Of a DNA stretch of 10,730 bases, positions 1 to 10,730 are shown one piece after another (positions within the stretch are counted from its first letter, which is position 1; the number at the start of each line of letters is the position of its first letter). Both the position numbers and the translations under genes were made by a program. A model generated the notes under the pieces. The model saw nothing but the letters and a program-made list of their open reading frames with translations. It did not search any database and had not been told where the DNA came from. Location of the stretch: UHGV virus genome UHGV-0119078; one strand, 5' to 3'. Source of the DNA: a virus.

Positions 1-42
1 TAAAATCGAGACCTGGTTTTTCTACTGAAATGATTATGACTT

Positions 43-55
43 CAATGACCCTTGA
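43..55. repeat. Left copy of 13-bp perfect direct repeat CAATGACCCTTGA (candidate attL core)
   Basis: Identical 13-mer at 43..55 and 10676..10688; flanks differ immediately outside the repeat; right copy lies about 90 bp from the start of the large serine recombinase gene. Confidence 0.45.
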
Positions 56-110
56 ATGAAGTCTATTCGGTTTTCTAAGAGACCTGTTAATTACAGGACA
101 ATATCAGGTG

Positions 111-135
111 TAGTTGGGCTTGTTCCAACCCCTAT
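111..135. repeat. Left copy of 25-bp direct repeat TAGTTGGGCTTGT(T/A)CCAACCCCTAT
   Basis: 24/25 identity with 2914..2938; contains dyad GTTGG-N7-CCAAC. Confidence 0.6.
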
Positions 136-312
136 GACTATGCAATTTAACGGTATTTTTCCAAGTATCTAAGCAGTTTTACACAGATTCTATGCAGTAT
201 CGGTATAGTCCCTTTTTAGCATAACTTATTGAAATATATAAAGAATCTTTGAAGTCTCTTTTCAGGGTAAACTGTATCGTGTTAGTCGTCCCTCTCTCGA
301 CTCCTAGAAAAG

Positions 313-345
313 TGCTATATACAGGGCTATATAACGCTATCTATG
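313..345. promoter_or_regulatory. Three iterated GCTATATA/GCTATCTA motifs at about 10-12 bp spacing, downstream of the small recombinase gene
   Basis: GCTATATA at 314..321 and 326..333, GCTATCTA at 336..343; reverse complement of the TATAGC motifs found upstream of the recombinase gene (1097..1200). Confidence 0.3.
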
Positions 346-462
346 CAGTTGGTCACACAGAATAACTATCAAGCTGCTTAACAGTTTCTTACGTGAAAGT
401 TATTTCTGAGGGTGGGTAAGTGTTCAGGAGATTTTGCGTAGGACACGCTTAGAGAGTGGATA

Positions 463-488
463 CAAAAAAGCCCCCATGAAGGAGGCTA
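463..488 (-). terminator. Rho-independent terminator candidate for the small serine recombinase gene
   Basis: On the minus strand: stem AGCCUCC / GGGGGCU (7 bp, one G-U pair), loop UUCAU, followed by U6 (plus-strand A6 at 464..469). Confidence 0.45.
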
Positions 489-513
489 TGAAGATGCTAC
501 TAAGTTTTTTTTT

Positions 514-1089
514 TTACAGTGTCTTTGTCCAGTGACGGCTAACCGTTCTTACAGAGAGATTCAGAAGCTTTGCAACCTGACTTTGTGACAATCCCTTTGC
601 CTTATGCTCTAAAACGGCCTCTGTAGTGTTCACAGCTACAGGACGACCCAACACCTTACCTTGTGCTTTAACACGCTGTAGACCCTGCTTAGTACGCTCT
701 CTGATGCGGTTACGTTCGAACTCTGCAAAAGCCCCGAACATTTGAAGCATCATTCTACCTTCTGGCTTGGATAAGTCCTGTATGGGCAAGTCTAAGCAAA
801 TTAGCTTAATCCCTTTTGCAATGAGCATATCAACCGTTTTCTGTAGGTCGATACAATCACGTCCTAAACGGTCAAGCTTGAGAACCACCAGCGTATCACC
901 AGCCTCTAGTTTATGTGTGACCAAGTTAGAGAACTCTTTACGCTCCATAGCAGCCACTGAACCGGATACTACTTCTTCTATGATTCGTGTCTTAGGGATT
1001 GTGTAACCTGCATTCTTGATGGCTTCAATCTGGTTCTCATTGGTGGAGTCATCAACTGATACACGACAGTAAGCAAAGATGCGTGACAT
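514..1089 (-). CDS. Small serine recombinase, resolvase/invertase family (Hin/Gin/TnpR-like)
   Basis: 191-aa ORF; N-terminal catalytic block YCRVS, conserved GDTLVVLKLDRLGRD and ERTKQGLQRVKAQGKVLGRP blocks closely resembling Hin/Gin and Tn3-type resolvases; C-terminal HTH-like region; SD-like AAGGGA upstream of the ATG. Confidence 0.85.
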   Translation of the reverse strand: MSRIFAYCRVSVDDSTNENQIEAIKNAGYTIPKTRIIEEVVSGSVAAMERKEFSNLVTHKLEAGDTLVVLKLDRLGRDCIDLQKTVDMLIAKGIKLICLDLPIQDLSKPEGRMMLQMFGAFAEFERNRIRERTKQGLQRVKAQGKVLGRPVAVNTTEAVLEHKAKGLSQSQVAKLLNLSVRTVSRHWTKTL

Positions 1090-1096
1090 GTTCTAT

Positions 1097-1200
1097 CCCT
1101 TCTATATAGCCAACAAAGGCCTGTCTTGCTTGTCTATAGCCATTAAATCAATTATCACAATTGTTGTCTATAGCTACAGCTACCTTTTTATATAGACACT
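1097..1200. promoter_or_regulatory. Cluster of TGTCTATAGC-type motifs in both orientations immediately upstream of the small recombinase gene (candidate res-like/accessory binding region and promoter)
   Basis: TCTATATAGCC 1101..1111, TGTCTATAGCC 1131..1141, TGTCTATAGCT 1165..1175, inverted TATATAGACA 1190..1199; 1165..1199 forms an imperfect 35-bp palindrome (TGTCTATA ... TATAGACA). Confidence 0.4.
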
Positions 1201-1544
1201 TAACGGGCGTTTGTTGTCATGTGTATTTATACAGTTAAAGACCTCGATAGATGCCTTTATAGCAACTCACAGAGAAAGTCAATGATATTTGGCTTTTTTG
1301 CAAAGGGGGTCACATAGCTGGTGTGACGGGTACTTAGCAGACATACAGATATTTTCGAAGATTCGGGGAAGATGAGATTCAAAGAGGGCTAGTCATTTTT
1401 TATAAAAATTTTCAGAGACTGAAAAGTTACTGTACAGATTTTGCACAATCTTACCAAGCCTCATAGTTGATTCGATTAGAAGCTAATCTCATAGAAAGCT
1501 CTGTAGCGAGTTTTAACCCCATTTTTAGGGGTAACCTATAGGGA

Positions 1545-1641
1545 TGTACTAACCACCTTAAAATAAAGGGGTAAAATCGCTTAGAATGCGTTACAGAGCG
1601 TCTGAGAAGCCATATTCACAGATTTTACTAAAGTCTCAGAC
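1545..1641. repeat. Left arm of about 97-bp imperfect inverted repeat (pairs with 4417..4513)
   Basis: Ungapped alignment of 1545..1641 with the reverse complement of 4417..4513 gives about 69% identity, with core blocks 27/31 (1581..1611 vs 4447..4477) and 12/13 (1629..1641 vs 4417..4429); both arms begin with TGT at the outer end. Confidence 0.7.
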
Positions 1642-1661
1642 TTCTAAGTGGTCTTTTTAAC

Positions 1662-1710
1662 AGGAGGGGTTCCCCTATGGTCACATATCCCCTCTCTCTC
1701 CCGCTTAGTG
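1662..1710 (+). repeat. Copy 1 of a three-member motif family: G-rich hairpin followed by TCTCCCGCTTAGTG
   Basis: AGGAGGGGTTCCCCT hairpin then GGTCACAT then TCTCCCGCTTAGTG (1697..1710, identical 14-mer also at 2371..2384). Confidence 0.5.
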
Positions 1711-2114
1711 TCCCTTGATAGTATCTAGAGAGTATGCCTGTAAAACTTCTATATCAGGTCAGATTTAGAGGGTTTGATAGAATCTTCAAAGGTACTTGAC
1801 AGATAACTATGAAGTTGCCAGGAAGGAGTGTTTAACGGGAGGAAAGATACGATATAACCCGAAGGGGAGAGTATCATCTTAACAATTATCTTAAGAATAA
1901 AAACTGAAAAATTCTTAACAGAACTACCAAGAGGGAGCGATAAGACCAGAGGTAGTGACCTTGTTAAATAGGCCGTTTCAAAGCTCTTAAGAGTTTGTTA
2001 AGTAATGGCTATGTGAACAATCTTACCACTTTGTCAATGCTTTTGTCTTTGACCTAAATCAATAAAATGTATCGTTTGATGCACTTTTAAACAAAATAGC
2101 TAAAAAATCTTTTT

Positions 2115-2163
2115 AGAGGGGCGCTTCGCTTGGGGTCACTATGTTCTTTCTCTCCCGTTAAGA
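2115..2163 (+). repeat. Copy 2 (divergent) of the G-rich hairpin / TCTCTCCCG motif family
   Basis: AGAGGGGCGCTTCGCTTGGGGTCACT ... TTTCTCTCCCGTTAAG; shares GGGGTCAC and TCTCTCCCG with the copies at 1662 and 2338. Confidence 0.4.
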
Positions 2164-2337
2164 GGGAAGTTACAGGGACATTTCAAAGCCCTGATAAGGT
2201 AAGCCCGATGATAACAGAAACAGAGGGCAAAACCACTTATCAACACTGTGAACGAATAACGTAAAGGGCTGGTTAAGAAGGTCGGTTTAGGGATTGGTAG
2301 ATGATTCGGATGAAGCATCCTCATAACAATACCAATT

Positions 2338-2384
2338 AGAAGGGAGCTTCCCTTTCTTGGGTGTCGCTCTTCTCCCGCTTAGTG
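2338..2384 (+). repeat. Copy 3 of the G-rich hairpin / TCTCCCGCTTAGTG motif family
   Basis: AGAAGGGAGCTTCCCTTTC hairpin then TCTTCTCCCGCTTAGTG; 14-mer 2371..2384 identical to 1697..1710. Confidence 0.5.
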
Positions 2385-2413
2385 GATTGATTAAGAAGAC
2401 CTCTGAAGTTTCT

Positions 2414-2584
2414 CTGTGAAGGTGCTGGACAGCCTTATATATGGCTAATTACAACTTATTGAAAAATAAGAACTTTTAGAAGTTACTGTTAAGGTTACGG
2501 AGTTAACTGTGAAGAGACTTGTCAGTTCTCTATATATGGCTAATTACAACTTATTGAAAAATAAGAACTTTTAGAAGTTACTGT
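2414..2584 (+). repeat. Tandem direct repeat, two units (2414..2489 and 2507..2584) with a perfect 54-bp core (2436..2489 = 2531..2584)
   Basis: Core TATATATGGCTAATTACAACTTATTGAAAAATAAGAACTTTTAGAAGTTACTGT is identical in both units; each core holds a 6-bp stem with GAAA tetraloop (CTTATT-GAAA-AATAAG) and an adjacent 5-bp hairpin (AACTT-TTAG-AAGTT); units share CTGTGAAG upstream with a divergent linker. Confidence 0.75.
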
Positions 2585-2684
2585 CAGAGAGGTGAATACT
2601 TGATAGATACAGCTTTCCGGTTCTGTCAAGAGGTTTCACTACCCACCAGCTAAAAATATTTCAGAGGCGGGAGTGATGGGGGGG

Positions 2685-2861
2685 TTAGGACGGGTCTTTG
2701 TGGTCATTATCCTTAAGGTCAAGCGTCCATGTACGACCGAACAGTTTAAAGACAACAAGCACTCTGACGAGGACGTAGCGGAGTAACAGACCTGCAATCA
2801 GCCCGATACCTCCACCAGCCCATACATCAGGTGACCCCAGTTCAGGAGGGAGATTTACCAT
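2685..2861 (-). CDS. Candidate small membrane protein (58 aa from internal ATG with AGGAAA SD-like sequence; 70 aa if started at 2897)
   Basis: ORF encodes one strongly hydrophobic segment (WAGGGIGLIAGLLLRYVLVRVLVVFKLF) followed by a charged tail; locally GC-richer than surroundings. No recognisable family; could be spurious. Confidence 0.3.
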   Translation of the reverse strand: MVNLPPELGSPDVWAGGGIGLIAGLLLRYVLVRVLVVFKLFGRTWTLDLKDNDHKDPS

Positions 2862-2913
2862 TAAATTTCCTGTGTGCAATGCAATACCATGTGACATACA
2901 TAGTTGATTCGGT

Positions 2914-2938
2914 TAGTTGGGCTTGTACCAACCCCTAT
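2914..2938. repeat. Right copy of 25-bp direct repeat TAGTTGGGCTTGT(T/A)CCAACCCCTAT
   Basis: 24/25 identity with 111..135; lies just upstream (on the minus strand) of the small membrane ORF and about 90 bp upstream of the 3026 promoter. Confidence 0.6.
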
Positions 2939-3025
2939 CGAATAAACCTCATAGCCACGCCTTTATATTTTACTCTCCCCATAGAACCATTATACCACAG
3001 ATGTTAATAAAATGTTAAAAAATAC

Positions 3026-3054
3026 TTGACATTAGTCTTTGAAAATGCTAGTAT
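3026..3054 (+). promoter_or_regulatory. Sigma70/SigA-type promoter for the 3106..4417 operon
   Basis: Consensus -35 TTGACA (3026..3031), 17-bp spacer, extended -10 TGcTAGTAT (3046..3054), followed by ATTGTATATATA element shared with the 4553 promoter. Confidence 0.55.
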
Positions 3055-3105
3055 TGTATATATAAGTTAACAGAATAATAACATCTTATGAGGGTCGGAA
3101 CATGA

Positions 3106-3663
3106 ATGAGAGACGCAGAATTTAGAGCGATGCTTCAGGCATCGAGACAACGTAACAAGCACAACTCCTACGCTTACACAAACTCCCCCACCAGCCACGA
3201 ATTACCCAAGTTTACCAAGAAAGAACGCAAAGGCATTGACGAAGTAATTCGGGCAATTACACCGAGGAACCGTTACATGCCAACACGCAAAACAACAAAG
3301 AACAGCATCAAGAATTATCTGGCTAGCTTTGACAGCTACGCGCAACTACCGAGCAAGCTTGATGATATTTTTATTGGATTTTGCAGAAGCGAGGGTCACC
3401 AGAAATACAACCAGAAGGTTTTTTATTTACTGCGAAGTCTTGATGAAATTAACTCAGCCACCGTGACAAATCATCTTCAGCGTCAAGCAACCAGACTTAG
3501 CCATGAATTACCAAGCGATAAATATTGCGCTTTGCTTGCTGTAATGTGCGCAAAGTTAATTGGTGTTGTTGAGCATCATATTGCCGTTGGAAATATTGAG
3601 CCAATGGAAAACGAGCAACCAGATTTCGAGTTTGACCCGTATTTAGTTACAGAGGAATTTTAA
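3106..3663 (+). CDS. Hypothetical protein (185 aa), basic N-terminus, acidic C-terminal tail
   Basis: Intact ORF directly downstream of the predicted promoter; GAGGG SD-like sequence upstream; stop codon directly abuts the next ATG (TAAATG). No family recognised. Confidence 0.65.
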   Translation: MRDAEFRAMLQASRQRNKHNSYAYTNSPTSHELPKFTKKERKGIDEVIRAITPRNRYMPTRKTTKNSIKNYLASFDSYAQLPSKLDDIFIGFCRSEGHQKYNQKVFYLLRSLDEINSATVTNHLQRQATRLSHELPSDKYCALLAVMCAKLIGVVEHHIAVGNIEPMENEQPDFEFDPYLVTEEF

Positions 3664-3942
3664 ATGAAGAAACACACTTTGACCCGTATTTCAGAGGAAG
3701 CTTTTAACGAGCTTACCAGAATTAAACGAGCTACTAACTTGCCTCATCAAACTGTAATGCAGCTTGCAATTGCTAAAGAGGTCACTGAGTCGGATTTACT
3801 TAAATATCCAGTCTCTAAAGGTCGTAAGCACATCCGAATTACTCAGGACGCTTTAGATACTTTGAAGGCACTTAACGGCTTTAAGATTGATATTGCCCGA
3901 CTATTGAGCATCAAAATTAACAAGCTATCTCAAGAGGTCTGA
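3664..3942 (+). CDS. Hypothetical small protein (92 aa)
   Basis: ORF tightly packed between the upstream and downstream genes (2-nt gap to next ATG), consistent with an operon. No family recognised. Confidence 0.6.
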   Translation: MKKHTLTRISEEAFNELTRIKRATNLPHQTVMQLAIAKEVTESDLLKYPVSKGRKHIRITQDALDTLKALNGFKIDIARLLSIKINKLSQEV

Positions 3943-3944
3943 CT

Positions 3945-4217
3945 ATGAAGCAATGGCGAGATGATATTAAACGGTTCTTTGCAACTTACTTCATGATTAA
4001 TTACGAAACAGGAATGCTTGAATGGATTGATGGTGGAGAGGTTAAGACAAGAGATGACGCTTACGGTAATCCAATGATTCGTTATGGCACTCGTGATTAT
4101 TATGTGAAATATGTCATCTGGTTTTTGCATCATGAAGTTCAGGCAACTAAAAAAATTATCTTCAGGGATGGTAATAAAAGAAATTGCCACCCAAACAATT
4201 TACTACTGGAGATTTAA
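3945..4217 (+). CDS. HNH-like small protein (HNH_3-type fold), probably degenerate at the catalytic histidine
   Basis: 90-aa ORF with NYETGMLEW (matches the Y-x-ETG-x-x-x-W N-terminal signature of phage HNH_3 proteins) and a C-terminal IIFRDGNKRNCHPNNLLL block aligning with the IDHxDGN...N..NL HNH core, but with Phe/Arg where the catalytic His is expected. Confidence 0.5.
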   Translation: MKQWRDDIKRFFATYFMINYETGMLEWIDGGEVKTRDDAYGNPMIRYGTRDYYVKYVIWFLHHEVQATKKIIFRDGNKRNCHPNNLLLEI

Positions 4218-4417
4218 TGCTATGTATTAAATTCGAATATTTGACAGATAAAATGATTAAGCATGTATCAGACCTGCTCATCAAAGAAGGTGGTTTCGGT
4301 GATGCTTGCAATCCAAAAGATATCTTCATTCATGCCACCAGCCCAAACGCAACACTAAAGACAGCAGTTACAGCGGAATGGTTTGAACGAAATAAAGCGG
4401 AATTAGGTTATTGGTAG
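4217..4417 (+). CDS. Hypothetical small protein (66 aa), translationally coupled to the HNH-like gene
   Basis: ATG at 4217 overlaps the upstream TAA stop (TAATG); GGAG 5 nt upstream. The longer ORF-track start at 4184 lacks an RBS. No family recognised. Confidence 0.45.
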   Translation: MLCIKFEYLTDKMIKHVSDLLIKEGGFGDACNPKDIFIHATSPNATLKTAVTAEWFERNKAELGYW

Positions 4418-4513
4418 TCCGAGACTTTAAGAGAAATTAGAAAAACAGCTTCTCAGACGCTCTCAATCGCATTCTAACGCAAAAAACTACCTTATTTTAG
4501 GGTGGGTAACACA
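4417..4513. repeat. Right arm of about 97-bp imperfect inverted repeat (pairs with 1545..1641)
   Basis: See left arm; this arm starts at the stop codon of the 4217..4417 ORF and ends about 40 bp before the 4553 promoter. Confidence 0.7.
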
Positions 4514-4552
4514 GTAAATAAGAATTGATGTTACCAATCTGTTAAAAAGCTG

Positions 4553-4581
4553 TTGACAAATAACCTTAAGCATGACATAAT
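4553..4581 (+). promoter_or_regulatory. Sigma70/SigA-type promoter for the 4923..9034 gene set
   Basis: Consensus -35 TTGACA (4553..4558), 17-bp spacer, extended -10 TGaCATAAT (4573..4581), followed by ATTGTATATATA (4580..4591), identical to the element at 3053..3064. Confidence 0.5.
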
Positions 4582-4848
4582 TGTATATATAGGGAGAGCA
4601 ATTCTCCTTGAATTAAACTATTAATCGTTCTACATCAATGATAGTTGTTTTGAGTTGGAAAGGTGCAATGCTTTTCGTCATGGCCTATTTAGCCCACACT
4701 AGATAGGCTATCTCAAAAAGTACTCTTGTTCATTCGTTTGAATCCCTTAGATGTTTTAATTTCTTCACCTTATGAATGGCCCTTTATAAGAAATTATCTA
4801 GGGCTATTCAGTTTTTAAAAAGCATACTTGGCAAACCGCCTTTTAAGT

Positions 4849-4913
4849 CTCTTCTAAGTTTGTAGGCTGTCAGGTGTGCTTTTTAAAAACTGAAATACTT
4901 TAGCTTAGAAGAG
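4849..4913 (+). promoter_or_regulatory. 5-prime-UTR hairpin predicted to sequester the ribosome-binding site of the 4923 gene
   Basis: Perfect 10-bp inverted repeat CTCTTCTAAG (4849..4858) / CTTAGAAGAG (4904..4913) with a 45-nt loop; the 3-prime arm overlaps the SD (GAAGAGG) 10 nt upstream of the ATG; the UTR from the predicted promoter is about 330 nt. Confidence 0.35.
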
Positions 4914-4922
4914 GAAAAAACA

Positions 4923-5633
4923 ATGACAAACGATATTTACATTAACGGTAAAAAGATTGATAGCTTCGGTGACTGGTCGCCACAGACTGAACATCCAGCT
5001 ATCACTATTCAGCGTAAAGAACACGATGAAAGAATTAAGCTTGAGCAATCGTTAAAGATGTCACCAAAGGTAATTTCCTTTGTGTCTCCTGAGCCTCAAG
5101 AAATGCCAGATATCTGCAAAAGTGAAGCACTATTTAATCTTGAGCGTGAATACTACCCACAGTTAAAAGAACAGCGTATTCGACTTGATGACGCTTACAG
5201 CAAAGTTACCCTGATGCAATCAGCTATTGAGCCATCAGAATTTGAGATTCAGGATGAATTGTCACAGAAACCATTTGTCTATTACCAATATGAAGACAAT
5301 GATGGTTTTGGTACTTTTCCTGAGAATATCCCAGACGTGATTAATAATCTTTCTGACGGATATCGAATTGTGAAGATGATTGGAGCTTCAAGAGGTGCTG
5401 GTCAGTTTATTTACATGACCAATAAGAGCGATGAAGAACTCCGTGAAATTGCCAGACAGAACATCTTAGCATCACGTAACAAGCAACTTGAAAATGTTAA
5501 GTTGTGTCTCTTAAGAGAGCTTCAGGCTATGAAAGACCTTATTTCTGCATATGAAACGCAGAAGAAGGTTGCTATGCAGGCTGATATTGAGCAGTTAGTG
5601 AAGATTTCTCAGAAATACGCAAAGGCACTTTGA
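4923..5633 (+). CDS. Hypothetical protein (236 aa) with predicted C-terminal coiled coil
   Basis: Intact ORF with AGAGGAA SD-like sequence; no family recognised by inspection. Confidence 0.65.
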   Translation: MTNDIYINGKKIDSFGDWSPQTEHPAITIQRKEHDERIKLEQSLKMSPKVISFVSPEPQEMPDICKSEALFNLEREYYPQLKEQRIRLDDAYSKVTLMQSAIEPSEFEIQDELSQKPFVYYQYEDNDGFGTFPENIPDVINNLSDGYRIVKMIGASRGAGQFIYMTNKSDEELREIARQNILASRNKQLENVKLCLLRELQAMKDLISAYETQKKVAMQADIEQLVKISQKYAKAL

Positions 5634-5658
5634 CTATGAATTAAAAAGGAGGTGATGA

Positions 5659-5862
5659 ATGTTTGATTTAACGGAACGCTATGAACTTATTAAAGCAATT
5701 AGCGAGAGATTGAAAGAACAACCCAACAAACCAAAACGAATCAAATCATCCACCTCTAGGCAAAATAGCAGAATCAGAAGAATCGCTAAATGGTGTCTTG
5801 ATAAATTACCAAGTGATTGTCAGATTGTCGGTGAAGATGGTAATTATTATCTGATTAGATAA
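5659..5862 (+). CDS. Hypothetical small basic protein (67 aa)
   Basis: Strong SD AAAGGAGGTG 7 nt upstream of the ATG; lysine/arginine-rich central segment (KPKRIKSSTSRQNSRIRRIAKW), suggesting nucleic-acid binding. Confidence 0.55.
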   Translation: MFDLTERYELIKAISERLKEQPNKPKRIKSSTSRQNSRIRRIAKWCLDKLPSDCQIVGEDGNYYLIR

Positions 5863-5909
5863 AGAATTGGTTGGGTGTATGAGATAGGTTCTATCGAATC
5901 TATAACACG

Positions 5910-5951
5910 GGGAGAGATTATCGATATTATTCGGTAGTTTCTCCCTTTTTT
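5910..5951 (+). terminator. Possible intrinsic terminator/attenuator between the 67-aa gene and the tape-measure-like gene
   Basis: GGGAGA (5910..5915) pairs with TCTCCC (5940..5945) around a 24-nt loop containing the palindrome TATCGATA, followed by T6 (5946..5951). The long loop makes this weaker than a canonical terminator. Confidence 0.3.
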
Positions 5952-5980
5952 GTATATGAAACTTAAGAGGTGAAATATGA

Positions 5981-8107
5981 ATGAGCAAATTCACAGTTGA
6001 TAGTTTTATCGTTGAGTTAGGCTTCAGCGAGAACGTTATTAAGGGCTTGCAAAGAGTTGAAAAAGCAGCTTTGCAGTCAGCACAAAGAATTGAAAAGAAC
6101 CTAAATAAAGGCTTCAAGATTAATACAAAGCAACTTGACAGTAATCTGACAAGTTCTTTGAAGTCAATGGAAGGGAAAATTAATAAGACCTTTGACCGTC
6201 TGGAAGCTAGAGCAAGAAATACTAGAGTTTTCCGTTTCACAAGTCAGGTTAATGACGTTATTAATCCGCCAAAACAACCGAGGCCAAGAAGAGTTACTAG
6301 TGACCGAGCTATTACAGCGGCTTATTCAGCGAATATGACTAAGCTGAAAGGTCTTAACCCAATTGTCGAGAAATACATTAAGAGTCAGTTTTACGCATTA
6401 AGTAGTAAAGCTGGTCAGATGGATAACACCAAGTTTAATGAAGCCCTTGCTAAACTAAATTCAAGTGTACGAGAAGCAATTGCTAAAGCCAGAGGTCATA
6501 CATCCACCAGCATTAACGGTGACAGAGCAGCTAATAGTCTTGATAGTTTGAGTTCAGCAGCAGTTAAAACAGCAGGTGCATTTATCAGCTTTCAGGCTGT
6601 ACTATCCGCTTATCAGAAGATTATGGAAGTTGGCCTTCAACGTGCATCATCGGAAAGAAGTATTGATTTCGTATTCGGTGACCAAAGTACACAGGTCAAA
6701 AAGTTCATTCAAGATTTAACTCAAATTACTGGTATGGACACAACCGAAACACAAGCACAGTTTGCTTCATTTGGTGCATCTGCAAAAAATACGATGGGTC
6801 TTGAAGGCTCAGAGGAATTATTTAAAAACTTAACTGGATATGCCCGTTTAATGGGTCGTTCAGATGAGCAGATTCAAAGAGCATTAACCGCAGTATCGCA
6901 GATGGCTTCTAAGGGTCAGGTGATGGCTGAAGAGCTTAAGGGGCAACTATCTGAAGCTTTACCGGGTGCTACTCAGGCATTTGCAAAGGCTTTAGGTCTG
7001 ACTGAAAAACAGCTTTTCGATAAGATGAAAAATGGTGATGTTAAAGCCTCTGATGCACTCCCTAAGTTTGCTAAAGAACTTGGTTCACAGATTAATTCCA
7101 GAGGTGGCTGGAAAGCTATTCAGGACTCTACGCAGACGATGTTAGGGAACTTAAAGAATACTTGGAACAACTCACTAACGGATATCTTCAGAGGTTCTGA
7201 AAATGGTCTTCAAGATTTCACAAGAAGCTTAACCAATCTTTTAAATAGTCTTGGTGGGAGTGGTAAAACATTAGGTGAAAGTCTTGGTAATCTCATGACT
7301 TCTATGTCACACGGTGTCGATAACCTGACTGATATTAGTTACAGGGTAAGGGCGTTCTTTGACGAGGTGACATTGGCTTATCGTTCACTAAATGACACTC
7401 AGAAAAAAATTGTTGATGGCCTATCTGATGGGTTAATTGATGGTTTGAAGATGCTTGCTGTAGCTGTTACTGCTCAAAAGGCTGCAAATGTAGCTGGAGG
7501 CTTGTTAAACCTTGCAAATGCTGTTACTTCATTCGGTGACGCTGTTAATAAAGCTAAAGCTGGCAAGGCTGGTTCTTCAGGTGGTGCGCTAAATAAAGTT
7601 GGTAGAGTTGTTCTTTATGCTGAGTTGGTGAACTTTGCTCTTGATAATTTAAACCCTGAAGCGGCTAAGAATCCGAACTTACACCAATCAGGTATTGGAA
7701 CAGAGACAAACTTCAACCCTGAATACAAAGGCGATTCATCTAAACCAAACCAAATTAATGATGGATGGGCTAAGATTGGTGGTTCTATCGCTGACTGGTT
7801 TAATGGTGCAGCTAATAAAATTGCTAACTTCCAAGAACCGATGAATAACTTCGTAAATAACACACAATCAACTCCACCAGCTATCGACACGGTTAATAGC
7901 AATGCTCAATTAGCTATGGCTGTATCAGAGTTAGGAAGAAAGGTAGACGCTTTAACAGCAGAAACTAAGAAGCCCTTGTCACTTAATATCAAAGGTGAAG
8001 CAATTGTTAGGCCGGATGAACCATCTTTCTTTATTTTCAATCAATCGGCTAATGACCAGTTCACGCAGGATATGCTCTTAAGTTCAAGCTATCCAGAAGA
8101 AGAATGA
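5981..8107 (+). CDS. Tape-measure-protein-like protein (708 aa)
   Basis: Central block GQVMAEELKGQLSEALPGATQAFAKALGLTEKQLFDKMKNGDVKASDALPKFAKELG resembles the conserved core of phage tail tape measure proteins (recalled from memory, not searched); alpha-helical, Ala/Gly/Ser/Asn-rich, low-complexity C-terminal part; AAGAGGTGA SD. Coding confidence is high; the functional call is moderate. Confidence 0.55.
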   Translation: MSKFTVDSFIVELGFSENVIKGLQRVEKAALQSAQRIEKNLNKGFKINTKQLDSNLTSSLKSMEGKINKTFDRLEARARNTRVFRFTSQVNDVINPPKQPRPRRVTSDRAITAAYSANMTKLKGLNPIVEKYIKSQFYALSSKAGQMDNTKFNEALAKLNSSVREAIAKARGHTSTSINGDRAANSLDSLSSAAVKTAGAFISFQAVLSAYQKIMEVGLQRASSERSIDFVFGDQSTQVKKFIQDLTQITGMDTTETQAQFASFGASAKNTMGLEGSEELFKNLTGYARLMGRSDEQIQRALTAVSQMASKGQVMAEELKGQLSEALPGATQAFAKALGLTEKQLFDKMKNGDVKASDALPKFAKELGSQINSRGGWKAIQDSTQTMLGNLKNTWNNSLTDIFRGSENGLQDFTRSLTNLLNSLGGSGKTLGESLGNLMTSMSHGVDNLTDISYRVRAFFDEVTLAYRSLNDTQKKIVDGLSDGLIDGLKMLAVAVTAQKAANVAGGLLNLANAVTSFGDAVNKAKAGKAGSSGGALNKVGRVVLYAELVNFALDNLNPEAAKNPNLHQSGIGTETNFNPEYKGDSSKPNQINDGWAKIGGSIADWFNGAANKIANFQEPMNNFVNNTQSTPPAIDTVNSNAQLAMAVSELGRKVDALTAETKKPLSLNIKGEAIVRPDEPSFFIFNQSANDQFTQDMLLSSSYPEEE

Positions 8108-8263
8108 TTTAACGGTGTTCTACGTGAATAAAGCAAAGTTAATACCCGCACTGAAAAATAATTTTTACGTAGCTCACGCTTAACAGAGAAAATACTTATA
8201 TATCAAAGGCTTGGTTAAAAATGATTAAAATACACTAAGCCTTTGAAATCAAAGGAGAATTTA

Positions 8264-9034
8264 ATGATTTTTAGCAATCAAATCCGCTACAGTGGCAAAG
8301 ATGGCGTTTACTTCCACTTAAGAGATAATGTAGATGCCTTCTTAACCTTATCAGCAACTGAACAGATGGAATATGACAGCCCTATGATGGTGACAACTCA
8401 GGCTATGCAATCGGGGCAAACTATAACTGATAATGTTCAGAGAGCACCTAAGACCATCTCTATTAGCGGTGTTGTAGTGGTTGATTCGACGGGTTCAGTT
8501 CTATTAACCAGACAGGGGCAACTTGTAGAAACCTTTATTTCTACGGTTGAACAATGGCGAGACCAGAAGCAAATCATCACTATTGTTTGTAAAGATGGAA
8601 TATCTATCACTGATAGTATCATTACTCAGTTTAAAGCGAGTAAAGAGCATACCATTGCTAATGGTCTTCGTATTCAGATGACCTTCCAAGGTGTAGAATT
8701 TCGTTCAATCGTAGGTCAAACTGATATTTCAGCAGCAACTGGAAAGACCGCTACCACGAATGATGGCGGTTCTACCAGTAAAAAGAACACTGGCAACACT
8801 ACAACGAGTCTTGGAAGCCCTATGCTGACCTGTAAAGAGCTTTTTAGCTATTCGGCAAGTGAGTTATCAGATGAAGCGCTAAAAGCCCGTGTAACGTGCT
8901 CTAAGAGCGTTAGCGTTAAAAATGGTGAGAGCACCTTCACAGCCTCAGCTAATGAGCAAGCTTCAAAGGTGCTTAAGTCGGGTAATGCTTTACGGAAGTT
9001 TTCTGTAAATCCGAACAAGAAGGGCACTTATTGA
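8264..9034 (+). CDS. Hypothetical protein (257 aa from ATG 8264), possibly tail-associated given its position after the tape-measure-like gene
   Basis: AAAGGAG SD 6 nt upstream of ATG 8264 (the ORF-track TTG start at 8243 has no RBS); Ser/Thr/Gly-rich central linker. No family recognised. Confidence 0.55.
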
Positions 9035-9038
9035 GACA

Positions 9039-9061
9039 TAAAAAGGGGCTTCATAGCCCCT
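9039..9061. terminator. Intrinsic terminator between convergent genes (strong for the minus-strand integrase gene)
   Basis: Perfect 7-bp stem AGGGGCT / AGCCCCT with loop TCAT (9044..9061); plus-strand A5 (9039..9043) gives a U-tract on the minus strand immediately after the integrase stop codon. Confidence 0.6.
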
Positions 9062-9066
9062 GAAAA

Positions 9067-10587
9067 TTACAGTTGATAAGCGTCTATTTCTAGTAGCTCT
9101 TTTTCAGCAATTTCAAATATTGATGTTCCATCATTTAGCGGTAACGGGTTTGTAGGTATGGTGATTTCAGTGTCGTTCTGTAGCGTTACAATTACCGAAT
9201 CCTTACCCAATGTAAGCCCTTTTAGATGTTTGGACAAAATCAACTGACACTCGACACGACCCGCTTTAGTTGTCAGGTCAATATCTTTAAGCTGGGGTAG
9301 TTCCTTATCAGTGAGTGAAGCCTTACGCCTCATGTTATCAATCGTGGTCTGTAGCTCTGTACGCCTCTGGTTCAGTTCCTTAATCTGAATTTTTAGTTCA
9401 TCAATATCATCCATCTCAAGAAGTAGGGCGGTAGCTTTCTTGATTCTGGTTGTGACAATTTCAACCTCATGCTGTAGAGATGCAATCTTCCCCTCTGCTT
9501 CTCCATCATTCCCCACGTCAATCATTCCTAGAAAATTTTCAAGCATCCACTTATCAAACGGTTTACGCTTCAACGGAGGAACATCACAGCGACCATCAAG
9601 ATGGTTATTGCACCGATAAACGCCCTGATACTTATTCTTAGTCCCTGTAGGGTGAACACTAGCCCCGCACTGACACCTAAACAGACCTTTGAAGATGTTA
9701 ATCGTTAATGGATTATCACTTGCAGGTGTACGGCCTATACGGTTCTTACCAAGAATCTCTTGAGCTTTATTGAACGTTGAAGCATCTATAGCGGCTTCGT
9801 AGTAGTTCGGTATAGCGGGGCGGTCATTACGTTGTGATGCTGGTAACGTGCCTATCGTTGTCTCTGACCTTAAGATGGTGCGTACAGAGTGAACACTAAA
9901 CCCGTTAGCATCTTTACGGCGACTAAACGACTTTATACCGTTGCTTTGAAGGTGACGGGCGATGTTATGCAGACTTTCACCACTTAGCAGCAGCTTGAAA
10001 ATCAGTCTTACAGTCTCAGCGTGTTCATTGAGTTTAAAAGTATCGGGGTCAATCCATCCGGGAACCATCTTTGTTAAACGTTGTTCACCAGCAAGGGCAA
10101 GTTTTGCACGTTGCTCCCATTTCTGAGAAACACGGAAAGACTTCTGCTTAGATTCCTGATGCGCTATGTAGGCTTTGACACGCTGGATGATTGAGATTCC
10201 TAAATCATCGGCTAAAGCATCCTTTGTGTAGATAAGACCATCTTGTAGCGTGTGAATCTCTAACCCGTTGCCTAAGATGCGATTCATCAAGGCTTCTGTT
10301 TCAAGGTGTTCTAAGCGGCCTATACGGTCGATACTCTCAACAAGCAAAATCGTACCTTCTGGAAACTCCCCAGACTCAATACGGGCTAACATGTCACCAA
10401 ACTGACCAGTAAGATGCTTACCTTTGTAACCGGATAGACCTTCATCACTGAAAGACGCTACTACTTGAGCATCGCTATTCTTCTTCAGCCACTGCTTGAA
10501 CAGGTCGTTTTGTCGTCTGGTTGAATCTGCACCTTCAGCGCCTTGTATGGCTGATGAGAATCTCAAGTATGTTATTACGGTTCTCAC
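9067..10587 (-). CDS. Large serine recombinase (phage-type serine integrase)
   Basis: 506-aa ORF; N-terminal resolvase-type catalytic domain (YLRFSSAIQ, LLVESIDRIGR), extended recombinase domain, Cys-rich zinc-ribbon-like motif (CQCGASVHP ... YRCNNHLDGRCD) and C-terminal coiled coil (KIQIKELNQRRTELQTTIDNMRRK); start codon appears to be GTG (plus-strand CAC at 10585..10587) with GGAG upstream. Confidence 0.85.
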   Translation of the reverse strand: MRTVITYLRFSSAIQGAEGADSTRRQNDLFKQWLKKNSDAQVVASFSDEGLSGYKGKHLTGQFGDMLARIESGEFPEGTILLVESIDRIGRLEHLETEALMNRILGNGLEIHTLQDGLIYTKDALADDLGISIIQRVKAYIAHQESKQKSFRVSQKWEQRAKLALAGEQRLTKMVPGWIDPDTFKLNEHAETVRLIFKLLLSGESLHNIARHLQSNGIKSFSRRKDANGFSVHSVRTILRSETTIGTLPASQRNDRPAIPNYYEAAIDASTFNKAQEILGKNRIGRTPASDNPLTINIFKGLFRCQCGASVHPTGTKNKYQGVYRCNNHLDGRCDVPPLKRKPFDKWMLENFLGMIDVGNDGEAEGKIASLQHEVEIVTTRIKKATALLLEMDDIDELKIQIKELNQRRTELQTTIDNMRRKASLTDKELPQLKDIDLTTKAGRVECQLILSKHLKGLTLGKDSVIVTLQNDTEITIPTNPLPLNDGTSIFEIAEKELLEIDAYQL

Positions 10588-10675
10588 GGTGATAAACTCC
10601 CATGCAATTGATTATCATTTAAAGATGAACTTATAAACGTTATGGCTAATGCTACAATGCCGAATAGCTACAATA

Positions 10676-10688
10676 CAATGACCCTTGA
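10676..10688. repeat. Right copy of 13-bp perfect direct repeat CAATGACCCTTGA (candidate attR core)
   Basis: Identical to 43..55; lies about 90 bp outside the integrase start. Confidence 0.45.
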
Positions 10689-10730
10689 TTTACCTCGCCG
10701 CTTCCCCTGGCCGACGTTACTTTCGGTCTG

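Follow-up and report, generated by a model that had tools for sequence, protein, structure and literature searches.

The DNA analysed here (the window, 10,730 nucleotides of UHGV virus genome UHGV-0119078) carries the same 13-nucleotide sequence near both of its ends, with a gene for a large serine recombinase close to the right-hand copy. This arrangement raises the question of whether the DNA between the copies is a site-specifically integrated element, which enzyme placed it there and what became of the gene into which it was inserted. A preliminary description of the window had interpreted the repeats as attL and attR of a discrete element of about 10.6 kb. With high confidence, we consider them to be the attL and attR of an island that its large serine recombinase integrated site-specifically at the start of tonB, and this interpretation is upheld by the empty site and by the same-base junctions found in relatives. 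The ends of the window contain the following features.

1..42, + strand: left host flank (B arm of attL), comprising the native tonB -10 region and 5' leader; identical to the sequence upstream of tonB at empty sites
43..55, + strand: attL core CAATGACCCTTGA, with the host's original tonB ATG at 45-47 followed by a four-codon remnant, MTLE* (45-59)
48..49 (attL) and 10681-10682 (attR), + strand: putative crossover dinucleotide AC, at the dyad axis; the CAATGAC of relatives ends in AC
56..90, + strand: P' arm of attP, the left end of the element, with motif GTCTATTCGG at 61-70; about 35 nt are identical in L001-L004
10676..10688, + strand: attR core CAATGACCCTTGA, which holds the functional tonB start codon (10678-10680)
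10678..10730, + strand: 5' end of tonB (MTLDLPRRFPWPTLLSV...), right host flank and B' arm; in RefSeq an intact 720-nt CDS starts here

Terminal repeats, empty sites and relatives

The perfect direct repeat is confirmed, since exactly two exact plus-strand copies of CAATGACCCTTGA (43-55 and 10676-10688) are present in the whole window, 10,633 bp from repeat to repeat. Chance recurrence of the 13-mer elsewhere in the window is excluded, as no further copy appears even when two mismatches are allowed. Any repeated 13-mer within 10.7 kb is in itself unremarkable (the window contains eight distinct repeat pairs, and shuffled sequences a mean of 1.2 repeated 13-mers), although the first and last 100 nt shared a 13-mer in none of 2000 shuffles. 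The boundaries are settled by comparative rather than statistical evidence. Left flank, repeat and right flank, which had been proposed to reconstitute attB when joined, are contiguous in 5194 of the 5426 complete E. coli genomes, where the annotation is tonB; the suggested search of relatives for the junction of 1-55 with 10689-10730 found the uninterrupted site, as predicted. The suggestion that the flanks differ in composition from the element was half right (GC is 0.31 on the left, 0.595 on the right, which is tonB coding sequence, and 0.40 in the element), but at 42 nt per flank this contrast carries no weight.

The integrase gene is carried by 225 of the complete E. coli genomes, and the element-end sequences are likewise found in 225, always as separate halves and with both halves in 175. 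The island is patchily distributed, in approximately 4% of these genomes, and its lineage is also named in records of Shigella, E. fergusonii, E. albertii and Salmonella. Three E. coli elements that are 86-90% identical overall (L002-L004) have both junctions at the same bases as the window element. The sole junction fetched for a further E. coli element in this identity range (L007, from E24377A) and for an element of Citrobacter sp. ANG330, attR in each case, also lies at the same bases, and the tonB flank of the latter is Citrobacter-like. Uninterrupted attB in relatives is thus accompanied by same-base junctions in E. coli, Citrobacter and other contigs, as expected of an island.

More distant relatives are found at the same locus. 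The integrases of L008-L011, L013 and L014 are 58-61% identical to that of the window and are divergently adjacent to tonB, but their cargo is unlike that of the window element; the integrase of L015 is 74% identical, occupies the same position and accompanies the same cargo. In all five loci that reach far enough (L008, L009, L011, L013 and L014), yciI lies on the far side of the element. Since integrases at both levels of identity lie beside tonB whether the cargo is different or the same, site choice tracks the integrase. In distant relatives the left end carries a PD-T7-4-like defence gene, which begins about 135 nt into the element from attL and reads in the direction in which the native tonB promoter would drive it. 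The attL and attR of the 58-61% relatives have only CAATGAC or CAATGACC in common, so that a target-site duplication is excluded and the crossover must lie within 7 bp. The preliminary description had remarked that many serine-integrase cores are shorter than 13 bp. The repeat is indeed longer than needed: relatives with 58-61% identical integrases share a core of only 7-8 bp, so the additional identity is a feature of this lineage and is dispensable.

The large serine recombinase, its probable crossover site and rival explanations

The genes between the repeats are listed below.

514..1089, - strand: small serine recombinase of the resolvase/invertase type with a C-terminal HTH, accessory (Pfam Resolvase, E=1.8e-37)
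2989..3054, both strands: back-to-back promoter-like sites, TTAACA-18-TATAAT (-) and TTGACA-17-TAGTAT (+), from a consensus scan only
3106..4417, + strand: small genes to which no function is assigned, encoding 185 aa, 92 aa, an HNH endonuclease of 90 aa, and 66 aa
4923..5862, + strand: a protein of 236 aa with a largely helical predicted structure and a 67-aa protein, upstream of the tape measure gene
5981..8107, + strand: tape measure protein (Pfam TMP_3, phrog_4036)
8243..9034 (RefSeq start 8264), + strand: Dit-like tail or baseplate protein (Pfam Dit_like; phrog_3721, E=3e-128)
9067..10587, - strand: large serine recombinase (integrase), 506 aa, GTG start at 10587, with Resolvase, Recombinase and zinc-ribbon domains

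The N-terminus of the integrase matches the Pfam Resolvase catalytic domain (residues 4-162, E=6.5e-16) and contains the catalytic motif Y7-x-R9-x-S11-x3-Q15 (Y7 L R9 F S11 S A I Q15). The C-terminal domains Recombinase (187-281) and Zn_ribbon_recom (298-346) both exceed their curated cut-offs, and a Cys cluster is visible in the translation. The sole hint of a coiled coil comes from residues 363-458, which weakly match an SMC-related protein and PbeC. No solved structure was matched by sequence at E<=1e-3, and among phage-encoded proteins the YbcK-like recombinase of lambdoid phages is the best relative (31% identity). The gene begins 88 nt inside the right repeat, close to the earlier estimate of about 90 bp. 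In every locus the large enzyme abuts the att site, and its divergence parallels that of the arms.

Serine integrases require an identical, non-palindromic central dinucleotide in attP and attB, which gives the reaction its polarity, and need no longer identity; their attP is typically an imperfect inverted repeat of about 50 bp. When attP is rebuilt from the ends of the element, the best dyad axis in 188 nt is CAATGA|CCCTTGA, between core bases 6 and 7, flanked by the arms CCGAATAG (10660-10667) and its inverted partner CTATTCGG (63-70), with 14/22 and 16/26 complementary positions. The attP of relatives has the same dyad centre (17/26 in L008 and 13/26 in L011), and the GTCTATTCGG motif is kept in L008, L011, L013 and L014. 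The attP is thus an imperfect inverted repeat centred on the putative crossover, as in serine integrase systems; a point against the scheme is that the symmetry of attB is weak (7-8/26). The non-palindromic dinucleotide AC occupies the dyad centre of attP and also forms the 3' end of the minimal shared core of 7 bp. As the dyad axis falls inside the core, the crossover is likely to occur at AC, with which codon 2 of tonB begins. In our interpretation, attP, formed from the two element ends, was recombined with a chromosomal attB at the start of tonB by the island's own large serine recombinase, and the 13-bp copies are the sequence common to attP and attB, now within attL and attR.

Two other origins of the repeats need to be weighed against this scheme. 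That transposition left a target-site duplication, or that the repeat arose by chance and has no role in mobility, might be considered since 13-mer repeats are not rare within the window, but either is extremely improbable, given that every copy fetched, from two named genera and several further contigs, is inserted at the same bases, that the repeats of relatives are imperfect with 7-8 bp in common, unlike a duplication, that no transposase family was matched and that shuffling did not reproduce the terminal repeat. Transposons and insertion sequences, which are recognised by a transposase and by a perfect target-site duplication that varies from site to site, were likewise rejected in view of the constant site, the imperfect repeats in relatives and the lack of a transposase family match. 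It is also very unlikely that integration was the work of the small left-end serine recombinase, or of an enzyme provided in trans, and that the large enzyme has another role. A small Resolvase-family gene does occur in every relative examined, and the activity of the large enzyme is a predicted one. However, the genes at the small-recombinase position in relatives are non-orthologous alleles, 31-36% identical and in either orientation, whereas the element ends are identical, so that the small enzyme does not determine the site; its matches in the PDB are to gamma-delta and Tn3 resolvases and DNA invertase entries. To our knowledge such small resolvases and invertases do not normally perform integration, and it is the large enzyme that adjoins att in all loci and diverges in parallel with the arms.

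A different question is whether the island, once integrated by a serine integrase, has become a fixed, vertically inherited and domesticated locus that is neither excised nor transferred. A serine integrase alone catalyses attP x attB recombination and excision requires a directionality factor, yet none was recognised among the small ORFs in family profile scans. A contiguous attP, representing an excised circle or a tandem copy, was absent from complete E. coli genomes, PLSDB plasmids, IMG/VR and JGI metagenomes; IMG/VR also lacks the integrase and the island. Current mobility is therefore unproven, although rare circles are easily missed in assemblies and the absence of attP is only weak negative evidence. 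O111 strains retain a mere remnant of the right end of the island beside an intact tonB, and several copies have IS insertions within cargo genes. Nevertheless, domestication appears unlikely. All genes are intact in the window copy and the cargo is under purifying selection (dN/dS 0.13-0.43, integrase included, with dS estimable at 0.17-1.2; 0.13-0.15 for the integrase itself). The integrase dS of 0.26-0.44 is above what would generally be expected for vertical descent within one species, the same lineage is present in Citrobacter with a Citrobacter-type flank and is named in the records of other species and genera mentioned above, and its presence in E. coli is patchy.

Probable replacement of the tonB 5' region

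The island sits between yciI and tonB, with the ATG of tonB at 10678, and tonB is annotated as intact next to the element in RefSeq. Upstream of the element, the context in L001 is yciI followed by TTGAAT-N18-TAAAAT, and the Fur-box-like 19-mer of the native promoter region precedes the first base of the window; both the yciI gene and the known Fur-regulated promoter of tonB are located just outside the window on this side. Since the target is the tonB start codon, integration parts tonB from its native promoter. If the crossover occurs at AC, the tonB ATG in attR and everything upstream of it would be element DNA. The host's promoter, Fur box, leader and original ATG remain at attL, facing into the island, and the tonB reading frame is restored exactly. 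The following features are found in the DNA that now precedes tonB.

10588..10675: integrase-tonB spacer, 88 nt, with the P arm CCGAATAG, a presumed integrase promoter and candidate tonB promoters
10608-10613/10632-10637, + strand: candidate substitute tonB promoter TTGATT/TATAAA (consensus match)
10650-10658, + strand: candidate substitute tonB promoter TGnTACAAT (promoter scan, consensus match)
10604-10622: Fur-box-like 19-mer with core TGATTATCA at 10609-10617

TTGATT-18-TATAAA is the best plus-strand candidate but was missed by the promoter scan, apparently because its last base fails the scanner's -10 rule. The 19-mer in the spacer matches the Fur consensus at 13/19 positions, compared with 12/19 for the best 19-mer of the native promoter region. 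Among the E. coli relatives the spacer shows only 0-2 differences despite the divergence of the integrase (dS 0.26-0.44), conserved blocks of it also align with the distant relatives, and the Fur-like core TGATT(A/C)TCA is kept in both tiers of relatives. Selection may not be the whole cause of this near-invariance, to which recombination between elements could have contributed. Because the spacer is almost invariant and contains a Fur-box-like motif, the island may well supply a substitute tonB promoter; on the basis of consensus matching and conservation, we give about even chances to this promoter being Fur-regulated. Among complete E. coli genomes, approximately 4% have tonB cut from its native promoter by the island or its remnant, E24377A and O111 strains among them, and iron regulation of tonB in these carriers may therefore depend on element DNA. 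TonB energises the uptake of siderophores and vitamin B12, and phages T1 and phi80 as well as group B colicins depend on it.

Cargo genes and comparison with known systems

The tape measure and Dit-like proteins are related to those of lytic Felix O1-like phages. The N-terminal 45 or so residues of the tape measure protein are close to its Felixounavirus counterpart (31% identity overall, in comparison with phage garuso), and the Dit-like protein shares 68% identity with the product encoded next after the Felixounavirus tape measure gene. Scans of 10-11 ORFs gave no match to a capsid, portal or terminase family. As in satellites, a small island (10.6 kb) has an integrase without complete virion genes, its structural matches being the tape measure and Dit-like proteins. 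The 236-aa protein is labelled 'transposase' in some records but matched no family of Pfam, PHROGs, NCBIfam or PADLOC. The block at 3106..4417 has dN/dS of 0.15-0.27 in computable pairs, and the promoter-like pair at 2989..3054 is a candidate regulatory switch upstream of the plus-strand gene block.

The cargo genes hint at an interaction with lytic Felix O1-like phages, of which no description was found in literature searches. A possible, though somewhat doubtful, interpretation is that the islands form a hitherto undescribed family of small promoter-swapping elements with a tonB-start-specific serine integrase, and that in the present lineage the cargo makes the island a satellite or a tail-assembly decoy. 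The host's Fur-regulated tonB promoter may then be captured to drive the left-end genes of the island, and tonB may be handed a look-alike Fur-controlled promoter in exchange; judging from the tape measure N-terminus and the Dit-like protein, the satellite or decoy could be aimed at lytic Felix O1-like phages.

Known large serine recombinase systems include phiC31, Bxb1, A118/LI, TP901-1, SPbeta SprA and SCCmec Ccr. The comparison supports placing the island and its integrase among large serine integrase systems of this known type. The enzyme has the three-domain architecture and catalytic Ser motif, its gene adjoins one end of the element, attP has the simple form of an imperfect inverted repeat about a putative central dinucleotide that is non-palindromic, and the attP/attB core is short and varies in length among the relatives. 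In contrast to phiC31-type systems, the integrase has no solved-structure match, its nearest phage-encoded relative is only 31% identical and its activity is predicted from sequence. No link between the tonB start codon and a serine integrase was found in literature searches. Integration within a gene with provision of a replacement gene end is known for e14 and phage 21 in icd and for many tRNA-targeting integrases. Similarly, the island duplicates the displaced part of its target (the ATG and codons 2-4), so that tonB stays intact; unlike e14 and phage 21, however, it replaces the 5' rather than the 3' end, with the result that promoter, operator and leader are exchanged too, and it uses a serine rather than a tyrosine recombinase.

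The PLE of Vibrio cholerae targets superintegron repeats, not a gene start. It is a satellite of the lytic myovirus ICP1 and integrates by means of a large serine recombinase (PMC9638900, PMC9410903). In gene content our island resembles PLE, being small, chromosomal and equipped with a large serine recombinase and lytic-phage-related cargo but with no matched capsid or terminase family; however, tail gene cargo of this kind is not recorded for PLE in PMC9638900 or PMC9410903. The yciI-tonB neighbourhood is also used by the phi80 prophage, which, unlike the island, is a full-size temperate phage. Phi80 uses a tyrosine integrase. Its integration site is in yciI, a few hundred bp from that of the island (PMC5727415). 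The island integrase represents a divergent enzyme whose natural attP and attB are well defined and belong to the simple type exploited in genome engineering, and its family provides a natural series of att variants with shared cores of 7, 8 and 13 bp.

Location of the island and its empty site

The island is an integrative element of a large serine recombinase, a known type, and its target is unusual in being the start of a gene, which brings with it replacement of the promoter. The preliminary description had read a terminal 13-bp repeat with an abutting serine integrase as attL and attR; the finding is real and this reading holds. The sequence CAATGACCCTTGA is present exactly twice, at 43-55 and 10676-10688 on the + strand, and the window holds no further copies when two mismatches are allowed. 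The integrase ORF starts 88 nt inside the right copy. A 13-mer repeated somewhere within 10.7 kb is not by itself significant (there are eight distinct repeat pairs in the window, and shuffles average 1.2 repeated 13-mers), but a 13-mer common to the first and last 100 nt was found in none of 2000 shuffles. The reported difference in composition between flanks and element holds only in part (GC 0.31 on the left, 0.595 on the right and 0.40 in the element) and makes a weak argument, the flank values resting on 42 nt each.

Features of the island and its ends (window positions)
1-42: native tonB -10 region and leader
10655-10688 joined to 56-80: predicted attP circle junction, reading ...CCGAATAGCTACAATACAATGACCCTTGAATGAAGTCTATTCGG...
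10660-10667 and 63-70: outer attP arms from the dyad scan, CCGAATAG and CTATTCGG
514-1089: small serine recombinase, resolvase/invertase type
2989-3054: back-to-back promoter-like sites
5981-8107: tape measure protein; overall identity to its Felixounavirus garuso counterpart 31%, mostly from the first ~45 residues
8243-9034: Dit-like protein, 68% identical to the product of the phage gene after the tape measure gene
9067-10587, - strand: large serine recombinase ORF, 506 aa, GTG start
10608-10613: candidate -35-like TTGATT, overlapped by a Fur-like 19-mer, with TATAAA at 10632-10637, 18 nt later
10650-10658: alternative candidate extended -10-like TGcTACAAT

The island lies between yciI and tonB, and the tonB start codon (ATG, 10678-10680) falls inside the right repeat copy, from which translation reads MTLDLPRRFPW...; the tonB gene beside the island is annotated in RefSeq as intact (720 nt). 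The neighbouring site, yciI, is the known phi80 attachment site (PMC5727415). The DNA of the window is chromosomal, from E. coli: the record NZ_AP027844.1, the only near-identical complete genome, differs from it by one mismatch. The tape measure gene of that record is interrupted by an IS5-family insertion of 1,056 bp, with a duplication of 9 bp (L001 10744-11817), which the window lacks (6744-6752). IS insertions recur in the tail genes of other copies: in E24377A the Dit-like gene contains IS66, and several E. coli genomes have ISEc12 next to a tape measure gene that is split.

The proposal that the joined flanks restore an empty attB was borne out: of 5426 complete E. coli genomes, 5194 contain the 97-nt sequence formed by 1-55 and 10689-10730 without interruption, annotated there as tonB. 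The integrase gene occurs in 225 of these genomes, chromosomal in all, a number consistent with the ~229 genomes without the contiguous site. Strains D10 (NZ_CP010157) and LSN03-016011/A (NZ_CP035884) are among the carriers whose island is intact. A reconstructed attP query likewise matched 225 genomes, always as separate halves (both halves in 175, one in 50). The tonB junction sequence also gave 13 matches on plasmid-labelled records in the E. coli collection. Contiguous attP, searched for with a 111-nt query, was represented by split halves only in complete E. coli genomes and by nothing in plasmids; the exact 35-nt attP junction and a degenerate 44-nt pattern covering all lineages were both absent from IMG/VR and the JGI metagenomes. 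There were no relatives of the integrase in IMG/VR, no directionality factor was recognised in the island, and full-text literature searches yielded no link between tonB and a serine integrase or island at its start.

Relatives, attachment site and recombinases

Four other E. coli elements were fetched, three of them whole (L002-L004, 11.4-11.8 kb). They show 86-91% identity to the window in shared segments, with a mosaic left third, and both junctions of the three whole elements are at the same bases as in the window; the attR junction is also the same in E24377A (L007), of which the right end alone was fetched. In Citrobacter sp. ANG330 the integrase is 94% identical to that of the window, and attR, identical on its element side, runs into a tonB of Citrobacter type. 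A scan of GTDB species representatives with the integrase gave just one further locus. Judged by names in the protein collection, the family extends to Shigella, E. fergusonii, E. albertii, Salmonella and Citrobacter. Seven genes compared with L002-L004 gave dN/dS values of 0.13-0.43 (dS 0.17-1.2 where estimable), and by this measure the island belongs to an old family still under selection and is not a decaying remnant. O111 strains have lost all of the island but the right end and ~290 nt from the start of the integrase gene (a 97-codon remnant), with tonB intact beside them; IS remnants and genes for type III effectors have taken the place of the rest (E. coli 95JB1, L006 14000-14380). Since O111 keeps the right end of the island beside tonB, tonB has become permanently joined to island DNA in these pathogens.

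More distant integrases, 58-61% identical (P0033, P0034, P0041 and P0043) or 74% identical (P0022), were traced to seven contigs (L008-L011 and L013-L015, L013 being Citrobacter portucalensis). The integrase is divergently adjacent to tonB in all seven, and in all loci that reach far enough (L008, L009, L011, L013 and L014) the element measures 5.8-7.7 kb and has yciI beyond its other end. Their cargo differs from that of the window and includes a PD-T7-4-like DUF4145 protein, with the exception of L015, whose tape measure and Dit-like genes are those of the window. The core common to attL and attR is only CAATGAC in L008 and L013 and only CAATGACC in L011 and L014. Both arm motifs, CCGAAYAGCT and GTCTATTCGG, are retained in these relatives.

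These short cores bear on the origin of the 13-bp repeat. Two readings of it, a chance repeat and a target-site duplication, were rejected. As attL and attR of the relatives share only CAATGAC or CAATGACC, the repeat in the window is not a target-site duplication, its 13-bp identity is lineage-specific, and crossover would lie within CAATGAC. Integration by the small recombinase was rejected likewise. Identity among the alleles that relatives have of it is just 31-36%, and they occur in either orientation; in L003 (2118-2666) and L004 (3842-4390) the allele is non-orthologous and oppositely oriented (36% identical, as compared in L004), yet the element ends are the same, so that site choice follows the large enzyme. 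The small recombinase of L003 and L004 is co-oriented with the captured tonB promoter.

The large enzyme contains Resolvase, Recombinase and Zn_ribbon_recom domains scoring above the Pfam cut-offs, a Y-x-R-x-S-x3-Q motif and a cysteine cluster, and matches the phrog_95 "integrase" family (E=2.7e-78). It is far from characterised enzymes: among phage proteins the nearest is the YbcK-like recombinase of lambdoid phages (31% identity), and a PDB sequence search matched no solved structure.

To reconstruct attP we joined the two ends of the element, right to left, and searched 188 nt of the product for dyad symmetry; the best axis falls between core bases 6 and 7 (CAATGA/CCCTTGA), where 14 of 22 and 16 of 26 positions are complementary. 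At the same centre the dyad scores 17/26 in L008 and 13/26 in L011; attB is weakly symmetric (7-8/26, with an inner TCAA...TTGA). Because of the position of this axis we infer that the central dinucleotide is AC (48-49 and 10681-10682), which is non-palindromic and closes the minimal shared core on its 3' side. With crossover at AC, the tonB ATG in attR would physically be element DNA, and the original ATG of the host would stay at attL as a four-codon remnant (ATG ACC CTT GAA TGA).

Proposed promoter exchange at tonB

tonB is repressed by Fur. A TTGAAT-N18-TAAAAT promoter with a Fur-box-like sequence lies just upstream of the window start and runs into the window. Integration would leave this native promoter, the Fur box and the leader at attL, facing into the island, and tonB would therefore have to be expressed from the right end of the island. 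Judging from the right-end sequence, tonB may be served there by a substitute Fur-regulated promoter. The 88-nt spacer between integrase and tonB (10588-10675) shows 0-2 differences among the E. coli relatives, for which integrase dS is 0.26-0.44, and the blocks kept in the alignment with distant relatives are the P arm, ATACAATGAC and TGATT(A/C)TCA. The last of these forms the core of a 19-mer at 10604-10622, which agrees with the Fur consensus at 13/19 positions and is tied third best in the window; the best 19-mer of the native promoter region scores 12/19. The candidate TTGATT/TATAAA promoter would give a leader of ~33 nt, compared with ~31 nt for the native one. A promoter scan of the spacer region returned GTGATA-18-TATCAT only.

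TonB could be longer by 12 or 7 residues (MANATMPNSYNT-) if translated from the ATG at 10642 or 10657, both of them in frame and not separated from tonB by a stop; gene callers adopted such an extension in relatives. This frame is open in all lineages inspected, but its sequence is under constraint as an att arm as well. At attL the four-codon ORF from the original tonB ATG of the host (45-59) has a stop that overlaps, as ATGA, the ATG of a 38-aa ORF (56-172). The PD-T7-4-like DUF4145 gene of distant relatives, with its start ~135 nt inside attL (L008 reverse complement, 5864-6000), is faced by the captured native promoter. This left-end arrangement looks like promoter capture by the island.

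Cargo and interior of the island

The two tail genes are in phage order (window 5981-9034; 4011-7018 in phage garuso, L012), with a near-identical tape measure N-terminus and a divergent body. They are the only tail genes of the island, and their resemblance to phage genes suggests that this cargo may interfere with, or exploit, tail assembly of lytic Felix O1-like phages. The remaining cargo genes scanned have no family match except an HNH endonuclease, and PADLOC recognised no known defence system among the window ORFs scanned. A 67-aa protein showed no similarity to the Felixounavirus tape measure chaperone. A tblastn search with a 236-aa protein matched no phage, and the AlphaFold model of this protein, largely helical and of mediocre quality (pLDDT 68), retrieved nothing from BFVD with Foldseek at E<=0.001.

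The region 1090-3100 comprises ~2 kb without an ORF of at least 70 aa except for one of 70 aa (2685-2897, - strand). It is conserved in L002 (92%) and L003 (76%), has no Rfam match, and in some relatives holds a DNA adenine methyltransferase gene that the window lacks. Several repeats were observed in the interior. A perfect 54-nt direct repeat (2436-2489 and 2531-2584) has a spacing of 95 nt. Copies of a 25-nt repeat with an internal palindrome (111-135 and 2914-2938, 24/25) lie a little inside the left end and beside the back-to-back promoters, and the repeat is therefore a possible operator; the second copy of an 18-nt repeat (1462-1479 and 2899-2916) is also beside these promoters. Just upstream of the 236-aa gene is a 27-nt inverted repeat (4807-4894, 89% complementary, 34-nt loop), the sole Rfam match of which is a chance one to a plant microRNA family; Rfam at E<=1 gave a chance hairpin match only.

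An element of ~95 nt occurs twice in inverted orientation (1548-1645, + strand; 4416-4512, - strand; 79% identical). In it a promoter-like TTAAAA-18-TAGAAT precedes a hairpin, GTCTGAGA...TCTCAGAC. Conservation of the 4416-4512 copy in L003 reaches 96%, compared with only 75-80% identity for its flanks there. The -10 and the initial transcribed part of this copy have matches in unannotated DNA of 167 phage records (88% over 42 nt, E=5e-5), the top matches being ~112-kb Salmonella phages; in the one record inspected, an Epseptimavirus, the match is inside the annotated terminal repeat. This - strand copy would transcribe antisense to the 3106-4417 gene block.

Follow-up and report, generated by a model that had tools for sequence, protein, structure and literature searches.

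A small serine recombinase with a putative Tn3-like res site of its own on an integrative island of Escherichia coli

Main finding

The window (the whole 10,730-nt stretch of DNA analysed here) carries a minus-strand gene at 514-1089 that probably encodes an active serine recombinase of the resolvase type, with the adjoining DNA at 1103-1222 as its own Tn3/gamma-delta-like res; judged from the sequence, the pair likely monomerises multimers of the island on which it lies. The system is most likely of a known type in a new setting and not a gene-flipping switch. A resolvase with its own res had been one proposal of the initial annotation, and it is supported by a Tn3-like geometry of 28/22/34 bp, conservation of that geometry across genera, a half-site word that covaries with the recognition helix, and equivalents of the residues that form the resolvase R interface.

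The recombinase

The gene (514..1089) encodes a 191-aa protein with an N-terminal catalytic domain and a C-terminal helix-turn-helix (HTH). A domain search with this protein returned PF00239 (E = 1.8e-37), and residues 157-190 gave weak HTH matches. Among relatives of solved structure, gamma-delta resolvase (E = 1e-24) and Tn3 resolvase (8e-22) ranked first, followed by Gin (2e-18) and Sin (3.5e-11), and the identity to Tn3/gamma-delta resolvases is ∼35%. The catalytic residues R9, S11, D73, R74, and R77 do not vary across 14 homologues, and Y7, E125, R128, E131, and R132 are also conserved. Assembly of the res synaptosome by gamma-delta resolvase requires residues R2, R32, K54, and E56 of the regulatory (2-3', ‘R’) interface (PMC9943657). 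In a phmmer alignment, their equivalents are R3, R35, K60, and E62; R3, R35, and E62 are unchanged in the 14 homologues, and the position of K60 is occupied by K, R, or Q.

The module is present in ∼10% of complete E. coli genomes. Among 11 E. coli loci, the catalytic domain occurs as two alleles that are 61–62% identical and share one DNA-binding domain (98–100% identical); both alleles keep the catalytic and R-interface residues. An intrinsic terminator of the recombinase transcript lies at 469..487 on the minus strand (stem-loop AGCCTCCTTCATGGGGGCT, then TTTTTTG) and is kept in 10 of 11 aligned loci. The label of the family in PHROGs is ‘DNA invertase’, and some source annotations read ‘DNA invertase’ or ‘Pin-like’.

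Layout of the upstream array

The four motif copies reported earlier upstream of the gene are present at 1101-1198, with TCTATATAGC at 1101-1110 (+), TGTCTATAGC at 1131-1140 (+) and 1165-1174 (+), and TGTCTATATA at 1189-1198 (-). The shared word TGKCTATA has five exact matches on both strands of the 10.7-kb window, all within 1105-1198, against 0.78 expected window-wide, and a count of five was reached in 1 of 200 shuffles. A looser 10-mer allowing up to two mismatches is weakly enriched across the window (18 matches versus 10.1 ± 3.2). This cluster and a second one downstream of the gene, described below, are both non-random, but they are not equivalent, and only the upstream cluster belongs to the recombinase.

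The array at 1103-1222 has a Tn3-like layout of site I, linker, site II, and a less clear site III. The putative crossover site, site I, spans 28 bp (1193..1220) and reads TAGACA CTTAACG GG CGTTTGT TGTCAT, i.e. 6+7+2+7+6; with 8-bp half-sites, it covers 1191-1222. The cluster boundary of 1200 given in the initial annotation is thus too short, as the crossover site runs to 1220/1222. The gene-distal half-site of the E. coli site I is degenerate (TGTCAT versus TGTCTA), and site I is the sole match in the window to AACGNNCGTT and the best match to TAGACA-N16-TGTCTA. Its dyad centre at 1206..1207 (GG on the plus strand, CC in gene orientation) would be the crossover dinucleotide, by likeness to other serine-recombinase sites: the two central bases differ among relatives (CC, GG, CT, TT, TC, AA, and AC), and the flanking arms are conserved.

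A 22-bp linker (1171..1192) leads from site I to site II; all close relatives have a linker of exactly this length (18 bp when measured between the 8-bp half-sites), and its sequence differs from genus to genus. The predicted site II (1137..1170, 34 bp) reads TAGACA-N22-TGGCTA on the minus strand and matches TAGACA-N22-TGKCTA without mismatch. Between site II and the start codon, the site III region (1103..1136) contains TGGCTATA at 1105-1112 (-) together with GACA-type partners. Its half-site copies fit several pairings (AAGACA-N9-TGGCTA, TAGACA-N18-TGGCTA; 21, 30, or 34 bp), and they are arranged as inverted elements in E. coli and as three direct copies in Vibrio and Aeromonas.

The imperfect palindrome noted earlier in this region is real, TGTCTATA-N18-TATAGACA at 1165-1198, with a length of 34 bp, not 35. 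It most likely combines the proximal half of site I with the distal half of site II; reading it as a single dimer site is disfavoured by its spacer, which is neither symmetric nor conserved.

Conservation across genera, plasmids, and E. coli loci

The same layout is found 5' of homologues in Vibrio, Aeromonas, Shewanella, Kluyvera, and Pluralibacter and on plasmids of 4–9 kb. These loci come from protein-cluster look-ups and IMG/VR, which were used instead of a scan of species-representative genomes with a single protein that yielded 5 loci only. In relatives that are 53–76% identical and belong to five other genera, the family word is confined to the 110–140 bp 5' of the start codon, with a few scattered single copies elsewhere. 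It recurs there at offsets of about -134(-), -110(+), -84(-), -54(+), -38(+), and -23(+) from the start codon, and the copy at -23 was found in every relative. As sequence patterns, the res spacings are identical in nine relatives.

In Vibrio, Aeromonas, Shewanella, Pluralibacter, loci L109 and L112, and two small plasmids, the site I unit takes the form 8-7-2-7-8 with inner arms near AAAAACG/CGTTTTT and lies at about -134 to -103 relative to the start codon. It is the only unit with dyad-symmetric inner arms that are conserved family-wide around a variable central dinucleotide. Because site I was misplaced wherever one half-site was degenerate when the highest-scoring inverted repeat of the form 8-N16-8 was sought automatically, we anchored it on these inner arms instead. 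The 8-22-8 unit of site II likewise recurs in three Vibrio loci (L019, L028, and L029), Aeromonas L023, Shewanella L027, L109, and L112.

Among 11 E. coli loci, the res array ranks as the best-conserved DNA of the module: conservation is 1.00 for site I and 0.95 for the array, compared with 0.96 for the HTH-coding and 0.79 for the catalytic-coding part of the gene. Pairwise identity of site I is 100% in this set, in which the DNA-binding domain is also invariant. The module occurs in islands with serine or tyrosine integrases, in phage-like contigs of ∼95 kb, and on plasmids of 4.1 and 9 kb; an obligate pairing with large serine integrases was considered and rejected, given its presence beside tyrosine integrases and on plasmids. 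The 4.1-kb plasmid, which has three genes, and the 9-kb plasmid each carry one recombinase gene and one array, with no second cluster of the family word; this arrangement fits multimer resolution and offers no partner site for inversion.

Covariation of half-site word and recognition helix

Helices of the form S(V/I)RTVSRHW pair with the outer word TAGACA/TGTCTA (14 loci) and those of the form (A/P)TVKRHW with GTATCA/TGATAC (11 loci), while SRAAIQR pairs with CGATAC and TRQTIMR with CGTACA. As read from these sequences, the outer half-site word and the predicted recognition helix of the recombinase change together. Kluyvera, an enterobacterium, and two enterobacterial plasmids are among the GTATCA/TGATAC loci, so that the pattern does not track host phylogeny.

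Comparison with known systems

The res of Tn3/gamma-delta is 114 bp long, comprises sites I, II, and III and, like the present array, lies directly 5' of the resolvase gene, whose product has the same architecture as the present recombinase. In Tn3 res, site I measures 28 bp, the linker 22 bp, and site II 34 bp (PMC9943657). Three distances agree exactly between the two systems: 16 bp separate the 6-bp motifs of site I, 22 bp separate those of site II, and the linker from site I to site II measures 22 bp.

The half-sites themselves differ. The gamma-delta half-site word is TGTCYR and the Tn3 consensus TGTCYNNTA, in which TGTC faces outward at both ends of a site. The likeness to these half-sites that the initial annotation saw in TGTC is superficial, because the polarity is reversed: with site I as assigned here, the outer hexamer is TAGACA from outside inward, TGTC reads from the centre outward, and the TGTC of Tn3 is on the other strand. 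Relatives have GATAC or GTACA instead, within outer words (GTATCA, CGATAC, or CGTACA) unlike the Tn3 half-site consensus. The inner arms here (AAACG) contain G/C, in contrast to the A/T-only arms of Tn3/gamma-delta, and the site III region, with its ambiguous pairing, is no clean match to the 25-bp inverted site III pattern of Tn3. Tn3-family transposons have terminal inverted repeats of ∼38 bp, whereas the present module has none and sits on an integrative island. A Tn3-family transposase (∼1000-aa DDE) was absent both from the window and from the DNA flanking 12 E. coli loci, and a 236-aa ORF called ‘transposase’ in some records matched no Pfam, NCBIfam, or PHROG family.

The closest functional analogue is Res/res of Salmonella genomic island 1 (SGI1), which is a mobilisable integrative island and not a transposon. 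The SGI1 res is Tn3-like and lies 5' of the resolvase gene, with boxI of 28 bp, a 22-bp spacer, boxII of 30 bp, a 2-bp spacer between II and III, and boxIII (PMC12217951), and the system rapidly removes island multimers after transfer (Veress, Szabo and Kiss 2025, PMC12217951). Like SGI1, the present element is an integrative island with its own integrase, a resolvase gene, and a res of several subsites, here recognised by sequence. SGI1 is mobilised by IncA/C conjugative plasmids, whereas the present island, with phage tail genes and a large serine integrase, looks phage-dependent.

The res of the Sin/beta type combines site I, one accessory site, and a DNA-bending protein, with the accessory site 5' of the gene. 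The direct-repeat half-sites of its accessory region resemble the proximal copies in the Vibrio members; unlike Sin/beta, the present array has at least two inverted-repeat sites at Tn3 spacing and no evident gap for HU/IHF.

Proposed mode of action

On the resolvase-plus-res reading, the HTH domain would read the outer hexamer TAGACA from outside inward, and a conserved part of the recombinase would read the inner arm near AAAACG. Once bound to the accessory sites of two res copies in direct repeat, dimers would wrap into a synapse via the R interface, and within this synapse strands would be exchanged at site I only if the two copies are direct repeats of the same molecule. A restriction of this kind would give deletion or resolution, not inversion. 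Island multimers or concatemers could then be reduced to monomers after excision, replication, or transfer, as has been shown by experiment for SGI1. The substrate itself, multimers or concatemers, is hypothetical, because each island carries a single res copy.

Occupancy of sites II and III would probably throttle the gene's own promoter. A promoter and terminator scan of 1-3200 found the gene's terminator only and no sigma-70 consensus promoter in 1090-1340. The case for autoregulation therefore comes from the Vibrio homologue at L019, in which a promoter (TTGACA-17-TATTAT) is embedded between sites II and III. The possibility that the upstream motifs are a generic promoter feature, considered in the initial annotation, is likewise unsupported in E. 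coli.

Alternative readings

It is conceivable, though unlikely, that the recombinase has been domesticated as a transcription factor, with the array as a bank of operators repressing its own gene and a divergent, ORF-poor control region, and with recombination vestigial. The array does lie between the gene and a 1.9-kb ORF-poor region of the island and shows the highest conservation in the module, the Vibrio promoter lies within sites II-III, and the distal half of the E. coli site I is degenerate; repression from res by Tn3 resolvase is established. However, the catalytic and R-interface residues are retained in both E. coli alleles and in the 14 aligned homologues, and a dyad-symmetric site I whose inner arm is conserved and whose centre varies would be pointless in a pure operator. 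The same module also occurs on the 4–9 kb plasmids, where resolution is an obvious need, and repression and recombination are compatible with each other.

Slightly less probable again is a role in module exchange, in which recombination at site I between elements, or with pseudo-sites, would swap the distal DNA, often defence-related cargo. Two Vibrio loci suggest it: L019 and L020 have the same sequence on the gene side, starting at the inner arm of site I, and diverge completely on the distal side, where one carries nSTAND/AAA and S8 peptidase genes and the other an unrelated 387-aa protein. Variable cargo also adjoins the module in L025 (DUF4145), L028 (type I RM, GmrSD), and E. coli L006, and the Pluralibacter site I has the reverse orientation, at its usual position, with respect to the accessory sites, an arrangement that also counts against the resolvase-plus-res reading. 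The single Vibrio pair is anecdotal, however, and the cargo insertion of L006 lies at the opposite end of the gene. In all loci of the E. coli islands, homology runs 220–300 bp past site I (to about 1441-1528), so that site I is not the variable junction there, and intermolecular events are normally forbidden by accessory sites.

The remaining alternative involves the repeats downstream of the gene. As described in the initial annotation, three copies lie there in the orientation opposite to the gene-proximal upstream copies and near helical-turn spacing: these GCTATMTA repeats occupy 314..343 on the plus strand, with GCTATATA starting at 314 and 326 and GCTATCTA at 336, at spacings of 12 and 10 bp. 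Three of the four GCTATMTA matches in the window fall in this cluster (0.77 expected). The copies share only CTATA with the upstream word and have no TG(T/G)C (GACA/TGTC) part, and their inner sequence is unlike site I. Conservation of the cluster (0.86) equals that of both flanks, the second and third copies differ between loci although the DNA-binding domain is identical, and no counterpart was seen in the other genera or plasmids examined. We therefore judge the three GCTATATA-type repeats to lie outside the resolvase system. In a local alignment of the 3' flank (56-513) against 1200-3100 on both strands, only a 25-nt hairpin element beat the shuffled score; an inverted similarity between 325-347 and 1249-1270 was not significant. 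An Rfam scan of the whole window gave one sub-threshold match to a miRNA family, so neither cluster is explained by a known RNA.

It is very improbable that the clusters at 313-345 and 1097-1200 are the inverted crossover sites of a Hin-like cassette whose gene-bearing segment of ∼0.8 kb flips, as had also been suggested: the two clusters are non-random and oppositely oriented and the family bears its PHROGs label, but the inverted state was matched in none of 573 and none of 364 E. coli genomes by chimeric queries for which coverage of at least 80% is reachable by the inverted arrangement only, and all 12 directly inspected loci are collinear. A 28-bp match to the outer pattern of site I at 316-343, with 3 mismatches, is within chance (8 matches versus 5.9 expected) and has no conserved inner arms, which leaves the window with one site-I-like sequence. 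That the downstream repeats are conserved no better than their flanks, vary between loci, and have no counterpart in the other genera and plasmids examined also argues against inversion. The Hin/Gin/Cin/Pin invertases, which act at hix/gix sites with a Fis enhancer, share the small serine recombinase fold, and Gin is a clear but weaker homologue, as the recombinase scores higher against resolvases. Unlike Hin/Gin, the present system has no pair of inverted crossover sites and showed a single orientation in hundreds of genomes; its crossover site adjoins a multi-site array, where an invertase has a bare 26-bp site, and the R-interface residues are present.

Host island and significance

The host element is an island of ∼10.6 kb inserted at the start codon of tonB and bounded by a 12-bp direct repeat (44-55 and 10678-10689). 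It encodes a large serine recombinase as its integrase (9067-10587) and carries Felixounavirus-like tail genes. No description of this island family was found in the literature searched, and the island may be an undescribed satellite of Felixounavirus phages. More tentatively, and with doubt prevailing, it could belong to a widespread, undescribed satellite family of virulent Felixounavirus (FelixO1-like) phages, with the resolvase and res as its monomerisation device. If so, circular monomers would be excised from concatemeric satellite DNA that arrives in helper-sized capsids, much as by Cre/lox in P1, letting the large serine integrase insert a single copy. The two catalytic alleles, with their DNA-binding domain and res in common, might in that case form synapsis-incompatible groups (cf. 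the Tn3 and Bart R interfaces), and their incompatibility would stop co-resident satellites from recombining together.

For the module itself, what was an anonymous ‘recombinase family protein’ becomes, through this analysis, part of a resolution system that can be tested, with coordinates for its crossover site, linker, and accessory sites. A broad branch of small serine recombinases appears to retain one rigid Tn3-like res geometry while word and helix change together, making natural orthogonal resolvase/site pairs and a specificity code available for mining. Together with SGI1, the system suggests that integrative islands that replicate or travel as multimers commonly carry a resolvase of their own. 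The larger prize is the island context, with a possible new satellite of virulent phages.

One further element of the island was considered as a mimic of a Felixounavirus attB or pac site, a ∼58-nt palindromic element at 2288-2345 of the window. This idea is weakened by its occurrence also in yecE-type islands, where it is an insertion polymorphism at the left end.

The small recombinase and its motif clusters

The small serine recombinase gene (514-1089, minus strand; its start codon reads CAT on the plus strand, at 1087-1089) encodes a 191-aa protein that combines a resolvase catalytic domain (PF00239, E=1.8e-37) with a helix-turn-helix (HTH) at the C terminus, and is followed by an intrinsic terminator (487-469, minus strand). 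Its best solved relatives are gamma-delta resolvase (E 1e-24) and Tn3 resolvase (8e-22), with weaker matches to Gin invertase (2e-18) and Sin (3.5e-11). The nucleophile and Arg/Asp cluster (R9, S11, D73, R74, and R77) are invariant in 14 homologues, while R3, R35, K60, and E62 align to R2, R32, K54, and E56 of gamma-delta resolvase, the regulatory "R" interface residues that hold the Tn3 res synaptosome together (PMC9943657).

Both motif clusters reported around this gene in the initial annotation are present and above chance. Upstream, TCTATATAGC (1101-1110) and two copies of TGTCTATAGC (1131-1140 and 1165-1174) lie on the plus strand and TGTCTATATA (1189-1198) on the other; all five copies of TGKCTATA in the 10,730-bp window fall within 1105-1198, against 0.78 expected window-wide. 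Downstream, the GCTATMTA-type repeats GCTATATA, GCTATATA, and GCTATCTA start at 314, 326, and 336 and account for three of the four GCTATMTA copies in the window (0.77 expected). The two clusters have only CTATA in common. The imperfect palindrome first described as 35 bp exists (TGTCTATA-N18-TATAGACA, 1165-1198) but measures 34 bp, and the upstream cluster had been ended too early, as the putative crossover site runs on to 1220/1222.

A probable Tn3-like res array upstream of the gene

We compared the upstream regions of homologues 53-76% identical to the small recombinase, from Vibrio (loci L019, L020, L028, and L029), Aeromonas (L023), Shewanella (L027), Kluyvera (L025), Pluralibacter (L021), metagenomic/enteric loci (L109 and L112), a 4.1-kb Providencia plasmid (L113), and the 9-kb plasmid pMobC (L114). 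They share a single rigid layout: in gene orientation, an inverted 8-mer pair with a 16 bp spacer, an 18-bp gap, an inverted pair with a 22 bp spacer, and one to three additional copies at the gene-proximal end, the last ~15-23 bp ahead of the start codon (offsets ~ -134(-), -110(+), -84(-), -54(+), -38(+), and -23(+)). Elsewhere in each locus, over the 8 kb that remain, only a few scattered single copies occur. The E. coli array reads ACATGACA ACAAACG CC CGTTAAG TGTCTATA, 18 bp, TATAGACA N22 TGGCTATA, ... TGGCTATA ... ATG.

Dyad-symmetric inner arms conserved across the family (near AAAAACG / CGTTTTT) occur in the first unit only, around a central dinucleotide that varies among members (CC, GG, CT, TT, TC, AA, and AC), as would be expected for the crossover site of a serine recombinase. 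Assuming a 6-bp protein-specific word, the putative crossover site I spans 28 bp (1193-1220), next to a 22-bp I-II linker (1171-1192) and a putative 34-bp accessory site II (1137-1170). A candidate site III is present at 1103-1136, where pairing of the copies is ambiguous. Within the window, AACGNNCGTT occurs once (1202-1211) and TAGACA-N22-TGKCTA has one zero-mismatch match (1137-1170). The E. coli units appear to have the geometry of Tn3 res, in which the I-II linker is 22 bp and, relative to site III, the spacer of site II is 9 bp longer and that of site I 3 bp longer (PMC9943657); in SGI1 res, modelled on Tn3, boxI is 28 bp and the spacer 22 bp (PMC12217951).

A minority view is that modules are exchanged at site I, as suggested by one Vibrio pair (L019 vs L020) in which homology ends inside this site and different cargo lies beyond. 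We disfavor the idea that the palindrome at 1165-1198 is bound as one site, given that its spacer lacks both symmetry and conservation across genera; it most likely combines the gene-proximal half of site I with the distal half of site II, spanning the linker. In Pluralibacter gergoviae (L021), the putative crossover site is flipped in place relative to E. coli while the accessory sites and gene are collinear: window 1191-1212 matches 22 nt at 95% identity on the opposite strand, ~110-132 nt upstream of the recombinase gene (4001-4570).

Sites covary with the recognition helix

The outer word of the sites changes together with the recognition helix of the recombinase. Helix S(V/I)RTVSRHW accompanies TAGACA/TGTCTA (E. 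coli, Pluralibacter, and the metagenomic/enteric locus L112; 14 distinct loci), (A/P)TVKRHW accompanies GTATCA/TGATAC (11 loci), SRAAIQR accompanies CGATAC (~10 IMG/VR loci), and TRQTIMR accompanies CGTACA (several IMG/VR loci). Host phylogeny alone does not account for the word, since the enterobacterium Kluyvera falls in the GTATCA/TGATAC class together with two enterobacterial plasmids. Gene neighborhoods across the loci are unrelated apart from this module (integrases of the serine or tyrosine type, restriction systems, and plasmid replication genes), and the recombinase is the sole shared candidate binder.

Among 11 E. coli loci, mean pairwise identity was 1.00 for site I, 0.95 for the whole array, 0.96 for the HTH-coding third of the gene, and 0.79 for the catalytic-coding part. 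Two alleles circulate in E. coli (window vs L007-L012), with catalytic domains (residues 1-140) 61-62% identical, DNA-binding domains (141-191) 98-100% identical, and the same res site, a mosaic at the level of domains. As both catalytic alleles share the binding domain and the sites are also conserved, the DNA-binding domain and the sites form one conserved unit.

These data favor the earlier proposal of a resolvase with its own res, through the Tn3-like I/linker/II geometry shared across genera, the word-helix covariation, and the R-interface residues. The likeness of the TGTC-containing half-sites to those of Tn3/gamma-delta, also proposed, does not hold. Gamma-delta/Tn3 half-sites carry TGTC at the outer end (consensus TGTCYNNTA), and under our site assignment the polarity is reversed: the E. 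coli outer hexamer reads TAGACA from the outside to the center, with TGTC on the other strand, facing outward. Since relatives carry GATAC- or GTACA-type words, the resemblance is coincidental.

The invertible-cassette reading is rejected

The alternative of a Hin-type invertible cassette was examined with two chimeric queries for which contiguous coverage is possible only if the cassette is inverted (left flank plus the reverse complement of the gene 5' part; reverse complement of the gene 3' part plus right flank). Neither reached ≥80% query coverage in any E. coli genome (0/573 and 0/364, respectively); in the second search most genomes held both halves, but separately and on opposite strands. 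All 12 loci compared base by base were collinear with the window. We reject this reading, since such a switch should show both orientations among hundreds of assemblies.

The downstream repeats (314-343) are likewise excluded as part of the recombinase system. They are conserved to the same degree as either flank (0.86), copies 2 and 3 vary among loci encoding identical DNA-binding domains, and they lack the GACA/TGTC part that even degenerate half-sites retain. The sole site-I-like match among them (316-343, three mismatches) is within chance and has no inner arms, and no second cluster was found in any other genus or plasmid compared. They overlap a possible 31-38-codon ORF (249-365, plus strand), which in-frame stops interrupt toward its end at 6 of the 11 loci. 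The repeats might act as a promoter element, form part of a small ORF, or serve some other factor as a binding array.

Proposed mechanism and relation to known systems

Array architecture, its conservation, helix covariation, and the absence of inversion are direct observations; the mechanism is modelled on the Tn3 paradigm. Recombinase dimers would bind sites I-III, and two res copies in direct repeat on the same supercoiled molecule would synapse through R-interface contacts, with strand exchange at the site I center (1206-1207) leading to deletion/resolution only. Occupied sites II and III would probably reduce transcription of the gene; the Vibrio locus L019 has a TTGACA-17-TATTAT promoter within sites II-III, and no consensus promoter was seen in the E. 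coli array.

The module would serve to convert island multimers or concatemers to monomers. This role is supported by close relatives carried as one gene plus one array on plasmids of 4-9 kb, for which multimer resolution is the classical need. Further support comes from the integrative island SGI1, the nearest functional precedent, where a restored Tn3-like Res/res eliminated island multimers after transfer (PMC12217951).

Judged by its sequence, the module should work like a Tn3-type resolution system, with protein architecture, R-interface residues, and I/linker/II geometry all present; for site III, the copies at 1103-1136 pair ambiguously. In contrast to Tn3-type systems, its half-site consensus differs and no Tn3-family transposase is linked, so it is not a component of a Tn3 transposon; it appears to be an independent resolution module belonging to a distinct branch of resolvases. 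Unlike Hin/Gin-type switches, it showed no inverted arrangement among the genomes searched. The kind of system is well known, and what is new is a member in a new host element; we found no published description of the island family or its res in the literature, of which our coverage was incomplete.

The host island

Window positions 1-55 comprise the tonB promoter and the first 11 nt of tonB, and intact tonB restarts at ~10680. A direct repeat of 12 bp, AATGACCCTTGA, lies at 44-55 and 10678-10689 and encompasses the start codon of tonB; the two copies bound a complete island of ~10.6 kb. Its insertion cut intact tonB off from the native promoter, which now reads into the left end of the island, antisense to the small recombinase. 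This gene sits at the left end and faces outward; next come 1.9 kb devoid of long ORFs, a few small genes (one for an HNH endonuclease), genes for a tape-measure and a Dit-like baseplate protein, and a separate large serine recombinase (506 aa; 9067-10587, minus strand) adjoining the right junction. The recombinase module is found in 576 of 5,426 complete E. coli genomes, and related islands occupy at least four insertion sites (tonB, ymdF, yecE (DUF72), and mdtG).

The tape-measure and Dit-like proteins (5981-9034) resemble their counterparts in virulent Felixounavirus (FelixO1-like) phages, and the Dit-like protein is ~72% identical to proteins of 86-90 kb members. A palindromic element of 58 nt (2288-2345) shares 96-100% identity with a non-coding stretch that lies 257-361 nt into Felixounavirus genome records. 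The element inserts at the tonB start codon by way of its large serine integrase. It may be an as yet undescribed satellite of these phages, in which case the resolvase could serve to reduce concatemeric satellite DNA to monomers once delivered.

The ORF-poor region contains a perfect 54-nt direct repeat (2436-2489 and 2531-2584, 95 bp start to start), which could be an iteron/origin-like element or a duplicated regulatory RNA. It also holds a diverged tandem duplication (~1329-1710 vs 1791-2165), whose ~454-485 bp spacing is shared by several short repeat families, and a 93-145-nt segment (1498-1642) whose inverted copy beyond the HNH gene (~4416-4508) is ~70% identical and also found in related islands. 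These duplicated and inverted segments could represent reiterated regulatory or RNA units. A hairpin-forming element of 25 nt, TAGTTGGGCTTGTTCCAACCCCTAT, is seen at 111-135 and 2914-2938; at the left-end position some related islands have it and others do not, so that it behaves like a small insertion polymorphism. The left-end sequence ACCTGTTAATTACAGGACAATATCAGGTG (73-101) is kept across related islands regardless of their chromosomal site and so is more than the site-specific arm of a single attachment site.

Variable, often defense-like cargo adjoins the recombinase module (L006; the Vibrio pair L019 vs L020; L025; L028), including a 245-aa ORF, nSTAND/AAA with S8 peptidase, DUF4145, and type I RM with GmrSD; L006 (E. 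coli 2013C-4225) is a 4.4-kb minimal island of cargo and the small and large recombinases. A 236-aa ORF (4923-5633, plus strand) is labelled "transposase" in several RefSeq records but matches no Pfam, NCBIfam, or PHROG family, and the label looks unsupported. Only one genome in the collection searched is 100% identical, L001 (NZ_AP027844.1), and there an IS5 (18785-19753) interrupts the tape-measure gene; in the window this gene is intact.

Follow-up and report, generated by a model that had tools for sequence, protein, structure and literature searches.

Introduction

For the typing of Salmonella and E. coli, Felix-O1-type phages (Felixounavirus) are a classic tool, and they also find use in therapy and biocontrol. 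Satellites of other phages are known to mimic the packaging signal of their helper: the cos site of P4 is that of P2, and SaPIs and PICIs carry pac or cos sites of this kind. The PLE of Vibrio cholerae exploits the virulent myovirus ICP1, and its integrase is a large serine recombinase. To our knowledge, no satellite mimic has been described for packaging by direct terminal repeats (DTRs). In T7-type phages, the concatemer junction and terminal repeat carry arrays of short repeats as well as pac elements. Essential positions have been placed close to where the left repeat ends on its inner side (10.1101/2024.10.10.617714). A literature search found no study of the mechanism of end formation in Felixounavirus, and no Felixounavirus satellite, dedicated parasite or tonB island of the kind described below.

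The DNA analysed here (the window) is a 10,730-nt stretch of the virus genome UHGV-0119078, nearly all of which is a mobile E. coli island of 10.6 kb that interrupts tonB within its first codons. The original prediction had singled out positions 1201-3025 as an unusually long, hairpin-dense region free of open reading frames, and had proposed a large structured RNA, an iteron-containing origin or a packaging site. We favour, and give an even chance to, the reading that this stretch is the control and cis-acting DNA of an undescribed integrative island tied to virulent phages of the Felix-O1 type. Judging from its homology, the segment at 1253-1460 is probably a packaging or terminus-recognition mimic.

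Like P4, SaPIs, PICIs and PLE, the locus is an integrative element of small size that has a recombinase of its own, lacks capsid genes and carries a cis site apparently copied from a helper; with PLE it further shares a large serine recombinase and a presumptive virulent myovirus partner. It differs from P4, PICI and PLE in copying one boundary of a DTR, in carrying tape-measure and Dit-like tail genes, and in having no recognisable gene for capsid size, terminase redirection or replication. Against the terminal region of Felixounavirus itself (a DTR of 579-651 bp with its flanks, about 1.7 kb without genes), the island shows about 200 bp of homology at the inner DTR boundary. Further features common to both regions are CTTAAC enrichment, a patch similar to the DTR interior, the hairpin insert H1 and an opposite-strand orientation of the first gene downstream. 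Outside the module, however, the island cannot be aligned to the phage, the left DTR boundary is missing, and of the dense CTTGTTA/CTTAACA arrays seen in the phage it has just a few copies. The likeness to T7-type ends, namely non-coding, repeat-rich DNA at a short DTR with critical cis elements near the inner end, comes without any sequence relationship.

The island in tonB

The left end of the island is a 13-bp attachment core, CAATGACCCTTGA, at 43-55 within the tonB start region, and its right copy lies at 10676-10688, where the tonB reading frame picks up again. Window positions 1-55 correspond to K-12 1246-1300 and positions 10676-10730 to K-12 1288-1342, the overlap being 13 bp. A large serine recombinase is encoded at the right end. 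The left module carries a small serine recombinase of the resolvase/invertase type (191 aa, 514-1089, minus strand; Pfam Resolvase, E 1.8e-37; PHROG DNA invertase, E 1.8e-56) and is variable, with other alleles, orientations or cargo in relatives. Simple inversion of the small-recombinase segment was ruled out, as the relatives hold different alleles and not the same DNA flipped. Between this gene and the module, the intergenic stretch at 1100-1197 has four CTATAG/TATATAG copies (TTGTCTATAG at 1130 and 1164, TATATAG at 1103 and 1190), which are possible operator or recombinase sites; it is poorly conserved among relatives.

Of 5426 complete E. coli genomes, 568 carry the non-coding region of the island, which occupies several sites; island copies in complete genomes number roughly 1200, and strains 2017.18.02CC and D10 are among the carriers. 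The 185-aa protein encoded next to it has Escherichia, Shigella, Salmonella and Citrobacter as hosts, and phage records name the same hosts. A circular metagenome contig of 11.2 kb carries the island, which is compatible with an excised circle and with packaged DNA alike, while the plasmid collection searched gave no match. In a scan of species-representative genomes the family was seen in E. albertii only, so that no distant homologues were at hand for covariation analysis. No tRNA or tmRNA was found.

The sole phage-related proteins of the island are its tape-measure and Dit-like proteins, both homologous to Felixounavirus proteins; the tape measure begins with about 45 residues as in the phage protein, and the remainder has diverged. 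Searches of Pfam, PHROG and NCBIfam revealed no recognisable terminase, capsid or replication gene and no significant family for the five other island proteins, among which a sub-threshold DndE match of a 92-aa protein was the only match of any kind. The 185-aa protein had a single remote match, in an Aeromonas phage, and its AlphaFold model (pLDDT 40) was unusable. A 236-aa ‘transposase’, for which no phage homologue was found, was considered as an HUH or rolling-circle enzyme that might explain the DNA hairpins, and was rejected because it has no Pfam match up to E 10 and no HUH motif. Likewise, positions 4418-4922 did not match the 102-aa ORF of relatives of which they might have been a pseudogene.

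The island has the size of a satellite (about 7-18 kb), an integrase and potential helper-exploiting genes, without a full set of virion genes. It lacks the core marker genes of the described satellite families (P4-like, PICI, cfPICI and PLE), such as primase, AlpA and Psu-Delta-Sid, Pri-Rep and packaging genes of PICIs, or RepA of PLE, and since its remaining proteins are without significant family matches, it does not belong to any of them.

The module homologous to a terminal-repeat boundary

BLAST and an HMM built from islands only both identified the plus-strand module at 1253-1460 as homologous to the inner (right) DTR boundary of Felixounavirus, with BLAST E values of 1e-12 to 3e-15 against phages NBEco005 and EC106. 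When searched against the 87-kb phage CRP22, the island-only HMM gave a single hit (506-721, E 2.5e-22) that spans the end of the DTR at 579|580, and the sub-blocks of the module occur once in that genome. The DTRs of NBEco005 (651 bp) and CRP22 (579 bp) both end at GGGCTACC|AAGCAG; PMC8303462 gives a 581-bp DTR, by PhageTerm, for a phage whose size (88,421 bp) matches and which is here assumed to be a Felixounavirus. The island block GGGTACTTAGCAGACAT at 1328-1344 (plus strand) aligns on the phage terminus GGGCTACC|AAGCAGATAT, which places the position equivalent to the phage cut at 1334|1335.

The module was detected by nhmmer in about 65 island loci, including every related island with enough upstream sequence, and always in the same orientation upstream of the island operon. 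Its blocks TTTTGCAAAGGGGGT, CAGATATTTT and TTTATAAAAATTTT are at least 95% conserved across loci. Among island columns that are at least 90% conserved, identity to the phage consensus reaches 81%, whereas in the remaining columns it is 44% (Fisher p 7.5e-8). We take this coincidence of the positions conserved in islands with those held in common with the phage to argue for a shared constraint on the module. Of the three proposals made for the region, that of a packaging site is therefore the one that gained support, within 1253-1460: homology to the terminus of a helper-type phage and conservation across the island family were both found. A further block of the module is GGGTACTTAGCAG.

Within the module, two adjacent A+T-rich perfect palindromes, ATTTTTtatAAAAAT and TTTTCAGagaCTGAAAA, occupy 1395-1425. 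This palindrome region has TATAAAAATTTT in common with the phage, where it is a single copy in the 87-kb genome and adjoins the DTR end. Further downstream, a patch at 1932-2028 (plus strand) is about 70-74% identical to the DTR interior (EC106, E 3e-9; CRP22 267-354, E 1e-5), while for most of the 1.2-kb hairpin array no counterpart could be detected in the phage. In the island non-coding region and the phage terminal region alike, CTTAAC/GTTAAG shows an enrichment of about 5-fold, and of the 91 copies in the phage, 29 fall within the terminal 2.7% of its genome. The left DTR boundary had no homologue when the rest of the phage terminal region was tiled over the islands, and its local alignment to the window scored no higher than shuffled sequence.

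Extent and conservation of the non-coding stretch

No ORF of at least 71 aa is present on either strand of 1090-3105. Within 1253-2684, no window ORF of at least 25 aa is conserved, any one being shared by at most 11 of 58 related segments, and for this part the absence of an overlooked coding frame holds; the interval free of conserved ORFs extends over 1090-2684. The prediction that all of 1201-3025 is ORF-free needs correction further right, where a conserved small gene of 58 aa, with one predicted transmembrane helix, lies on the minus strand at 2685-2861. It is supported by a PGAP call in NZ_AP027844 and by conservation at the protein level, is full-length in 44-56 of 58 segments, and has a terminator-like hairpin at its 3′ side in most alleles. 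A 58-aa ORF also flanks the phage terminal region, and the two are unrelated.

Two divergent sigma-70-like promoters lie between positions 2989 and 3054. The first (TTAACA-18-TATAAT, 11/12, with TG; 2989-3018, minus strand) would drive the small ORF; it also occurs in related locus L019, and its block is 91-94% conserved. The second (TTGACA-17-TAGTAT, 10/12, with TG; 3026-3054, plus strand) would drive the 185-aa gene and the operon, and its exact pattern of sequence pulls out 67 metagenome loci. Inside the non-coding core, no sigma-70-like plus-strand promoter was found in the two alleles checked. The region is gene-poor and its hairpins and repeats are real, while a minus-strand gene and the promoters had been missed.

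Across 53 loci, median conservation of the non-coding blocks is 0.84-0.86, and that of third codon positions in the adjacent gene 0.67; the high non-coding identity could in part reflect recent recombination within a mosaic family instead of selection. In each of the 57 distinct islands, 1.2 kb or more of non-coding sequence is retained, and the spacing from module to promoter ranges from 1.2 to 2.7 kb among them. The purine-rich tracts noted earlier are borne out by positive GC and AT skew on the plus strand over about 1650-2700, a composition like that of the sense strand of the downstream operon.

Hairpins, folding and covariation

The many short perfect hairpins reported in the region represent a modest, roughly 3-fold enrichment: 1253-2684 holds 11 perfect stems of at least 6 bp, against 3.6 ± 2.1 in dinucleotide shuffles (z 3.5), whereas the coding control gave a z of 0.1. 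The stretch does not stand out in its overall folding energy, for which mean z scores were -0.66 (plus strand) and -0.73 (minus strand), compared with -0.50 and -0.28 for coding DNA (Mann-Whitney p = 0.18 and 0.045, respectively).

Hairpins with GNRA-type loops are indeed present (CTTATT-GAAA-AATAAG at 2455-2470 and 2550-2565). They were rejected as structural elements since their stems vary among relatives on one arm alone, with no compensation. A sliding RNAalifold structure conservation index above 1 at 2320-2690 was likewise dismissed, as the columns are near-invariant and show no compensatory change. Most predicted pairs are invariant, and mosaic alleles make the alignment of 1720-2040 unreliable.

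A smaller structured element does exist at 1846-1875 (plus strand), where RNAalifold and a CM-based alignment support a hairpin with the stem GATAC/GTATC and an apical CCC-GAAG-GGG. Its three alleles (GATAC/GTATC, AGAAC/GTTCT and GTAAC/GTTAC) fold alike, and the plus strand folds better through G-U pairs. RNAalifold shows three pairs changed on both sides; in the CM-based alignment of 60 loci, three of five pairs are double-changed and 98.8% of cells pair. The covariation of 0.255 exceeds that of shuffles (0.083 ± 0.011, 0 of 500 as high) and of slid controls (at most 0.074), and comes from about three independent alleles in an alignment fitted to the model. Such a compensated, G-U-aided hairpin is more typical of RNA. 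The search for compensatory change thus yielded one 5-bp helix, while the GNRA-looped and other hairpins vary on one arm. Immediately downstream, the hairpin TCTTAA-caattatc-TTAAGA (1877-1896, plus strand) lies where TCTTAA(C/G)A is clustered in three copies; this cluster resembles the opening 40 nt of the DTR in the phage, at a score (18) not above that of shuffles (16.1 ± 1.6).

The idea of one large ornate RNA gained no support from these analyses. Like OLE, GOLLD, ROOL, HEARO and raiA, the stretch is long, conserved and ORF-free, belongs to a phage-related element and has hairpins with GNRA-like loops; unlike them, it has no covariance-model match, no excess stability and no covariation-supported multi-stem architecture, and it is mosaic. 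Rfam gave no match at gathering level over the whole window; with E values up to 10 allowed, the sole match in 900-3300 was CRISPR-DR22 (16.7 bits, E 3.8), a chance match. An iteron-containing origin fared no better. The stretch resembles the iteron origins of plasmids, PLE and P4 in its non-coding repeats and A+T-rich palindromes, and in belonging to an element that must replicate after induction, but iterons in regular tandem spacing, of the kind defined by three or more similar 15-25-bp direct repeats, are missing (tandem arrays are confined to two runs of 11-12 bp with two copies each), and so is a recognisable initiator gene.

A proposed phage-dependent island and the alternatives

If the module is a terminus mimic, the island would excise and multiply during infection, the terminase or end-processing machinery of the phage (with the small terminase subunit as the predicted binder) would recognise and cut the mimic site at about 1334|1335, and island DNA would be packaged into phage particles. 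Simple copying of the two-cut end formation of the phage is excluded by the missing left boundary; for the same reason, we propose that packaging may start from one boundary and finish by headful. The hairpin array could act as DNA near this end, as a protein-binding, single-strand hairpin or spacer element, and the equivalent phage region presumably serves the same DNA-level role. The 1.2-kb array is constrained yet mosaic, in the same sequence style as the phage terminal non-coding region. Several points weigh against packaging: an origin or regulatory site next to the terminus would yield the same homology; the island has none of the recognisable terminase, capsid and replication genes; one hairpin evolves by compensation, as in RNA; and most of the array is without a phage counterpart.

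More tentatively, and on the doubtful side, these islands may be an undescribed family of satellites of Felix-O1-type phages that hijack DTR packaging through the inner boundary alone, together with tail genes and the hairpin array. Such satellites would bring their own tape-measure and baseplate-hub proteins and single-strand hairpin elements, some of them mobile between island and phage, in a strategy unlike that of P4, PICI, cfPICI or PLE. The family is common: about 10% of complete E. coli genomes carry its non-coding region, and the neighbouring protein is also found in Shigella, Salmonella and Citrobacter. A chromosomal island so widespread, copying the genome-end site and two tail proteins of Felix-O1-type phages, would represent a new bacterial route for interfering with, or travelling in, these phages, with a bearing on phage-therapy failure and gene transfer, and it would point to the DNA site that sets their genome ends, which offers a handle on DTR packaging. 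A hairpin-rich ORF desert in a mobile element, moreover, need not mean a giant RNA.

Among the other explanations, it is unlikely that plus-strand transcription, perhaps under a phage-dependent promoter, turns the conserved core (about 1450-2680) into one or more structured regulatory RNAs (a long leader, sRNAs or a decoy for a phage RNA-binding protein), with the phage-boundary module as a separate neighbour or promoter region. The compensated stem at 1846-1875, with alleles that fold alike and better on the plus strand, would suit such an RNA, as would the G- and purine-rich plus strand, conservation above that of third codon positions and the G+C hairpin beside a T run that ends most alleles. 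These are countered by the empty Rfam search, folding z scores no different from those of coding DNA, one-arm changes in several prominent hairpins (both GNRA-looped ones included), the missing sigma-70-like plus-strand promoter in two alleles, the few independent alleles behind the covariation, and the loss, gain, duplication or replacement of segments, in some cases by a methyltransferase gene. That the stretch is functionless, decaying filler made of phage terminal remnants, dead genes and selfish mini-hairpins is highly improbable. Its mosaic build, sporadic H1 and H2 inserts, tandem duplication and replaceability by cargo genes fit this description, yet its blocks are more conserved than adjacent third codon positions, conserved columns match the phage, one hairpin is compensated, no conserved ORF remnants occur, and all 57 distinct islands retain at least 1.2 kb of it.

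The module itself might have another role. We consider it improbable that, with its A+T-rich palindromes, it is a replication origin copied from the phage, from which the phage replisome amplifies the island. The absence of a recognisable replication protein from the island, the perfect palindromes sharing TATAAAAATTTT with the phage and the short, DNA-type hairpins with GAA loops found in the stretch agree with this, and a cumulative GC-skew minimum falls at about 1050-1350. This minimum is uninformative, because gene orientation switches at the same place; no iterons or regular repeats were found, and the homology centres on the end of the terminal repeat, not on a known origin. Quite improbable, too, is a regulatory role in which the module responds to the phage, by mimicking a promoter or a factor-binding site, so that infection would trigger excision and tail-gene interference with no packaging. 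The location of the module upstream of the operon, in one orientation in all loci, would agree with such a role, and the phage-like N-terminus of the tape measure fits a decoy or interference. The module blocks, however, are single-copy at the phage DTR end and not repeated upstream of phage genes, and between module and operon there are about 1.7 kb of DNA and a promoter that looks strong and constitutive.

Repeats and mobile inserts

The at least three families of internal repeats noted at the outset were recovered as a 54-nt pair, three D2 cores and an 18-nt D3 pair. The tandem duplication at 2436-2584 (plus strand) consists of exact 54-nt copies at 2436-2489 and 2531-2584 with a period of 95, and relatives have one to three copies. 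D2, a direct repeat of CTCTCCCGCTTAG type on the plus strand, occurs at 1692-1708, at 2146-2162 after GGGGCGCTTCGCTTGGGG (the complement of which contains GCGAAGC) and at 2366-2382 after the hairpin AAGGGA-gct-TCCCTT (2340-2354), so that the copies are 454 and 220 bp apart. TCTCCCG occurs three times in the D2 stretch and nowhere else in the window on either strand.

The stretch is a mosaic of segments present or absent among relatives, mobile mini-hairpins and the tandem duplication; some relatives have a methyltransferase gene inserted in it. H1, a sporadic mobile hairpin insert of 58 nt (2288-2345, plus strand), is missing from most islands and is 94-100% identical to copies in three Felixounavirus genomes (NBEco005, NBEco004 and EC106). 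Its position and orientation differ between the two phages compared, and T(A)AG flanks all three sites. A second sporadic hairpin element, H2 (2899-2954), has its core GTTGGGCTTGTACCAAC at 2916-2932, is variably present in relatives, and lies at other positions and orientations in L041, L068, L074 and L085. The 18-nt D3 pair, at 1462 and 2899, links H2 (2899-2916) to a small hairpin element, CATAGTTGATTCGATTAG-AAG-CTAATCTCATAG, at 1462-1494 (plus strand), which is related to the H2 flanks, contains a perfect 6-bp hairpin at 1474-1488 and has a weak match in EC106. A regular-expression search located a first copy of the H2 core, GTTGGGCTTGTTCCAAC, at 113-129, near the left end of the island.

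The element and its phage-related genes

The best-supported reading of the ORF-poor region is as cis-acting DNA belonging to a not previously described island, which either depends on Felixounavirus phages or interferes with them. The 10,730-base window has a 100% identical match in E. coli chromosome NZ_AP027844, where it lies between yciI and tonB and its tape-measure gene is interrupted by IS5. Comparison with the empty site in K-12 revealed a 13-bp core, CAATGACCCTTGA, duplicated at 43-55 and 10676-10688, which delimits an element of ~10.6 kb inserted in the first codons of tonB. The start codon of tonB is kept and its native upstream region is separated off by the island, so that expression must now come from island-derived sequence.

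The ORF-poor stretch is located between a small serine recombinase of the resolvase/invertase type (514-1089, minus strand) and the gene for a 185-aa protein (3106-3663), after which come proteins of 92, 90 (HNH) and 66 aa, proteins of 236 (4923-5633) and 67 aa, a tape-measure protein (5981-8107), a Dit-like baseplate protein (8243-9034) and a large serine recombinase (9067-10587, minus strand). Family profile searches returned no significant match for five other island proteins, and the structure prediction for the 185-aa protein had a pLDDT of 40. The 236-aa protein is labelled ‘transposase’ in many NCBI records; it had no Pfam, PHROG or NCBIfam match even at permissive thresholds and lacks an HUH-type motif. 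Its gene lies immediately before that of the tape measure, which points to a role in tail assembly rather than transposition. A second ORF-poor stretch of ~500 bp lies within the operon at 4418-4922, near the position of a 102-107-aa ORF in relatives, of which no trace was found here in the window.

Only the tape-measure and Dit-like proteins have phage homologues, their genes sharing ~76% nucleotide identity with Felixounavirus genomes. Identity to the phage protein is 65-68% for the Dit-like protein; the tape measure (708 aa, versus 735 aa in the phage) is nearly unchanged over its first ~45 residues and 31-35% identical over the remainder. These comparisons suggest a pair of proteins that hijack phage tail assembly or act as decoys in it.

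Coding capacity of the region

The original prediction described 1201-3025 as free of ORFs. The region is indeed ORF-poor, with no ORF of at least 71 aa on either strand of 1090-3105 and none of at least 25 aa in 1253-2684 that is conserved among 58 related segments. It is not wholly non-coding, however, as PGAP annotation and protein-level conservation identify a real small gene on the minus strand (2685-2861), encoding a 58-aa protein with one hydrophobic helix. Two back-to-back sigma-70-like promoters, one on each strand, lie at 2989-3054 (the minus-strand promoter at 2989-3018), within the block where conservation across the region is highest. Transcription of the small ORF from the minus-strand promoter is expected to end, in most alleles, at a terminator-like hairpin that closely follows the ORF. 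The hairpin CCCCTATAC-CATCTC-GTACAGGGG, carried by the majority allele (e.g., related locus L019, 3476-3499, corresponding to window ~2640-2685), is likely this terminator. It occurs as its exact reverse complement in one variant and with a loop insert in others; the window has unrelated sequence in its place.

A copy of the phage terminal-repeat boundary

The sole clearly assignable element of the region is a module at 1253-1460, for which the best-supported identity, based on alignment, is a copy of the inner boundary of the phage direct terminal repeat. Positions 1271-1449 align at ~65% identity with the gene-free terminal region of Felixounavirus. The phage record NBEco005 has an exact direct terminal repeat of 651 bp and the independent record CRP22 one of 579 bp; in both, the repeat ends at ...GGGCTACC|AAGCAGATATAC..., a point spanned by the island alignment. 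For the 88,421-bp phage Pr103Blw, which we take to be a Felixounavirus, a repeat of 581 bp was reported by PhageTerm (PMC8303462).

Blocks common to island and phage are TGATATTTT, TTTGCAAAGGGG, TAC..A.CAG, CAGATATTTT, TTTATAAAAATTTT and CTGTACAG. An HMM of the module matched once per locus in ~65 island loci, and a model built from islands only found a single significant locus in the whole 87,193-bp CRP22 genome (506-721, E 2.5e-22), which straddles the repeat end at 579|580; a truncated copy was also matched in the right-hand repeat. Island columns with at least 90% conservation were identical to the phage consensus in 81% of cases, versus 44% for other columns (Fisher p 7.5e-8), thus islands and phage appear constrained at the same positions. 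When the remainder of the phage's 1.7-kb terminal region was tiled over the islands, nothing but the hairpin element H1 matched, and the outer (left) repeat boundary was not found.

T7-type phages have critical packaging elements close to the inner repeat end, in line with insertions at T7 positions 142 and 162 that were reported to be lethal (10.1101/2024.10.10.617714). By this analogy, we infer that the phage packaging machinery would recognise and cut the module. Without the second repeat boundary, the island would need another way to terminate packaging, speculatively a headful mechanism from island concatemers. The module could also mimic a phage origin or act as a regulatory site that senses infection. 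Membership in a repeated promoter class is argued against by the absence of module sub-blocks elsewhere in the CRP22 genome. Such origin mimicry, infection sensing, a plus-strand RNA from the adjoining hairpin array and the packaging mimic are not mutually exclusive.

The mosaic hairpin array

Across 1253-2684, the reported density of short perfect hairpins was modestly confirmed, with ~3-fold enrichment (11 versus 3.6 ± 2.1, z 3.5; coding control z 0.1), as did the internally repeated motif families and the plus-strand purine richness, which is accompanied by G excess. The stretch at ~1460-2684 is kept in 57/57 distinct islands, with a module-to-promoter distance of 1.24-2.68 kb. It is a mosaic, in which blocks 1840-2080 and 2400-2880 are nearly universal, other blocks occur in 28-80% of islands and a 95-bp unit is duplicated. 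In the same loci, the universal blocks had a median identity to the window of 0.84-0.86, as high as the first and second codon positions of the neighbouring gene (0.85) and above its third positions (0.67). They thus seem to be under constraint, a reading tempered by recombination, which decouples histories in the island family.

The array also shares some features with phage termini. The hexamer CTTAAC/GTTAAG is ~5-fold enriched in both the island stretch and the phage terminal region, with 29/91 of the phage genome’s copies in its terminal 2.7%, and 1932-2028 is similar to the interior of the phage repeat. Three Felixounavirus genomes hold, in their gene-free terminal region, sequence 94-100% identical to H1, a 58-nt hairpin (2288-2345). 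H1 is missing from most islands, differs in position and orientation between NBEco005 and EC106, and has T(A)AG flanks at 3/3 sites (window 2288-2345; compared loci L001, 257-315, and L002, 3001-3054). H1 behaves like a tiny mobile element that may move between island and phage. EC106 also has a short ‘empty’ version, GGGATTGGTAACAATACCAATTAG.

A second hairpin, H2 (2899-2954), is variably present among islands; copies of its core, GTTGGGCTTGTWCCAAC, occur at 113-129 and 2916-2932, and H2 lies elsewhere, in other orientations, in islands L041, L068, L074 and L085. A composite motif of ~55 nt occurs three times (1655-1712, 2105-2165 and 2335-2390), in the order G-run hairpin, GGTCAC, pyrimidine tract, TCTCCCGCTTAGTG. 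A similar GGTCAC...TAGTG stretch is found inside the phage terminal repeat (L002, 2378-2425).

RNA or DNA

The proposal of a large structured RNA was not supported. A covariance-model search against Rfam gave no match, and folding energies were ordinary, the strand overall folding no better than coding DNA of the same element. GNRA-looped hairpins are present, but in these and a number of other hairpins a single arm varies, with no compensating change in its partner. Also counting against a large RNA, the core plus strand had no sigma-70-like promoter in the two alleles scanned, and the minus-strand transcript from 2989-3018 is expected in most alleles to end at the terminator-like hairpin. 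An exception among the hairpins is the one at 1846-1875, of which three alleles (GATAC/GTATC, AGAAC/GTTCT and GTAAC/GTTAC) have an apical stem that changes to match. A model-based alignment of 60 loci has both partners changed in 3/5 pairs, and pairing in 98.8% of cells; its covariation score was 0.255, versus 0.083 ± 0.011 in shuffles (0/500 as high) and at most 0.074 for slid partners. This supports one small structured element, of RNA or single-stranded DNA, with about three independent alleles behind it; a fold on the kilobase scale is not supported. Every allele gives a similar fold, and a better one on the plus strand, in favour of a possible plus-strand regulatory RNA within the array.

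Distribution and relatives

The non-coding region was detected in 568/5426 complete E. coli genomes at 70-97% identity, always chromosomally, in several insertion sites and with a median of two places per genome. E. albertii was the only species representative in which it was detected. Searches of open-access literature found no description of the island, nor of any Felixounavirus satellite. Our comparison set comprised 67 metagenome loci and several genome loci. One related-island contig (L022, 11,233 bp) has ends overlapping by 55 bp, which indicates a putative circular or tandem molecule. At ~11-12 kb, many of the other contigs from metagenomes are roughly island-sized.

Left of the region, cargo differs among relatives and includes other alleles of the recombinase, oriented either way, a gene annotated as AP2/ERF and a Dam-type methyltransferase, which makes this part a variable slot. 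Within or next to the non-coding stretch, L004 (4137-4805), L010 (1799-2323) and L096 (1082-1744) each carry a cargo gene, either for a Dam-type N6-adenine methyltransferase or with an AP2/ERF factor annotation. Shigella, Salmonella and Citrobacter also have close homologues of the 185-aa protein; together with Escherichia (including E. albertii), these genera are also the host genera of the matching Felixounavirus records.

Follow-up and report, generated by a model that had tools for sequence, protein, structure and literature searches.

A stretch of 10,730 nucleotides catalogued as the virus genome UHGV-0119078 (hereafter the window, meaning the whole stretch of DNA that was analysed) contains a gene-free region in which a composite motif recurs. 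An earlier note on this DNA described three dispersed copies, each comprising a G-rich hairpin, a GGTCAC-like element and a 14-mer, and suggested that they are either repeated protein-binding sites or repeated structural modules of an RNA. The question is therefore which of these functions, if either, the copies perform, and what kind of genetic element maintains them.

The island and its gene-free region

The chromosome of E. coli 2017.18.02CC, in which the island is flanked by yciI and tonB, matches the window at 100%, apart from an IS5 that this strain carries in its tape-measure gene. Two copies of an att core repeat delimit the island (Table 1), which encodes two serine recombinases, a tape-measure protein and a Dit-like baseplate protein, an HNH endonuclease and several proteins without assigned function. 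The tape-measure and baseplate genes share about 76% nucleotide identity with those of Felixounavirus. For a 236-aa "transposase" and a 185-aa protein, no domain, solved relative or phage homolog was found, and their homologs are shallow, all at 89% identity or above. Tyrosine recombinases are absent from the window, and a plasmid origin was rejected, the plasmid matches being confined to the tonB flank.

Related islands occupy at least three chromosomal sites (yciI/tonB, ymdF/rutG and yecN), and 55 related loci from E. coli and E. albertii genomes, IMG/VR and metagenome contigs were compared. An 11,233-bp metagenome contig of this family carries identical 55-nt ends, is devoid of chromosomal flanks and represents a circular permutation of an island, that is, a relative that assembles as a circle. 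Moreover, the island contains no GATC site against 38.6 expected, and its chromosomal flanks are normal in this respect. GATC is likewise absent from a second island, from the circular contig and from an 87-kb phage (306 expected), and its absence from Felixounavirus VpaE1 has been published (PMC4690856). Considering the Felixounavirus-like genes, the circular contig without flanks and the zero GATC count together, the island appears to behave like a satellite of virulent Felix O1-like phages (Felixounavirus), which would act as its helpers. No paper describing satellites of Felix O1-like phages was found in a literature search.

Table 1. Positions of features of the island and of its gene-free region in the window
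Feature	Position	Strand	Basis or remark
att core repeat AATGACCCTTGA	44-55 and 10677-10688		about 10.6 kb between the copies
Small invertase-like serine recombinase	514-1089	-	PHROG "DNA invertase", E=2e-56
Gene-free region holding the modules	1090-2684	.	ORF scan
Homolog of Felixounavirus DTR right boundary	1271-1347	+	blastn vs whole UAB_69 genome, E=1.2e-4
Homolog of phage sequence just outside the DTR (phage 15306-15346)	1390-1430	+	80% over 41 nt, E=1.2e-4
Predicted sigma-70-like promoter TTAAAA-N18-TAGAAT	1558-1587	+	directed at module A
Module A, slot 1: TTTTTAAC / AGGAGGGGTTCCCC TATGGTCAC ATAT CCCCTCTCTCTCCCGCTTAG / TG	1654-1715	+	nhmmer E=5e-14 to 8e-18
Seven TWAGARGK boxes	1765, 2113, 2159, 2274, 2336, 2476, 2571 (span 1765-2578)	+	
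Patch related to DTR-internal phage sequence	1911-1967	.	weaker than boundary match
Module B, slot 2: CTTTTTAG / AGGGGCGCTTCGCTTGGGGTCAC TATGTTCTTTCTCTCCCGTTAAG / AGGGAAG	2109-2172	+	nhmmer E=1.5e-19
49-nt hairpin insert GGATTGGTA...TACCAATTAG, directly upstream of module C	2291-2339	+	in Felixounavirus genomes too
Module C, slot 3: AATTAG / AAGGGAGCTTCCCTTTCTTGGGTGTCGCTCTTCTCCCGCTTAG / TGGATTG	2332-2390	+	nhmmer E=1e-14 to 4e-19
Two 95-bp tandem repeats, each with TTAGAAGT box	2405-2600	+	54 nt exact, 2436-2489 and 2531-2584
70-aa ORF	2685-2897	-	
Tape-measure protein	5981-8107		Felixounavirus-like
Dit-like baseplate protein	8243-9034		Felixounavirus-like
Large serine recombinase (integrase)	9067-10587		

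Of 5426 complete E. coli genomes, 567 carry the gene-free region, at 77-88% identity, and RefSeq almost never annotates it; the corresponding stretches of the relatives measure 1.6-3 kb. Its only ORF of at least 50 aa lies on the minus strand, encodes 61 aa and is unconserved. A protein-coding role for the region or the modules was rejected, with no conserved ORF and with frames broken by 4-nt indels. The predicted promoter listed in Table 1 sits in a unit of about 100 nt that has an inverted paralog at about 4418-4520.

Three co-oriented modules and their variation

The 14-mer TCTCCCGCTTAGTG was recovered exactly at 1697-1710 and 2371-2384, and its diverged third copy TCTCCCGTTAAGA at 2151-2163, just as had been claimed. 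When up to three mismatches are allowed, the 14-mer has four matches in the window against 0.63 expected, a number reached by 3 of 200 shuffles. The elements said to precede each copy were borne out in part: GGTCAC is present at 1679-1684 before the first copy and at 2134-2139 before the second, and the third is preceded only by GGGTGTCGC, a weak likeness. In the same way, a GGGG/CCCC-type hairpin is strictly found at the first copy only (GGGGTTCCCC, 1666-1675), and the "hairpins" of the second and third copies read GGCGCTTCGCT (2120-2130) and AGGGAGCTTCCCT (2341-2353).

Alignment with the related loci showed that the 14-mer copies are the 3' cores of three related modules of about 60 nt, all on the + strand, termed A, B and C. 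Their consensus consists of T(T/A)A(G/C), a purine run-GCTTC, about 20 variable nucleotides often with GGTCAC, and CTCTYCTCCCG-YT(T/A)AG. The mutual relation of the modules was assessed by cross-slot profiles, in which the profile of one slot, built from other loci, was run against the window. In each case the other two window modules were the best non-self matches, all on the + strand, with only some individually significant. The A-profile found B at E=3.5e-4 over nearly its full length and C at E=0.16 in the 3' part only, the B-profile found A at E=0.11 and C at E=0.41, both near full length, and the C-profile found B at E=0.042 near full length and A at E=0.19, again in the 3' part only.

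The earlier note had regarded conservation of the motif among homologous elements as decisive, and in this regard its description of a recurring modular motif was fully borne out. Modules occur in 55 of 55 homologous loci, always co-oriented and in the same order, with a typical spacing of A-(about 455 nt)-B-(about 173-223 nt)-C; the number per locus is three, rarely 1, 2 or 4. Module A occupies slot 1 in 46 of the 55 loci and is absent from eight two-module arrays that start with B and from locus L046; where it is missing, a larger block has been replaced, and no empty site for A, B or C was seen among the 55 loci. Module B is near-invariant across 15 islands. The B-C spacing tolerates the insertion of a gene of about 700 bp. 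In five loci the core found in slot 3 is A-like, suggestive of gene conversion; L028 contains a fusion module with the 5' part of B and the 3' part of C, and L003 has a duplicated A. Such exchange of cores between slots suggests that the copies are interchangeable.

The adjoining invertase-like gene (Table 1) raises the idea that the modules are res, inversion or cassette sites for the small serine recombinase. This is highly improbable, since the modules are unchanged in L003, L004, L005, L006 and L065, which lack the gene or carry other cargo, and their distribution without the recombinase gene largely refutes the idea. Furthermore, the 12-bp dyad half-sites of serine-recombinase res or inversion sites are absent from the alignment, all copies are direct, and no inversion of the intervening DNA was seen in the 55 loci.

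The suggestion that the copies are repeated structural modules of an RNA, here a long non-coding RNA from the gene-free region, found no support in the modules and is now very unlikely. The + strand of the region is purine-rich with a positive GC skew from 1200 to 2800, the modules are co-oriented, a promoter is predicted upstream, and several local hairpins elsewhere in the region keep their pairing between the two main haplotypes, all of which would suit such a transcript. However, the conserved parts of the modules are two sequence blocks rather than a helix, and their folds on the + strand scored z values of only -0.56 to +0.91 against dinucleotide shuffles. The RNAalifold consensus amounts to -1.43 kcal/mol, and the only shared helix, between the purine and the pyrimidine arm, pairs at 95.2% versus 95.2% when slid by +2. 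Covariation equals that of the slid controls, and Rfam, tRNA and tmRNA scans gave no match within the gene-free region. The compensatory changes elsewhere come from two haplotypes and represent few events, and DNA palindromes fit them equally well. Long-range pairs proposed by RNAalifold for the whole region were rejected as unconvincing, their compensatory pairs again stemming from the two haplotypes.

The GTG start codon of a Dam-like methyltransferase ORF falls within module B in 11 of the 55 loci (GAGGGGCGCTTCGCTT GTG TCA C). A degenerate C-like module follows this ORF, and the modules thus flank the sole optional gene. This arrangement favours the explanation that ranks second overall, possible but doubtful, in which each module is a leader or translation-start cassette, all in one orientation, and identifies a slot on a + strand transcript where a gene lies or once lay. 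Each would combine a Shine-Dalgarno (SD)-like purine run with a start codon 9-12 nt further on and a CU-rich segment of anti-SD/stop type, and recombination between copies would remove or swap genes in a PeSL-like manner, leaving solo modules. SD and start are retained in 37/37 (A), 38/39 (B) and 21/40 (C) distinct sequences versus 2-10% in shuffles, including AGGAGG-N9-ATG in all 37 distinct slot-1 sequences; since the related sequences are non-independent, this conservation is weak evidence. The L028 fusion and the duplicated A of L003 show recombination at the modules, all copies lie on the + strand, and the promoter predicted at 1558-1587, in a scan that gave no more sites than shuffles, reads into A. 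Moreover, the early region of the helper has a repeated unit of promoter, 5' hairpin and SD between small genes.

Several observations are at odds with such cassettes. The mini-ORFs range from 4 to 59 aa across the modules (7-59 aa in A), have no conserved frame and are interrupted by 4-nt indels, and in none of the 55 loci is A or C followed by a gene. Scans found neither a sigma-70 promoter nor a terminator inside the modules, and the SD/anti-SD pairing is no better than in slid controls. The helper early-gene leader (AACGGGGAGGGAATGACCTTCCCCACTAAGTAAA) looks similar by eye, but homology to it was rejected, as the leader profile matches nothing in the window, the modules included.

Homology to the terminal repeat of the proposed helper

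In Felixounavirus UAB_69 (OL656108, 87 kb), the direct terminal repeat (DTR) is annotated at 14626-15243, and the 608-bp DTR of UAB_Phi87 was determined experimentally (PMC4837284). When the island was compared with the whole 87-kb phage by blastn, its only significant non-coding matches were 1271-1347 and 1390-1430. The two are collinear with phage 15178-15254 and 15306-15346, indicating that the matched sequence crosses the right-hand end of the terminal repeat. At the boundary, the phage reads GGGCTACCAA/GCAGATATACA and the window GGGTACTTA/GCAGACATACA at about 1335/1336, and a multiple alignment displayed blocks common to three phages and 13 islands. This also explains a further element that the earlier note had tied to the motif. 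GGGGGTCACATAG is indeed present, at 1305-1317 rather than 1307-1319, with the GTCACA-N7-TGTGAC palindrome at 1309-1327; it drew no profile match, is not a fourth module and forms part of the DTR-boundary homolog. Homology across the mapped DTR end applies to this element only, and the cleavage of the island at this position is putative.

Patches of DTR-internal sequence recur rightward of the boundary homolog. Window 1932-1967 is 83% identical to phage 14903-14938 over 36 nt (E=1e-5 in a 1.8-kb subject), and the surrounding patch at 1911-1967 includes, in minus-strand orientation, the TTAACA-TGGTCAC-(CT-rich)-CTTAGTG element that the phage itself has; in other islands, the corresponding patch reached E=4e-7 to 2e-5. 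The 95-bp repeats of other islands bear a weak relation to phage DTR-internal 15010-15071 (E=2e-5 to 7e-4). For the left DTR boundary, only a weak and inconsistent similarity was seen at window positions of about 371-397.

A second link is provided by the octamer TWAGARGK. From 1337 to 2684 it occurs seven times on the + strand versus once on the minus strand, at 5.2/kb versus 0.12/kb in the rest of the window, and in the right flank of the phage DTR six times on the + strand and never on the minus strand, at 10.1/kb versus 0.26/kb in the rest of the genome, an enrichment of about 40-fold in both. These counts were reached in 0 of 2000 simulations each for island and phage. Modules B and C open with such a box, and B also closes with one, both boxes of B being of the form TWAGARGG. 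The boxes of the phage flank are not adjacent to any gene, which argues against a leader or translation-start role. The likeness to the Felixounavirus DTR region hence comprises the homolog of the right boundary and its flank and the strand-specific TWAGARGK enrichment on the same side. In contrast, the 13 TTAACR boxes found on one strand of the DTR interior are only mildly enriched in the island, and the modules themselves are absent from the phage, where the best profile match had E=0.33.

The 49-nt hairpin immediately upstream of module C is also found in the phages. It was the only match when the region was searched by blastn against phage records, with 94-100% identity to NBEco004, NBEco005 and EC106 over window 2288-2345, and in these three Felixounaviruses it sits in a gene-free stretch of 1.2-1.7 kb that contains the DTR. 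In islands and phages alike it is an indel with a TTAG repeat, and its fold has z=-2.4. A second hairpin, GTTGGGCTTGT..CCAACCCC, is like the 49-nt one a clear presence/absence insert with TWAG repeats in both islands and phages.

It is conceivable, although unlikely, that the modules are themselves small mobile inserts at T(T/A)AG, comparable to the 49-nt and about 26-nt hairpins, which have accumulated and are functionless. The modules begin right after TTAG, TAAG or TAAC and end in TTAG or TAAG, and relative to phage EC106, module C resembles an insertion between CCA and CTTAGT. However, TWAG is very common in the region, and flanking TWAGs are therefore expected. The lack of any empty site, the replacement of a larger block where A is missing and the nearly unchanging module B also speak against inserts, as do the fixed order, spacing and orientation, which differ from those of scattered inserts. 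A transposase of the hairpin-dependent type was not found. The 49-nt hairpin combines the presence/absence polymorphism and the hairpin of a REP/PATE-like mini-insert; modules A-C do not, with no empty sites in the 55 loci and fold z near 0.

The conserved order and orientation in every relative, together with the DTR-like control region, make the modules look like working signals rather than noise. Our preferred reading, held tentatively and at a little less than even probability, is that they are cis-acting DNA repeats in a packaging or replication region that mimics the helper. The earlier suggestion of repeated protein-binding sites is plausible in this sense. The gene-free region would be a patchwork copy of the gene-free genome-end region of the helper, and each module a satellite-specific elaboration built on a TWAGARGK-type box. 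During helper infection, the excised island would use the region in cis: the boundary homolog (about 1336) may be cut and packaged by the helper terminase, and the modules may offer a protein, encoded by the helper or the island, several binding sites from which to load the replication or packaging machinery, much as PLE satellites of Vibrio employ the repeats of their non-coding region.

Certain features run counter to the reading as cis-acting DNA. The modules are 60 bp long and show neither the dyads nor the short direct repeats that are usual in iterons; they are missing from the helper, the left DTR boundary homolog is weak, and the B-C spacing accommodates an insertion. No replication-initiator or terminase-small-subunit signature was found in the island proteins by Pfam, PHROGs, NCBIfam and PDB sequence searches. 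In addition, the methyltransferase start in B and the SD and start kept in A and B fit a role in RNA or translation at least as naturally.

Relation to known systems and implications

The closest known systems are the non-coding region (NCR) of the Vibrio PLE with its iterons and the PeSLs, and the island modules belong to neither, differing from both in defining features. The NCR of the V. cholerae PLE spans 2.7 kb and contains four types of repeat, among them the RepA iteron, a cis-acting replication site (PMC7145576). The PLE and the island are alike as satellites of a virulent myovirus, proposed in the case of the island, with a large serine integrase and a kb-scale gene-free region with repeat families. 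Yet the two regions share no sequence similarity, and the RepA_N initiator domain was found in no island ORF by the same Pfam, PHROGs, NCBIfam and PDB sequence searches. The PLE iterons are semi-palindromic around a poly-A tract, whereas the island modules are about 60 bp long, lie 170-480 bp apart and show in alignment neither inverted sub-repeats nor a poly-A centre. Conversely, the copy of the helper DTR boundary present in the island region is not described for PLE.

PeSLs of T4-like phages are composite promoter/stem-loop repeats (PMC2839356, PMC4122927). Like the modules, they are short composite intergenic repeats that are co-oriented with transcription. PeSLs also flank variable ORFs and take up indel breakpoints; among the modules this is seen at the Dam-like methyltransferase and in the hybrid and duplicated copies, but no ORF follows A or C. 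In contrast to the modules, a PeSL has a sigma-70 early promoter, and the promoter scan found none in 1654-1715, 2109-2172 or 2332-2390. A PeSL also has a stable stem-loop or terminator, while the modules have fold z near 0 and no terminator-like site. Only one optional gene is seen in the island family, and the A-B-C array is otherwise fixed, not hyperplastic.

Two more distant comparisons can be drawn. As regards integron attC sites, imperfect palindromes that go with an IntI tyrosine recombinase, the modules depart from the RYYYAAC...GTTRRRY pattern: their nearest approach to it is TTTTAAC and GTTAAGA, which are confined to the ends of A and B. The ori/crr of P4 consists of short octamer iterons bound by the alpha protein in dispersed clusters; the island resembles it in having repeated sites at separate positions in a satellite genome but encodes no alpha-like primase-helicase.

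These comparisons lead to a broader proposal, which we consider possible yet clearly short of probable: the islands would constitute an undescribed family of Felix O1-like phage satellites residing in about 10% of complete E. coli genomes, in which the gene-free region mimics the DTR boundary and flank for packaging and the modules are the islands' own sites for hijacking helper replication or packaging. If so, the modules would represent a new family of cis-acting signals, through which an island common in E. coli takes advantage of Felix O1-like phages. For Salmonella and E. coli, such phages are widely used tools in typing, biocontrol and therapy, and the islands could thus block them or spread on them. 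The island would offer a tractable E. coli counterpart of the Vibrio PLE-ICP1 system and would point to packaging or replication signals of Felixounavirus itself, namely the DTR boundary, the TWAGARGK and TTAACR boxes and the complete avoidance of GATC common to phage and island. Thousands of RefSeq genomes carry the region without annotation.

Mini-hairpin inserts shared by islands and phages

A 49-nt hairpin was found to vary in presence or absence at T(T/A)AG sites, in islands and in the terminal regions of Felixounavirus genomes alike, with its copies sharing 94-100% identity. The hairpin has the appearance of a very small mobile element passed between phage and island. A second mini-hairpin behaves as an indel at several positions, with TWAG adjoining it as in the case of the 49-nt hairpin, and an inverted copy lies 3' of module C, the last of three co-oriented ~60-nt repeats, in the loci L006, L011, L018 and L019. 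The phage contains a similar hairpin, GGTTGTTCCAACC, which is followed by GGGTCAC.

Features discussed in this part and their coordinates
Feature	Location	Remark
49-nt hairpin GGATTGGTA...TACCAATTAG	window 2291-2339; L012 ~263-311; L013 ~2505-2553	
Second mini-hairpin TAGTTGGGCTTGT(T/A)CCAACCCCTAT	window 111-135 and 2914-2938	
Two ~100-nt units in inverted orientation	window 1540-1642 (+) and about 4418-4520 (-)	~70% identity
Two 95-bp tandem repeats	window 2405-2600	54 nt identical
Repeated early intergenic unit	phage UAB_69 (L017) 8229-13899	6 regions
Variable cargo slot	window 403-1282	bounded by conserved sequence at 138-402 and from ~1283 on
236-aa protein	window 4923-5633	'transposase' by name in many NCBI records

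Promoter-like units and early phage repeats

Each ~100-nt unit carries a promoter-like TTAAAA/CTAAAA-N18-TAGAAT followed by the stem GTCTGAGA...TCTCAGAC; one unit is directed into module A, and the other runs antisense into the terminal part of the 3106-4417 operon. In L008-L011, the place corresponding to window ~1500-1650 is taken not by the promoter-like unit but by an alternative ~70-nt block, whose plus strand is nearly free of G (CCACCCATACCTAACCAGACCC...), so that G runs fall on the minus strand. The 95-bp repeats each comprise an inverted repeat CTGTGAAG...CAG, a TTAGAAGT box and a weak promoter-like site on the minus strand, and one copy is absent from L009 and L021. In the Felixounavirus UAB_69, the early unit combines a sigma-70 promoter with a 5' hairpin (GGGGAGGG AATGA CCTTCCCC), ACTAAGTAAA and an SD, with a compensatory stem change in one copy. 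It resembles, here in a non-T4 phage, the PeSL-type composite promoter/stem-loop repeats of T4-like phages.

Variable cargo and the 236-aa protein

The content of the cargo slot differs from island to island: an invertase, encoded on one strand or the other, an unknown protein of 221 aa, an AP2-domain protein, or nothing at all. The slot is flanked by a possible left-flank homolog and by the homolog of the right boundary of the phage direct terminal repeat. For the 236-aa protein, the name given in the records looks unfounded: searches of Pfam, PHROG, NCBIfam and PDB sequences lent it no support, and a search for a phage homolog found none.

Circular contig and GATC avoidance

The metagenome contig ERZ506742 NODE-633 (L040; 11,233 bp) is a circularly permuted island of the same family, its integrase end fused to the left end. 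Its identical 55-nt ends, together with this permutation and the lack of chromosomal flank, imply an excised, concatemeric or packaged form.

GATC is absent from the island (0 sites vs 38.6 expected, counted over the whole window) and likewise from L040 and another relative (L002 3050-14700), while its density is normal in the adjoining chromosome. A Dam-like methyltransferase is nevertheless present in some relatives. The 87-kb UAB_69 (L017+L066), an example of the putative helper phages, also has none (0 vs 306 expected); the avoidance signature of the helper is common to the island.

Follow-up and report, generated by a model that had tools for sequence, protein, structure and literature searches.

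Tandem cis-regulatory repeats are already known from mobile elements. In the late promoters of P2/P4 a dyad, TGT-N12-ACA, is bound by Ogr and delta, and the crr region of satellite P4 holds two direct repeats of ~120 bp. Other described systems that invite comparison are iterons, which come as several copies of 17-22 bp beside a rep gene, the AT-rich imperfect dyads hix, gix and cix (26 bp, central AA) of Hin, Gin and Cin, the GNRA-tetraloop RNAs of boxB-type nut sites, and par of pAD1, a type I toxin-antitoxin system. To our knowledge, satellites of strictly lytic enterobacterial myoviruses are hardly known. Here, we report a 54-bp repeat that matches no described family in the virus genome UHGV-0119078, a stretch of 10,730 nucleotides that was analysed over its full length and is referred to as the window. 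From its sequence and that of its relatives, our tentative reading is that the repeat may be a duplicated operator/promoter-like protein-binding cassette of ~95 bp, and not a pair of structured RNAs.

A repeat search over the whole window returned the 54-nt sequence as two direct copies of 100% identity with a start-to-start distance of 95 bp (Table 1), the single long perfect direct repeat of the window. A perfect 54-mer repeat cannot have arisen by chance in 10.7 kb. The tandem duplicate with zero mismatches described in the initial annotation was thus borne out, and so was the divergence of the linkers upstream, the segments 5' of the cores (2414-2435 and 2507-2530) being alike only partly. 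The TATATAT said to precede the cores is present, but it forms the first letters of the 54-mer and so belongs to the identical core. Tandem Repeats Finder gave no report for the repeat region, since less than two full units are alike across the 95-bp period. The true unit is ~95 bp long; it opens with CTGTGAAG...CAG, continues with a (TA)n run and closes with ..TTACTGT. It is a mosaic of primary-sequence motifs, namely a 19-bp dyad CTGTGAAG-N3-CTTGTCAG (O), a (TA)n box and a ACTTATTGAAA box (the A box). An additional box, CTGTTAAG at 2486-2493, is made up of linker bases and the last bases of the distal core.

Table 1. Positions of the repeat units and of the other features of the window referred to in the text.
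Feature	Position	Strand	Sequence and remarks
Left attachment core copy, tonB start	43..55	+	CAATGACCCTTGA
Diverged third copy, left end	224..265		A box 224-234, TATATA 235-240, O dyad 247-265
Small serine recombinase, DNA-invertase family, variable cargo	514..1089	-	Pfam Resolvase; PHROG 125 DNA invertase E = 1.8e-56
O dyad in non-coding arm	1784..1802		CTTCAAAG-GTA-CTTGACAG; exact; matching place in relatives also exact
19-bp dyad motif O, distal unit	2414..2432		CTGTGAAG-GTG-CTGGACAG; CTKnnAAG-N3-CTTnnMAG with 1 mismatch
54-nt core, distal	2436..2489		(TA)n box, GGCTAATTACA, A box ACTTATTGAAA, AATAAG, TTTTAGAA, ACTGT
Inter-unit linker	2490..2506		TAAGGTTACGGAGTTAA
19-bp dyad O, proximal unit	2507..2525		CTGTGAAG-AGA-CTTGTCAG; exact pattern match, homologous place kept in relatives
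54-nt core, proximal	2531..2584		identical to 2436-2489; copy never missing in relatives
45-nt conserved tail	2585..2629		inverted repeat CTTGATAGA (2599-2607) / TCTGTCAAG (2621-2629)
Small membrane-protein gene, 58 aa	2685..2861	-	convergent on the repeat; annotated in an identical record
Divergent sigma-70-like promoters	2989..3054	both	- strand TTAACA-18-TATAAT with TG; + strand TTGACA-17-TAGTAT; kept in relatives
O dyad site in leader of the 4923-8107 operon	4840..4858		CTTTTAAG-TCT-CTTCTAAG; loop of 27-bp inverted repeat 4807-4894
A-box-like ACTTATTGAGA	9026..9036	+	overlaps Dit stop codon; L011 deletion junction; may be a chance match
Large serine recombinase (integrase)	9067..10587	-	Pfam Resolvase, Recombinase, Zn_ribbon_recom
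Right attachment core copy	10676..10688	+	restores tonB start codon

In other E. coli records, which represent empty sites, the sequences at the two ends of the window adjoin in one uninterrupted 97-bp stretch at the tonB start, and a 13-bp attachment core is duplicated near both ends. The window is thus a 10.6-kb element in the first codons of tonB, inserted between yciI and tonB. Relatives of the element occur in E. albertii and Salmonella and occupy at least three chromosomal sites (yciI/tonB, ymdF and yecN); the element is also found in Shigella. Besides the two serine recombinases, of which the small one is lacking in several relatives although the repeat is retained there, it encodes an HNH protein, several proteins without a family match, and a tape-measure and a Dit-like baseplate gene whose DNA is ~76% identical to that of Felixounavirus phages. 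Searches of Pfam, PHROGs and NCBIfam returned no Rep, primase or helicase gene in the element, and a tRNA scan found no tRNA. In a gut-metagenome contig of 11,233 nt (L053) the termini overlap by 55 nt and the Dit/integrase side is continuous with the left end; this contig therefore represents a circular form. With its own integrase, a partial set of structural genes (tape-measure and Dit only) and a circular form, the element resembles a phage satellite in its organisation, judged by gene content, and is putatively helper-dependent. A literature search for the element or the repeat sequence found nothing relevant, and the element family seems to be undescribed so far.

The repeat lies within a non-coding arm. 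No conserved ORF was found between 1090 and 2685 in the window and its relatives, and in a coding-potential check no ORF of 1280-2440 was kept across relatives. An ORF of 13-17 codons following the SD-like GAGAGGTGA in the tail was considered and rejected, its start being lost in one relative (L021) and its frame in another (L010).

Of 5,426 complete E. coli genomes, 418 (~8%) contain region 2330-2630, and copies of the repeat region were also seen in E. albertii, Salmonella and gut metagenomes. None of the homologues listed falls below 82% identity, and the Salmonella copies are nearly the same. When 60 of the 418 records were sampled at even intervals, two units were found in 47 and one unit in 11, 2 being truncated, while the 86 complete arrays, metagenome contigs included, comprised 33 with one unit, 52 with two and a single one with three. 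Across arrays the spacing of units is held at 94-97 bp, and the proximal unit is kept in every relative, one-unit arrays included. The comparison of copy number and sequence in related elements that the initial annotation called for thus revealed a conserved unit present once, twice or rarely three times, and not the absent or freely variable unit by which a neutral recent duplication was to be recognised.

An alignment of 22 loci formed the basis for a comparative anatomy of the array. Distal and proximal cores of most relatives differ at between 1 and 11 of the 54 positions, and each has its diagnostic states: GGGTGAT, CTCATT and AAGCAT for the distal core, GGCTAAT, CTTATT and AAGAAC for the proximal one. 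The distal core of the window carries all the proximal states, and the dyad upstream of it is still of the distal type. A mosaic of distal and proximal states was observed in another locus (L003). Since the cores of relatives differ and the distal core of the window carries proximal states, the duplication is old and the lack of mismatches a product of conversion. The perfect identity of the cores in the window reflects a gene-conversion tract of ~50 bp, in which the distal core was converted by the proximal one, and not a fresh duplication. The original proposal of a very recent duplication or of selection specific to the core is amended in that respect: the duplication is old and common to most relatives, and the identity of the copies is due to gene conversion.

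Conservation is unevenly distributed between the two units. Mean pairwise identity is 94% for the proximal core and 93% for the 45-nt tail. In the small membrane-protein gene next to them, codon positions 1, 2 and 3 are conserved to 90%, 98% and 83%, respectively. The distal core has a mean identity of 90% among loci, below that of the proximal copy. Because the cores and the tail exceed the third-codon identity of 83%, these values point to purifying selection on the units, stronger at the proximal one.

The dyad recurs elsewhere in the element. The pattern CTKnnAAG-N3-CTTnnMAG, defined from four of its nine matches so that five are new, is found nine times in the window with at most one mismatch, where 0.20 matches are expected and none of 200 shuffles reaches that number. 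The matches start at 247, 366, 1419, 1784, 2414, 2507, 3701, 3860 and 4840; seven of the nine lie outside ORFs, one is located in the leader of the tape-measure operon, and exact matches occupy corresponding non-coding places of relatives. Among 35 distinct variants of the unit dyad, CTGTGA.G, CT and C.G are invariant, as is the left half CTGTGAAG, while the central N3 takes nine different values. Where the dyad has changed from G-C to A-T, the change stays symmetric (GCTG..CAGC and ACTG..CAGT). The dyad thus recurs above chance in non-coding DNA with conserved half-sites and a free spacer, and invariant half-sites around a free centre are the pattern that would be expected of a dimer operator. 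The half-site class CTKnnMAG peaks at 2376-2625, with 6 per 250 nt against a window mean of 1.2, and exceeds dinucleotide shuffles both in the repeat region (5 vs 0.48; 0/500) and in the rest of the ORF-free arm (9 vs 1.8; 1/500).

The A box, ACTTATTGARA, is found at 224, 2454, 2549 and 9026, always on the + strand, and six matches with at most one mismatch compare with 0.97 expected. At the left end of the element, A box, TATATA and O stand together ~170 bp inside the attachment end in all relatives and at three integration sites, the dyad and TA part being inverted relative to the array. As the motifs keep their sequence while their order and orientation change, they would be separable protein-binding sites. 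Of the possibilities raised in the initial annotation, repeated protein-binding sites therefore fit better, with primary-sequence motifs that recur in the element, although an iteron-like character, as suggested for them, is less likely. Inspection of the sequence gave no convincing fit to CRP, LexA, IHF, DnaA or sigma-54 sites. The sole DNA-binding candidate is a 92-aa protein with sub-threshold matches to DndE and to VapB-like (ribbon-helix-helix-like) proteins, and its predicted structure, with a pLDDT of 42, is too uncertain to be of use.

Each copy had also been credited with a GAAA-tetraloop hairpin and a second hairpin. The sequences CTTATT-GAAA-AATAAG and AACTT-TTAG-AAGTT are indeed found in both core copies, but the stems are neither conserved nor compensated and the folds are weak. 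Together with the upstream palindrome, the two hairpins have 84.2% of cells paired in 35 distinct copies, compared to 83.8% in shuffles (135/500). Pair 53-64 is broken in 15 and pair 67-80 in 21 of these 35 copies, and neither hairpin has any pair changed on both sides. The left arm CTTATT is replaced by CTCATT, CTCGTT, CCCATT or CTAATT while AATAAG stays constant, and the most frequent proximal state of the second hairpin, AACTT..AAATT, carries a C.A mismatch. The RNAalifold consensus energy of -0.19 kcal/mol amounts to essentially no consensus structure, and sliding-window consensus folds over the units did not rise above column shuffles on either strand. The folding energy of the unit itself is -5.2 kcal/mol for the + strand (z = -0.73 relative to shuffles) and -2.6 kcal/mol for the - strand (z = +0.39), and sliding windows over 2386-2615 gave z from -0.9 to +1.3. 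Rfam returned no match at E <= 1 in 2414-2700 of the window and none at E <= 5 in 1300-4000 of the related locus L007. With stems at the level of shuffles, no consensus fold and no Rfam match, the proposed tandem small-RNA, riboregulator or aptamer modules, as built on the two hairpins, are not supported; an RNA function of the unit is possible but not favoured. A GAAA-loop hairpin can be drawn in the unit as in boxB-type nut sites, and the repeat adjoins a convergent small membrane-protein gene with a hairpin between them, as in par of pAD1. Unlike in those RNAs, however, the stems are not maintained, Rfam is silent and no boxA stands beside the hairpin, and unlike in par the complementarity to the neighbouring mRNA is not above chance.

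One form of RNA function would be a + strand small RNA or riboregulator, acting in cis or in trans, that starts after the (TA)n run near GGCTAATT and has its end at a hairpin present behind the tail in relatives; we consider it improbable. A 5-bp helix, TAATT/ARTYA, has 98.9% of its cells paired through A-U, G.U (+ strand) and G-C pairs, a value reached by only 1-2 of 500 shuffles, but A.C combinations turn up in it in a larger data set. Linkage by gene conversion is able to mimic covariation in a helix of this kind. The 9-bp stem of the tail is kept in 68 distinct sequences and is better on the + strand, with a U.G pair where the - strand has a C.A mismatch. In most relatives a hairpin with a trailing TTTT stands ~95 nt downstream on the + strand, yet this hairpin, at which the small membrane-protein gene ends in relatives, is scanned as a - strand terminator, and the window lacks it, ~60 bp having been replaced there. 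The HP segment of the unit is complementary at 14 of 16 positions to 4845-4860 in an mRNA leader, whereas RNA-RNA duplexes of the unit RNA with the small-ORF mRNA or operon leaders were not above shuffles, by a method that is crude for long sequences. Such an RNA would also have to do without the two hairpins discussed above, and the promoter scan gave no + strand sigma-70 promoter for it, with no -35 element at the correct distance upstream of the (TA)n box. Transcription in the other direction, from tandem leftward sigma-70 promoters sending a non-coding transcript into the ORF-free arm, is in our view hardly more probable. Each unit does contain a - strand promoter-like site, with CTGACA or TTAACA as -35, an 18-bp spacer and TATTTT as -10 (2587->2558 and 2492->2463 in the window, 9/12 matches); the scan marks both units on that strand in the window as well as in L007, the columns of both hexamers show little or no variation, and the sites adjoin the far side of the terminator of the small - strand gene. 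Against this stands the number of promoter-like sites in the region, 5 where chance would give 5.7, and a promoter alone leaves unexplained that the would-be spacer TTTTAGAA and the downstream block are conserved too. Moreover, no conserved ORF or terminator follows downstream on the - strand, and the left-end copy is without such architecture. The small membrane-protein gene (2861-2685) is itself served by the leftward promoter of the strong divergent pair listed in Table 1.

Two further explanations are very improbable. One makes the repeat a crossover or accessory site, hix-, gix- or res-like, of the small serine recombinase, since the element encodes this DNA-invertase homologue 1.4 kb away and the core contains an AT-rich imperfect dyad of 26 bp with a central AA, TTATTGAAAAAT-AA-GAACTTTTAGAA, that resembles hixL (18 of 26 positions alike); moreover, in L011 a natural deletion joins the A box of a unit to the A-like box at 9026. 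Unlike hix, gix and cix sites, the copies are direct and have no inverted partner in the window. The units persist without any small recombinase in L004, L007, L009, L021, L022 and L025, they are also found beside an unrelated recombinase allele in opposite orientation, and the L011 junction is explained equally well by 9 bp of microhomology. This explanation was rejected for want of co-occurrence with the small recombinase and of an inverted partner site. Equally remote is a neutral, functionless duplication kept alike by gene conversion. It would suit the copy number of 1 to 3, the persistence of one-unit arrays in many lineages, the conversion mosaics and the lower conservation of the distal copy, but it leaves unaccounted for the excess identity of proximal unit and tail over third codon positions next door, the motif positions that are invariant amid variable neighbours, the recurrence of the motifs at other conserved non-coding places, and the majority two-unit state with its fixed spacing. 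Unlikely, though considerably less so, is a helper-dependent replication origin or packaging signal, with the 8-bp boxes serving as iteron-like targets of a protein that a Felixounavirus-type helper uses in replication or packaging. The precedent would be the crr region of P4, which resembles the locus in that two direct repeats of ~100 bp with short boxes, variable here in copy number, lie in a satellite-like element. The Felixounavirus-like tape-measure and Dit genes, the lack of a recognisable replication gene, the circular 11.2-kb contig of a relative and the clustering of the box class (CTKnnMAG, CTGTDAAG) in the single large non-coding region of the phage would all agree with it. The O sites are, however, spread over 5 kb rather than gathered in one place, and there are only 1-2 units, with none of the several 17-22-bp copies beside a rep gene that characterise iterons; the words here are 8 bp long and of a palindromic class, and neither an adjacent AT-rich unwinding element nor a DnaA box was identified. 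Unlike P4, the element also has no recognisable alpha-type primase-helicase or Rep gene, and its sequence is unrelated to crr.

The possible connection to Felixounavirus deserves separate description. In Felixounavirus garuso, the single large non-coding region, 1.65 kb in length and sited where two transcription units converge, contains 31 CTKnnMAG boxes against 2.7 in shuffled sequence (0/500) and is the densest window for this box in the phage. The density of the box is about 4 to 5 per kb in phage and element, compared to 0.74 per kb in a 49-kb piece of the E. coli chromosome. The two non-coding regions also have 155 8-mers in common, as against 65 +/- 16, a figure to which we give little weight because stop-rich words account for most of it. 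The half-site box is itself short and degenerate, and an excess of stop-rich words would be expected of non-coding DNA in general. Similarity does not extend beyond these boxes: BLAST of 2330-2700 against phages gave no match, at most one 12-mer is shared with garuso, the A, TA and core motifs of the unit were not found in that phage, and its top 7-mers (CTTGTTA and TGTTAAG) are not enriched in the element. These last results also count against an origin or packaging signal. In Felix O1, the mode by which transcription is regulated is not known (PMC3185647).

The protein-binding cassette that we prefer would comprise three parts: the 19-bp operator-like dyad O, CTGTGAAG-N3-CTT/G..CAG, a (TA)n box 5 bp beyond it that resembles a -10 element, and an AT-rich block holding the A box ACTTATTGAAA. 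We infer that a protein binds here, and suggest that it would be a dimeric DNA-binding regulator recognising O and encoded either by the element or by an infecting phage of Felixounavirus type. The two units, in phase at 95 bp or about nine helical turns, could then permit cooperative binding at a regulated promoter or operator. As many relatives carry the proximal unit alone, one unit would suffice. The cassette would accordingly be one member of a set of sites across the non-coding DNA of the element, with a regulatory output that probably lies in the control of transcription. In this the locus is reminiscent of the Ogr/delta sites of P2/P4, where a short dyad likewise stands at several non-coding places of a satellite-like element; the half-sites are conserved around a free centre, and a related box class is enriched in the phage of putative helper type. 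It differs in the dyad itself, CTGTGAAG-N3-CTTGTCAG of 19 bp, for which binding is putative, and in that no zinc-finger activator of Ogr/delta type was found. The putative helper is also of another kind, a virulent Felixounavirus here and a temperate P2-like phage there.

A more speculative and rather unlikely extension is that the units and the ORF-free arm form a cis-acting handle through which satellites respond to, or interfere with, Felixounavirus by way of binding of a phage protein. Such a handle could work as a helper-triggered origin, as a transactivated promoter, or as a sponge that titrates a phage factor. It may belong to an undescribed satellite family of E. coli, Shigella and Salmonella that has an 8-bp box in common with the phage region. 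If the repeat is merely a local duplication of an operator or promoter, it would represent ordinary regulation in a mobile element. The element, together with the motifs that may tie it to Felix O1-like phages, is a more interesting lead than the repeat itself. The repeat nevertheless offers defined probes in the 19-bp dyad and the A box. Phages of the Felix O1 type are used in typing and biocontrol, so that a resident element able to sense or block them would be of practical interest. If the units are sites held in common with Felix O1-like phages, they would mark a control point of a common and seemingly undescribed mobile element.

The whole window (43–10688) is an integrative element of 10.6 kb that sits in the first codons of tonB and combines a large serine integrase with Felixounavirus-like tape-measure and Dit genes; it has neither capsid nor terminase genes. 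Roughly 8% of the E. coli genomes that are complete carry the element, which occupies at least three insertion sites, and no description of the 10.6-kb tonB element was found in the literature. A single record, L001 (NZ_AP027844.1), is identical to the window; its tape-measure gene is interrupted by an IS5 that is missing from the window.

Judged by sequence comparison with relatives, the left arm (400–1283 and 1725–2400) is a cargo slot. Parts of it are replaced in relatives by genes for a Dam methyltransferase, an AP2/HNH protein or other hypothetical proteins, or by the gene for another small recombinase, which points the other way, and for many relatives similarity to the window starts only at 2338–2414, immediately left of the repeat. 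One relative, L011 (NZ_CP159630.1), derives from the element by a deletion that took out the proximal tandem unit and every gene up to the integrase; its left arm is fused directly, at a common ACTTATTGA, to where the Dit gene ends.

Several further repeats and signals are distributed over the element and are listed in the table.

Repeats, promoters and end sequences of the element outside the tandem units (window coordinates)
Feature	Coordinates	Strand	Details
13-bp core CAATGACCCTTGA	both ends of element
Composite 40-bp sequence CATAGTTGATTCGGTTAGTTGGGCTTGTACCAACCCCTAT	2899–2938
Partial direct copy of CATAGTTGATTCGGTTAGTTGGGCTTGTACCAACCCCTAT	111–135		near left end; matches 2914–2938; 25 nt, 96%
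Partial direct copy of CATAGTTGATTCGGTTAGTTGGGCTTGTACCAACCCCTAT	1462–1479		matches 2899–2916; 18 nt
Inverted similarity, ~70%	1498–1643 vs 4416–4508		ORF-free arm vs beyond the 4217–4417 ORF; core GACGCTCTCAATCGCATTCT
GGGG.TTCCC or GGGAGCTTCCC ... TCTCTCCCGYTTAG, three copies	1662–1710, 2113–2168, 2336–2388		ORF-free arm
TGTCTATAG/TCTATATAG-like words, four copies	1100–1200		directly upstream of invertase gene start
Sigma-70-like promoters TTGACA-17-TAGTAT and TTGACA-17-CATAAT	3049–3066, 4576–4593 (TGTATATATA)	+	each directly followed by TGTATATATA
27-bp inverted repeat, 89% complementary	4807–4894		leader of 4923–8107 operon
TATGGCTAAT(GC)TACAA	10641–10655		25 bp inside right end

At the place of the composite 40-bp sequence, relatives have it in full, shortened or missing, a variation reminiscent of a short inserted segment or of a scar left by recombination. 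The inverted similarity is present in an additional copy in relatives, between the small minus-strand gene and its promoter, which the window does not have. In all relatives the third GGGG.TTCCC-type copy immediately precedes the tandem units. Three relatives (L004, L021 and L024) have the terminator hairpin following the small gene (CCCCTATAC..GTACAGGGG) exactly reverse-complemented between unaltered flanks, and in the window the homologous position (~2640–2680) is taken by unrelated sequence.

The TGTATATATA that follows both plus-strand promoters may serve them in common as an operator or a start-site element, with a relationship to the units' (TA)n box. The loop of the 27-bp inverted repeat in the operon leader holds an O dyad site; the sole Rfam match came from this repeat, to a microRNA model that scored far below threshold, and was dismissed as meaningless.

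The Escherichia phage garuso (L030) has only one large non-coding region, located at 48.95–50.6 kb (4950–6600 of L030) where two transcription units converge. This region is dense in the words CTTGTTA(G/A), CTGTTAAG and CTGTAAAG and contains CTGTDAAG 11 times on one strand in 700 bp; neither the phage record nor the Felix O1 genome paper gives a function for it.

Near the right end, the stretch at 10641–10655 has 10 + 5 nt in common with the sequence that opens the unit core (TATGGCTAATTACAA); chance alone would give about one 10-mer match of this kind. TACAAT hexamers in this stretch could drive the re-formed tonB gene. A relative of the element, L053 (metagenome contig ERZ506742.633; 11,233 nt), was assembled as a circle with a 55-nt terminal overlap, in which the left end abuts the Dit/integrase side; its integrase region has no DNA similarity to that of the window. 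This circular assembly shows the existence of an excised or episomal form.

Follow-up and report, generated by a model that had tools for sequence, protein, structure and literature searches.

What do four small, tightly packed genes do for the mobile element that carries them? The question is raised by positions 3026-4417 of the virus genome entry UHGV-0119078, a stretch of 10,730 nucleotides that is referred to as the window throughout. A sequence-only reading of the window had described these genes as a coordinately expressed operon, had found that only the third of them resembles anything known, and had suggested that the four products form a candidate accessory system for defence, anti-defence or interference with a helper. 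Here, we place the operon (genes g1 to g4) in its genomic context, compare it across related islands, and weigh the suggested role against others, namely regulation, replication and control of excision.

Results

The operon belongs to an integrative island with tail genes related to Felixounavirus

The window corresponds to an integrative island of ~10.6 kb located between yciI and tonB in Escherichia coli. Its boundaries are marked by an 11-bp direct repeat, ATGACCCTTGA, with the left att core at 44-54 (+) and the right one at 10678-10688 (+), where it forms the first codons of tonB. A large serine recombinase encoded on the minus strand (9067-10587; Resolvase, Recombinase and Zn_ribbon_recom domains; phrog_95, 2.7e-78) is the presumed integrase, and three integration sites, each with different recombinase alleles, are found across the island family.

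Downstream of g1-g4, a second rightward operon (4923-9034, +) encodes proteins of 236 aa and 67 aa, a tape-measure protein (TMP; 5981-8107, +; TMP_3 and PHROG matches) and a Dit-like baseplate protein (8243/8264-9034, +; Dit_like and PHROG matches), the profile matches of the operon being TMP_3, Dit_like, phrog_4036 and phrog_3721. The TMP and the Dit-like protein are the only island products with structural-gene matches, and no capsid, terminase or recognisable replication genes were returned by Pfam and PHROG searches of the island. The two tail proteins share 31% (TMP) and 68% (baseplate protein) amino-acid identity with their Felixounavirus counterparts and are collinear with the phage TMP and the gene that follows it. 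The 236-aa and 67-aa proteins were considered as tail chaperones and rejected, as they have no homology to Felix O1 ORF65 and ORF66. GC content is 40.0% in the island, 39.0% in Felix O1 and 45-49% in the flanking chromosome.

Hosts of the island family are Escherichia, Shigella, Salmonella and Citrobacter, and these largely overlap the hosts of the Felixounavirus matches. At least 80% of the operon block is present in 275 of 5,426 complete E. coli genomes (~5%), and any part of the queried block in ~9% of them; a scan of species-representative genomes recovered Escherichia albertii alone. A full-text literature search found no description of the island family or of its protein accessions.

The island resembles PLE satellites in architecture

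The combination of a serine recombinase with Felixounavirus-related tape-measure and baseplate genes gives the island a resemblance to the PLE satellites of Vibrio cholerae. PLE-like features seen in the window are an integrase, terminal direct repeats, helper-related genes and the lack of an autonomous virion or replication gene set, and we infer by analogy that the island is a satellite of the PLE kind, with virulent phages of the Felix O1 type as its helpers. PLEs, which integrate by means of a large serine recombinase, are parasites of a virulent myophage and have a TMP and baseplate hub of their own (PMC12987554). Like the window island, they are chromosomal islands with a large serine recombinase, without capsid or terminase genes, and with many small ORFs of no known function. 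The island's own TMP and baseplate protein have distant to moderate similarity to those of the helper, with identities of 20% and 41% in PLE11 and, relative to the presumed helper, 31% and 68% here. The likeness is architectural, drawn from gene content and not from sequence homology, and there are clear differences: the host is Vibrio cholerae for PLEs but Enterobacteriaceae for the window island, with Felixounavirus as the presumed helper; no tail-assembly chaperone is recognisable in the window; and the island is shorter than PLEs, which measure ~18 kb.

g1-g4 form one predicted transcription unit behind a conserved promoter

The block of Shine-Dalgarno-preceded ORFs extends over 3106-4417 on the plus strand and comprises g1 (3106-3663, 185 aa), g2 (3664-3942, 92 aa), g3 (3945-4217, 90 aa) and g4 (4217-4417, 66 aa, counted from an ATG within a listed 77-aa ORF that begins with TTG). 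Stop and start codons lie 0 nt apart between g1 and g2 (TAAATG) and 2 nt apart between g2 and g3 (TGActATG), and overlap by 1 nt between g3 and g4 (TAATG). A Shine-Dalgarno-like GAGG or GGAG is found 6-11 nt 5' of every start, all four genes are carried as annotated CDSs in RefSeq, and their pN/pS ratios range from 0.11 to 0.33. Coordinates and junctions agree with the array of four ORFs as first described, and the claim stands that g1-g4, carried on a mobile element, are coupled in translation.

Equally sound is the near-consensus promoter that had been placed upstream of the operon. The core of this promoter, P1 (3001-3064 with its flanking motifs, +), is a near-consensus sigma-70 sequence at 3026-3054 (TTGACA-17-TAGTAT; 10/12 match), with a TG before the -10 hexamer that makes it an extended -10 promoter. 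From left to right, P1 consists of ATGTTA (3001), TGTTAAAAA (3013), TTGACA (3026), TAGTAT (3049-3054) and TGTATATATA (3055-3064). No terminator-like site was predicted between P1 and 4553, and g1-g4 are predicted to be a single transcription unit, the first rightward operon of the island. Over the whole window, promoter-like sites show no enrichment (13 observed, 26 expected). P1 is almost unchanged in six islands, whereas the coding regions of the same islands diverge by 20-45%; in a comparison of the window with strain D10, conservation is 96-100% for the promoter, and identity is ~80% for g1 and 50-60% for the middle of g2.

A second promoter, P2 (4528-4591, +; 11/12 match), is paralogous to P1 and heads the operon for the 236-aa, 67-aa, TMP and baseplate proteins. 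It reads ATGTTA, TGTTAAAAA, TTGACA-17-CATAAT, TGTATATATA, with spacings identical to those of P1, the common pattern being ATGTTA-N6-TGTTAAAAA-N4-TTGACA-N17-(-10)-TGTATATATA. Within the window, TGTTAAAAA (plus strand) and TGTATATATA occur in P1 and P2 only. The motifs common to the two promoters could be UP-element or start-site features and not operators. Mimicry of helper promoters was considered and rejected: Felix O1 lacks the motifs, no viral contig is enriched in them, and they hence provide no sequence tie to helper regulation. In IMG/VR, 55 scattered matches to the pattern were found, nearly all of them single, and the sole contig with two matches was another island of the same family.

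On the opposite strand, a leftward promoter (TTAACA-18-TATAAT, running from 3018 to 2989) precedes an ORF of 58 aa at 2685-2861 (-), the two together occupying 2685-3018. The encoded single-pass membrane protein (WP_165463743.1) is conserved in four other islands, and the -35 hexamer of its promoter is the reverse complement of the TGTTAA motif of P1. The regulatory modules of SaPI/PICI satellites likewise combine divergent promoters with polymorphic regulators and with a first operon that encodes a small DNA-binding protein. The window, however, has no homology to Stl, AlpA or Str, its leftward gene encodes a small membrane protein and not a repressor, and its integrase is a serine recombinase, while SaPI/PICI satellites use tyrosine integrases.

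g2 is a predicted tandem ribbon-helix-helix protein and accompanies g1 throughout the family

All six islands compared carry g1 and g2, which on this comparison are core genes of the island family; the g2 family was found only in islands of Escherichia, Shigella, Salmonella and Citrobacter. Contrary to the view that g3 alone resembles anything known, the high-confidence prediction for g2 is a single-chain tandem ribbon-helix-helix (RHH) DNA-binding protein of the TraY/DndE-like type. Its AF2 model (pLDDT 91.6) contains two beta-alpha-alpha units in one chain (strand 4-10 with helices 11-24 and 28-36; strand 54-60 with helices 61-69 and 77-91) and superposes on solved tandem-RHH members (TraY/DndE/VirC2-like). 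Both beta-strands, the elements with which RHH proteins contact and read DNA, are invariant across 27 alleles, while the helices and linker vary. At the sequence level, g2 shares 5-14% identity with the tandem RHH proteins TraY (of the F relaxosome), DndE, VirC2 and AvtR. Its scores lie below threshold both for Pfam DndE (E=0.066, 14 bits; cut-off 25) and for TIGR03184, the NCBIfam DndE model (E=0.0028, 18 bits; cut-off 71.85), and a g2 profile search of PDB sequences gave no match. Unlike TraY and DndE loci, the neighbourhood of g2 contains neither a relaxase nor dnd genes.

The g1 protein has a basic N-terminus, a helical core (residues 61-165) and an acidic C-terminal tail with a terminal Phe; the tail, ...EQPDFEFDPYLVTEEF, is unchanged among close alleles. 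No relatives of g1 were found in Pfam, PHROGs, NCBIfam, PADLOC or PDB sequence searches, and structure comparison gave no informative fold match, so that any role assigned to it is a guess. Its alleles are highly diverse, and a hypervariable patch was ruled out, as variation runs along the entire protein. A weak and short match to the Ltp superinfection-exclusion lipoprotein (4eqq; E=0.006), without Pfam support, was also observed.

One role to be weighed for this pair is replication, with g1 as an initiator whose acidic tail recruits replisome proteins of the helper or the host, g2 as a TraY-like accessory factor that bends DNA, and an origin in the non-coding region upstream. The island has no other replication gene, and just upstream of the operon lies a conserved region of ~1.3 kb that is devoid of long ORFs and contains 54-nt perfect direct repeats. 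The invariant tail of g1 may resemble those that recruit replisomes, and behind a distant homologue of g1 lies a gene for a winged-helix protein with weak similarity to DnaD. TraY and VirC2, which match g2 best in structure, are accessory factors in DNA processing and not repressors, and DndE binds nicked DNA, points that also tell against g2 as a repressor. Yet neither the sequence nor the fold of g1 matches any family of initiators, primases or helicases, and the DnaD-like match is itself weak (E=1.4e-3); on balance, we consider a replication module unlikely.

Far less probable still is that g2 or g4 serves as the recombination directionality factor of the large serine recombinase. Serine integrases depend on such a factor for excision, proteins of this kind are small and diverse, and the island has no recognisable one. 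As regards g2, this role was rejected, since its alleles do not track those of the recombinase: g2 is near-identical between the window and the related island L004, but the recombinases of the two differ (pN 0.52) and use different sites. As regards g4, the gene is optional. A further point against either is that PLEs are supplied with their directionality factor by the helper.

Genes behind g2 occupy an exchangeable slot

The slot that follows g2 exchanges g3, g4, an unrelated 128-aa HTH protein and a second allele of the mini-HNH gene to which g3 belongs. g3 is found in a minority of islands, and the mini-HNH gene may stand before g4, after g4 (as the other allele) or without g4. g4, a small protein and optional member of the slot (pN/pS 0.22), follows directly after g2 in strain C3 and is replaceable by the unrelated HTH protein. 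It gave no match in Pfam, PHROGs, NCBIfam, PADLOC or PDB sequence searches, and g4-homologous sequence occurs in 297 genomes in total, mostly as g4 only, at 60-80% nucleotide identity. The operon, as judged from these gene orders, is modular, with g1-g2 as its invariant core and g3 and g4 as interchangeable cargo.

This arrangement bears on the proposal that the four proteins act jointly and in fixed proportions as a system, so far undescribed, of defence, anti-defence or helper interference. Several observations speak in its favour: the translational coupling is tight, g1 and g4 have no known function, the allelic diversity of g1 would fit an arms race, and the element is satellite-like, its Vibrio relatives carrying small interference proteins such as the 80-aa Rta. 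The four genes, however, do not co-vary, given the minority presence and variable order of g3 and the replaceability of g4, while every member of the family has g1 and g2, which stand behind a conserved control region. Nor was there any defence-model match for g1-g4 in PADLOC-DB v2 at E 0.1 or better. A joint system of this kind thus seems improbable. The idea of a single four-gene system does not hold, as members swap and most relatives have a fifth; a defence, anti-defence or interference label lacks proof in the case of g3 and g4 and is unlikely to apply to g1 and g2, because the genes move in and out and the PADLOC search was negative. Instead, g1 and g2 look like the core control module of the element.

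The fifth operon gene of most relatives, g5 (~107 aa), is deleted in the window just past a repeat of ~93 nt (4416-4508, +), which lies directly after g4 and forms the 3' boundary of the unit. Many islands of the family are broken by IS elements, and because of these breaks and the missing g5, some island copies, possibly including that of the window, may be inactive. The repeat is the right-hand copy of an inverted pair, and the inverted-repeat bracket reported for this segment does exist, but it is weak (1550-1642 vs 4416-4508; 71% identity over 93 nt; blastn, 4e-8). A DNA-invertase-family recombinase adjoins the inverted repeats. A Hin/Gin-type invertible switch was rejected, as none of 539 matching genomes covered more than 58% of a chimeric query built to represent the inverted junction. 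A structured RNA or terminator after g4 was also rejected, with no Rfam family and no significant fold (z = -0.02).

g3 as a mobile stump of an HNH homing endonuclease

By alignment, g3 is a 90-aa N-terminal stump of an HNH_3-AP2 homing endonuclease, without catalytic residues. Its score against Pfam HNH_3 (PF13392; E=4.4e-5, 23.5 bits) is just below the gathering score of 24.8 bits, PHROG HNH families are matched at E=5e-5, and the paralogous mini-HNH allele of strain 18-4 exceeds the HNH_3 gathering threshold (34.3 bits). Compared directly with genes of Felix O1-type phages, g3 gives no significant match (E 0.02 or more). Residues 2-86 nevertheless align with the N-terminal region of the free-standing HNH_3-AP2 homing endonucleases of Felixounavirus (Felix O1 ORF95, ORF106 and ORF128), with the motif ...GN..N....NL in common, and g3 also aligns with the N-terminal part of an HNH_3-AP2 copy in the left cargo of a related island.

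In these alignments, Ile72-Phe73 of g3 face the Asp-His of the three phage proteins and of the island-borne protein, that is, the 'DH' of the canonical HNH_3 signature ..IDHIDGN.. (the general-base His and the preceding Asp). The reported loss of the catalytic His is confirmed, with Phe73 in its place and Ile72 in that of Asp, and no catalytic His is retained elsewhere, as the positions matched by H62/H63 and H82 are not catalytic ones. All intact window-type alleles in the alignment have the Phe; the 18-4 allele, with Ile-His, keeps the His. The C-terminus of g3 lies six residues past Asn84-Asn85-Leu86 and the distal metal-binding Asn is missing, whereas the phage HNH_3 enzymes run on beyond ..NL.. 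(...NLRETDKYGNAQN...). Pfam detects neither AP2 nor another domain in the 90 aa of g3; an AP2 domain does occur in Felix O1 ORF95 and L005:7016-7540. With catalytic residues, distal Asn and AP2 all missing from its sequence, g3 is predicted not to be a conventional nuclease, as had been proposed.

g3 is inserted exactly at the g2/g4 junction, which is empty in strain C3, and is at least 96.8% identical at the nucleotide level wherever it is present. Between the window and D10, positions 3940-4500 are 99-100% identical, against 50-80% for g1 and g2 of the same pair. Optional presence at a precise intergenic site within a near-identical flanking tract is a hallmark of homing genes, and g3 shares these habits of homing endonuclease genes. 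It is, by these comparisons, an optional cassette that moves between islands in near-identical form.

Such a stump might be a decaying homing-endonuclease pseudogene, its frame kept solely for the translational coupling of g4. Every catalytic residue and the DNA-binding domain are gone, frameshifted or fused variants are on record, and the TAATG coupling to g4 is re-created because the last codons of g3 copy the end of g2. The polymorphic codons tell against decay, with six synonymous and only three non-synonymous despite four times as many non-synonymous sites (pN/pS 0.11). So does a paralogue of ~90 aa, 40% identical and cut off at the same point, which sits in another position where no downstream gene needs coupling and implies that the short mini-HNH architecture is old; g3 itself also precedes the unrelated 128-aa gene. 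We therefore give little credence to a pseudogene, and the purifying selection seen in the codons favours a retained, non-catalytic role.

Discussion

There is, in our estimation, an even chance that g1-g4 constitute the early control operon of the island, with g2 as the regulator, in the context of a PLE-like satellite. g2 would bind sequence elements common to P1 and P2, which overlap the leftward promoter, and would thereby autoregulate its own operon and silence the tail-gene operon until the helper infects; the invariant beta-strands of g2 and the motif pattern common to both promoters are indirect evidence for such binding. The g1 protein, coupled to g2 and highly polymorphic, may be its partner, for example by sensing or recruiting a helper protein. 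g3 could be a non-catalytic DNA- or protein-binding factor derived from a homing endonuclease, by analogy with CapR, a PLE regulator that descended from a homing endonuclease (PMC8096241), and g4 may be a small accessory effector.

A wider and distinctly more tentative reading is that the islands of Escherichia, Shigella, Salmonella and Citrobacter represent an undescribed family of PLE-like satellites that exploit virulent Felix O1-type phages and form chimeric tails from tape-measure and baseplate proteins of their own, with g1-g2 as a helper-sensing switch and the slot after g2 as a site for domesticated endonuclease stumps such as g3 and small effectors such as g4. Together with the new, fast-evolving helical protein g1, g2 would then gate the tail promoter, the leftward membrane protein and its own operon, and the slot factors would target the helper, for instance the many HNH-AP2 homing endonucleases that it encodes or the assembly of its tail.

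Phages of the Felix O1 type are classical tools of typing and find wide use in biocontrol and therapy directed at Salmonella and E. coli. If the satellite reading is true, a resident island with copies of their genes for tape measure and baseplate would help to determine whether such a phage succeeds, and is missed by current satellite and defence finders. Experimental proof of satellite-encoded tail genes came first in 2026, for a PLE of Vibrio cholerae, and an enterobacterial counterpart in a tractable host would allow a test of whether chimeric-tail assembly is general. The operon itself offers a candidate regulator with a clear fold (g2), a partner without known relatives (g1) and, in g3, what may be a second homing endonuclease to have become a non-catalytic factor of a satellite.

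Island architecture and insertion site

The window matches E. coli 2017.18.02CC at 100% identity, apart from an IS5 element in that strain, where the island is inserted between yciI and tonB. The island is bounded by an 11-bp direct repeat, ATGACCCTTGA (44-54 and 10678-10688), and since the right copy comprises the tonB start codon and the first codons of that gene, integration took place at the very 5' end of tonB, which is thereby cut off from its native upstream region. Two recombinases are encoded on the minus strand, a large serine recombinase at the right end (9067-10587) and a small serine recombinase of the DNA-invertase family near the left end (514-1089). The genes for a tape-measure protein (TMP; 5981-8107) and a Dit-like baseplate protein (8243-9034) are collinear with the Felixounavirus TMP gene and the gene next to it, with amino acid identities of 31% (the first ~45 residues being almost identical) and 68%, respectively. 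The GC content is 40.0% in the island, 39.0% in Felix O1, and 45-49% in the flanking chromosome. No capsid, terminase, or replication genes were detectable in the window.

From this architecture, we infer that the island is a satellite. Among described elements, the nearest kind would be PLE, a satellite found in Vibrio cholerae. Recent work showed that PLEs carry genes for tape-measure, chaperone, and baseplate-hub proteins of their own and that they assemble chimeric tails on ICP1, a virulent myophage; the same study notes putative tmp genes in other putative satellites (PMC12987554). The TMP and Dit-like genes of the island parallel the TMP and baseplate-hub genes of PLE. A literature search found no paper describing this enterobacterial island family.

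On either side of the small serine recombinase module lies a copy of a 25-nt direct repeat, TAGTTGGGCTTGT(T/A)CCAACCCCTAT, whose sequence includes a GTTGG..CCAAC palindrome (111-135 and 2914-2938, with partial copies at 1462-1479 and 2899-2916). Some related islands lack the right copy at this place; the repeats are candidate recombination sites for a nested cassette.

Operon structure and shared promoter plan

The four-gene operon and promoter proposed in the sequence-only reading are borne out. Four plus-strand ORFs, all RefSeq genes, encode proteins of 185 aa (g1; 3106-3663), 92 aa (g2; 3664-3942), 90 aa (g3; 3945-4217), and 66 aa (g4; 4217-4417), joined by TAA|ATG, TGAct|ATG, and overlapping TAATG junctions, and each start is preceded by a ribosome-binding site of the GAGG/GGAG type. 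Purifying selection acts on all four (pN/pS = 0.11-0.33). The operon promoter, P1 (TTGACA-17-TAGTAT with an extended -10 TG; 3026-3054), is 96-100% identical between islands in which g1 and g2 are just 50-80% identical, and no terminator-like site was predicted between P1 and the next promoter (4553).

That promoter, P2 (TTGACA-17-CATAAT; 4528-4591), heads the tail-gene operon and follows the same plan as P1, ATGTTA-N6-TGTTAAAAA-N4-TTGACA-N17-(-10)-TGTATATATA, with identical spacings. P1 and P2 are the sole occurrences of TGTTAAAAA and TGTATATATA on that strand of the whole window, and the shared motifs are absent from Felix O1 and from other phages, which indicates that they belong to the island itself. 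At P1, the TGTTAA motif doubles as the -35 hexamer of a divergent minus-strand promoter (TTAACA-18-TATAAT), which is followed by a 58-aa ORF; promoter and ORF together span 2685-3018, and the ORF is conserved in four other islands. The product (MVNLPPELGSPDVWAGGGIGLIAGLLLRYVLVRVLVVFKLF...), a single-pass membrane protein with one hydrophobic helix, could be a small membrane toxin, a holin-like protein, or an exclusion protein. Given the invariant DNA-reading strands of g2 and the invariant motifs common to both promoters, P1 and P2 would be under the control of g2, as might the leftward promoter.

The 236-aa gene downstream of P2 has a long 5' leader, in which the gene is immediately preceded by an inverted repeat (4807-4894) whose 27-nt arms are 89% complementary; the repeat's single Rfam match, a plant miRNA far below threshold, is spurious.

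Distribution and modularity of the island family

When the block at 2990-4600 was searched against 5,426 complete E. coli genomes, 485 matched at least some part of it and 275 matched at least 80% of it. Related islands occupy at least three chromosomal sites with differing recombinase alleles, and members of the g1 and g2 families were found in Shigella, Salmonella, Citrobacter, and E. albertii as well, largely the same hosts as those of the Felixounavirus matches.

The comparison took in six islands at full length and the operon alone of four others. The six share a constant layout: a ~1.3-kb stretch lacking long ORFs comes first, followed by a small gene with its leftward promoter, then P1, g1, g2, the slot of variable content, a fifth gene (g5), P2, and finally a 236-aa gene, a ~67-aa gene, and the tape-measure, baseplate, and recombinase genes. 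The ORF-poor region upstream of P1 (~1650-2680 in the window) is 78-89% conserved between islands at the nucleotide level, in the other five full-length islands, less extensively in C3, and carries a perfect 54-nt direct repeat of period 95 (2436-2489 and 2531-2584) with two short palindromes per copy; it is a candidate origin, long non-coding RNA, or protein-binding array.

The slot after g2 holds g3 and g4 in the window and in D10; g4 alone in C3, where the g2 stop overlaps the g4 start; g4 followed by a second mini-HNH allele in 18-4; g3 followed by an unrelated 128-aa HTH protein in ET82 and isolate 12; and that HTH protein alone in 503829. The gene g5 (~107 aa, of no known family) is deleted in the window (~4500-4520, compared with L002:8068-8700) and present in the other islands examined. 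The variable slot and the missing g5 mean that the four genes are not a fixed set: g1 and g2 form the core, g3 and g4 are interchangeable cargo, and the earlier proposal of a four-part accessory system is not supported.

Island genes overall are deeply diverged between copies (pS 0.4-0.7). The left cargo includes a full-length HNH_3-AP2 homing-endonuclease gene in L005 (174 aa; L005:7016-7540, minus strand), and a Dam-type methyltransferase or unknown genes in other islands. IS elements (IS5, IS2, IS3, IS1, IS100, ISEc12) are present in four of the six full-length islands (L001, L005, L006, and L007), where they fall in tape-measure, baseplate, or recombinase genes, which suggests frequent island inactivation.

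The core protein g1

No match to g1 was found among protein families, the PDB, or defence models, and an exhaustive profile search returned just 22 representatives, mostly fragments; distant relatives belong to PHROG 23123, of unknown function. At 90% identity, g1 sequences from what is essentially a single group of enterobacterial genera fall into 1085 clusters, compared with 10 for g3. Variation is spread over the full chain; close alleles all share the same acidic C-terminal tail, which has Phe as its last residue. Candidate roles for g1 are those of a partner or sensor of g2 and of a replication initiator.

The cargo genes g3 and g4

The match of g3 to Pfam HNH_3 falls slightly under threshold. 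Residues 2-86 align with Felix O1 homing endonucleases of the HNH_3-AP2 type and with a full-length relative encoded by a related island, and in this alignment Ile72-Phe73 occupies the Asp-His position, in agreement with the suggestion that the catalytic His is replaced. The possibility of a catalytic His elsewhere was checked, and H62, H63, and H82 all fall in non-catalytic columns. The chain stops short of the distal Asn, six residues past the NL motif, and carries no AP2 domain. On these grounds, g3 is predicted to be unable to act as a conventional HNH nuclease.

Two observations speak against simple decay of g3: among seven alleles, polymorphic codons number six synonymous versus three non-synonymous, with four times as many non-synonymous sites, and other islands carry, at another position, a 40% identical paralogue of the same ~90-aa architecture that has kept the His and lost the Asp. 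Some g3 variants with a frameshift or fusion exist. In its sequence pattern, g3 resembles a mobile cassette. The insertion falls precisely on the g2/g4 junction, and the final codons of g3 repeat the end of g2, thus re-creating the TAATG coupling; all copies of g3 share at least 96.8% identity, beside g4 neighbours at 71% to 100%, and over the tract 3940-4500 the window and D10 are 99-100% identical next to g2 at 50-60%. The nearest functional precedent is CapR of PLE, which descends from a homing endonuclease and regulates the helper by binding DNA (PMC8096241).

Searches of family, defence-model, and other databases returned no match of any kind for g4. Its pN/pS is 0.22. A g3-g4 query matched 297 genomes, most of which contain sequence homologous to g4.

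Inverted repeats around the operon

As the sequence-only reading had it, the operon sits within an inverted repeat: copies of ~93 nt at 1550-1642 and 4416-4508 (71% identity, blastn 4e-8) bracket the non-coding region and g1-g4, and another island has a right copy with 93% identity to the left copy here. Because the DNA-invertase-family recombinase (514-1089) adjoins this repeat, inversion was tested with a chimeric junction query; the inverted arrangement was found in none of 539 matching E. coli genomes, and an invertible switch was rejected. The sequence after g4 showed no significant RNA fold and no Rfam match.

A proposed early control operon

Computed results underlie the g2 fold, the loss of activity in g3, the modularity, and the island context; we infer a satellite life cycle, a regulatory role for g2, and any role of g1, g3, and g4. 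The operon core is a novel helical protein, g1, together with g2, a predicted tandem ribbon-helix-helix DNA binder, and the cargo slot at present holds a domesticated endonuclease stump (g3) and a small unknown protein (g4). Rather than a four-part accessory system, g1-g4 is best read as an operon for early control in a satellite-like island.

Follow-up and report, generated by a model that had tools for sequence, protein, structure and literature searches.

Why should an operon of phage tail genes be preceded by several hundred nucleotides of leader, part of which can pair with the ribosome-binding site of the operon's own first gene? The question is raised by a 10,730-nt stretch of viral DNA (UHGV virus genome UHGV-0119078; hereafter the window), which the yciI–tonB interval of E. 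coli holds as a ~10.6-kb island with Felix O1-like tail genes. A literature search on the yciI–tonB island returned nothing. An initial annotation had proposed a promoter at 4553, a long leader and an ATG at 4923, and a promoter-like site, a predicted leader of ~335 nt and the ATG are all present at these positions:

4553..4581, + strand: sigma-70-type promoter, with -35 TTGACA (4553-4558), a 17-nt spacer and extended -10 TGaCATAAT (4573-4581; -10 hexamer 4576-4581)
4923..5633, + strand: 236-aa gene, the first gene 3' of the leader; next in the operon come a 67-aa gene, a tape measure gene and a Dit-like gene

The 236-aa protein had no match in Pfam, PHROG, NCBIfam or PADLOC, and its family is narrow, with only 19 clusters at 50% identity in a search of 1.8 billion proteins; the RefSeq label "transposase" is unsupported. 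The leader is found in 479 of 5426 complete E. coli genomes (~9%), in at most three copies per genome. It is limited to one island family, in which a gene without known function and phage tail genes lie downstream. Within the aligned segment the promoter-to-ATG stretch is the best-conserved part, ranking above an extra upstream gene present in relatives. Only nine records matched the O157-type leader at ≥99% identity, and the 60 matches listed included no reference strain. We take region 4582-4925 to be the 5' leader RNA of the tail-gene operon of this Felix O1-related chromosomal island, putatively transcribed from 4553.

The promoter-like site at 4553 scores 11 of 12, joint best in the window with one minus-strand site, and the scan revealed no further promoter-like sites between 4582 and 4922. 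TTGACA-17-CATAAT is unchanged in all 81 relatives whose examined stretch covers the promoter, and the predicted transcript start would fall at ~4587-4589. From its sequence the island promoter looks constitutive, and its -35 region, AAAAAGCTGTTGACAAA, agrees at 16 of 17 positions with the Felix O1-type P41 promoter region.

At least four hairpins, all of them conserved (A to D), are predicted in RNA made from this promoter. The fold of 4588-4960 is far more stable than expected (z = -6.56, with none of 100 shuffles as good), and the individual hairpins have z values of -2.9 to -9.1 against shuffles. The elements of the leader, from 5' to 3', are as follows:

4590..4610, + strand: hairpin A, 8 bp with loop GCAAU, at the predicted RNA 5' end; includes GGAGA/TCTCC
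4658..4677, + strand: 20-mer GAAAGGTGCAATGCTTTTCG, identical in every relative first found via protein
4670..4720, + strand: hairpin B, outer stem 4671-4678/4713-4720 and inner 13-bp stem 4680-4692/4699-4711
4774..4816, + strand: hairpin C, GAAUGGCCCU (4774-4783) paired with AGGGCUAUUC (4800-4809), U-run 4812-4816; adjoins hairpin D
4807..4894, + strand: hairpin D, 27-bp stem 4807-4833/4868-4894 and 34-nt apical region 4834-4867

Hairpin A (-8.5 kcal/mol, z = -2.9) contains the GGAGA-GCAAT-TCTCC hairpin (4593..4607) that had already been noticed at the predicted transcript start. Its stem is kept in relatives through changes from GGAGA/TCTCC to GGAAG/CTTCC and AGAGAG/CTCTCT, and it may act as a 5' stabiliser. 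Hairpin B has z values of -5.0 to -7.0 across four variants. Its first nine pairs are standard in 277 of 279 cells from 31 distinct sequences, and positions 3, 4 and 8 vary with the pair retained, A-U to C-G among the changes; these pairs were counted by script on the true sequences, leaving out a MAFFT alignment in which the 5' arm was out of register. Read from the sequence, the invariant 20-mer could form GAAAGG/CUUUUC in competition with the outer stem of hairpin B. A conserved leader peptide (an ORF, MLF..., starting in the 20-mer) was considered and rejected, as a 2-nt indel alters its length and frame among relatives.

Hairpin C (-18.6 kcal/mol, z = -5.2) is terminator-like, with a GCCCU/AGGGC core and a U-run 2 nt past the stem; its loop is large and the terminator scan missed it. 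The examined relatives carry a GCCCU...AGGGC hairpin and U-run immediately 5' of hairpin D, many with a second copy upstream, and in many of them the U-run directly abuts the stem of the hairpin C equivalent; every leader has one or two such terminator-like hairpins. Every element includes G.U pairs, and in eight of nine the + strand folds more stably than the - strand. Scanning 4540-4960 against Rfam 15 at E up to 10 yielded only sub-threshold miRNA-like and small-RNA matches, with no thermometer, riboswitch or C4 (RF01695) match in the leader.

Hairpin D has a predicted energy of -40.7 kcal/mol (z = -9.0) and shows clear covariation. Among 82 distinct relatives it occurs as four sequence types (T1-T4) that differ by compensatory changes. 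In seven representatives 96.9% of cells pair, compared with 78.3% in shuffles and 40-48% in slid controls, and both sides have changed in 15 of 23 pairs, a value that none of 500 shuffles reached. The + strand out-folds the - strand in three of the four types, and the G.U pairs of hairpin D suit + strand RNA only. RNase III acts on near-perfect duplexes of ~20 bp or more, and the hairpin D duplex, 21-29 bp in all four types, is long enough to serve as a substrate.

The apical loop of this hairpin holds one half of the repeat that drew attention to the locus. The two 10-nt arms, CTCTTCTAAG (4849-4858) and CTTAGAAGAG (4904-4913), are 100% complementary and lie 45 nt apart, as the initial annotation had described, and with G.U pairs the helix grows to 13 bp (4848-4860/4902-4914):

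4848..4860, + strand: anti-Shine-Dalgarno arm UCUCUUCUAAGUU, within the hairpin D apical loop; contains 4849-4858
4902..4914, + strand: Shine-Dalgarno arm AGCUUAGAAGAGG; contains 4904-4913; core AAGAGG 4909-4914; ATG at 4923

The perfect Watson-Crick arm spans AAGAG of the ribosome-binding site, the final G being reached by a G.U pair only. The duplex between loop and ribosome-binding site has a predicted energy of -17.9 kcal/mol, compared with -8.4 ± 2.3 kcal/mol for shuffled loops. When the upstream 310 nt were shuffled 10,000 times, a perfect 10-mer complement over at least 3 nt of GAGG arose in 39 cases, a chance of ~0.004 for the window alone; 4.5% of shuffled leaders contained a perfect 10-bp inverted repeat of any kind whose arms lay ≤100 nt apart.

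In all 82 distinct relatives the anti-Shine-Dalgarno complementarity still spans ≥9 bp, the Shine-Dalgarno core among them, despite extensive mosaic change. In T1, CUCUUCUAAG pairs with CUUAGAAGAG; in T2, CUUCUAAGUG pairs with CACUUAGAGG, one G.U included; T4 forms 12 bp; and in T3 a differing ribosome-binding site, AGAGGUGAA, is answered by the loop UUCACCUCU, the cognate pairing comprising 9 bp and non-cognate pairings 6-8 bp. The T3 helix extends to the other side of the core, which argues for selection on pairing rather than on sequence. The T1, T2 and T4 loops are mutually homologous and therefore represent, together with T3, about two independent origins of pairing rather than four. Loop and ribosome-binding site are ≤60 nt apart and co-inherited.

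In the centroid structure of the nested fold the Shine-Dalgarno core (4909-4914) is unpaired, leaving the loop contact as the sole strong candidate for its occlusion. Because the 5' arm is enclosed in the loop of the stronger hairpin D, this contact would be of pseudoknot type or intermolecular. The linkers that bridge the 27-bp stem are 7 + 7 nt in the window, and the T2 tail linker is 4-5 nt; on geometric grounds, a cis pseudoknot spanning a ~76 Å stem with such short linkers would be sterically strained. We also examined whether the loop has other targets. A second candidate at the tape measure ribosome-binding site (5961-5972; 12 bp, two of them G.U) was judged to be chance because the upstream contexts of the tape measure gene vary independently of loop type. 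Interrupted duplexes dominated the output of a scan for targets by energy alone across the window, which yielded no information.

The same loop also resembles DNA of the phages to which the tail genes are related. It contains two 11-mers in tandem:

4838..4859, + strand: loop dimer CCUUUUAAGU–CUCUUCUAAGU; its complement lies at nt +4 to +25 of the late (P41) transcript predicted for Felix O1-type phages

The P41 transcript start in the phage is itself a prediction. Taking it as given, the single-stranded 5' end of the transcript, ACUUAGAAGAUAACUUAAAAGG (3' half of the segment, ACUUAAAAGG), is complementary to 20-21 nt of the hairpin D loop. Predicted duplexes with +4 to +25 reach -25.8 kcal/mol for T1, -23.9 for T2 and -20.3 for T4 (matched by none of 300 shuffled triggers), and the T3 loop shows no pairing with the predicted P41 5' end. 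The predicted pairing of the window's loop is thus stronger with the phage 5' end (-25.8 kcal/mol) than with its own ribosome-binding site (-17.9 kcal/mol). The dimer also resembles, in the same sense, the P41 leader segment adjoining the phage ribosome-binding site, with loop GCCTTTTAAG..TCTTCTAAG similar to phage segment GCCTTTTAAGAGGTCTTATAAG. Likewise, the island's ribosome-binding site and start, CTTAGAAGAGG..ATGACAAACGA, are similar to those of phage Moogle, CTTAAAAGAGGTGAAGAAATGACTAAACGA (0 of 300 shuffles), as is the T3 ribosome-binding site. The P41 leader is >97% identical across 211 Felixounavirus records, which argues that it has a function. Temporal control of transcription in Felix O1 was unknown when its genome was described (PMC3185647).

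These similarities are short: by BLAST the whole leader matched nothing in phages at E up to 1, and the loop matches are visible through short-word analysis only. A search of 50,697 phage records with the T1 loop gave 45 hits, the best of them being ~36 Ounavirinae genomes (two checked taxonomically), in which the matches always fall in DNA without annotation. For phiEa21-4 the location is an ORF-free region of ~1.2 kb that carries 15 or more phased yCTTCTAAr repeats, and garuso has one dimer at +4 to +25 of its predicted late promoter and a second, in opposite orientation, in a 1.65-kb ORF-free region. A T4-type late promoter at the phage site was rejected (TATAAATA occurs three times in garuso, on one strand, compared with ~7 expected), as was an iteron array or origin in the window, where iteron-like words are not enriched beyond 4840-4913. 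Words from the loop and the ribosome-binding site recur both in Felix O1-type control DNA and in Kolesnikvirus iteron arrays, a pattern which means that the repeat could act at the DNA level or be passively inherited.

How, then, should the repeat be explained? The initial annotation offered a simple stem with a 45-nt loop closing over the Shine-Dalgarno region, working as an RNA thermometer or a riboswitch or as the target of an antisense or protein regulator. The complementarity is real, covers most of the Shine-Dalgarno sequence and is kept in four types, but the simple stem does not survive, with its 5' arm shut inside the -40.7 kcal/mol hairpin. A cis hairpin that senses heat or a ligand is accordingly very improbable in our view. 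A mismatch-free 13-bp helix of -17.9 kcal/mol would not be expected to be heat-labile in the physiological range, and it matches neither ROSE nor FourU elements; a riboswitch is similarly disfavored by the lack of an Rfam aptamer and by confinement to one island family with phage tail genes downstream, rather than a wide spread upstream of the genes of a single metabolic pathway. The antisense or protein regulator is the most plausible of the options first proposed, and the match to the phage late leader strengthens it. Another reading places the function in DNA: a protein of the phage or the island, for example a replication initiator or an operator protein of the late operon, might bind the two tandem 11-mers of the loop together with their inverted copy at the ribosome-binding site, and the RNA complementarity would be incidental. 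The location of T1 loop matches mostly in unannotated Ounavirinae DNA, the phased repeats around the phiEa21-4 match and the two garuso dimers, one at a late promoter and one reversed in ORF-free DNA, fit such a role. However, the leader has just three copies of the motif, with no enrichment elsewhere in the window; T3, which lacks the motif, still complements its own, differing ribosome-binding site; the T2 arm needs a G.U pair, which is a mismatch in DNA; and the hairpin that bears the motif at its tip has G.U pairs suited to + strand RNA only. We regard DNA-level sites as quite unlikely.

Similarly doubtful, to about the same degree, is the idea that promoter, leader tail and ribosome-binding site were all inherited passively from an internally complementary late-operon region of a phage, so that the repeat is a relic and any control is exerted through the terminator-like hairpins, by read-through or antitermination. 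The same-sense similarity at the -35 region, the Moogle-like ribosome-binding site and start and the likeness of loop to phage segment are all consistent with such descent, and the one or two terminator-like hairpins in each leader might be the real control point. A relic would not readily account, however, for pairing of at least 9 bp over the Shine-Dalgarno core in 82 of 82 variants despite mosaic change, or for a T3 helix that grows on the opposite side of the core. More credible, although we still consider it unlikely, is a trans-acting, processed antisense RNA of the P1 C4 or P4 CI kind, in which hairpin D is excised, accumulates and occupies in trans the ribosome-binding site of every operon copy, giving an immunity-like silencing that extends by polarity to the tail genes. 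The position of the element, in the leader of an operon whose first ribosome-binding site it matches, corresponds to what is reported for P4 CI (PMC4825925); the short linkers speak against a cis pseudoknot, the 21-29-bp stem in each type would suffice for RNase III and the promoter is constitutive-looking. On the other side, Rfam C4 is unmatched even at E up to 10, hairpin D is followed by neither a terminator nor a conserved 3' CCA-like end, and genomes tolerate as many as three copies.

Altogether we favor a model, to which we give roughly even chances, in which pairing between loop and ribosome-binding site imposes a default-off translational block on the tail operon that is lifted on infection by a Felix O1-like phage. 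The sequences, their conservation, covariation and strand specificity and the predicted energies are direct results, whereas transcription from 4553, repression, the cis or trans mode of the pairing and the release signal are inferred. We envision a scenario in which the leader is transcribed from the invariant near-consensus promoter and folds into hairpins A to D, and the anti-Shine-Dalgarno sequence in the hairpin D loop contacts the ribosome-binding site 7 nt past the hairpin. The 13-bp pairing would hold the 236-aa gene translationally off by default. It could form within one RNA, as a strained loop-to-tail pseudoknot, or between molecules, for example if the RNase III-sized stem were cut and the loop freed as a small RNA. 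Infection by a Felix O1-like phage would then lift the block. How it might do so is suggested by the phage match, and we tentatively propose, as a less likely extension of this default-off model, that the leader is a natural toehold-type RNA switch sensing the helper phage: once the phage late transcript appears, its 5' end would take the place of the ribosome-binding site on the loop, and the operon would come on together with the late genes of the helper. Conversely, the loop RNA could act against the phage by tying up its late leader or, in T3 islands, the ribosome-binding site belonging to an ORF that lies within the head protease gene.

Even on a conservative reading, the leader represents a new structured RNA family, absent from Rfam 15 and with clear covariation, and it points to an unstudied, near-invariant leader in Felix O1-like phages. 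Known systems provide precedents for several of its features. One is the family of Rfam RF01695, with C4 antisense RNA in phages P1 and P7 and CI RNA in satellite P4. In P1, C4 can base-pair with the ribosome-binding region of its operon's first gene. C4 represses the immI operon (PMC8198154), and in P4 the CI antisense element is part of the untranslated leader of its own target operon, complementary to sequence farther along that transcript (PMC4825925). The island resembles both in having antisense in the leader that is complementary to the first gene's ribosome-binding site, a constitutive-looking promoter and a temperate or satellite setting. Unlike them, the island RNA has no family-model match, its antisense lies in the loop of a 27-bp hairpin 7 nt from the target, and a second target copy upstream was not found in the island.

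In the rpoS leader, an upstream strand occludes the ribosome-binding site and the small RNAs DsrA, RprA and ArcZ open it by anti-antisense pairing. The island similarly has a long leader, an upstream strand placed over the ribosome-binding site by sequence and predicted energy, and a candidate complementary RNA in trans; however, its candidate activator is the end of a phage mRNA rather than a host small RNA, and its occluding strand lies in a hairpin loop. Phage mRNA leader hairpins are processed by RNase III in the lambda N leader and at the T7 early sites, and the island's 21-29-bp duplex, directly 5' of the ribosome-binding site in a phage-related operon, is a candidate for such cleavage. 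IsrK of Gifsy-1 is a prophage leader RNA with a terminator, whose short and read-through isoforms interact and switch downstream translation (PMC4825925). IsrK activates and is unrelated in sequence, whereas isoforms of the island RNA are hypothetical. A further likeness is to P41 of the Felix O1-like phages (PMC3185647), with which the island shares the -35 region, the surroundings of ribosome-binding site and start and the CUUAGAAGA and CCUUUUAAG words. The phage leader differs in being ~117 nt long and lacking hairpins A to D, and the common words are permuted, one of them inverted.

Phage satellites and defence islands need to stay silent until the right phage comes. To our knowledge, the known satellite triggers are helper proteins, such as the SaPI antirepressors and, for P4, the Ogr protein of P2. 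Here, borrowed tail genes stand behind a conserved RNA device whose key loop matches both its own ribosome-binding site and the start of a helper late message. If the RNA-sensing reading were true, the leader would count as a naturally occurring toehold switch and as a new route by which a mobile element detects a virus.

The leader of the 236-aa gene, running from the predicted promoter (4553-4581) to the ATG at 4923, belongs to a conserved leader RNA family that is absent from Rfam and in which the loop of a long hairpin carries an anti-Shine-Dalgarno (anti-SD) sequence facing the ribosome-binding site of a tail operon derived from a phage. The initial annotation had proposed a hairpin occluding that site; its finding holds up, and the leader has more structure than was described there. 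The leader features are as follows.

Leader features of the window (hairpins A-C from the fold of 4588-4960)
4553-4558, + strand: -35 TTGACA; 17-nt spacer; TGn-CATAAT up to 4581
4590-4610, + strand: hairpin A
4593-4607, + strand: GGAGA-GCAAT-TCTCC, annotated initially as a second hairpin and present as such
4670-4720, + strand: hairpin B
4774-4809 plus U-run, + strand: hairpin C
4807-4833 with 4868-4894, + strand: hairpin D, an inverted repeat with 27-nt arms, also in the fold
4849-4858, + strand: repeat 5' arm, CTCTTCTAAG
4904-4913, + strand: repeat 3' arm, CTTAGAAGAG, perfect complement of CTCTTCTAAG
4909-4914, + strand: AAGAGG, ribosome-binding site; ATG at 4923

The original observation stands because its coordinates, repeat, promoter-like site and rarity in shuffles all check out. 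Reading 4300-5100 bore out every position, and a repeat finder returned the claimed 10-bp inverted repeat (10 nt, 100% complementary, 45 nt apart), which grows to 13 bp (4848-4860 with 4902-4914) if G.U pairs are allowed. When the upstream leader was shuffled 10,000 times, 39 of the shuffles contained a perfect 10-nt complement overlapping the GAGG core. The promoter placed at 4553 scores 11/12 with an extended -10, the transcript start being predicted; this is the joint best score in the window, tied with one minus-strand site, and the promoter scan found no other such site between it and the 236-aa gene. Its hexamers and spacing are invariant in all 81 sequences with the site inside the stretch examined. 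Centred about 67 nt 5' of the predicted start lies a perfect 7-bp inverted repeat, GGTAACA / TGTTACC (4505-4511 / 4529-4535), possibly an operator or activator site; its TGTTACC arm is the same in both aligned relatives (E14 and O157) and its GGTAACA arm differs by at most one base.

The simple stem enclosing a 45-nt loop did not survive. In the scan that returned the 10-bp repeat, its 5' arm lies inside the far larger inverted repeat of hairpin D. The pairing is therefore one of the apical loop of this hairpin with the tail 7 nt 3' of it, formed either as a pseudoknot or between molecules. The fold of 4588-4960 has z = -6.56 (0/100 shuffles), hairpin D alone reaches -40.7 kcal/mol (z = -9.0), and the SD core is essentially unpaired in the nested fold.

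Two routes were used to gather relatives, one starting from the 236-aa protein and the other from an invariant 20-mer searched for in viral and metagenome contigs; together they gave 103 different leader segments and 82 different tails of 125 nt. The leader region occurs in 479 of 5426 complete E. coli genomes. The 20-mer (GAAAGGTGCAATGCTTTTCG, 4658-4677), unchanged in every relative initially retrieved by way of the protein, can fold into a small hairpin of its own that competes with the outer stem of hairpin B. Across 31 distinct sequences, 277 of 279 cells in the first nine pairs of hairpin B are standard, with positions 3, 4 and 8 varying among G.U, G-C, A-U and C-G. Hairpin D falls into four strongly divergent types, T1 (n=41, including the window), T2 (n=31), T3 (n=9) and T4 (n=1), with an inner stem common to T1 and T3 and not to T2 and T4. 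RNAalifold on seven representatives gave a 23-pair stem with 96.9% of cells paired (78.3% in column shuffles, 40-48% in slid controls) and 15 pairs altered on both sides (0/500 shuffles). G.U pairs are present in every element, and + strand RNA is more stable than - strand RNA in 8 of 9. The leader elements are + strand RNA structures, not DNA palindromes.

Relatives also differ from the window in other ways. In L008 and L064 the loops of two leader hairpins (A and C2) are inverted with stems unchanged (CAATT to AATTG; TCACAGATTATGTTT to AAACATAATCTGTGA), small inversions bounded by the stem arms that probably originated by template switching. Most relatives (e.g. L004 and L006) carry 60-110 nt between hairpins B and D that the window lacks, containing a convincing terminator-like hairpin (GCCCTAATCATGATTAGGGC then GTTTCTTT) and a further hairpin, X, in which G.U pairs change to G-C; hairpin X of L004 has a 17-nt exact match within the vWFA gene of the Felixounavirus garuso (59592-59608).

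The apical region of hairpin D is complementary to the ribosome-binding region in 82 of 82 tails, with the contacts listed here.

Contacts between hairpin D loop and ribosome-binding region
T1: CUCUUCUAAG paired to CUUAGAAGAG over at most 13 bp
T2: CUUCUAAGUG(U) with (A)CACUUAGAGG, one G.U included
T4: 12 bp
T3: a different ribosome-binding site, AGAGGUGAA, with UUCACCUCU in the loop

Loop/ribosome-binding-site duplexes reach -14 to -23 kcal/mol; shuffled loops give about -7 to -10. Relative to the core, the helix extends 5' in T1 and 3' in T3. Because the T1, T2 and T4 loops are homologous and their contacts cross-compatible, the pairing has about two independent origins, and the case for selection on it is reasonable, though short of compelling.

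The loop and ribosome-binding-site copies could instead be read by a DNA-binding protein of the phage, since two 11-mers in tandem make up the loop and a third copy, inverted, forms the arm at the ribosome-binding site. The T1 loop has 45 BLAST matches among all phage records, about 36 of them in Ounavirinae and mostly Kolesnikvirus (two checked taxonomically), where they fall in an ORF-free region of phased yCTTCTAAr repeats. As the whole story, however, DNA-level reading is opposed by the presence of only three motif copies, by the lack of enrichment elsewhere in the window, by T3, which lacks the motif yet keeps the pairing, and by G.U pairs, which suit RNA only. The Ounavirinae region itself (1.2-1.65 kb; phiEa21-4 16470-17660, L127:1150-2350; garuso 49010-50600, L126:4110-5700) is possibly an origin or protein-binding array; its phased short repeats are yCTTCTAAr, spaced ~11 nt apart, in Kolesnikvirus, while yTGTTAAsA / CTTGTTAG occurs in both, and the island loop is like a dimer of the former.

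The leader lies in a ~10.6-kb integrative island (about 100-10640) in the yciI/tonB interval of E. coli 2017.18.02CC, whose genome matches the window at 100% except for an IS5 interrupting the tape measure gene.

Island genes
514-1089, - strand: small resolvase/invertase
3945-4217: HNH protein
4923-5633: 236-aa protein, no family match, first gene 3' of the leader
between the 236-aa and tape measure genes: 67-aa protein
5981-8107: tape measure gene
8243/8264-9034: Dit-like gene
9067-10587, - strand: large serine recombinase

Several further proteins have no assigned function. The tape measure and Dit-like genes share ~76% DNA identity with the Felixounavirus tape measure gene and the next gene, in the same order; the island has no capsid, terminase or obvious replication gene, and a literature search found no publication on it. 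The island appears to be a satellite-like or tail-interference element that has not been described before. A strong terminator-like hairpin (5909-5946; 16 pairs, then a T-run) separates the 67-aa and tape measure genes, and the tail genes may thus need read-through or a second promoter. The 236-aa family is narrow (1.8 billion proteins yield just 19 clusters at 50% identity), and tblastn gave no phage homologue. Pfam, NCBIfam, PHROG and PADLOC gave no model supporting a function, the RefSeq label "transposase" on many homologues is unsupported by any family model, and in distant relatives the C-terminal third gives weak coiled-coil-type matches and nothing else. Elsewhere, ORF-poor 1090-3105 contains a perfect 54-nt direct repeat (2436-2489 / 2531-2584, 95-nt spacing), and relatives have an adenine methyltransferase gene there; a ~108-aa gene that relatives carry between the HNH region and the promoter (L002:6023-6590) was lost from the window (about 4500-4510) via deletion between two GGGTGGGTAA repeats.

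Short-word comparison with garuso gave loop matches far exceeding those of shuffled controls. The T1 loop is reverse-complementary to garuso 49613-49632 (20/21; 0/300 shuffles) and the T2 loop to 57695-57712 (17/18; 5/300); the T3 loop is complementary to 70562-70586 (aGGUGAAgaaAUGACUGAACAAGAA, L126 25662-25686; 23/26; 1/300), a sequence resembling the start and ribosome-binding site of a scaffold-like ORF nested in the head maturation protease gene. T4 had no match in garuso. Of the 34-nt windows along the T1 and T3 leaders, the hairpin D loop scores highest against the phage. Site 57695 falls 4-25 nt downstream of the start predicted from P41, which Whichard et al. (PMC3185647) put forward as the promoter of the Felix O1 morphogenesis and packaging unit. 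With the first 40 nt of the P41 transcript, predicted duplexes reach -25.8 (T1), -23.9 (T2) and -20.3 (T4) kcal/mol (0/300 shuffled triggers), those with their own ribosome-binding sites being weaker (-17.9, -17.3 and -18.0); T3 does not pair with these 40 nt. There are same-sense similarities as well: the island matches the phage -35 region at 16 of 17 positions, its ribosome-binding site and first codons resemble Moogle gene 41 (0/300 shuffles), the T3 ribosome-binding site resembles Moogle's, and the loop resembles the phage leader segment adjoining its ribosome-binding site. Given both kinds of similarity, the island control region looks modelled on the late control region of a Felix O1-like helper phage. 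That the loop senses or targets the late transcript of Felix O1-like phages has a low but appreciable probability. P41 and its ~117-nt leader (garuso 57659-57815, L126:12759-12915; Felix O1 NC_005282 21456-21716) are near-invariant in >200 genomes of three genera, the leader at >97% identity in 211 Felixounavirus records and 85-88% in Suspvirus and Mooglevirus; it is self-complementary, nt 19-43 with nt 87-109 adjoining the ribosome-binding site (z = -2.7).

We favor default-off translational control as the best-supported mechanism, at roughly even odds of being correct. The thermometer and riboswitch options raised initially found no support. The leader matched no Rfam family at threshold, and the C4 model did not match it. 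Whether the contact acts in cis is constrained by geometry, since the 27-bp stem (~76 Å) must be spanned by linkers of 7 nt each in the window (4-5 nt for the T2 tail linker); a cis pseudoknot would demand that the linkers be fully stretched and the inner stem melted. Every hairpin D type keeps a near-perfect duplex of 21-29 bp, the size required by RNase III, and cleavage by this enzyme could free the loop as a small antisense RNA. The arrangement resembles that of P1 C4, an antisense element inside the leader of its own operon. According to PMC8198154, immI is the operon that C4 antisense RNA represses. P4 CI, also an antisense element in the leader of its own operon, offers a similar likeness to hairpin D (PMC4825925).

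Follow-up and report, generated by a model that had tools for sequence, protein, structure and literature searches.

A complete integrative island at tonB of Escherichia coli with tail genes of Felix O1-like phage ancestry, a probable phage satellite

Borders and gene content of the island

The window, i.e., the whole stretch of DNA analysed (UHGV-0119078, 10,730 nt), contains a complete 10,633-bp (10.6-kb) integrative island of the E. coli chromosome. The island extends from window position 43/56 to 10675/10688 and is wider than the segment 4923-9034 considered in a preliminary description of this DNA. A 13-bp direct repeat is present at both its borders, with the tonB start codon lying inside the repeat, and positions 1-55 and 10676-10730 of the window, which overlap by 13 bp, together match an uninterrupted 97-bp stretch of E. 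coli DNA from an empty site. Because both junctions and the direct repeat are located within the window, the island is not the truncated end of a larger prophage, an alternative raised earlier and now ruled out. The 13-bp core is identical in all members of the island family residing at the tonB site. The reconstructed attP contains the inverted half-sites CCGAATAG/CTATTCGG, and its junction was also found in two circular contigs, L012 and L018.

Table 1. Features of the tonB island and their window coordinates
Feature	Position	Strand	Basis or remarks
attL core	43..55		13-bp direct repeat CAATGACCCTTGA, left junction
Small serine recombinase, 191 aa	514..1089	-	resolvase/invertase type with C-terminal HTH; PF00239 2e-37; phrog_125 2e-56
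Conserved ORF-free block, phage-like cis-sequences	1090..3105		conservation and sequence sharing with phage
Patches in the ORF-free block	1911-1967, 2288-2339		
Perfect 54-nt direct repeat in the ORF-free block	2436-2489 and 2531-2584		
Small hydrophobic ORF, 58 aa per RefSeq	2685..2861	-	annotated in NZ_AP027844
Divergent promoter-like sites in the ORF-free block	near 2989-3054		
185-aa and 92-aa proteins, replication-module slot	3106..3942	+	position matches the initiator slot of relatives
Small HNH endonuclease (90 aa) and 66-aa ORF	3945..4417	+	PF13392 4e-5; phrog_959 5e-5; named HNH endonuclease in RefSeq
236-aa island-specific core protein	4923..5633	+	coiled-coil hairpin and small alpha/beta domain (AF2, pLDDT 81)
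67-aa basic island-specific core protein	5659..5862	+	motif KWCxDxxPSDxQIxGE
Intrinsic-terminator-like hairpin and U-tract	5909..5946	+	16-bp stem followed by a T-run; directly upstream of the TMP ribosome-binding site
Tape measure protein (TMP), 708 aa	5981..8107	+	Felix O1-like (Ounavirinae) ancestry; PF20155, phrog_4036, Bas63 gp017
Tail-tube initiator	8264..9034	+	Dit-like fold with C-terminal extension; Bas63 gp018, PF21821, phrog_3721
Large serine recombinase (LSR), integrase, 506 aa	9067..10587	-	PF00239, PF07508, PF13408; phrog_95 3e-78
attR core	10676..10688		tonB start codon (ATG, 10678) lies within it

The element was called integrase-bearing earlier, which is correct as regards the LSR, whose gene abuts attR, but it codes for two serine recombinases (506 and 191 aa, both on the minus strand) and not one. 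Islands at other chromosomal sites have a different LSR (29% identity), and the small serine recombinase is found in most family members, not in all. The slot occupied by the genes for the 185-aa and 92-aa proteins contains in the relatives L007, L008, and L009 a gene for a 319-aa replication initiator (phrog_8102, 2e-11; phrog_428, 1e-10). The 185-aa protein gave no family match in Pfam, PHROG, or NCBIfam, and its AF2 model is poor (pLDDT 45). The 58-aa hydrophobic ORF, divergent from the main operon, is 79% identical to its homolog in strain D10 and matches no family. Pfam and PHROG profile scans revealed no capsid, portal, terminase, sheath, or tube genes in the island, which bears out what had been stated about the first three.

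The four ORFs proposed earlier for the proteins of 236, 67, 708, and 263 aa, the last one at 8243-9034, were all confirmed. The first two proteins were thought to have no assignable function, and family searches and structural comparison gave none. The 236-aa protein belongs to no Pfam, NCBIfam, or PADLOC family, none of 50,697 phage genomes encodes a homolog, and the sole structural neighbours of its AF2 model are generic coiled coils; the name "transposase" is unsupported by any Pfam or NCBIfam family. Its gene (dN/dS 0.26-0.43) always lies upstream of that of TMP, even where the protein is only 31% identical. The gene for the 67-aa protein is conserved in all islands examined, being an uncalled ORF in L033, and its product has no family, PDB, or phage homolog. 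The solved PLE1 TAC (5IR0, cited in PMC12987554) was absent from the PDB matches of both proteins. The terminator-like structure preceding the TMP gene is kept across six islands, with compensatory changes in the inner stem and folding z-scores of -3 to -4.8.

Tail genes and non-coding DNA shared with Felix O1-like phages

The 708-aa protein, described earlier as tape-measure-like, is a genuine TMP. It matches PF20155 (4e-18), TIGR02675 (8e-15), and phrog_4036 (2e-84), with scores above the curated cut-offs (66.2 bits vs 41 for PF20155 and 55 bits vs 21 for TIGR02675), as well as gp017, the TMP of Bas63 (chain 9ndy_F, 1e-69). Its best phage matches are all from Ounavirinae, with at most 38% identity. 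The first ca. 30 amino acids share 78% identity with the phage TMP, whose C-terminus, LLSSSYPEEE, recurs unchanged in the island protein; in the body, identity is ca. 20-35%, with one central block of ca. 50-63%. The C-terminal 25 residues of the Bas63 TMP are located in the hub (PMC12609058). The suggestion that the domain might be a tape-measure-like module of a non-virion protein is rejected, because the 708-aa protein is collinear with the virion TMP and retains both the N- and C-terminal docking ends. The gene has a dN/dS of 0.24-0.36 and shares synteny with its Felixounavirus counterpart, lying upstream of the initiator gene. IS insertions are frequent in the TMP genes, that of the deposited source strain included, an observation that counts against the satellite reading presented below.

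The TMP had been taken for the sole recognisable virion protein. The 263-aa protein is a second one; its ORF had been noted as coding for a Ser/Thr-rich protein, but its identity as a tail-tube initiator was missed. It is homologous over its full length to gp018 of Bas63, the structure of which has been solved (9ndy_A, 2e-106, residues 11-263), and matches PF21821 (3e-17; 63.5 bits vs a cut-off of 24.2) and phrog_3721 (3e-128). The ATG at 8264, giving a protein of 256 aa, is the start preferred by RefSeq and by the alignment with Bas63, and the TTG at 8243 gives the 263-aa form. Its identity with the initiators in 253 Ounavirinae records amounts to 65-72%, and strong purifying selection acts along the entire protein (dN/dS 0.11-0.2).

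Direct homologs of both proteins form the Felixounavirus tail core (Bas63 gp017 and gp018, PDB 9ndy), with the same gene order as in the island. The two systems share the full-length initiator and three parts of the TMP, namely ca. 70 residues at the N-terminus, the central domain, and the tail at the C-terminus that binds the hub. They differ in that the island genes are chromosomal and form part of an integrative island from which the other ca. 10 baseplate/tail genes are missing. Moreover, the island TMP is 27-34 residues shorter, and the TMP and initiator genes, overlapping in Felixounavirus, are separated in the island by a 156-nt spacer.

The ORF-free block is a second link from the island to Felix O1-like phages, besides the tail genes. 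It is 70-88% identical in nucleotide sequence in diverged islands, and indels within it break the reading frame. Its 8-mer sharing shows a unique peak at 49.1-50.6 kb of phage garuso (robust z 7.5; 436-446 observed vs 215±26 in shuffles). Among 50,697 phage genomes, only phages of a size and with hosts typical of Felixounavirus matched the block; two of the matches were confirmed as Felixounavirus by taxonomy and one is identical over 51/51 nt. On the phage side, the shared cis-DNA lies in a large region devoid of ORFs in Felix O1-like phages. The block has no Rfam match and its covariation is negligible. It was probably copied from the large non-coding region of the phage, and may play the role of an origin, pac, or a regulatory mimic.

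The island family and known phage satellites

The TMP-initiator module is present in 480 of the 5,426 complete E. coli genomes (about 9%). Members of the family reside at no fewer than three chromosomal sites (tonB, wrbA, and lpxL-proximal), with the LSR differing between sites, and are hosted by Escherichia, Shigella, Salmonella, and Citrobacter, genera matching those of the Felixounavirus hosts. Their layout is conserved, comprising the small serine recombinase, the replication module, the 236-aa and 67-aa genes, the TMP, the initiator, and the LSR, and the compact architecture of ca. 10.6-11.7 kb is found in hundreds of genomes. In five islands, the four core genes have remained intact and show purifying selection (dN/dS 0.1-0.4). 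Precise excised circles of 11,253 bp with attP junctions, derived from a close relative, are present in two read sets independent of each other. Neither IMG/VR nor the JGI metagenome contigs contain the attP junction, which counts against the satellite reading, and the IMG/VR matches to the island are prophage-style calls from genomes.

PLEs, satellites that integrate by means of an LSR and have a virulent myovirus as a helper, carry genes for TAC, TMP, and hub proteins (PMC12987554). The island resembles them in being a small LSR-integrated chromosomal island with, presumably, a virulent myovirus as a helper, in encoding its own TMP and a baseplate/tail-initiation protein distantly related to those of the helper, and in having interchangeable replication modules. 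In comparison with ICP1 the identity is 20% for the PLE TMP and 41% for BhuB, and in comparison with the phage versions it is ca. 31% for the island TMP and ca. 65-72% for the initiator. The PLE TMP is shorter than that of the helper, resulting in chimeric, shorter tails (PMC12987554). The differences concern the host (Enterobacteriaceae vs Vibrio), the helper lineage (Ounavirinae vs ICP1), the size (10.6 kb vs ca. 18 kb), and the second tail gene, coding for a tube initiator in the island and for a hub protein in PLE; moreover, the island has no TAC homolog and no recognisable TcaP (capsid-remodelling), NixI (nuclease), or CapR-type gene. Its Escherichia host and the Ounavirinae ancestry of its tail genes set it apart from the PLE family, outside of which it would, by analogy, work in a PLE-like manner.

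Putative E. coli satellites of phages of the Justusliebigvirus type (Inny, Muut, and Mt1B1_P17), reported by Barth et al. (PMC10055350), are also flanked by att sites and carry TMP and a baseplate component with most tail genes missing, and a subset of them has a serine recombinase, like the island. They differ from it in carrying genes for the major capsid and decoration proteins as well as for a RepA_N initiator, neither capsid nor RepA_N matches being found in the island, in having mostly a tyrosine integrase at tRNA genes instead of an LSR at tonB, and in being tied to Stephanstirmvirinae and not to Ounavirinae. With no capsid-family match, an LSR at tonB, and another helper lineage, the island belongs neither to these capsid-gene satellites nor to cfPICIs. 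Five accessions with the island family are absent from those parts of the supplementary files of Barth et al. (PMC10055350) that were covered. Pfam, PHROG, and NCBIfam scans of all island ORFs revealed no marker genes of P4-like elements (psu/sid/delta/alpA/primase) or PICIs (alpA, pri-rep, terS or ppi/rpp), and membership in these groups was rejected. Tail assembly is also the target of the Tai systems of PICIs, P4-like elements, and prophages and of the PLE11 Rta, likewise borne by mobile elements (PMC11364771; PMC12987554), but these are small inhibitors and not structural homologs of tail proteins, while the island carries full-length structural genes. A search for known anti-phage defence systems (PADLOC 2023, with a library comprising neither Tai nor Rta) gave only spurious weak coiled-coil matches.

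Functions proposed for the island

The island, a complete and active integrative element, is probably a PLE-like satellite, a hijacker of tail assembly, of virulent Felix O1-like phages (Ounavirinae). It has its own recombinase and att sites and is capable of excision, as indicated by the LSR, the 13-bp core at both ends, and the attP circles of the close relative, and its virion gene set is incomplete, with only the TMP and the tube initiator present, which suggests that it would depend on a helper for particles. The phages from which the tail genes derive are virulent ca. 86-kb Ounavirinae (Felix O1-like myoviruses) without an annotated integrase, so the earlier proposal to look for a co-resident prophage whose tail genes match does not apply. 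Of the readings offered in the preliminary description, i.e., a satellite-like element, a decayed prophage, or a non-virion protein, the first is favoured by the completeness of the island, its own att sites, the selected and widespread family, the circles, tail genes and a non-coding block derived from a single phage group, and the PLE precedent; the other two have been rejected. The satellite reading has against it that the island showed neither a homolog of a tail assembly chaperone nor any capsid-size-redirection, terminase, or recognisable pac function, and that no signature of a phage-encoded anti-island nuclease was detected.

A tail module left over from a formerly complete temperate phage, persisting beside its integrase, would explain the presence of an integrase with just two virion genes and the IS insertions in TMP of some strains. 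Such a decayed prophage is hardly credible, given the intact att junctions, the existence of a precise attP circle, an architecture recurring in hundreds of genomes at three sites, intact ORFs under purifying selection, tail genes originating from strictly virulent phages, and no phage homologs in the rest of the island; a degraded prophage would instead be expected to show pseudogenisation, lack of selection, irregular remnants, and temperate-phage homology. It is also very unlikely that the island is an integrative mobilizable element or a recombinase-driven cassette, in which the tail genes are phage-captured passengers without a role. Recombination with Felixounavirus DNA clearly occurs, as seen in the 51/51-nt identity, and the island initiators are about equally close to those of phages and to one another, but the TMP-initiator pair together with the 236-aa and 67-aa genes constitutes the invariant core of the family, with the other modules being variable, the tail genes are under purifying selection, and Pfam/NCBIfam scans detected no relaxase, oriT, or conjugation genes in the island.

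A purely defensive island is unlikely as well. Its TMP and initiator would be dominant-negative decoys, co-assembling with the baseplate of infecting Felix O1-like phages, aborting their tail assembly, and protecting the clonal population, and the island, never packaged, would spread vertically or via generalized transduction/recombination. This would agree with the lack of packaging and capsid genes, with the free form missing from viral and metagenome collections (IMG/VR, JGI), and with the conserved terminator, which would gate TMP expression; tail-assembly interference is a documented means of defence, exemplified by the Tai systems (PMC11364771) and PLE11 Rta (PMC12987554), and in other bacteria small serine recombinases mark defence cassettes (PMC13552941). 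A full-length TMP with both docking ends and an initiator selected over its whole length are, however, superfluous for a decoy, and the replication module, precise circles, interchangeable LSRs, and copied cis-region point to an induced extrachromosomal stage. Defence overlaps with the satellite reading and is not exclusive of it, because both functions coexist in PLE.

As a satellite, the island would reside at the 5' end of tonB, where it had been inserted by the LSR, and would be precisely excised to a circle, presumably upon infection by a Felixounavirus, whose identity as the helper at the strain level we infer. Replication would proceed via its own module, with the phage-derived non-coding block possibly serving as ori, pac, or a regulatory mimic, and the TMP and tube initiator would be expressed from behind the conserved terminator. 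Both have kept the relevant parts, i.e., the phage-like N-terminus and hub-docking C-terminus of the TMP and the tube-like domain of the initiator, and should therefore be able to nucleate tube assembly on the phage baseplate hub, giving rise to chimeric, slightly shorter tails in particles that would package and transfer the island. The phage's own tail assembly would thereby be diverted or poisoned, as experiments have shown for the PLE satellites of ICP1; candidate helper-interfering or assembly factors are the 236-aa and 67-aa proteins. That a so far undescribed satellite family has copied a phage cis-element for replication/packaging and swaps in its own TMP and initiator, crippling phage tail assembly through chimeric tails, is put forward tentatively, as a proposition falling a little short of probable. 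If true, it would provide an enterobacterial counterpart of PLE-ICP1 in a genetically tractable host and with the structure of the helper virion already solved. The earlier view that a satellite contributing a tail component is unusual now holds only in part, since reports of satellite-encoded TMPs appeared in 2023-2026.

Boundaries, excision and distribution of the island

Window positions 1-55 and 10676-10730 together match a contiguous 97 bp of tonB-adjacent E. coli DNA with a 13-bp overlap, and the island is therefore 10,633 bp in size. The att core CAATGACCCTTGA includes ATG ACC CTT GA, the insertion point being exactly the 5' end (start codon) of tonB, whose ORF is unbroken at the right junction. 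The native upstream region of tonB (promoter, Fur box, RBS context) has been moved 10.6 kb, to the left junction, and the gene is now preceded by island DNA (10588-10675), divergent from the gene of the large serine recombinase (LSR). Insertion at the start codon may alter TonB expression, which could affect iron uptake and sensitivity to TonB-dependent phages and colicins. The sequence of E. coli 2017.18.02CC (NZ_AP027844) shows 100% identity to the window, with the gene for the tape-measure protein (TMP) split there by IS5; TMP is intact in the same island in other assemblies. GCA_052769725.1 and GCA_043978835.1 are island-positive genomes in which TMP is not disrupted. The window is not the truncated end of a larger prophage, a case considered in the preliminary description, since both junctions lie inside it and the same island is found in other assemblies.

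A homolog of the 236-aa protein, 39% identical, led to a closely related island at an equivalent site in another enterobacterium (L010), and to two contigs from independent read sets, L012 (SRR22802630) and L018 (ERR11042405), in which the element is circularly permuted and devoid of host flanks. The ends of L012 overlap by 27 bp and are joined at the 13-bp core; its unit of 11,253 bp is the exact core-to-core distance of L010. The reconstructed attP, with inverted half-sites CCGAATAG/CTATTCGG flanking the core, is identical across the family; together with the circular contigs joined at the core, this indicates that excision of the island by the LSR system is precise. The attP junction was absent from the IMG/VR and JGI metagenome contigs, and the seven IMG/VR matches to the 236-aa protein lie on contigs of 14-50 kb.

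Of 5,426 complete E. coli genomes, 480 carry the module comprising TMP and the adjacent tail-tube initiator gene, always on the chromosome and mostly with 76% to 95% identity to the window. The common layout consists of a small serine recombinase, an optional Dam methyltransferase, a replication module, small ORFs, the 236-aa and ~67-aa genes, TMP, the initiator, and LSR. It is kept at the tonB site (elements of 10.6 to 11.7 kb), at the ymdF/wrbA site, where LSR is 29% identical, and, with a 236-aa homolog of just 31% identity, at an lpxL-proximal site. In five islands, none of the four core genes is disrupted and all evolve under purifying selection; island initiators resemble the phage initiator as closely as they resemble one another. 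The 236-aa family is narrow (19 clusters at 50% identity among 1.8 billion representatives), with hosts in Escherichia, Shigella, and Salmonella, while among species-representative genomes the initiator is found in E. albertii, Citrobacter, and Shigella; the genera carrying the island family are those infected by Felixounaviruses. The 185-aa protein of the window is recorded on at least 1,000 Shigella sonnei contigs, suggesting that the island is widespread or fixed in this species.

Features of the island, with dN/dS values calculated for five islands
Feature	Position in the window	Strand	dN/dS	Remarks
att direct repeat CAATGACCCTTGA	43-55 and 10676-10688			bounds the island; contains the tonB start codon
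Small serine recombinase, 191 aa	514-1089	minus		
Patches within the non-coding block	1911-1967 and 2288-2339			up to 51/51 nt identity to the Felixounavirus non-coding repeat region
Small ORF, 58 aa (RefSeq)	2685-2861	minus		hydrophobic segment (GGGIGLIAGLLLRYVLVRVLVVF); conserved
236-aa gene	4923-5633	plus	0.26-0.43	
67-aa gene	5659-5862	plus		
Hairpin (16-bp) with U-tract	5909-5946			between the 67-aa gene and the TMP ribosome-binding site
TMP	5981-8107	plus	0.24-0.36	
Tube initiator	8264-9034	plus	0.11-0.2	
LSR, 506 aa	9067-10587	minus		

Links to Felix O1-like phages

The four ORFs named in the preliminary description are all present at the coordinates it gave, and the tape-measure-like character ascribed there to the 708-aa product was borne out: it is a bona fide TMP by PF20155 (4e-18; 66 bits, cut-off 41), TIGR02675 (8e-15), and phrog_4036 (2e-84), and it matches gp017 (9ndy_F, 1e-69), the TMP of Bas63, a Felixounavirus with a solved tail. 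The 263-aa protein had been called only Ser/Thr-rich, which missed its membership of the Dit-like tail proteins (PF21821 3e-17; phrog_3721 3e-128); its sequence makes it a full-length homolog of the Bas63 tail-tube initiator gp018 (PDB 9ndy_A, E 2e-106). Its start is most likely the ATG at 8264, which gives 256 aa and matches the RefSeq annotation. A PADLOC match of TMP to ZorA was dismissed as coiled-coil noise.

Apart from patches of the non-coding block found by sensitive blastn, TMP and the initiator are the only parts of the island with nucleotide matches in phage genomes, almost all of them ~86-kb Felix O1-like phages of Escherichia, Salmonella, Shigella, and Citrobacter. In the Felix O1-like Escherichia phage garuso, in whose genome no integrase is annotated, the homologs garuso_118 and garuso_119 are located side by side inside a full structural module. 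When every island ORF was compared with the whole garuso genome by tblastn, TMP and the initiator gave the sole matches, the initiator with 65% identity over its full length and TMP with 31% overall. The best phage TMPs among 50,697 phage genomes all belong to Ounavirinae and none exceeds ~38% identity; the nearest phage initiators, also all from Ounavirinae, are 66-72% identical.

The TMP of the Bas63 virion is gp17, whose C-terminal 25 residues lie in the gp20/gp21 hub, and gp18 forms the hexameric tube initiator adapting the C3 hub to the C6 tube (PMC12609058). The island and phage TMPs are 78% identical over the first ~30 residues and share an identical C-terminus, LLSSSYPEEE, while the body is ~20-35% identical except for one central block of ~50-63%. 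The island TMP has thus kept its docking ends and diverged in its body. At 708 aa it is shorter than the phage TMP (735-742 aa), from which tails shorter by about 4-5 nm would be predicted. In tonB-site islands the TMP and initiator genes are separated by a 156-nt spacer (8108-8263) with an inverted repeat (8195-8215 / 8234-8254); they abut or overlap in the phage as well as in L033, a distant island. An appreciable share of E. coli genomes have TMP, and occasionally the initiator gene, interrupted by IS5, IS2, IS3, IS21/ISEc12, or IS100, including NZ_AP027844, otherwise identical to the window; target size or selection against TMP expression may account for these insertions.

The region 1090-3105 contains no ORF longer than 70 aa, and in diverged islands it shows 70-88% nucleotide identity, with frame-breaking indels and long invariant patches. 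Its 8-mer content was compared with sliding windows across the whole garuso genome, and the top windows fell uniquely at 49.1-50.6 kb, in a large ORF-free repeat region between convergent gene ends. The two share 446 8-mers, compared with a genome-wide median of 224 (robust z 7.5) and with 215±26 (maximum 293) in shuffled controls; the signal was replicated in two related islands (L010, z 5.3; L032, z 4.5) and was absent from coding controls. Sensitive blastn of window 1640-2480 against the 50,697 phage genomes matched 30 records, ~83-98-kb (mostly 85-89-kb) phages of Escherichia, Salmonella, or Shigella, with 29 of the 30 matches in unannotated phage DNA; both of the two matched phages that were checked are classified as Felixounavirus. 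A 36-nt patch is 89-92% identical in about 25 phages, and the 51-nt patch with full identity matches phage NBEco005 (E 8e-24, local comparison). The longest exact match between island non-coding and phage DNA, 16 nt against a shuffle maximum of 18, is not longer than chance, and the signal is visible only by match clustering, k-mer and BLAST analysis. The non-coding block links the island to Felix O1-like phages a second time, independently of the tail genes.

A CTTAACAG/GTTAAG motif recurs in the block. In the literature searched, no documented role was found for the ORF-free region of the phages; that region, like the island block, may plausibly be an origin, a packaging/terminus site, or a regulatory array. 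Rfam gave no match, either at the gathering threshold or at E≤1, and the covariation term obtained for the conserved block with RNAalifold (-2.3 kcal/mol) is negligible, so that a structured RNA is unsupported. A perfect 54-nt direct repeat (2436-2489 and 2531-2584, 95-nt spacing) has a leftward promoter-like site in each copy, and the two copies may drive transcription across the block toward the small recombinase gene.

Interpretation of the island and its known analogues

A satellite-like element, one of the options of the preliminary description, is the best supported reading, given the complete element, the conserved family, the excision, and the two links to Felix O1-like phages, and it is the one towards which we lean. 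The absence of capsid, portal, and terminase genes noted there holds for the whole island, and no tail assembly chaperone, capsid-remodelling, or packaging functions were identified in it. The main rival, a defence island serving as a decoy and not transduced, overlaps mechanistically with the satellite reading and is considered rather unlikely. A decayed prophage remnant, also proposed initially, is rejected because the element is complete and its core genes are intact and under purifying selection. Satellites remodelling the tails of their helpers are already known; the unusual addition in this satellite-like element is the copied phage non-coding region.

PLE of Vibrio cholerae, an LSR-integrated satellite of the virulent myovirus ICP1 (PMC12987554), is the closest functional analogue of the island. 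It encodes its own chaperone, TMP, and baseplate hub, the chimeric tails being about 10 nm shorter than those of the phage, and in PLE11 the 80-aa Rta protein blocks the phage TMP (PMC12987554). The island and PLE are alike in the LSR and in the virulent myovirus helper, presumed for the island, which also follows a PLE-like logic: it encodes a TMP of its own whose body has diverged, a baseplate-proximal partner that has diverged less, and small island-specific proteins beside the tail genes. With a different host, helper, and gene content, the island is not itself a member of the PLE family. The putative E. coli satellites of Barth et al., tied to Stephanstirmvirinae, carry capsid and decoration genes, RepA_N, and mostly tyrosine integrases at tRNA genes (PMC10055350); the island differs from them in capsid/decoration genes, RepA_N, integrase and site, and phage lineage. 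No prior description of a Felix O1 satellite or of a tonB/yciI island was found in the literature searched, the coverage of which was incomplete.

To our knowledge, satellites of virulent phages are known in detail for Vibrio only (PLE, PICMI), and satellite-encoded TMPs with chimeric tails were first demonstrated in 2026. An E. coli analogue would open to test the reason for tail remodelling, the selection of a foreign TMP and initiator in assembly, and the role of the large non-coding region of the phages, with the BASEL and Felix O1 phages, the Bas63 cryo-EM structure, and E. coli genetics as existing tools. Felix O1-like phages are widely used in Salmonella and E. coli biocontrol and typing, and their presumed targeting by a common family could therefore affect phage-therapy outcomes.

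Regulatory signals, small proteins and replication module

The structure of the hairpin preceding TMP is kept in six islands, with compensatory changes in the inner stem and folding z-scores of -3 to -4.8. Since this conserved, terminator-like hairpin lies ahead of TMP, read-through or antitermination probably controls expression of TMP and the initiator. The sequence TGTATATGAA in the TMP leader was considered as a motif resembling a phage late promoter and discarded, the phage genome showing no enrichment for it. A 27-nt inverted repeat (4807-4894; 89% complementary, 34-nt spacer) closely precedes the 236-aa gene and may be an operator or terminator for the late operon; upstream of the repeat there is a near-consensus promoter-like site (4553-4581).

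The 236-aa protein is modelled confidently (pLDDT 81) as an antiparallel coiled-coil hairpin with a small alpha/beta domain. Structural comparison gave no informative neighbour, homologs are absent from the phage genomes, and the 'transposase' label given to the protein is unsupported. The 67-aa protein is basic, conserved family-wide, and without a homolog outside the family. A programmed frameshift joining the two ORFs, as in chaperone G/GT, is excluded by stop codons. The 58-aa ORF is divergent from the main operon and adjoins promoter-like sites (2989-3054); it may encode a small membrane toxin or a protein resembling holins.

Where the window has the genes for the 185-aa and 92-aa proteins, relatives carry a 319-aa replication initiator (phrog_8102 2e-11, phrog_428 1e-10), which suggests that replication modules are exchangeable. 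The AF2 model of the 185-aa protein is unusable (pLDDT 45). No phage homologs of the island replication proteins were found, and hence there is no arms-race signature of the Odn (anti-island nuclease) type. A 25-nt direct repeat (111-135 and 2914-2938, 96% identity) with internal dyad symmetry (TAGTTGGGCTTGTxCCAACCCCTAT) brackets the small-recombinase gene together with the non-coding block, and an 18-nt repeat (1462-1479 and 2899-2916) lies beside it; these repeats could be candidate sites of the small serine recombinase, for resolution or deletion of the 2.8-kb segment. In many relatives, the match to the window starts only at about 2400.
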